Shown here: positions 1 to 26,658 of the stretch, piece after piece | Numbering within the stretch: the stretch's first letter is position 1 | Layout: each line of letters opens with the position of its first letter | The notes under the pieces: model-generated | Databases searched by the model: none | Told to the model about the DNA's origin: nothing | What the model saw: the letters and a program-made list of their open reading frames with translations, nothing else | Source of the DNA: a virus | Lineage: Duplodnaviria > Caudoviricetes | DNA: 26,658 nt | IMG/VR virus record: IMGVR_UViG_3300031248_000010 | Coordinates: 1-26,658 of that record | Strand: one strand, 5' to 3' | Translations under genes and position numbers: made by a program

Positions 1-2
1 AC

Positions 3-1478
3 CGGAAGGTCAACGACACGAATCCGCCAAACAAGGTGACGATTCAGGTGCGCCGCGACAACGACGGCACCGTCATCCGCACCTACCAGACCCTTGCTGC
101 GGAGCCAGCCGACGGTACGGCTTTCACCTTCTTTGCCACCGCCGACGGCACGAACGCTACGGCCGCTCGCGCCGGCGTGTATCGGCTGTACCTGCGGACC
201 GTCAAGGACGATTCGGCGCTGAACGCGCTGGACTACGACCTGGACACTGACGGAACCCTGACCACGGCTGTCGGCTTTGTTGGCACCGCATCGTTCGCTG
301 ATTCCGGCTGTCTGCGCGGAAACGCTTTGGGTTCGCTGGCAGTGAATGCCTACAACGCTGGCAAAGCGAAGTTCAGCTACCGCGACAATGCGGGCGCCGC
401 GAATCAGGTCATAACGCTGACAGCTACGCATACGCAGAAGCTCGGGGCGCCTTCTGGTGAAACAGCGCGACTGGATTTCCTCAACGCCGCCGACGCGCAA
501 TTCATTGCCGGGACGACTGGCATTGATGCCGGGACTTCGCACCAGCAGACCGTGACGGTCGGCAACAACTTCACCCTGGCGTTGGCGTCCTATGGTGCGC
601 GCTGGCTGCCGACGGGGAACGCGGCGTTCGTGCCGGACTCCGGGGCGATCTTGTGGACGAAGGCGATCGCCAATGGCGGCGGCACCGTGCAGGACGGCAA
701 CAACGTCAAGCGCAGCAGCTTCTACGACATCGACCCTCGCTTCACCATCGGCGTCCACGCCGAAGGCGACGACACCTACACGGTCGGAGGCAACGACACG
801 CTGTACGTTATCAGCGCGGATCAGCTATTCGCGTGGGCCGCTGACAACGCCGGTGGCGGTGTGCAAGACGCCAATGGCTTTGTGGTTCCGGGCATCACGA
901 TGACGCAGCGGCTGCTGAACGGAGCTGCGGTGGTGGTCACCAACACGGCAGAAGTGACCAACGCGGCGGGCCGCACGCCGGATCCCGGACTGGATTGGAC
1001 CACCTTCGTATCGGCCCCAGCCGGCAATCGCACGCAAGAGGCGTTTCCCAATGCCCCGGCAAATGCTGTCGGTCTCGGCACGGCTTCGCAGACCGTCAGT
1101 TTCTCGAGCGCCTTCACGGCCGATCGCGCGTTGGCGATCCGCGTGCCGGATGAGGTTAAAGTCGGCGATGCGATCATCTACACGATCGAGTACCTGAAAG
1201 GCGACGGCACGCGCGTCACGCTCGATTCAGCCCCAATCGCGCGGGTCTACTACCTCGACAGCAACGGCGTGCAGGTCGATGAACAGCCACCTGCCCTGGC
1301 CACGCAATTCGCCGGGCAGCAGGCGTGGTTCCGCAACTGGACGGTCAGCGTTGGTGCCGCCGACAAGGTCTGCGTGATCGAGGTGCGCGCGCCGTTCGCC
1401 GGAGCGCCGATCGAGGGGTGCGAGCCGGTGACCGTGCTGTCGCGCTATTTCTCGGTTGGGCGCAGCGCCGTGTCCTGA
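3..1478 (+). CDS. 5'-truncated beta-rich protein, probable virion structural protein with Ig-like domains
   Basis: Frame is open from base 3, so the GTG at 36 is probably not the start. Rich in Ala/Gly/Thr/Asn/Asp with alternating beta-strand patterns. C-terminal ~110 aa (VGDAIIYTIEYLKGDG...WFRNWTV...VIEVRA) looks like an Ig-type sandwich. Confidence 0.6.
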   Translation, partial: RKVNDTNPPNKVTIQVRRDNDGTVIRTYQTLAAEPADGTAFTFFATADGTNATAARAGVYRLYLRTVKDDSALNALDYDLDTDGTLTTAVGFVGTASFADSGCLRGNALGSLAVNAYNAGKAKFSYRDNAGAANQVITLTATHTQKLGAPSGETARLDFLNAADAQFIAGTTGIDAGTSHQQTVTVGNNFTLALASYGARWLPTGNAAFVPDSGAILWTKAIANGGGTVQDGNNVKRSSFYDIDPRFTIGVHAEGDDTYTVGGNDTLYVISADQLFAWAADNAGGGVQDANGFVVPGITMTQRLLNGAAVVVTNTAEVTNAAGRTPDPGLDWTTFVSAPAGNRTQEAFPNAPANAVGLGTASQTVSFSSAFTADRALAIRVPDEVKVGDAIIYTIEYLKGDGTRVTLDSAPIARVYYLDSNGVQVDEQPPALATQFAGQQAWFRNWTVSVGAADKVCVIEVRAPFAGAPIEGCEPVTVLSRYFSVGRSAVS

Positions 1479-1479
1479 T

Positions 1480-1515
1480 TTGCAAGCACGCAAGCATCCG
1501 CTCTAAGATGCTAGC
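1480..1515 (+). promoter_or_regulatory. Sigma70-type promoter with an overlapping inverted repeat
   Basis: TTGCAA (1480-1485), 18 bp, TAAGAT (1504-1509). Inverted repeat GCAAGCATC (1490-1498) / GATGCTAGC (1507-1515), 8 of 9 matching. Confidence 0.6.
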
Positions 1516-1517
1516 CG

Positions 1518-1940
1518 ATGAGCGACGAACTAGGCGGCAGAGCGGCAGGCGGGTACGCCCGAGCGAAAGCGCTGACCAAGGCGCAGCGCTCCGCGATCGC
1601 CAAGAAGGCCGCGACGAAGCGCTGGTCCAGGGGCGAGGACAGCAAGCCGCCGATCCCGCCAGCTCCCCCGGTCCCGCCCGCTGCGCTGCGAGATCCAACC
1701 GACGTACCGCGCCGCAACGACGAGGACCGCGATCCCACGCTCTACAACCGCGTGTTCAATTCGCCGGACGGCAAGAAGGTGCTCGAGGACCTGACCGCGC
1801 GCTACTACGACGTGGATACCTTCAAGCCCGGCGGCGTCGCCGAGCAGCGCGAGTCCGACGCGCGCAGCGCGCGCCGAGGCGTCATCCATTTCATCCTGCG
1901 CCGCATCGGCCAGGTATTCGATCAACCGGAGACACGATGA
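1518..1940 (+). CDS. Bbp19-like head-module protein with an N-terminal basic helical motif
   Basis: C-terminal half LYNRVFNSPDGKKVLEDL...RRGVIHFILRRI matches the small protein that usually lies between portal and scaffold. ATGA overlap with the scaffold gene. Confidence 0.8.
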   Translation: MSDELGGRAAGGYARAKALTKAQRSAIAKKAATKRWSRGEDSKPPIPPAPPVPPAALRDPTDVPRRNDEDRDPTLYNRVFNSPDGKKVLEDLTARYYDVDTFKPGGVAEQRESDARSARRGVIHFILRRIGQVFDQPETR

Positions 1941-2746
1941 TGTTCAAGCCGACATTCGCATTGCAGGTCGAGGCCGGAGCCGGAGCCGGCGGTGGCGGCG
2001 GCGGTGCAGGGGCCGGAGCCGGCGGTGGCACGGCGCTCGGCCAGGAGCCGGCGTGGGAGACGACCGTCCCCGCGAAGTTCCGCGAGGGCGGCAAGGCCGA
2101 CGGCGCGATCAATCACGGCGCGATCTACAAGGGCTATTCCGAACTGGAAGGCCAGATGCGCAACGTCGGTAAGCCGCCGGAGAAACCGGACGGCTACAAG
2201 TTCAAGCCGGACGACAAGTTCCCGCTCGACACCAAGTTCTTCGAGGACGTGCGCGGCAAGGCCCACGGCGCCGGCCTCACAGACGCGCAGTTCGAGGTTT
2301 TCACCGGCACTCTGGCCGAGACGGCGACGAACCTCGCCGCCGAGCTGCGCGCTGACCTGCTCGGCACGCAGGAGGCATGCGAAAAGGCCCTGGGCGAGGT
2401 CTGGAAGGACCCGGCGATGGCGGCGAAGAACAGGCAGGCCGCCAATCGCGCCTTCAAGCAACTGTTCGGCGACGACGCCGAAACGCGCGGCGTCATCGGC
2501 AACATGCCCAAGGTCATCATGGCGCTGGCGAAGATCGGTGCGGAAATGAAGGAGGACGATTCCCCGGGCGGCGACAGCTCGGCCGAGTCGGCGCAGTCGC
2601 TCGACTCCGAGATCGACAAGCTGATGCACGACCCGGCCTACGTGAATCCGTTTGCCAAAACGCACAAAGAGGTCAAGGCGAAAGTGGAAAAACTTTTCGC
2701 ACAACGCTACGGCACGGCTCCGGTATCTGGGTCGCGTGTCGCATGA
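1937..2746 (+). CDS. Capsid assembly scaffolding protein
   Basis: Gly/Ala-rich N-terminus, then VPAKF, KGYSELE, PPEKPDGYKF, AHGAGLTDAQF, LAKIGAEMKED, DPAY...HKEV. True start is ATG 1937 (GGAG upstream), not 1325. Confidence 0.85.
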   Translation: MMFKPTFALQVEAGAGAGGGGGGAGAGAGGGTALGQEPAWETTVPAKFREGGKADGAINHGAIYKGYSELEGQMRNVGKPPEKPDGYKFKPDDKFPLDTKFFEDVRGKAHGAGLTDAQFEVFTGTLAETATNLAAELRADLLGTQEACEKALGEVWKDPAMAAKNRQAANRAFKQLFGDDAETRGVIGNMPKVIMALAKIGAEMKEDDSPGGDSSAESAQSLDSEIDKLMHDPAYVNPFAKTHKEVKAKVEKLFAQRYGTAPVSGSRVA

Positions 2747-3225
2747 ATCGCCTTTTCTGGGCCAAGGTAGCCGTTGGCGACGAGGACGCCTGCTGGCCGT
2801 GGCTGATGGCGAAAGACCCGAATGGCTACGGGCACACTTCCGAAGATGGCGGACAACGCAAAGCGCATCGCGTGGCTTGGGAGAGGATGAACGGAAAGAT
2901 TCCAGACGATATGCACGTATGCCACTGCTGCGACAACCGTGCCTGCTGCAATCCTGCGCATCTATTTCTAGGTTCCGCGCTCACGAACATGCGCGACAAG
3001 ATCGCCAAGGGTCGCGCGCGCTACGTAGTGCCTCGCGGAGAACGCAACGGCCTTGCGAAGATCGCAGACGTCGAGATTCCGGTGATTCGGACGATGCACT
3101 TAAACGGTATGCGCCAGACCGCGATTGCGCGCCTGTACGGCGTGCATCCGTCCACGGTGAATAGCATCGTGCGCGGCAAGCACCGCACTGGCACTGGCTT
3201 TCTCATGATTTCCGGCACAGCGTAG
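2743..3225 (+). CDS. HNH homing endonuclease with C-terminal HTH-like DNA-binding domain
   Basis: FWAKV...CWPW...GYG...AHRVAW...VCHCCDNRACCNPAHLFLG...NMRD, then GERNGLAK and QTAIARLYGVHPSTVNSI. ATGA overlap at 2743-2746. Confidence 0.92.
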   Translation: MNRLFWAKVAVGDEDACWPWLMAKDPNGYGHTSEDGGQRKAHRVAWERMNGKIPDDMHVCHCCDNRACCNPAHLFLGSALTNMRDKIAKGRARYVVPRGERNGLAKIADVEIPVIRTMHLNGMRQTAIARLYGVHPSTVNSIVRGKHRTGTGFLMISGTA

Positions 3226-3228
3226 AAT
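3200..3228 (+). promoter_or_regulatory. Possible sigma70 promoter for the 3254 gene
   Basis: TTCTCA (3200-3205), 17 bp, TAGAAT (3223-3228), followed by an AAAGGAG ribosome-binding site. Confidence 0.4.
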
Positions 3229-3253
3229 CGACGGCTCCAAAGGAGAAACGACC

Positions 3254-3631
3254 ATGCAGATCGGACAGCGTGTATCAGCCCAGGGACAGGTCGGCCGGAT
3301 CAACACCATCCGCGCCAACGGCACGGTGGACATCGCGTGCGAGGGCGGAGGTTCCCTCGAGGGCGTGGATCGCCGCGACGTGGAAGTGCTGCCGATCGAG
3401 GAGTCCGAGACGACCCCGGTCAGCCACGCGCAGTCGCGCGAGCACGGCAGCCAGCCGCCGCCGCAGTCCGCTCCGCCGGAGGAAGCGCCGGCCACGAAGG
3501 CCGTCGAGCCGGACGACCTGACCGTGGCCGAACTCAAGGCCGAACTCGAGGCGCGCGGCGTCGAGTACGACACGAGCGACAAGAAAGACGACCTGGTGAA
3601 GCTGCTCAAGAAGGCCATCAAGAGCGGCTGA
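3254..3631 (+). CDS. Small protein: SH3/KOW-like N-terminus, linker, HeH/LEM/SAP-like C-terminus
   Basis: Strong RBS. QIGQRVSAQGQVGRINTI...GTVDI fits a small beta-barrel. DDLTVAELKAELEARGVEYDTSDKKDDLVKLL fits a helix-extension-helix motif. Confidence 0.75.
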   Translation: MQIGQRVSAQGQVGRINTIRANGTVDIACEGGGSLEGVDRRDVEVLPIEESETTPVSHAQSREHGSQPPPQSAPPEEAPATKAVEPDDLTVAELKAELEARGVEYDTSDKKDDLVKLLKKAIKSG

Positions 3632-3632
3632 G

Positions 3633-3662
3633 TTGACAGCGCGCGGCCGCGCGCCGTAGTCT
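3633..3662 (+). promoter_or_regulatory. Sigma70 promoter for the major capsid gene, with palindromic spacer
   Basis: Consensus TTGACA (3633-3638), 18 bp, TAGTCT (3657-3662). Spacer contains the perfect palindrome GCGCGCGGCCGCGCGC (3639-3654). Confidence 0.65.
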
Positions 3663-3668
3663 CAGCTC

Positions 3669-3819
3669 ACGGATTGAGCGGACGGACCCCAGATCGGGGC
3701 GAGTCCGCCGGGGACAAAACCCCTCCGTCGCCTCTGTAGGGCCGGCTCGAAAGAGCAGACAACCCGGGCAGGAGTGAACAGCGAAGTACCTGTTCCATTC
3801 CTTTCTCCCGGAGAGTCAA
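3669..3819 (+). ncRNA. Putative structured 5' leader of the capsid mRNA
   Basis: Several stems read by eye: CCCC/GGGG (3687-3699), GGGG/CCCC (3710-3723), GCTC-GAAA-GAGC (3745-3756), GGAGTGAACAG/CTGTTCCATTCC (3771-3801), and TCTC/GAGA over the SD. Confidence 0.45.
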
Positions 3820-4779
3820 ATGTCCTTCACCGTCACCGAAAACTTCGTCCGCCAGTTCGCGGCCAACTTCAACCTGCTCGCGCAGCAGCGCCAGTCGCGC
3901 CTCGAGCGCTTCATCAGCGACAAGGAAACCGGCGTCGTCGGCGACTCCTTCACGGCCGAGCGCATCGCCGGTGCGGAAGCCAACGATGTCACCACGCGGC
4001 ACGGCGACACGCCGATCCAGGACCAGGTCCAGAGCCGTCGCATCGGCTTCATGCAGGACGCCGACTGGGGCGAGCTGATCGACAAGCTCGACAAGGTCAA
4101 GCTGCTGGCCGACCCGACCAGCCAGACCGTCGCCAACTGCATCGCGGCGCTCAACCGCAAGAAGGACAAGGTCATCATCAACGCCGCGCTTGGCTCCGCC
4201 GCTGCGGGCGTGAATGGCGCCTCGTCCATCGCGCTGCCGGCAGCGCAGCAGATCGCCAACGGCGGCACCGGCCTGACGCTCGCCAAGCTGCGCACGACGA
4301 AGAAAACGCTGGACAACGCGGAGCAGAACGACGAGGCGTTCTTCGAAATGATGGGCCAGCAGCAGGCTCAGGAACAGCCGTATGGCAATTACGCCAACGC
4401 CGGCTACGTCCTGGTCTGCACGGCTGACCAGATCGACAACCTGCTCGGCGATTCGACCATCACCTCGGCCGACTACAACTCGGTCAAGGCGCTGGTGTCC
4501 GGCACGATCAACACGTTCATGGGCTTCTACTTCGTGCGCCTCCCCAAGACGGACACGGCCGGCAACAACATGCTGCCGCGCGTGGCCGCCACGACCGTCC
4601 GTTCGTGCTTCGCCTTCTCGCCGCGCGCCATGAAGTACGGCACCGGCGTCGAGCCGAGCGCGCGCATCGCCGAGCGTGCCGACAAGAAGTTCTCCTGGCA
4701 GGTGTACGGCCAGGTTAGCGTCGGCGCAGTCCGCAAGGAAGATGCCGGCGTCGTCCAGATCGACGTGATCGAGGCGTAA
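3820..4779 (+). CDS. Major capsid protein (HK97 fold, Bbp17-like)
   Basis: FVRQFAANFNLLAQQRQSRL, TRHGDTP, LIDKLDKVKLLADPTS, ALNRKKDKVII, TSADYNSVKALVSGTINTFMGF, ERADKKFSWQVY, GAVR...VVQI. Confidence 0.95.
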   Translation: MSFTVTENFVRQFAANFNLLAQQRQSRLERFISDKETGVVGDSFTAERIAGAEANDVTTRHGDTPIQDQVQSRRIGFMQDADWGELIDKLDKVKLLADPTSQTVANCIAALNRKKDKVIINAALGSAAAGVNGASSIALPAAQQIANGGTGLTLAKLRTTKKTLDNAEQNDEAFFEMMGQQQAQEQPYGNYANAGYVLVCTADQIDNLLGDSTITSADYNSVKALVSGTINTFMGFYFVRLPKTDTAGNNMLPRVAATTVRSCFAFSPRAMKYGTGVEPSARIAERADKKFSWQVYGQVSVGAVRKEDAGVVQIDVIEA

Positions 4780-4786
4780 AGATCAT

Positions 4787-4829
4787 CGGCGCCGCAGGTT
4801 CCCTGTGACCTGCGGCGCTGATTTCTTCT
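4787..4829 (+). terminator. Intrinsic terminator or attenuating hairpin after the capsid gene
   Basis: Stem GCGCCGCAGGT / ACCTGCGGCGC followed by TGATTTCTTCT (imperfect U tract). Confidence 0.65.
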
Positions 4830-4888
4830 CACTGGGAATCGCGCAGTAGGCCGGCACTCCGGCACCAACCGCGACAAGGAGCACCACG

Positions 4889-5326
4889 ATGACCACTTTC
4901 TACAGCGACCTCCGTACCAACGACCGGGCCTCGCCGCCGGTGAAAACCGACGTGACGCAGCTCGGCGCGCGCATCCGCTACGCCGTCGCCAGCTATACCG
5001 TCCCGGCGTCCAGCATCCCGACGATCGCGGACACGATCGAGTTGTTCTACCTGCCGAAGGGCGCGCGCATCCTGCCGGGCAGCAAGTTCTTCAACTCGGC
5101 GGGCGCGGCCTCGCAGACCATCGCAGTCGGCGACTCCGGCACGGCCGGGCGCTACCTTGCGGCCACGTCTGTCACGGCGGCTGGCTCGAACCTCATGGAG
5201 GCGCATCTGGCCTCCGGCGCGGTGTACGAGGAGCCGGCCGGCGCCATGATCCTGGCCACGGTGGGCGGAGCGACCCTGACGGCCGCCGCCGTCCTGACAT
5301 TCCACTTCAAGTACGCGCTCGACTGA
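4889..5326 (+). CDS. Capsid cement/decoration protein (Bbp16-like jelly roll)
   Basis: Directly after the capsid gene, AAGGAG RBS. DTIELFYLPKGARIL and TIAVGDSGTAGRYLAA are typical of this family. Confidence 0.8.
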   Translation: MTTFYSDLRTNDRASPPVKTDVTQLGARIRYAVASYTVPASSIPTIADTIELFYLPKGARILPGSKFFNSAGAASQTIAVGDSGTAGRYLAATSVTAAGSNLMEAHLASGAVYEEPAGAMILATVGGATLTAAAVLTFHFKYALD

Positions 5327-5354
5327 TCTTCCTCCCTGCGGTCGGGTGTAAATT

Positions 5355-5386
5355 AGGGCCGTCCTTCGGGGCGGCCCTTTTCTTTT
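5355..5386 (+). terminator. Rho-independent terminator
   Basis: AGGGCCGTCC-TTCG-GGGCGGCCCT followed by TTTCTTTT. Confidence 0.9.
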
Positions 5387-5398
5387 AGGAAACGGAAA

Positions 5399-5605
5399 AT
5401 GTCAGTTCTCAGCGCAGCAGAGCGAAAAAAACTCAAGCCGGAGCAGTTCGGTCTGCCCGGCGAGCGGAAATATCCGATGCCGGATCGCGCTCATGCCATT
5501 AATGCCAAGGCGCGCGCATCACAGGCAGCGGACGCCGGCCGGATCTCGGAGGCGACGGAGGAGAAGATTATCGCCAAGGCCAATCGGGTGCTCAAACGCC
5601 GCTGA
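5399..5605 (+). CDS. Small basic protein, DUF6582-like
   Basis: LSAAERKKLKPEQFGLPGERKYPMPDRAHAINAKAR motif; family name recalled, not searched. Confidence 0.7.
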   Translation: MSVLSAAERKKLKPEQFGLPGERKYPMPDRAHAINAKARASQAADAGRISEATEEKIIAKANRVLKRR

Positions 5606-5648
5606 GGCTGTAGGATTGGGCGCTATCGGCACCTGATGGGGGCGGCGC

Positions 5649-6224
5649 ATGGCTTCGGTGGTCACTATCTGTACGGATGCGCTGCTGCGCCTTGGCGACC
5701 GCCCGATCAACACGCTGGACGAGCAGACTGACCGCGCGCGGTTGTGCAGCAACCTGTTCGCCCAGGCCCGCGACTTCGTCATCCGGCGCCACCTGTGGAA
5801 TTCCTGCATCAAGCGCGTGGCACTGGCGCCGCTCGCGGCCGCGCCGGCCTTCGAATGGGACTTCCAGTTCCTGCTGCCGGCTGACTGCCTGCGCGTACTC
5901 TCGCTCGGCGAGAACCGCACCTTCACGGACTACCGCGTCGAGGGCAGCGAAAGCGGCCGCGTCATCCTCTGCGACGAAAACCCGCTCTACCTTCGCTACG
6001 TCTGGCGCAACGAGGATCCGGCTACATGGGACCCCGGCCTGATCGAAGCCGTGACGGCGCGCATGACGGTGCTGCTGGCGTACCCGATCACGAAGTCCGC
6101 CGCCGTCCGTGATGCGATGGAGTCCAGTTCCGAGCGAGAACAGAAGGTGTCGCGCGCGATCGACGGTCAGGAGGATGTTACCGACGAGTCCGTCAGCTCG
6201 ACGTTCATCGGCGTCCGCGCTTGA
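5649..6224 (+). CDS. Tail tubular protein A / head-tail adaptor (T7 gp11-like)
   Basis: VTICTDALLRLG..PI, ARLC..LF..ARD...R.HLWN..IKRVAL, LPADCLRVL, WDPGLIEAV. Confidence 0.9.
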   Translation: MASVVTICTDALLRLGDRPINTLDEQTDRARLCSNLFAQARDFVIRRHLWNSCIKRVALAPLAAAPAFEWDFQFLLPADCLRVLSLGENRTFTDYRVEGSESGRVILCDENPLYLRYVWRNEDPATWDPGLIEAVTARMTVLLAYPITKSAAVRDAMESSSEREQKVSRAIDGQEDVTDESVSSTFIGVRA

Positions 6225-8404
6225 GCAAAATCCGGGCGATCCAGACCAATTTTTCGTCCGGCGAGTTGTCGCCGAAGGTCTTTGGGCGCACCGATATTCA
6301 GCGGTACTACAGCGGCGTCAAGACGTGCTCCGGCGGGTTGCCGTTGAAACAGGGCGGCGTCATTCGGTCGCCAGGCACGATCTACGTCAAGGACGCCAAG
6401 GATCAGGACGATCGCGGAGCGATTTTCCCGTTCATCTTCGACAAGGTGACGGCCTACGTCGTTGAGCTTGGCAGCACGATCAGGTTCTACTACGGTTCCG
6501 GCGCCAATATCGGCCCAGTGCTCGACGGCGGTGGCGCGCACTACGCGATCGCAAATCCGTACACGCTCGACCAACTCGCCGCGATCCGATACGCGCAGAA
6601 AGCCAACACGATGCTGCTCGCGCACGGCTCGGTGCATCCGCAGCGGCTCCAGCGCTTCGCCAATGCGCTGTGGGTTATCGGCAACTTCCCGGTGTCGGTC
6701 TACCCGTCTGCGGAATTCGGCACGAAGCCGGCGGCGAACATCGCGCTGTCGGCAATGACAGGCGCCGGCATCGTGGTCACGGCCAGCGCCGCATCGTTCC
6801 TGGCGTCCGATGTGGGCCGGCAGATCGAGGCCGGCTCGGGGCTGCTCACCATCACGGCGTTCACCGACACCACACACGTTACCGGCACCTCGGTCCGTGA
6901 CTTCGACTCGCTCGCCTACGTGTCGCAGACCTGGACGCTGACCGACTCGCCGCAAACGAAGCTCACGCCGAGCGCGGTCGGCACCACCGGCGCGACCATC
7001 ACGCTCACGGCCACGGCTGACGCCTTCCGGGTCGGTGACATCGGCAAGTACGTGAAGATCAACGACGGTATCGTTGAAATCACTGTCTTTACCAACGCGC
7101 TGAACGTCAACGGCATCGTGCGCAAAGTGTTGTCGGTGGCCACGGCCGCCGAAGCCGGCGCCTGGACGCTCGAGGAAAAATCGTGGTCAACGGCGCGCGG
7201 TTTCCCGCAGTCCGTTGGCGTCTATCAGCAGCGCGTCGTGTACGGCGGCACGACCAGCCAGCCGAACACGATCTGGGGGTCCGCGATCGGCGACACGACC
7301 GACTTTGCCATCGGCGTCAATGCCGACGATGCCTTCCAGTTCACACTGGATTCCGGCACCGCCGACCTGGTGCAACATCTGGAATCGTTGCGCGCGTTGA
7401 TCGCGCTCACCTCGTCTGCCGAGCACAGTTTGAAGGGGCAGGGCAGCGCCTTGTCGTCCGTGTCGGTGGACGCTAACGCGCACACGTTCTACGGATCCGG
7501 CGACGTGAAGCCGACGAAGATCGGGTATGAATTGCTGTTCGCCACCTTCACCGGCAAGCAACTCCGCAGTTATTCCTACGATTTCACGACGGACAGCTAC
7601 CAGAGCGCGGACCTGTCCGAGCTTTCGGACCATCTGCTGTTGCCCGGCCTACGCCGCATGGCCTACGCGAAGGAGCCATATCAGGTTGTTTGGGGCGTGA
7701 TGGCGGACGGCACACTGGCCTCACTGACCTACGACGCCACCAGCGACGTGCAGATGCGCGGGTGGGCGAGCCAGCCGGCGAACGGGGCCTATCTCGACGT
7801 GTGCTCGGTCCCGGGCGCGACCGGCGACCAGGTCTGGTTCCGCACGAAGCGCAGCATCAATGGCGCGAACAAGTGGTTCATCGAGTACCAGAGCTACGAC
7901 GTGAACACGCACGCGGCCTTCGTCAAAACGGCTGGTCTGCCGGCCTCTAGCATCGTCACCGGAATCGCGCATCTGATCGGGCAGACCGTTGACATCCTTC
8001 TCGACGGCGTGGCGCAGGTACAGCAGGTTGCCGCAAATCCTCTCAACTTCGTGCGCGCCGCCGACACGCGCATCGAGATCGGAGTGCCGTACCTGTCTCG
8101 CATCGTGCCGCTCAAGATCGAGTTCCAGCAGGACGGCAGCTCGCAGGGCCGCGCGGCGAGCGTGAACGAGGTCGTGCTGCGCGTCATCGAGAGCCGGGGC
8201 CTCAAGGTCAATGGCCAGGTTCTGCGCGGCCGCGATTTTGGCGTCGCGGTACTCGACAAGCCGCCGGTCATCCGGAACGAGGACCTGCAACTGACGACGC
8301 TCGGCTGGAGCTTCGCGCAGAATGAGGATCTGGAAGAAATTACGCAGGAGTTGCCGTACTTCTTTCACCTGCTGTCGGTTGTTCGACACGTCACGATCAA
8401 TTAG
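6221..8404 (+). CDS. Tail tubular protein B / nozzle (T7 gp12-like)
   Basis: IQTNFSSGELSP...GRTD, YAQKANTMLLAH, WSTARGFPQSVGVYQQRVVYGGT, IWGSAIGD, GIAHLIGQTVDILLDG. TTG start overlaps the upstream TGA. Confidence 0.92.
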   Translation: MSKIRAIQTNFSSGELSPKVFGRTDIQRYYSGVKTCSGGLPLKQGGVIRSPGTIYVKDAKDQDDRGAIFPFIFDKVTAYVVELGSTIRFYYGSGANIGPVLDGGGAHYAIANPYTLDQLAAIRYAQKANTMLLAHGSVHPQRLQRFANALWVIGNFPVSVYPSAEFGTKPAANIALSAMTGAGIVVTASAASFLASDVGRQIEAGSGLLTITAFTDTTHVTGTSVRDFDSLAYVSQTWTLTDSPQTKLTPSAVGTTGATITLTATADAFRVGDIGKYVKINDGIVEITVFTNALNVNGIVRKVLSVATAAEAGAWTLEEKSWSTARGFPQSVGVYQQRVVYGGTTSQPNTIWGSAIGDTTDFAIGVNADDAFQFTLDSGTADLVQHLESLRALIALTSSAEHSLKGQGSALSSVSVDANAHTFYGSGDVKPTKIGYELLFATFTGKQLRSYSYDFTTDSYQSADLSELSDHLLLPGLRRMAYAKEPYQVVWGVMADGTLASLTYDATSDVQMRGWASQPANGAYLDVCSVPGATGDQVWFRTKRSINGANKWFIEYQSYDVNTHAAFVKTAGLPASSIVTGIAHLIGQTVDILLDGVAQVQQVAANPLNFVRAADTRIEIGVPYLSRIVPLKIEFQQDGSSQGRAASVNEVVLRVIESRGLKVNGQVLRGRDFGVAVLDKPPVIRNEDLQLTTLGWSFAQNEDLEEITQELPYFFHLLSVVRHVTIN

Positions 8405-8416
8405 GCGGACCTGAAC

Positions 8417-8848
8417 ATGGCTGGCATGGGCGGCAGCGGATATCTCGGGATGATCGGCGGCATCGTTAAGGCCGTCGGCAACCGCTACGACGCCTACGAG
8501 CAACAGAAGGAACTTAAATACCTCGCGTCCTTGCGCGAGCGCTCCGCCGAGGACGCGCTGGCGATGGGTCAGATCAAGGCCAAACTGGTGCGCACCGCTG
8601 GCCGCCGCTTCCTGGGCGAGACGCGCGCCGACTACGCGGCCTCCGGCGTCATGGTGGACACTGGCAGCACGGCGGCCGTGGAGAGCGACATCAGCCGCAA
8701 CGTCGAGCGCGACGCACTGCTGACGATCTACCAGAGTCAGGTCGATGCGGCGGCGCTGCGCGCTGAGGCGAAACAACTCCGGCGCAATGCGACCAATACG
8801 CAGGTCAAGGCGACGTTCGAGAACATCGCCACGGTTCTGGGATCCTGA
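8417..8848 (+). CDS. Internal virion (ejection) protein 1, T7 gp14-like
   Basis: Hydrophobic Gly-rich N-terminus, helical body, and the RADYAASGVMVDTGS motif. Confidence 0.8.
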   Translation: MAGMGGSGYLGMIGGIVKAVGNRYDAYEQQKELKYLASLRERSAEDALAMGQIKAKLVRTAGRRFLGETRADYAASGVMVDTGSTAAVESDISRNVERDALLTIYQSQVDAAALRAEAKQLRRNATNTQVKATFENIATVLGS

Positions 8849-8849
8849 C

Positions 8850-10805
8850 ATGGCCTCCATCAAGCTCGGCAACTACGGCAACTACGTCCCCGAGGGGACC
8901 AGCCCGACGGCGAGGGTTCAGCCGGGTGTGCGGGTGGGCGAGGGATTGCAGGCGTTGGGCGATGCGCTGATCCGCAAGGGACAGCAGAAAGAGGCGGAGC
9001 GCAAACAGGCGCTCGACGCGCAGGCCACCGTCGCGCGCGCCAACTACGATTCCTCGCTGAATCAGCTCCAGACCGACCTGCTCGACAAGGAGGCCAAGGG
9101 CGAGATCACGGCGGACCAGCTCGACGCCGCCTTCAAGGACGAGGCGCATATCCGGCGCGAGCAACTTCTCGGAGCTATTCCGGAGGACTCGCGCGACAAG
9201 TACCGGCCCTTTTTCGACATTTCCACGATCAAGGCGACCGACGAATTCCTGACCGCACAGCGCGGGCGCATCCACGAGCGCCGGTCCGGCGCGAATCAGG
9301 AGGTCATGCAGGCATCGCTCGACCAGGCGCGCAAGGATCCACTGACCGCGATCCAGACCGTTGACATCACGGTGGACGGCAACAAGGACCTCTACAAAAA
9401 TCCTGACGAGACGAAGCGCGCCTTCCGCGATGCGGCCTGGACCACGAACGTCACCAGCCAAATCGAGGGCGCGCAGCGCATTGACGACATGCGCAAACTC
9501 AAGAACGCGCTGAACGACGACAAGCAGTACCCGGGTCTTGAGGGCGTCAGCCGCACGAAGCTCATGGCGCACGCCGACGCCAGGATCCGCGAACTGAAAG
9601 CCACCTTCGACGCCGACGAGCGCGGCACGCGCGCGCAGGCCGACTTCAACGCGAAGATGATCGCAGACCGCTCGGCGGATCCAGCCGCCTTCGTCCCAGG
9701 CGAGCGCGAGCAGTACGACAAATACCTTGCCGCGCTGCCTGACAACGTGCCGAACAAGAAAAAGGCGCAGCTCGCGCTGTCGATGTCCACCGATCTGAAA
9801 GCGATGGCGCAGATGCGCTCCGCCGAGCGCGACAAGATCGTGAGCGACGCGCAGCAAGCCATCGGCGCCGCCGGCACCGTTCCGGCGCGCGTCGAGGCTA
9901 TCCAGCGCTACGAAATCCTCAACGCCGCGACGGACCGCTTCAACAAGCAGATCGCCGACAATCCGGTGCGCATGTGGGAGGCGCAGACCGGCGAATCGTG
10001 GCCAACCTGGGACGCGCAGGCGCCCGCTGCCGAGCAGATGCGCGCGAATGTGGACCGCGCGGCCGACGCGGCTGGCCGGACCGGCGTGAATCCAGGCCTC
10101 GTGCGGCCGGAGGCATCGAAGGCCGTCGCCGTGGCGCTCAAAAGCATGGAACCCGGCGAAGCCGCCAAGTTTTTCTCGGACCTCACCTCTCCGGATCCGG
10201 TTACAGGTCACACCGTTCCGCAGGAAATGGTGGACGCCACCATCGCCACGATCGGCCGCGACGATTCCGTGGTAGCGAGCGCGATGCAGTACGGCGTGCA
10301 CAACGCGCGCGTGAACGGCACCGGCGAATTTATTGCGCCGAGGATCCTGCGCGGCGCGCGCGACATCGAGGCCGGCAACGTCAAGGTCAACTCGGAGGAA
10401 TTCGATAAGGCCTTCGACCGCGTGGCCGGCAACGCCTACTCCGGTTTCCCGGACGCGCGCCGCCGCGACATGGACGCGGCGAAGGCCTACTGGGCGACGC
10501 TGAACGACACCGACAAGAAAGCCGACAAGCGCAACGGCATGGAGTACGCCACCCAGGCCGTGCTCGGTGCGAAACAGACGATCAACGGGCAGTCGGTGTT
10601 CGCGCCGGTCGGCATGGACGGGGCCGACTTCACCTCTATGTTCCACGCGGAACTTAGCAAGCAGCTCAAGGCGCGCGGGTGGGACGACAACGAGATCGAG
10701 GCGGCCAACGCGACCGCCAAGCCCTTCAAGGCTGGCTGGTCGCGCTACGGGATCATCTACAACGGTGCCGTGGTGCGTGACCTGGCGATCGACGTGGGGC
10801 GCTGA
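8850..10805 (+). CDS. Internal virion (ejection) protein 2, gp15 position, 651 aa
   Basis: All-helical, Cys-free, N-terminal GEGLQALGDAL motif, position in the operon. Start is ATG 8850, right after the upstream stop. Confidence 0.75.
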   Translation: MASIKLGNYGNYVPEGTSPTARVQPGVRVGEGLQALGDALIRKGQQKEAERKQALDAQATVARANYDSSLNQLQTDLLDKEAKGEITADQLDAAFKDEAHIRREQLLGAIPEDSRDKYRPFFDISTIKATDEFLTAQRGRIHERRSGANQEVMQASLDQARKDPLTAIQTVDITVDGNKDLYKNPDETKRAFRDAAWTTNVTSQIEGAQRIDDMRKLKNALNDDKQYPGLEGVSRTKLMAHADARIRELKATFDADERGTRAQADFNAKMIADRSADPAAFVPGEREQYDKYLAALPDNVPNKKKAQLALSMSTDLKAMAQMRSAERDKIVSDAQQAIGAAGTVPARVEAIQRYEILNAATDRFNKQIADNPVRMWEAQTGESWPTWDAQAPAAEQMRANVDRAADAAGRTGVNPGLVRPEASKAVAVALKSMEPGEAAKFFSDLTSPDPVTGHTVPQEMVDATIATIGRDDSVVASAMQYGVHNARVNGTGEFIAPRILRGARDIEAGNVKVNSEEFDKAFDRVAGNAYSGFPDARRRDMDAAKAYWATLNDTDKKADKRNGMEYATQAVLGAKQTINGQSVFAPVGMDGADFTSMFHAELSKQLKARGWDDNEIEAANATAKPFKAGWSRYGIIYNGAVVRDLAIDVGR

Positions 10806-12727
10806 TGTACCCGGAAATCACGCTCGAGCAGGCCCGGCAACAGCCCGGCGACCTGCCGGCCTGGAACAACGCAGGCGAGGCCATCGCGCGCGGCATCTAC
10901 GAGGGCGCGTCTATCCTCGGCGAGGTCGGCAGCTCCGTGGTCGCTGAGGCGCTACCAGCCGGCGGCCAGGGAAAGACCGACTGGCGCCAATGGTGGGACG
11001 AGAACATCACCGCCCCGGCCACGGCCAGCCGGCAGAAGTCTCAGGAGCGCGCCATCACCTATGGCGGCGCCAGCAACACGCTCCACGACATCGCCAGGAT
11101 TGGCTCGGAGGCTATTTTCGGCCCTGCGACGGTAGCGGCGGCCGAGACTGCCATCCAGGGCGCGATGGCCGTGGACCAGGGCAAGAGCGGCGGCGAGGCG
11201 GCGGCGATCGGCGTGGTACGCGGCGTCGGGACCGGCCTGCTGGCCGCTGTTCCGGTCGTGGCGCCAATCCTGCGGGGCTTCGGCCCGGCCATTGTGCAGC
11301 GCATCATGAGCGGGGCGGCCGGGTCCATCCTGGGCGGCGTAGCGCTTGCCGGCGCCGACAAGGCCACGCTGGCGACCTTGGGATACGACAAGGAGGCCGC
11401 CAGGACCGCCGTGCTGTCCGGTGACTCCATCATGGCCAACGGCGTGCTCGGCGTGTTGTTCGGCCTCCTGGCGCACGGCAGGGCCGCCCTGACGGCCCGG
11501 AAGGTCGGGCTGCCGCTGTCGGTCGTGGATGACGCCATGAGCGTGTCCCTGCGCGACGTGGGGCGGCAGGCGGCGCAGGCAGGCGCCAAGACCCCGCTCG
11601 AGGCCGCGAAGCGGCTGGACGAGTTCAACGGGCGCCTGGACGCGACGACTGAGGGCGCTGTCCCGGACGGCAAGGACGGCCTGGTACAGCCGGACGAAGC
11701 GCTGGCGCGCGCGAACAAGGCCGACGTGTCGCCGCCGACCGTGGAGGCTGCCGCCAAGGCGGCGGAAGCGACGGCCGTGGGCGATGCGATCACGCCGGAG
11801 GAGCTGGCGGCGGAGTACCCGCAGGTCGGGATGGGAAAGCTGGCCAAGGAGCACGGCGCGAGCGTGCGCGCCATGGCTGCCGAACCGTTGCCGAAGCCCC
11901 CGAAGGAAACCGTGCCGGCCAGTACCGCGCTGGCTGAAAAGGCGCTCAAGGACCTGCGCCAGAACATCGTCAAGTTGGGCGGAATCGACCAGGCCGAGAT
12001 CCGCGACATCACCGGCGAGGGCAATGCAACGAGGGCCGGCGGTTGGACTCGGCGGCTGTTCACGAAAAGCGGCGTCGGACTGGACACGCTGCGCGAGCGG
12101 CTGGTCGAAATGGGCTACCTGCCGCACGACACCACCGATGTCACCGGCGACGCCGAGCGGATCCGCGAGCTGGTGCGCGCCGCCGTTGAGGGCCGCGCCG
12201 CAGATGTGATGCCGCCGCAGACGGCGATGGAGCACGCGCAACTACTCGCCGAGGAGCGCGCCAAAGAGGTCGGCATCGAGGACTTCGACCCAGATGCGAT
12301 GGCGCAGGCGTACCACGACTACGCGCAGGAGGGGCATCCGGCCGGGCCGGCTGAACCGGCGCGCCTGACCGCGCCCGAAGCGGTCGCCGTGGCGGAAGTG
12401 GAACAGGCGATGCGCAAGGACGAGGCTGCCGTCGAAGCGGCCGCGATCAAACACGGTGACGACGACGTTGCCTTCATGGCAGAGGTTCGGAGGATCAATG
12501 GCAAAGCAACAGGAAACGAAGGCGCAGCGGCTGCTACGACTGGCGAAACTGTACCGCCAGCACAAGCGGCCTTCCCCAAAAACCTGACGATTCCGGACGC
12601 TGCGGGCAACCCGGTCAACGCCAACGAGCACATCGCGGCGCTGCAAGCCGAAGCTGCTCGAGACGTGACGCCGGAACTTGAGGCCGTGCGCCAGTGCATC
12701 CTGGCGAAGTTGGCAGGAGCGCTCTGA
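10805..12727 (+). CDS. Internal virion (ejection) protein 3, with membrane-inserting Gly/Ala segments, 640 aa
   Basis: Hydrophobic stretches GVGTGLLAAVPVVAPIL, GAAGSILGGVALAGA and GVLGVLFGLLA. TGATG coupling at both ends. Confidence 0.75.
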   Translation: MYPEITLEQARQQPGDLPAWNNAGEAIARGIYEGASILGEVGSSVVAEALPAGGQGKTDWRQWWDENITAPATASRQKSQERAITYGGASNTLHDIARIGSEAIFGPATVAAAETAIQGAMAVDQGKSGGEAAAIGVVRGVGTGLLAAVPVVAPILRGFGPAIVQRIMSGAAGSILGGVALAGADKATLATLGYDKEAARTAVLSGDSIMANGVLGVLFGLLAHGRAALTARKVGLPLSVVDDAMSVSLRDVGRQAAQAGAKTPLEAAKRLDEFNGRLDATTEGAVPDGKDGLVQPDEALARANKADVSPPTVEAAAKAAEATAVGDAITPEELAAEYPQVGMGKLAKEHGASVRAMAAEPLPKPPKETVPASTALAEKALKDLRQNIVKLGGIDQAEIRDITGEGNATRAGGWTRRLFTKSGVGLDTLRERLVEMGYLPHDTTDVTGDAERIRELVRAAVEGRAADVMPPQTAMEHAQLLAEERAKEVGIEDFDPDAMAQAYHDYAQEGHPAGPAEPARLTAPEAVAVAEVEQAMRKDEAAVEAAAIKHGDDDVAFMAEVRRINGKATGNEGAAAATTGETVPPAQAAFPKNLTIPDAAGNPVNANEHIAALQAEAARDVTPELEAVRQCILAKLAGAL

Positions 12728-15267
12728 TGGCCGCCTTCGACAAATGCTTCCAGGAAACGCTCGGTGCGGATCTGACGCCGGAGCAACTACGCGACCGGGC
12801 CGCCGGATTCATGCGGGCCTTCAACAAGGCGCGCGACGCCGGCCTCGGCAAGGCTGAGGCGCTGTCGCAGGCAGTCAAGGAGGGCGCCTTCGAGGTCCGG
12901 AAGGAGTCAATCCGCAAGATTCTGGCGGCTCAGAACGACGCGGCCGTGCGGGTCGAGATCGCGCAGTTCATCGAGCGCGGCCGCGCCGAGTTCGGAGGCA
13001 TGGGCGCCTTCCTCAAGAAGCTCTCGCAGGACGTGGGCGGCAAGAGCAACACCACGGCGATGACCACGATCGCGGAAGGAGTCGCGCAGATGCACGGCGC
13101 CGTGGTCGAGCAGGCGCTGCGCGCCACCGACAACCGCAAACTGCTGCGAATCTTCGAGGACAAGGAACAGACGCGCGAGCTGGTGCGCGCGATCCTGGGC
13201 GAGAACGTCGGCAACCCGGACATCGCAGCGATCGGCAAGACCTTCCGCGAGGTGAACGAGTCGCTGCGCGTGCGATTCAACGCCAATGGCGGCGGCATCG
13301 TGAAGATGGAAAACTGGATCCCGCAGAGCCACGACGCGGCGCGGATGCTCCGCGCCGGCGCCGACAAATGGGTCGCCTTCACCTCGCGCCTCATGGACCG
13401 TCGCAAGATGCTGGCGAAAGACGGCGCGATCATGGACGACATGGAACTGGAGGAATTCCTGCACCGCTCCTACGTCACCCTGAGCGAGGGCGGCGACCTG
13501 AAACAGGACATCCCGGGCGAGCACTCGTTCAGCGCGCGCGGGTCGGTGGAGCGCCAGCTTCACTTCCTGGGCGCCGATTCCTGGATGAAGTACCACGCCG
13601 AGTTCGGCGGGGCGAACCTGTACGACATCCTGCGCTCGCACATCAAGCGGATGGCCAACGACATCGGCATCATCGAAACGCTCGGCAGCAAACCGGGCGA
13701 GACGATCCGCGAGGTCGCCAACGCGGAGGCGGCCAGATTGAACGAGCGGGAAGCCAGCGACTTCGAGCGCAGTTCATTTGCCGCGCAAAAGGCCTACGCG
13801 AACCTGCTCTACGACTACACGGCTGGCAACATTGCGCACGAGCCGCTGCCGGACTGGCGCTTCGAGTTCAAGGTCGGCGACAAGACGCGGACCGTTGACC
13901 TGGCGCACGCGGCGGACATGGGTTTCAACTTCTTCCGCGCGGTCAACGTGCTGAAACTCGGCATGGCTGTGTTCTCGTCGCTGCCGGATCCGGCGTTTAT
14001 GACGGCGGCGGCATCCTTCTGGAACGTGTCCAAGGCCGACCTGTGGCTGAACCTCACGCGACGGATGCTCAACTTCGGCGACAAGGACCGCATCTGGCTT
14101 GAGAACGCCGGGCTGGCGACGGACATGCTGCGCTCGGCCGGCGATCGCATCGTCGGTGAATCGACGCGCGATATGTTCGTCGGCGCGAATCAGAAGGTGC
14201 TCCGCCTCACCGGGCTACGCGCGTGGTCGCAGGCGATGAAGGACACGTTCACGGCCACGATCTCGAACACCGTCGGCCGCATGGTGTCCAAGTTCGACCT
14301 CGCGGCCGTGCCGAAGGCCGACCGGAAGCTGCTCGATTCCTACGGCATCAACGACCAGACTTGGGCGGTCTGGAAGCTGGCGCAGCTCGAGCGGTGGGGC
14401 AGCGCCGGGAACATGCTCACGCCGCGCGCGATCCTCGGGATCCCGGACAGTGCGCTATCCAAATTGGCGCTGGCCTCCGGCAAGAGCGTGGCCGACCTGC
14501 GCGGCTCGGCGGCTTCGACGCTGGCCGGCATGCTGGTGCACGAGTCGGATGCCGCGATCAACGAGCCGACCTCCGGCCAGCGCGCCGTGATCCAGCGGGC
14601 CAAAAACGCGGGACCGGGCGCGAGCTGGATCGTCAATGCCCGTCTCCAGTTCATGTCCTATCCGATCAGCGTGGCGCTGACGCAGGGACGGCGTTTCATC
14701 GCCTCCGACAACAAATGGGAGTACGCCGCTTGGGCCTTCGGCGTCTCCACGGTCCTCGGCGGTCTATCCGTGCAGATCAAGAATCTCGCGCGCGGCCGCG
14801 ACATGCAGGAAATGGTCACGCCTGACGGCCTGCCGAACGGCAAATTTGTCGCGGCCTCGATCCTCGCGGGCGGCGGCTTGGGTCACTACGCCAACCTGGT
14901 GTCCGGGTTCGAGGAACAGCACGCGGCGCCGGTAGAAATCCTGCTCGGGCCTACCGGCGGATCGCTCAACAAACTCCAGAACATCATGGCCGACGTTGTG
15001 GACGGCAAACCGACCGACGCCGCCGACAAGTTGACCGAGATCCTGCCCGAGTACGTGCCTGGTGCTAACCTGCCGTGGACAGCGCCGCTGTTCAAGCACT
15101 ACGTCATGGGAACGCTCCACGAAATGAACAACCCGGGCTTCATGGAACGGCAGGAAGAAAAACTGCGCAAGCGGACCGGGCAGGAATTGTGGATGGGCGC
15201 GGGCACTGGCGACTTCGTCCAGCGCGCTCCGGAGACGGCCGTCGCGCCGGTGCCGAAGGGGCAATGA
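12727..15267 (+). CDS. Internal virion (ejection) protein 4, resembling the C-terminal part of T7 gp16, 846 aa
   Basis: RFNANGGGI..MENWIPQSHD, RQLHF...SWMKYHAEFG, LQFMSYP, AGGGLG.Y, LLGPTG, VPGANL. AGGAG RBS before ATG 12727. Confidence 0.8.
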   Translation: MAAFDKCFQETLGADLTPEQLRDRAAGFMRAFNKARDAGLGKAEALSQAVKEGAFEVRKESIRKILAAQNDAAVRVEIAQFIERGRAEFGGMGAFLKKLSQDVGGKSNTTAMTTIAEGVAQMHGAVVEQALRATDNRKLLRIFEDKEQTRELVRAILGENVGNPDIAAIGKTFREVNESLRVRFNANGGGIVKMENWIPQSHDAARMLRAGADKWVAFTSRLMDRRKMLAKDGAIMDDMELEEFLHRSYVTLSEGGDLKQDIPGEHSFSARGSVERQLHFLGADSWMKYHAEFGGANLYDILRSHIKRMANDIGIIETLGSKPGETIREVANAEAARLNEREASDFERSSFAAQKAYANLLYDYTAGNIAHEPLPDWRFEFKVGDKTRTVDLAHAADMGFNFFRAVNVLKLGMAVFSSLPDPAFMTAAASFWNVSKADLWLNLTRRMLNFGDKDRIWLENAGLATDMLRSAGDRIVGESTRDMFVGANQKVLRLTGLRAWSQAMKDTFTATISNTVGRMVSKFDLAAVPKADRKLLDSYGINDQTWAVWKLAQLERWGSAGNMLTPRAILGIPDSALSKLALASGKSVADLRGSAASTLAGMLVHESDAAINEPTSGQRAVIQRAKNAGPGASWIVNARLQFMSYPISVALTQGRRFIASDNKWEYAAWAFGVSTVLGGLSVQIKNLARGRDMQEMVTPDGLPNGKFVAASILAGGGLGHYANLVSGFEEQHAAPVEILLGPTGGSLNKLQNIMADVVDGKPTDAADKLTEILPEYVPGANLPWTAPLFKHYVMGTLHEMNNPGFMERQEEKLRKRTGQELWMGAGTGDFVQRAPETAVAPVPKGQ

Positions 15268-15268
15268 C

Positions 15269-15622
15269 ATGACGCTGAAAACCATCGAGGACCTGGAGCG
15301 GTTGGAAAAGCGCGTGATGCAGGTCGCCGGGCAGGAGACGGAGCTGCTGCTTGACCGCGTCTGCACACCGGGCGCCGTGGACGCCGCCGTCAGCGACGAG
15401 GCGATGATTGTCCGCCAGAAAAACTACAAGAAGAACGTGGCGAACACCTACCTGTTGTGCGAGCGGATCCTGCGTTACATCGTGCTGAACAAGACGCTCG
15501 GCAAACGCAACCTCGAGGGCATGGACGAGATCAACGCCGAGATCGAGCGTGCGCAGCGCAAAGCCACGGAGGGCGTAACCGGCGCCAAAGCGCGGTTGAA
15601 GCTGGTCGGCGGCCAGGGCTGA
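15269..15622 (+). CDS. Probable terminase small subunit
   Basis: 117-aa helical protein immediately upstream of the large terminase; the call is mainly positional. Confidence 0.5.
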   Translation: MTLKTIEDLERLEKRVMQVAGQETELLLDRVCTPGAVDAAVSDEAMIVRQKNYKKNVANTYLLCERILRYIVLNKTLGKRNLEGMDEINAEIERAQRKATEGVTGAKARLKLVGGQG

Positions 15623-15629
15623 TCCGCCG

Positions 15630-17222
15630 GTGCGGGCGTCGTTCCCGACCTTCTTCCAGATCTGGGCCGACCGAAAGGGCTGGAAGGTCCCGGATTTCCA
15701 CTTCCTGATCGCGGACTGGATGGAGCAGCGCCGCCACAGCAAGAAGCGTGTCGGTGTGCTCCGCGTGTTCCGGGGCGCCGCCAAATCGACGCTGGCCGCC
15801 ATCAACGAGGCCCACGAGTTCTACTGCGACGCGCGGCACCGCGTGCTGATCCAGTCCTCGGACGACAAGACGGCGCGCAAGATGTCGCGCGACTGCAAGC
15901 ATGTCCTGCGCCGGCATCCGCTTTGCGATGGCCTGCTCCCAGACCGCGACGTATCCGGCGACCAATTCTGGGTGCTCGGCCACGATGACCCGCGCAATCC
16001 GTCCATGAACGCCCAAGGCGTCATGTCGAACGTCACTTCGAGCCGCGCCAACAAGGTGCTGTTCGATGACGTGGAAGTGCCGAAGAACATCGTGACCAAA
16101 GAGGCGCGCGAATCGCTGCGCGCCCGCATCGGCGACGCCACGCACATCCTGGTGCCGACCGGGCGCAAGGAATACATCGGCACGCCGCACACGCACGACT
16201 CCCTTTACGACGAGCTGGAGCGGGATGGCGCGGACTGCCTGACGATCCAACTTTTCGCGCACAACCATCGTGAGGAGAAGGCCTCGCAGCTCACGAAACT
16301 GGCGATCCCCTGGGCGATCGAGCCGGCTGACCTGTACGTGTTCAACGGCAAACTGTTGCTGGACGTGCACGCCTACGCCATCAAGGGCGATCACCTCGAG
16401 TTCAAGGAGCCGCAGACCGGCATCGTGGACGTGTACGGCGGCAACGTGTGGCCGGCGCGCTTTGACCGCGAGGAGGTCGCCTTCCGCCGCGCCGAGTGCC
16501 GGACGCAAAACGAGTGGGACTCGCAATACCTGCTCCGCTCCAGGCCGCTGCACGAAGTCCGCCTGAACCCGGACCGCATCACCATCTACGATGAGGAGCC
16601 GGAGTTCGGGACCGCGAACGGCGTGCCGACCTGCCGCATCGGCGCGCACCGGATCGTGGGCGTGCGCTGTTACTGGGACGTGGCGCTCGGCAAGGTGAGG
16701 GGAGACATTTCATCGTGCTCCGTGGTATTCGAATCCGATCACGGCCACCTGTTCTGGCATCGCTGTCGTGGCCTGTACGGCGAACTGGACGATCAGTGCA
16801 CCGAGCTGCGCGACCTGGTGCAGCCGCTGCGAGTGCCGCGCGTGACCGTCGAAACCAACGGCGTCGGCGGCTTCGTCCCGGCCGTGCTCAAGAAAGTGCT
16901 GAACGGGATCAGTGCGGTACGCGAGAACAACGTGTCCGAGAACAAGGTGGTGCGCATCGCCAGGGCGATCGAGCCGCCGCTATCTGGTGCCATGCTGCAC
17001 GCTCATCGTTCGGTCAAGGACTCCGGCGCTTTCCAGCAGATGCGCGACTGGCATCCGCTCGCCGACGGCGTGGACGACCATCTGGATTCCTTCGCCGGAG
17101 CCATCCTGGAGCGACCTGCTAGGATTCCTCGGGAGGGCGAGCCGGTGGCTGGTGGGCCGGGTCCGTGGCACGCTCACGGATCGAGTTACGATGTCGGCCT
17201 AGATTTTAGGGGACGAACATGA
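15630..17222 (+). CDS. terL: Terminase large subunit
   Basis: Walker A-like FRGAAKST, Walker B VLFDDVE, coupling motif IGTP, nuclease motifs YWDVALG, VETNG and DDHLDS. Confidence 0.93.
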   Translation: MRASFPTFFQIWADRKGWKVPDFHFLIADWMEQRRHSKKRVGVLRVFRGAAKSTLAAINEAHEFYCDARHRVLIQSSDDKTARKMSRDCKHVLRRHPLCDGLLPDRDVSGDQFWVLGHDDPRNPSMNAQGVMSNVTSSRANKVLFDDVEVPKNIVTKEARESLRARIGDATHILVPTGRKEYIGTPHTHDSLYDELERDGADCLTIQLFAHNHREEKASQLTKLAIPWAIEPADLYVFNGKLLLDVHAYAIKGDHLEFKEPQTGIVDVYGGNVWPARFDREEVAFRRAECRTQNEWDSQYLLRSRPLHEVRLNPDRITIYDEEPEFGTANGVPTCRIGAHRIVGVRCYWDVALGKVRGDISSCSVVFESDHGHLFWHRCRGLYGELDDQCTELRDLVQPLRVPRVTVETNGVGGFVPAVLKKVLNGISAVRENNVSENKVVRIARAIEPPLSGAMLHAHRSVKDSGAFQQMRDWHPLADGVDDHLDSFAGAILERPARIPREGEPVAGGPGPWHAHGSSYDVGLDFRGRT

Positions 17223-19450
17223 CCGTTTCAGCGGCGCCTAACTTTAATCTCTCAACCGGCAACGGCGTCACGACCGTTTTCTCCTTCGGGTTCGGCATCC
17301 TCGACGCCAGCCACCTCAAGGTCTATTTGGCGGGCGTACTCCAAAGCGCCGGATACACGGTCGCCGGAGTCGGTGCCACCAGCGGCGGTACTGTGGCCTT
17401 CACGGTCGCCCCCGCGAATGGTGTCGCAGTCCTTTTGAAGCGAAGCGTCCCTCGCACGCGCACGACGGATTTCATCACCGACGGTGACTTCACCGCTGAC
17501 GATATCGACAACGATCAGGACCTGCAAACGATGCTGATTCAGGACGCATCGGCTAACGCAGATCGCGCTATCAAGGTGCCGGAGAGTGGGGAGCTTTTGG
17601 ATTTACCTGTCGCGGCTACACGAGCCAATAAGGCGTTGTTGTTCGACGCTACTGGGGCACCCACCGTCGGTTCCGGGATCATCTTTTCCGGCGCCGGCAC
17701 CATCGCGGTAACGAATGTCGCGGCGCTGAAAGCGCTGTTGGTCGCCAATCTCAGCGACGGGCAAATTGTCAGCACGCTCGGCTACAACACGGCCGCCATC
17801 GGCGGCGGCGCCCGCTATCGCTGGGATGCGGCGCTCGCGGCCGCGCCGGACGACGTTTATTATTTTCAGCTCAACGCCGGTGGCGTTGGCCGCTTCGTGC
17901 TGCTCCATAGCGGCACCATCACGCTCAAGCAAGGCGGTTGCAAAGGTGACGATGCCACAGACGATGCGGCCAGGTACGCCGCCGTGCTCGCAGCGGCCCC
18001 CGCCTACAGCGTCATTGACGCCACCGATGGCACCTACCGATTGACGGCAGGCGCGCGCATTGCGAACGTCGGCGTGAAAATGCGCGGCGGCAAGTTCAGG
18101 CTGGACAACGACGGTCAGCAATTTTTGTTCGTGGTCGTTCCGAGCGATTACTGCACGTTCGAAAAATGTCGCTTTACCGGTAGCGGCGTCACCGGCACCG
18201 CACCGACGCCGAAGTATCAGGGCGGAATTCACGGCGGAAACTCTGACCATCCGGCACCGCTTAACGTCACGCCAGCCAACGGCGTTACCGTCAAGGACTG
18301 CATCTTCGAAAACCTTACCGTCGGCATCTGGTCAGGCGGCGCAGCAGCGCAAGCCGTTCCGGTCGGCTGGTCCGTAGTGGACAACCAGTTCACCAACATC
18401 GTTGGCTTCGCCGGACAATCGGAGGGCTACGGCACGCTGTTCACGCCATGCAGCCGCAGCGTGATTCGTGGCAACAAATACAAGACGATCAGGCGTCACG
18501 CAATCTACCTGGCCTCGGAGTCGAGTTTCAACGGCGTGGACGGCAACGTCATCGACGGCGTGGACAACATCGCCATCCAATCGAATACTGGAGTTGCGCA
18601 GAACTACGCGGACCAGAACAGCTATACCAACAACATCATCCGTGGTTTCACTCGCAGCATCGCCTACGGCTATCGTTCGTCTGTGGGCATCGGCCTCTAC
18701 GGCAAGCACAGCAACAGTCTGGTCCAAAACAACTCAATCTTTGGCGCGCTCGATACCGGCATCGACTGCGCCGGGGAACTGGCCGGCAGCAACTACGCCG
18801 AATACATGGACGTGCTCGGCAACAAGATCATCATGGATGCGACGGCCACCGACGGGGCAATCAGGGCTGATGGGCTGTTCAGCGGGAAGATCAGCGGGAA
18901 CAAGGCGGTCCTGCAAAGCAACATCTATGGCGTGATCGTCACGTCCACGAATAGCGTCTCAACCAAGCTGCTAGATGTTTCCGGTAACACCTTCGACACG
19001 ACGGCGCCGGCAGCGATCGCGTTCAGGCTGGCGCTCGTGGCGTCGCGGACGATCCACATTTACCGCAACAAACTGAATGGCTTTGCCGCCGGCTACAGCA
19101 ATCGGCTGACAGACACGAGCACGGCCGGAATCAGAAAAACCGATTTGAATGACGACGCCGGCTTCTATGGCGCCGACGCGGATGTGACGCACAACGCCCA
19201 AGGCACCATTGCTCAGACGGATTGCCCGAAGATCCGGCACGCTGCGGTGCTCACGGCGGCGCGATTAGTTACTCTGGCGAACACCAACGTTCCGCACGGA
19301 GCCGAAGTCACGATCATGCGGACTGGCGCCGGAGCATTCAGCCTAAACGTATCGGATGGCGGCACCATCAAGGGCTTAGCCACGGGACAATGGGGTCGCT
19401 TCGTTTGGAATGGCGGCGGGTGGGAATTGGGCGGCTTCGGGTCGCTATGA
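17219..19450 (+). CDS. Tailspike / depolymerase: T7 gp17-type N-terminal anchor, parallel beta-helix, C-terminal beta domain
   Basis: GNGVTTVFSFGF...LKVY...YTV..GG.V.F..AP...LLKR anchor; TLGY...GGGA.Y.WD domain; GCKGDDATDDA helix cap; many (I/V)xxN repeats. Confidence 0.88.
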   Translation: MTVSAAPNFNLSTGNGVTTVFSFGFGILDASHLKVYLAGVLQSAGYTVAGVGATSGGTVAFTVAPANGVAVLLKRSVPRTRTTDFITDGDFTADDIDNDQDLQTMLIQDASANADRAIKVPESGELLDLPVAATRANKALLFDATGAPTVGSGIIFSGAGTIAVTNVAALKALLVANLSDGQIVSTLGYNTAAIGGGARYRWDAALAAAPDDVYYFQLNAGGVGRFVLLHSGTITLKQGGCKGDDATDDAARYAAVLAAAPAYSVIDATDGTYRLTAGARIANVGVKMRGGKFRLDNDGQQFLFVVVPSDYCTFEKCRFTGSGVTGTAPTPKYQGGIHGGNSDHPAPLNVTPANGVTVKDCIFENLTVGIWSGGAAAQAVPVGWSVVDNQFTNIVGFAGQSEGYGTLFTPCSRSVIRGNKYKTIRRHAIYLASESSFNGVDGNVIDGVDNIAIQSNTGVAQNYADQNSYTNNIIRGFTRSIAYGYRSSVGIGLYGKHSNSLVQNNSIFGALDTGIDCAGELAGSNYAEYMDVLGNKIIMDATATDGAIRADGLFSGKISGNKAVLQSNIYGVIVTSTNSVSTKLLDVSGNTFDTTAPAAIAFRLALVASRTIHIYRNKLNGFAAGYSNRLTDTSTAGIRKTDLNDDAGFYGADADVTHNAQGTIAQTDCPKIRHAAVLTAARLVTLANTNVPHGAEVTIMRTGAGAFSLNVSDGGTIKGLATGQWGRFVWNGGGWELGGFGSL

Positions 19451-19866
19451 TGCTTGAGGAAATCGTAAAACAGCTTCGCCGGGACGAGGGCGTATCACTG
19501 AAACCCTACAAGGATTCCGTCGGGAAGCTCACGATCGGCATTGGTCGGAACCTGGACGACGTAGGAATCAGCAACGTCGAGGCAGACCTGTTCCTCAAGA
19601 ACGACATCAACCGGACGATGGCGGCGCTGGACAAGGATCTGCCGTGGTGGCTGTCGATTGACGAAGCCAGGCGCGGCGTGCTCCTCAACATGGCCTTCAA
19701 CATCGGCGTCACCAGGCTGCTCGGCTTCCACGACACGCTCAACCTCGTGCGCCTCGGCCGCTACGTCGAGGCGGGCGACGAAATGCTGAATTCGACATGG
19801 GCCAAGCAGGTCGGGCCGCGCGCCACCAGGCTCTCGCAGCAGATGAAGTCGGGGACGTGGCAATGA
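19447..19866 (+). CDS. Endolysin, phage lysozyme (GH24, T4 lysozyme-like)
   Basis: Catalytic E-x8-D-x5-T in DEGVSLKPYKDSVGKLTIGIGRNL; LLNMAFNIG; STWAKQVGPRA. ATGA overlap with the tailspike gene. Confidence 0.95.
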   Translation: MMLEEIVKQLRRDEGVSLKPYKDSVGKLTIGIGRNLDDVGISNVEADLFLKNDINRTMAALDKDLPWWLSIDEARRGVLLNMAFNIGVTRLLGFHDTLNLVRLGRYVEAGDEMLNSTWAKQVGPRATRLSQQMKSGTWQ

Positions 19867-20165
19867 CCGAAGAACACAAAGAACAGACCCGGAGGGTGAT
19901 GGACACCGTGCGCCACATTGTGGAGTTGATAAGCCCGTTCCTGTTGCTCATCATCCTCTACTTCGTGAAGCCGATCTTCGACGCCGTGCCGGTCGTTGCT
20001 CGGCAGCAGGAAGTCATGGCGATCCAGCAGCAGAACATCGCCAACAACGTCTCGCAGATCAACGCGAAACAGGAGCGGCTAGACGCGCAGCTCATCGGCG
20101 TGCAGACCCGCGTCGAAGTGCTGGCAGACAAGACCGCGCGCATCGAGCGCAAACTCGGGGAGTGA
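19863..20165 (+). CDS. Single-TM coiled-coil lysis-cassette protein (holin/antiholin candidate)
   Basis: One hydrophobic helix (LISPFLLLIILYFV) followed by a heptad coiled coil. ATGA overlap with the endolysin. Confidence 0.6.
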   Translation: MTEEHKEQTRRVMDTVRHIVELISPFLLLIILYFVKPIFDAVPVVARQQEVMAIQQQNIANNVSQINAKQERLDAQLIGVQTRVEVLADKTARIERKLGE

Positions 20166-20169
20166 CTAG

Positions 20170-20454
20170 GTGATCGCGCTGCTGCGGAAGTTGGACGCGG
20201 ACCTGCTGCGCGACTTCAAGACCGGCTCATACAACATCCACAAGATCGGCAACGTGGTCGTCGTGTTCACCTGGACGCTCTACATGGTGACGGTCCACCC
20301 CGACGACGTGCTGATGTGGACGACCTACGCGGGCGTGCTCATGGGCGCCAGCGCGTTGCAGTACGGCCAGAAGCGCGCCAACGACCGCAAGGACGTTCAG
20401 GGCGTGCCGGCGGGTCCGACCGTCCAGGGCGGCGACATCACGGTGAAGGCATGA
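20170..20454 (+). CDS. Putative two-TM holin
   Basis: Two hydrophobic segments (IGNVVVVFTWTLYMV; LMWTTYAGVLMGASAL) and a charged C-terminus, between endolysin and spanin. Confidence 0.6.
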   Translation: MIALLRKLDADLLRDFKTGSYNIHKIGNVVVVFTWTLYMVTVHPDDVLMWTTYAGVLMGASALQYGQKRANDRKDVQGVPAGPTVQGGDITVKA

Positions 20455-20852
20455 ACCTGACCGAGATTCTGGCGATCGCGCTGGCGCTGTGCATCGGCGG
20501 CGGCGCTATCCTCTGGAACCGCTACGAGGCTGCCAGCGCACGCGCTGACAAGGCCGAGGCGCAGCTTGCAACCCACGCGAACAACGACCAGGTGGTGACC
20601 AAATATGTCGAGAAAATCGTGTCTGTTCCGGGTCCTGTTGTCGTGCGCGATCGCCTCGTGCGCGGCCTGTGCGTCGTCCCCCGCGTGCCAGGTCAGCCCG
20701 GTGCTGATGGAACCCACGCCGCCGACGCCCTACCTGGACTGCCTGACGGCGCCGGAGACTTCCAGCGTGGACTGTCGGACGATCTCAGGACGGCCGCCAT
20801 CGCCAAACACAAGCTCGACGCCATCCAGGCCGAACTGAAACCGCAGCTCTAG
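20451..20852 (+). CDS. Inner-membrane spanin (Rz-like)
   Basis: N-terminal TM helix, helical periplasmic part with VVTKYVEKIV, and an embedded lipoprotein ORF. Confidence 0.75.
   Translation: MNLTEILAIALALCIGGGAILWNRYEAASARADKAEAQLATHANNDQVVTKYVEKIVSVPGPVVVRDRLVRGLCVVPRVPGQPGADGTHAADALPGLPDGAGDFQRGLSDDLRTAAIAKHKLDAIQAELKPQL
20605..20838 (+). CDS. Outer-membrane spanin lipoprotein (Rz1-like), embedded in the +1 frame
   Basis: Basic N-terminus, hydrophobic stretch, lipobox-like IASC/AAC, Pro-rich mature part with Cys; fully nested in Rz. Confidence 0.72.
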   Translation: MSRKSCLFRVLLSCAIASCAACASSPACQVSPVLMEPTPPTPYLDCLTAPETSSVDCRTISGRPPSPNTSSTPSRPN

Positions 20853-21295
20853 CCGTCCTCGCCGGGTTCACGCATCGGGCTACCCCCCCCCTCCTGCGCC
20901 AAAGCCAAACGCATCGGCCGTTCGACCGTGTAGTAGAACTGCGTGTTGCCGGCGAACGTATCGGGCGCCACGTGCTCAGGGTTAATGCAGCGCTTTGTGG
21001 AGCACTGGTGCGCTGCGGCTTCGACCGTCTCGAGCGGGATCCCGAAGAACTCCAGCAGGACCAGCCGGTGCACGAGCACGTTGCGCGGCTGCTTTCCGAT
21101 GAACTCGCCGTCCCGCCAGACCGGCCGGCGAATCCCCATCTGGGCGTAGCCTCTGCCGTTCAGCCCGCCCTGCCAGATCCAGCACCAGGACCGCATGCCG
21201 GTCCACGGCGGCGCTGGCTCACGCTTGATGTTGGCCAGGATCCGGTGGCGCAGGCTCGGATACGGGCGAGGCGGCGACTTCTTGGCTGCCGGCAT
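20849..21295 (-). CDS. HNH endonuclease
   Basis: CWIWQGGLNGRGYA...VHRLV...AAHQCSTKRCINPEHV...N. GAGGGG RBS upstream. Confidence 0.85.
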   Translation of the reverse strand: MPAAKKSPPRPYPSLRHRILANIKREPAPPWTGMRSWCWIWQGGLNGRGYAQMGIRRPVWRDGEFIGKQPRNVLVHRLVLLEFFGIPLETVEAAAHQCSTKRCINPEHVAPDTFAGNTQFYYTVERPMRLALAQEGGGSPMREPGEDG

Positions 21296-21626
21296 TTACC
21301 TTCCCCTCGGTAGGTGGCTGCATCGCGGCCTCTTGGCGCTTGGCCATTGCGAGCAACTGGCGCAGCTCGAAACGCTCGTGCTGCGGCAGGAGCTGCGCGT
21401 TGCCGCCGCATTTGTGGATCAGGTGCATCAGCCGCGTCGGGATCAGCATGCCGGTCGGCTCGGCCTCGGCCGGGTCCAGCAGCAGCATGCCGCCGCAGAA
21501 CACCTTTTGGTCCGGCTCCTCGTTCTTCGCCAGTCGCGTGAAGTGCTCGGACAGCGCCACGAAAGCCGCTTCCGTCGTCTCGGCACGCAGGTTGATCTGG
21601 GCGCGCATCGTGAATACGCCGCTCAT
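21219..21626 (-). CDS. Hypothetical protein
   Basis: ATG at 21626 overlaps the upstream TGA. The 3' end overlaps the HNH start by 77 bp, so the end is less certain. Confidence 0.55.
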   Translation of the reverse strand: MSGVFTMRAQINLRAETTEAAFVALSEHFTRLAKNEEPDQKVFCGGMLLLDPAEAEPTGMLIPTRLMHLIHKCGGNAQLLPQHERFELRQLLAMAKRQEAAMQPPTEGKVNAGSQEVAASPVSEPAPPDPGQHQA

Positions 21627-22060
21627 TGAGGACTCACGATGCGCTTGATGCGCCACGCGAACGGAAGCGGCTTTGGCAGCACCCAGAGGTGGCGCATGTT
21701 GGCGACGTTCACAGCGTCGTCCAGGGCCGGGTATACCTCGACGGCATCCGACAGACCGAAACCGCACTCCGTCTTGATCTGCATTAATTCTTCCCAACTC
21801 ATCACGTCGCTGTAGTTGCCGTCGTCCAAAATACGGCACCGACAGGCCGACAGCCGAATGATGCCACGCTGGTCAGGCTCGTAGATTTGTACGAAAAAGT
21901 CCTTCGATCTGCGCACATCGACCGGCCAGATCGCGCCGGGCGGCATCGGCGGCCACTCATCCTTCGGCACGACCGACAGGTGATGAGTCCAGCCGGAGCG
22001 CATTTCCTCGAGTTGCTGGCGGGCCTGCCTGACATCGGTGTGGGACATGGCGCGCATCAT
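21623..22060 (-). CDS. Conserved phage protein (DUF7694-like)
   Basis: SWEELMQIK..CGFG..DAVEVYP...VNVANMRHLW motif; ATGA coupling at 22057-22060. Family name recalled, not searched. Confidence 0.75.
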   Translation of the reverse strand: MMRAMSHTDVRQARQQLEEMRSGWTHHLSVVPKDEWPPMPPGAIWPVDVRRSKDFFVQIYEPDQRGIIRLSACRCRILDDGNYSDVMSWEELMQIKTECGFGLSDAVEVYPALDDAVNVANMRHLWVLPKPLPFAWRIKRIVSPQ

Positions 22061-22245
22061 GGCGCACCGGCGGCGAGACGCGCTTCGTCGTAGCGCCGGT
22101 CCAATTCGACGATCTTCTTCCTCGTCCGGCTGTCTTTGCCACGCGCGAGGTCGCCGCCGCCGCTGGCGATTTCGCGGAACACACCCCAGATCGCTTCCTT
22201 TTCCTTCTGGAAGAAGGCCTCCTGCCAATCTTGGGTGGGCATCAT
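22057..22245 (-). CDS. Small hypothetical protein (62 aa)
   Basis: GAGGAGG RBS and ATGA overlaps at both ends. Confidence 0.65.
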   Translation of the reverse strand: MMPTQDWQEAFFQKEKEAIWGVFREIASGGGDLARGKDSRTRKKIVELDRRYDEARLAAGAP

Positions 22246-23161
22246 GCCTCCTCGTCGGCTTTCTTGGCGTCGGCCCGGAGGCTGTCGATGCCGACCTGCC
22301 CGACAATTTTCTTCTCCAGGCCGCTCAAGTCGTTCCAGTCGGCGTCGAGGCTGGCCGTACCGTGCGATGCGGCCAGGCGGAGCTGCTTGAGCAGGGTTTC
22401 CTTGTCCGGCGAAGGCGGCGCTTTGGCCTCGCCGCCGCGCGCCCAGGCCGCCAGCGCAGCGCCGGTGGCGCGCGTAATCGGCTTGTCGAGCGGCACCATC
22501 GGCCGGTGCTGCGCTTGGAGCTTGATCGGTTTCGGGATGCCAGGCGCGTCCGCCGTCAGCAGGAACGAGGCGGTCAATTCGAACGGCAGGTTCTTCTCGC
22601 ACACCGGCATCCAGCCGTGCAGCCCGGTCGGCGACTTCTTCGGCACGACCTCCATTTTTCCTACCGAGTTTCTGACCATTTCGATCTTCTCCTCGGCGCG
22701 GAAGCAGAGGATGACGTGGGCGCGCACCTGGAGCAGCTTCTGCACCATTTGCTTGTGCGCCATCTTCGGCTTGATCCACGACGCCATCTTCGCCGCGTCG
22801 CGGGCGCCCATGCGCTGAAACTCGTCCTCCTGCCAATCGAGCACGCCACCGTCGCCGGCCCAGACGTGACTCGTGGAATCCACGACCACGACGCTGTAGC
22901 CGGCCTTATCGGCTGCCTCGATCGCGTCGATGTAGGCGTCCGGTCTGAACGGCGGCTTGAGGTCGCCGTGGTCGAACCGGAACTGGTCGGCGTAGTGCTT
23001 TGCGCGCCCCGTCTCCGTGTCGATGACCGCGAAGGGCTTGTCGCCGGCCAGCCCGGTCGCCAGCTCCATCGCGGAGAAGGTCTTGCCGCTGCCGGTCCCT
23101 CCGACCATGCCGAGCAGCAGCGCGATCTGTTCGCGCTTCGCTGGTTTGAAGGCGAAGGCTG

Positions 23162-23165
<4 letters not shown>
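22242..23165 (-). CDS. AAA_24 / Sak4-like ATPase (RecA-fold recombination protein)
   Basis: Walker A GGTGSGKT, VIDTE, Walker B VVVVDSTSHVW. GTG 23165 overlaps the upstream TGA and has GGAG 5 nt upstream. Confidence 0.85.
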
Positions 23166-24103
<938 letters not shown>

Positions 24104-24128
24104 GATTGTTTCTCCGTTGGTAGATAGT

Positions 24129-25070
24129 TCAGACGTTCGCGTACTTGGCGTCTATTTCAGGATTCAGCGTCTCGTCCGACATCGAACGCTCGGCCCACTG
24201 GCTCAATACCCACGGCGGCGGTTCGGCGACGTGCGGCTGGTCGCTGTAGCCAGGCCAGCGGTCGGTCTTGAGGCAGGACGCGAACTTGTCCGAGGCGATG
24301 TGAAGCTGCTCCGCGCCCATCGCACGGCCAGCCTCGGAAAGCAGGATCGGCGGCGACACGGCGAACGGCTCGGAAGTCTCGGCGAACAGGAAACCGAACT
24401 CGCGCCGGCCGATGCCTTCCGGATCCAGCGCGTCGCAGCCCTCGCTGTAGTGCACAGCCTGGATGTGGTACATGGCGTCGTAGACGCGCTTGCTGCACGC
24501 GGCCGGGTGCACGCTCGTCGCGGTGCTCTTTACGTCGCACAAGCGGCGCAGGTCCGGCGTGGCAATGTCCGGCATCGCCTTGCGCCAGACGCCATTCTTG
24601 CCCTGCCACAGGATCACGACCTCGCGCAGGCAATCGGCGATCGCGGCGCCCATGAAGTTTTCCACGGCATTGCGCATCGGCTCGGCCAAGCCCTCGGCCC
24701 GCTCGTAATCGCAGCGCAGCACCGGGATCCGGTTGCGCGATTCGGAGTCGATGCGCGCGGCCTGCGCGTCCTTGGTCCGGAAGTCTTTGAACTCGAGGAT
24801 GTCGATGGGTTGGCCGGCGTCGAGCACGAGCCGATGCGCGACCTGTCCGATCTCCATGCGCCGCTCGCTGTCTTGCGAACGCCAGTTTGGATTGAGCTTC
24901 GGATGCATGGTCCAGGCATGCAGCGGCGAGGTGGTCAGCAGCGCGCGCGCTAGGCTGTTCGAGAACTCAGGACCCACGGCTGGACCCTTGTGGTAGACCT
25001 CGGCCGGCATCCGGTACAGCCCAGGCTTGTCGATTGGCCCGGTGTAGTCGCTCACCTTAAGCATGTCCAC
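24129..25070 (-). CDS. RecE / exonuclease VIII-like PD-(D/E)XK nuclease
   Basis: YH...FSNS...SP.HAW, GQVAHRLVL, KAMPD...DVKST, YHIQAVHY. GAGGAGGAG RBS favours GTG 25070 or ATG 25064. Confidence 0.88.
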   Translation of the reverse strand: MDMLKVSDYTGPIDKPGLYRMPAEVYHKGPAVGPEFSNSLARALLTTSPLHAWTMHPKLNPNWRSQDSERRMEIGQVAHRLVLDAGQPIDILEFKDFRTKDAQAARIDSESRNRIPVLRCDYERAEGLAEPMRNAVENFMGAAIADCLREVVILWQGKNGVWRKAMPDIATPDLRRLCDVKSTATSVHPAACSKRVYDAMYHIQAVHYSEGCDALDPEGIGRREFGFLFAETSEPFAVSPPILLSEAGRAMGAEQLHIASDKFASCLKTDRWPGYSDQPHVAEPPPWVLSQWAERSMSDETLNPEIDAKYANV

Positions 25071-25266
25071 AAATCTCCTCCTCGTGTCGAATCGCATCTA
25101 GCCCACAGGGGCCGGCTCGCATTTCCGTGCAGCGTTGATTGCTGCCGTGGACCGGATCAGCCAGCGCGCAGTTGATTGGGTTGGCGCACAGCGCGTATTG
25201 CGCTTCCGGGTAGGCGCCTGGCCGGTGCCATTTGCAGGTCGCGCAGAGCTTTGGCAGGTCAGCCAC
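25057..25266 (-). CDS. Small Cys-rich, probably zinc-binding protein
   Basis: CATC plus five further Cys in 69 aa; overlaps both neighbours in operon fashion. Confidence 0.65.
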   Translation of the reverse strand: MADLPKLCATCKWHRPGAYPEAQYALCANPINCALADPVHGSNQRCTEMRAGPCGLDAIRHEEEICGHA

Positions 25267-25519
25267 GCTGCTTCTCCCAGAATTTTTGGATCAGATACCT
25301 GACCTCGGTCGCGGTCATCGGCGCGGCCGTCAACGGGAGCGATCCATCGGCGATCTGCGGACCGACGACCGGCCCGTACACCTTCGAATAGAAGCGCGCC
25401 AAGTTCTCCGCGTTGCACATCGCGCGGTCGCGCTCCTGCTGTGCAGCCAAACGACCTAGGAAATTCGCCGTGATGCCGGCGCGCGGCCATGCCAGGTCCA
25501 TGATTTCTTCAACGAACAC
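25259..25519 (-). CDS. Hypothetical protein
   Basis: Fills the operon gap with short overlaps; GGAGG upstream of the GTG. Confidence 0.55.
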   Translation of the reverse strand: MFVEEIMDLAWPRAGITANFLGRLAAQQERDRAMCNAENLARFYSKVYGPVVGPQIADGSLPLTAAPMTATEVRYLIQKFWEKQRG

Positions 25520-25781
25520 GGCGGGCCTCCAGCATGGCGTCCGCGTATTCGAGCGCCCACCCGGCGACCACCTCGGGCTTTTCCCGCTGTCGCGCCCACG
25601 TTTGCATGCCGATGTTGAAAGCGGCCTCTCCGGCGATCAGGCCTTGAAGGGCCGCCATAGCAAACCCGTCGCGCAACTCCTTCCGCTTCGTGAGCAGGTC
25701 AACAACCATGCTGTTGCTGAATCCGTTGTCGAGCAGCAGCTTGCGTGCGCGCTCGAAGTCCTCAGTCGATTTGTTGGTCAT
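25509..25781 (-). CDS. Conserved small phage protein (LRDxFA...ADAML family)
   Basis: LRDGFAMAALQGLIA...ALEYADAMLEAR motif, common in phage early regions. Confidence 0.8.
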   Translation of the reverse strand: MTNKSTEDFERARKLLLDNGFSNSMVVDLLTKRKELRDGFAMAALQGLIAGEAAFNIGMQTWARQREKPEVVAGWALEYADAMLEARRVR

Positions 25782-26023
25782 GGGGCATCCCTCGGGGGCA
25801 GCGGTCGCGCAGGAGCATCGTTGACGATGCCGCCAGACAGCGAGGGCTGGACGCGAAGCTTTGTGGAGGTCGGCGCGTCGAAGAAAGCACGCAGCAGATC
25901 GGCGATTTCGTTGGCCGTGATGTTGGCCGCGCGGCCAGCCGGGCTGGTGGCTTGGTCGAGCGCGAAGTTGCCGATGGCGTCGTCCCGCTTTTGCAGGTCG
26001 AACATCCAGATCGGGCCGCTCAC
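25778..26023 (-). CDS. Hypothetical protein
   Basis: GTGA coupling to the J-domain gene and ATGA coupling to the next gene. Confidence 0.55.
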   Translation of the reverse strand: MSGPIWMFDLQKRDDAIGNFALDQATSPAGRAANITANEIADLLRAFFDAPTSTKLRVQPSLSGGIVNDAPARPLPPRDAP

Positions 26024-26652
26024 GCTCGCAGCTCCTGCTGCGCCATGACCCATGCCTGCTGCACGAGGTTGAACTTGTCGGCGTCTCCGCCGTCGCGGTC
26101 GGGGTGCGTCTCGGAAGCGCGCTGGCGATAAGCCTGCTTCACCTCCTCGAAGGTCTTGGCCGCAGGGCAGCCGAGCACGACGCGCCAGGGCGGCACGCCG
26201 GCCGTCTCCGGTGACGGCAGCGCCTGGAACCCGGTGAACATCGCGGCGAGGTCAGCGACGCCGTAGCGCTCGATCGCGCGCGTCGCTTCGATGTGAGCGG
26301 CCAGCGCGCAGATGTTGTGCTCGACCAGCCGGTACGTGTCACACGGCAGACAGTGCGGCTTGCCCTTGAGCTGGAAATAGAGCGCGACGCCGGGATCTGT
26401 TGGGCGCGGCTGGTCGCTTCGCGGCAATCCGTCTATCCGCGTGCGCAGATTTGTGGAAAGCACGACCTCGCGCGCACCGATGCGATCAAGCTCGGCTTGG
26501 AGGCGCTGGCAGGCGTCGGCGACGGAAACGTCCTCCTTGGAGCGCCAAGCGTTGTCACCACGGACAACACTCTTTCCGAACCGCCCGAATTCTCGGTTCG
26601 TTCGGCGCGGCTTGTTTAACGGCCAGCAGAGCGGGTAGGCGGTGACGGTCAT
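26020..26652 (-). CDS. Phage J-domain (DnaJ-like) protein
   Basis: C-terminal VKQAYRQRASETHPDRDGG..KF J-domain with HPD. Family-typical N-terminus AYPLCWP, VVLSTN, DPGVALYF, CDTY...N. Confidence 0.9.
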   Translation of the reverse strand: MTVTAYPLCWPLNKPRRTNREFGRFGKSVVRGDNAWRSKEDVSVADACQRLQAELDRIGAREVVLSTNLRTRIDGLPRSDQPRPTDPGVALYFQLKGKPHCLPCDTYRLVEHNICALAAHIEATRAIERYGVADLAAMFTGFQALPSPETAGVPPWRVVLGCPAAKTFEEVKQAYRQRASETHPDRDGGDADKFNLVQQAWVMAQQELRA

Positions 26653-26658
26653 GCCTGC

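Follow-up and report, generated by a model that had tools for sequence, protein, structure and literature searches.

A lone pair of facing cysteines is kept in split ejection proteins of epsilon15-type podophages and lost in their fused relatives

It has long been asked how several large ejection proteins exit the capsid in an orderly way through a narrow phage tail. In the mature virion structure of cyanopodophage A4 (Anabaena phage A-4L), a disulfide joins Cys1715 of gp27 to Cys5 of gp26 (PMC12002296; A4 gp26 is chain A of PDB 9K3A). The text available from that report words the bond, for this one phage, as a contact that is 'further stabilized', and contains no analysis of its conservation, of gene fusion or of redox behaviour. 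By contrast, the T7 protein gp16 is one chain of 1318 aa with an N-terminal transglycosylase, and both it and T7 gp15 have zero cysteines. Cysteine scarcity has also been described for the ejection proteins of N4-like phages (PMC11445570). According to the available parts of that paper, this suppression extends to the virion RNA polymerase and other ejection proteins of the Schitoviridae, in which the few terminal cysteines are treated as annotation errors and paired terminal cysteines are not described. Salmonella phage epsilon15 gp16 and gp17, and their equivalents (PHROG 684) in phiV10, BcepC6B, VP5, Ab31 and Pelagibacter phages, carry a terminal cysteine pair of which we found no description in the literature on these phages. 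A4 already provides a disulfide at a junction of this kind (PMC12002296); what we add here is the pattern of retention and loss across a family.

The window that we analysed comprises 26,658 nt of the viral record IMGVR_UViG_3300031248_000010, and all positions refer to it. On sequence evidence, its ejection genes are assigned to an epsilon15/phiV10-type set (gp14, gp15, gp16 and gp17 equivalents), in the order tail nozzle, gp14, gp15, gp16, gp17, with the gp16 homologue directly upstream of the gp17-like gene. By homology, the encoded proteins would reside in the core of the virion and be ejected from it. The relevant features are as follows.

8417..8848, + strand: small ejection protein of gp14 type, 143 aa, cysteine-free (match to phrog_418, annotated as internal virion protein, E 2.9e-22)
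8850..10805, + strand: ejection protein of gp15 type, 651 aa, cysteine-free (relatives' profile, E 1.6e-19)
10805..12727, + strand: epsilon15 gp16-like ejection protein, 640 aa (profile, BLASTP and synteny)
11198..11296, + strand: predicted inner-membrane segment, residues 132-164 of the gp16-like protein (Kyte-Doolittle peak 1.8)
12695..12697, + strand: Cys631 (TGC) of the gp16-like protein, tenth from its C-terminal end
12716..12729, + strand: GGAG ribosome-binding site (12716-12719) upstream of a TGATG stop-start overlap (12725-12729)
12727..15267, + strand: epsilon15 gp17-like ejection protein, 846 aa (phrog_684, E 1.2e-144)
12745..12747, + strand: Cys7 (TGC) of the gp17-like protein
14647..14658, + strand: QF-x-S motif, residues 641-644 of the gp17-like protein, common to T7 gp16 1095-1151

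The gp17-like protein matches its phiV10 homologue at 28% identity (E 2e-75) and has 3140 cluster representatives at E<=0.001, with Q641 and F642 nearly invariant in the alignment. The 640-aa protein is matched by a leave-one-out gp16-like profile (E 2.6e-6) and by a YeP5 homologue in BLASTP (E 1.5e-7), hits that are weak but syntenic. It consists of a hydrophobic N-terminal region, a variable middle and a C-terminal, Cys-bearing putative helix; the sequence pattern suggests amphipathic helices around both terminal cysteines. Pfam and PHROG searches gave no match to this protein, an N-terminal lytic transglycosylase included; some relatives carry one internally. The 651-aa protein was without match in PHROG and Pfam and was assigned with a profile of 35 relatives' proteins that excluded the window; Pfam T7_gp14 matched the 143-aa protein under the cut-off (E 0.0014). 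PDB sequence searches with the window proteins gave nothing significant (none better than E 0.76), and a search with the window protein alone matched no viral contigs. A metagenome scan returned just two copies, both at 100%, so that for P0002 and P0003, the closest relatives, the partner proteins fell outside the view. The window represents a distant branch (~28% identity) that differs from the epsilon15 group in lacking a gp13-type acetyltransferase gene ahead of gp14 and in having a terminase after gp17. The gp16-like and gp17-like genes are separate and lie in different reading frames. A longer GTG start at 12694 for the gp17-like gene was ruled out, because homologues begin at the ATG, which GGAG precedes.

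Cys631 and Cys7 are the sole cysteines of their respective proteins, confirming the observation in a preliminary description that the 2280 aa of ejection proteins contain only two cysteines, facing each other across one gene junction. Five other virion and packaging proteins from the window contain 27 cysteines in 2510 aa, from which ~24 would be expected. Given the cysteine-free T7 proteins and the similar reports from N4-like phages, depletion by itself is ordinary for ejection proteins; the placement is not. The probability that chance alone puts one cysteine among the final 10 residues and another among the first 10 is ~4e-5 (a post hoc estimate), and family-wide conservation excludes chance as the source. 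The lone facing pair is an exact observation, far beyond chance.

To examine this conservation we collected 384 related loci, of which 329 have both split genes (a redundant set, combining 204, 64 and 61 loci), 10 are fused and 45 are uninformative. Both terminal cysteines were retained in every split locus with both genes in view (329/329) and, after clustering at 30% identity, in all 12 representatives, as the preliminary description had predicted. In an independent sample of 150 cluster representatives, 140 of the 144 stand-alone gp17-like proteins have a cysteine within the first 25 residues; three of the four exceptions are start-truncated, and the other has Cys44 behind an extension. Elsewhere, cysteines are nearly absent, with 6 others in 120,852 residues of gp17-like proteins and none in 23,655 residues of gp16-like bodies. 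The Cys631 column is the sole invariant one among 50 aligned C-terminal 60-mers, and the Cys7 column is invariant across 52 stand-alone gp17-like homologues.

The pair also persists when inserts of 0.1-4.3 kb separate the two genes, indicating that selection acts on the proteins and ruling out a DNA-level constraint imposed by gene overlap. The TGATG overlap itself is replaced by spacers and inserts in relatives, so the TGATG coupling noted in the preliminary description is not needed. Two observations argue against a simple disulfide reading. Four reduced elements (L030, L035, L038 and L350) keep the gp17-like cysteine without an adjoining gp16-like gene. In addition, the pair is kept in prophage-like loci of genomes titled Desulfovibrio, Pseudodesulfovibrio and Salidesulfovibrio, anaerobes in which the oxidant for a bond is less obvious.

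Fused relatives provide the converse case. The junction cysteines are absent from all 10 fused loci, from 21/21 long proteins and from 5/5 N-extended representatives. These fusions fall in nine separate lineages, in each of which the pair was lost (9/9 independent pairs in the same direction; sign test, p 0.004), bearing out the loss on fusion that had been anticipated. Although a narrow sample had hinted at a single fusion event, broader analyses gave seven and then nine lineages, and one single fused clade was rejected (p-AU 1.5e-41). Read-through artefacts were ruled out as the origin of the fusions, because they would retain the cysteines. Judged by eye, the positions equivalent to the two cysteines are ~7 residues apart in the largest of the fused clades. 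Against a specific loss of cysteine, part of the fused lineages lack the entire junction segment.

The gp16-like and gp17-like proteins show weak collinear matches to T7 gp16, which, like them, is Cys-poor. In a search of 502 sequences that included decoys, the best of which reached E 0.15, the gp17-like profile matched the C-terminal, cytoplasmic hub region of T7 gp16 at 1095-1151 (E 1e-4, over 56 columns) and, sub-threshold but collinear, at 810-902. In a separate hhalign comparison the probability was 27. The family's N-terminal gp16-like profile aligns weakly with T7 gp16 215-430, the TMH I region, with the caveat that the window's own 640-aa protein reaches only E 0.1 on that profile. The 846-aa protein likely corresponds to the part of T7 gp16 that runs from about residue 480 to its C-terminus, and these short, weak matches would tentatively place the junction after TMH I, in the cytoplasmic part of T7 gp16. 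The earlier proposal that a gp16 equivalent comes in two halves agrees with this mapping. Its corollary that a T7-like gene was freshly split does not hold, because in the tree the two-gene state is ancestral within the epsilon15-type family, with the fusions nested inside it.

A4 resembles the window in having four ejection proteins, of which the third has its lone cysteine at the C-terminus and the fourth has its own at the N-terminus, and the facing pair is kept in 5/5 cyanophages of the A4 group. The A4 proteins are larger (1717 and 1114 aa for gp27 and gp26, versus 640 and 846 aa), and sequence homology to gp26 and gp27 was not significant (hhalign probability 8.8 and 0.4; a faint match at gp26 214-251 had E 5.8, not above decoys). 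A4 thus offers either an analogy or very distant homology. By contrast, the epsilon15 proteins and their phiV10, BcepC6B, VP5, Ab31 and Pelagibacter phage equivalents are homologous to those of the window, with identical gene order and an identical terminal pair. BPP-1 Bbp10 could be linked neither to the gp16-like nor to the gp17-like profile.

We consider it probable, with some reserve, that the two lone cysteines form an inter-chain disulfide from the gp16-like end to the gp17-like start, such that both proteins would exit the capsid joined together, as a counterpart of the single T7 gp16 chain. The disulfide would then likely stand in for a peptide bond between the halves. Starting from two separate genes with one terminal cysteine apiece, the C-terminal helix of the gp16-like protein may, by analogy with A4, dock on the gp17-like one during core assembly in the reducing cytoplasm, and the bond would arise after the particle leaves the cell. 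Partial unfolding of both proteins at ejection would remove the docking surface, so that only the bond would keep them in order on their way along the tail and across the oxidising periplasm. If the weak T7 mapping is right, the junction would reach the cytoplasmic side of the inner membrane and be reduced there, which is probably tolerated rather than needed. Upon gene fusion, the backbone replaces the pair and both cysteines disappear.

The conservation pattern alone fits threading and plain stabilisation equally. A static disulfide that merely locks the packed core of the mature virion would suit the wording of the A4 authors (in the accessible text of PMC12002296) and has parallels in other disulfide-stabilised virion parts, such as the crassvirus tail (PMC10172136). 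We nevertheless regard it as unlikely, because a stabilising bond could sit anywhere on the interface, yet here it is always tail-to-head, at the site where fusion puts the peptide bond, and all other cysteines have been purged. The preliminary description went further than threading, making the bond a redox-cleavable linker whose purpose is to free one half in the cytoplasm. The mapping of the junction past T7 gp16 TMH I agrees with this, as do ADP-ribosyltransferase domains ~130 residues before the terminal cysteine in two loci (L108 and L114), and a split state that is dominant and ancestral suggests some advantage over fusion. However, the genes are fused in nine lineages, whose proteins bear ParB, ADP-ribosyltransferase, RadC or acetyltransferase cargo within one chain. 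Cytoplasmic release therefore cannot be essential family-wide. In some split members, this middle region also holds transglycosylase domains, which act in the periplasm and make the topology tentative, and we judge the full linker model quite improbable.

If the bond were instead made only after ejection, by DsbA-type enzymes of the host periplasm that clamp an assembled channel, the pair's retention in phages of anaerobes would be accounted for, and the available text of PMC11445570 ascribes cysteine avoidance in ejection proteins to periplasmic disulfide catalysts. This is very unlikely, given that mature A4 virions already contain the bond (PMC12002296) and that the T7 mapping sets the junction on the cytoplasmic side. 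No more plausible is another cysteine chemistry, either a metal site shared by the lone thiols of the two chains or a thioester or ligation step joining them. Two lone thiols could hold a metal ion between them; A4, however, shows a disulfide (PMC12002296), no conserved His, Asp or additional Cys lies near the C-terminal cysteine, the cysteine never occupies the first or the last position of its chain, and there is neither an intein-length insert nor a Pfam match.

Under the threading reading, epsilon15 gp16 and gp17 would be recast as a single T7 gp16-like chain in two pieces, and a structural footnote from A4 would become a family-wide rule. A pair that is kept when the genes are split and dropped when they are fused offers a two-codon handle on ordered ejection, present in the classic model phage epsilon15 and in the editable phage A4, and suggests a natural route for attaching cargo to an ejected protein. 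It is conceivable, although we hold this broader idea to be doubtful, that podophages in general use terminal cysteine pairs as a reversible substitute for a peptide bond, with separate ejection proteins linked by oxidation in the virion into a single thread, which would be drawn in order through the tail and then cut by the host cytoplasm. If so, cargo modules could be freely swapped and freed on arrival, and the epsilon15-type family would hold nine examples of a change between the disulfide and the peptide link.

In the ESM Atlas, the 640-aa protein has a model of low confidence and the 846-aa protein falls among nameless phage clusters only. The nearest named clusters for the latter are LPD39 (55% of members) and LPD38 (63%), which we record as no more than a lead.

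The window encodes four ejection proteins, named here after those of Salmonella phage epsilon15 (whose gp16 is not the same protein as T7 gp16): gp14-like (143 aa), gp15-like (651 aa), gp16-like (640 aa; 10805–12727) and gp17-like (846 aa; 12727–15267). Re-reading the sequence confirmed the positions of these genes and of two cysteines singled out in the preliminary description. Cysteine is absent from the 143-aa and 651-aa proteins, and the sole cysteines of the 640-aa and 846-aa proteins, Cys631 and Cys7, face each other across the gene junction. Elsewhere in the window, 27 cysteines occur in the 2510 residues of five further virion or packaging proteins; T7 gp15 and gp16 hold none, and depletion in ejected proteins is reported for N4-like phages in the accessible part of PMC11445570. 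That ejected proteins tend to be poor in cysteine is known already; the point at issue is the placement of the two that remain.

Catalogued as a linear virus record of 26.7 kb, the window carries genes for capsid, adaptor, nozzle, ejection proteins, terminase and fibre. Its 846-aa protein is a member of PHROG 684 and has matches in 112 of 50,697 phage records, including phiV10, BcepC6B, VP5 and Pelagibacter phages, with 23–29% identity among the 60 matches listed. The four-gene layout in these phages is that of epsilon15 gp14–gp17; a gp15-like profile matched the 651-aa protein (E 1.6e-19) and a leave-one-out gp16-like profile the 640-aa protein (E 2.6e-6). Whereas epsilon15, phiV10 and several relatives carry a gp13-type acetyltransferase gene before gp14, none lies between the nozzle and gp14-like genes of the window (8404–8417), and Cys2, present in gp14 of T7 and phiV10, has no counterpart in the cysteine-free gp14-like protein. 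Between the gp17-like gene and the tail fibre gene (15269–17222) come a 117-aa gene and that of the large terminase; genes similar to these also come after the gp17-like gene in two related loci, L249 and L301. Other features of the window are:

36–1478, a 480-aa ORF that matches no family
2377–3225, an HNH endonuclease, ahead of the capsid region
17219–19450, a beta-helix tail fibre whose N-terminus is of the T7 type

The facing cysteines recur in relatives. In phiV10, the gp16 equivalent terminates in VACFLRG and the gp17 equivalent starts with MRQECIQ; the pattern is the same in BcepC6B, VP5 and epsilon15, and in phiV10, BcepC6B and VP5 each terminal cysteine is the only one of its protein. 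We scored 384 loci in three sets, excluding three copies of the window locus, five cyanophage records, T7 and BPP-1. The first set (224 loci) contained 202 loci with both cysteines and 2 more after inspection, 4 fused, 9 cut and 7 with no partner gene in view. The second (80 loci) contained 58 with both cysteines, 6 with the partner beyond an insert, 9 with no partner in view and 7 cut, and the third (80 genome loci) 58 with both, 3 more after inspection, 6 fused, 6 cut and 7 with no partner in view. Across these redundant sets, in which 81 loci are phiV10-like, all 329 split pairs with both genes in view kept both cysteines, as the preliminary description had anticipated; the scoring is partly circular at four of the insert-bearing loci (L238, L239, L255 and L274), where the partner was called by position and terminal pattern with no profile hit. 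Ten fused loci lacked the junction cysteines, an absence that the label itself required in the third set, and 45 loci were uninformative. Representatives of the first set at 30% identity kept both cysteines in 12 of 12 cases. In L364, a locus with no partner in view, the gp17-like gene is shortened at the N-terminal end and has no cysteine. The gp17-like gene is broken by a frameshift in L096 and by an insertion in L099, with the N-terminal cysteine still there.

The pair also survives where the two genes are separated by an HNH gene, by spacers or by as much as 4.3 kb of other genes, which points to a constraint at the protein level; the TGATG coupling noted earlier is thus not needed. This junction is an insertion hot spot (L022, L238, L239, L243, L249, L255, L274, L301 and L367), with inserts of 0.4–4.3 kb that hold an HNH gene, tail-fibre-like genes or genes of unknown function.

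An independent sample, the best 150 of 3140 cluster representatives, included 144 stand-alone gp17-like proteins. A cysteine lies within the first 25 residues in 140 of these (at position 5 in 87 of the 140); three of the four misses are start-truncated by 6–8 residues and one has Cys44 behind an extension. Other cysteines number only 6 in 120,852 residues, and none occurs in the 23,655 residues that make up the bodies of 37 full gp16-like proteins.

Fused homologues lack the pair. Four loci encode single, cysteine-free proteins of 2304–2424 aa whose beginning is gp16-like and whose end is gp17-like. A search for longer proteins found 21 (one identical to L136), all matching both halves; junction cysteines occur in 0 of 21, 20 have no cysteine whatever, and five N-extended representatives likewise have no junction cysteine (0/5). 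No fused protein with the cysteines is hidden in the third set, since each of its other intact loci either showed a distinct gene upstream or was checked by inspection. In a FastTree tree of 261 gp17 domains, 19 fused rows form nine lineages nested among split forms, and all 9 independent pairs bore out the predicted loss (p = 0.004, leaving aside three start-truncated rows). An AU test on 23 rows, picked after seeing the tree, rejected one fused clade (p = 1.5e-41). By parsimony, the two-gene, two-cysteine state is ancestral in the family, since the alternative needs many splits, each gaining two cysteines at identical positions. In the largest fused clade the two cysteine-equivalent positions are, by eye, about 7 residues apart; other fused lineages have lost more of the junction.

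A precedent comes from cyanophage A4, in whose four-protein pre-ejectosome the gp27 C-terminal helix is inserted into gp26 with a Cys1715–Cys5 bond (accessible part of PMC12002296). A-4L gp27 and gp26 have no other cysteines. The pair is kept in 5 of 5 cyanophages of the A-4L group (L052, L228, L229, L230 and L231), 2–3 residues from the C-terminal end and at N-terminal position 5–8, respectively, of the last two ejection proteins; one phage of the group has two further cysteines in its gp26-like protein. Several of these records annotate the two proteins as tail fibre or ParB-like nuclease. Facing terminal cysteines on the last two ejection proteins are common to A4 and the window's family, but the bond was seen in A4 and is a prediction for the family; sequence and profile comparisons gave no significant link to A4 gp27 or gp26. 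Outside subscription journals, older epsilon15 work among them, a full-text literature search found a disulfide between ejection proteins only in the A4 paper; the available sections of PMC10172136 describe disulfides in tail and vertex only, and those of the Xacm4-11 preprint mention none. The bond type is already known, seen once; within that literature, neither a rule holding across the family nor its recurrent loss upon fusion in the epsilon15/T7-gp16 lineage was found.

A disulfide between the two cysteines is very probable. On the best reading it would stand in for the peptide bond between the gp16-like end and the gp17-like start, and we lean towards threading of a continuous chain as its main role. 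The core is assembled in the cytoplasm, a compartment in which a disulfide would hardly form; the target of selection would therefore be the free virion or the ejection step. The bond always joins tail to head, and fused forms have backbone in its place; this speaks for chain continuity during threading rather than for simple stabilisation. Counting against a peptide-bond stand-in are loci from genomes of anaerobes that retain the pair and a lone gp17-like cysteine in four reduced elements. In these elements (L030, L035, L038, about 5100–8600, and L350, 3351–6466), the gp14-like gene lies directly 5' of the gp17-like gene, gp15- and gp16-like genes are absent and the N-terminal cysteine is kept; they may be decayed prophages, or satellites borrowing a helper's gp16-like partner.

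The preliminary description had proposed that a T7 gp16 equivalent was split in two and rejoined by a redox-cleavable linker. Its cysteine pair stands, co-conserved and lost on fusion, but by parsimony the split is the ancestral state. Reduction on arrival is chemically expected, yet release in the cytoplasm is an improbable main purpose: fused forms carry ParB, ADP-ribosyltransferase, RadC or acetyltransferase cargo, which shows that some lineages, at least, can do without release.

Against T7 gp16, the gp17 profile gave a match at residues 1095–1151, scoring E 1e-4 in a set of 502 sequences whose best decoy scored 0.15, and a further match at 810–902 that was collinear but sub-threshold. The gp16-like N-terminal profile matched T7 gp16 residues 215–430 (E 3e-4 among about two dozen sequences), weakly, because it also matched T7 gp15 (E 0.0025). 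According to the accessible part of PMC8954989, T7 gp16 has TMH I at 243–410, TMH II at 1119–1290 and a cytoplasmic hub in gp16-C, and is able to refold from a partly unfolded state. From these weak matches, the junction would fall near T7 residues 430–490, on the cytoplasmic side. The middle region of the window's gp16-like protein has no named domain; in related loci and proteins (L108, L114, L142, L059, L063, L002, P0006, P0012 and P0023) the middle of the protein holds interchangeable cargo domains of ADP-ribosyltransferase, ddrB-like ParB, RadC-like JAB, transglycosylase and lysozyme types.
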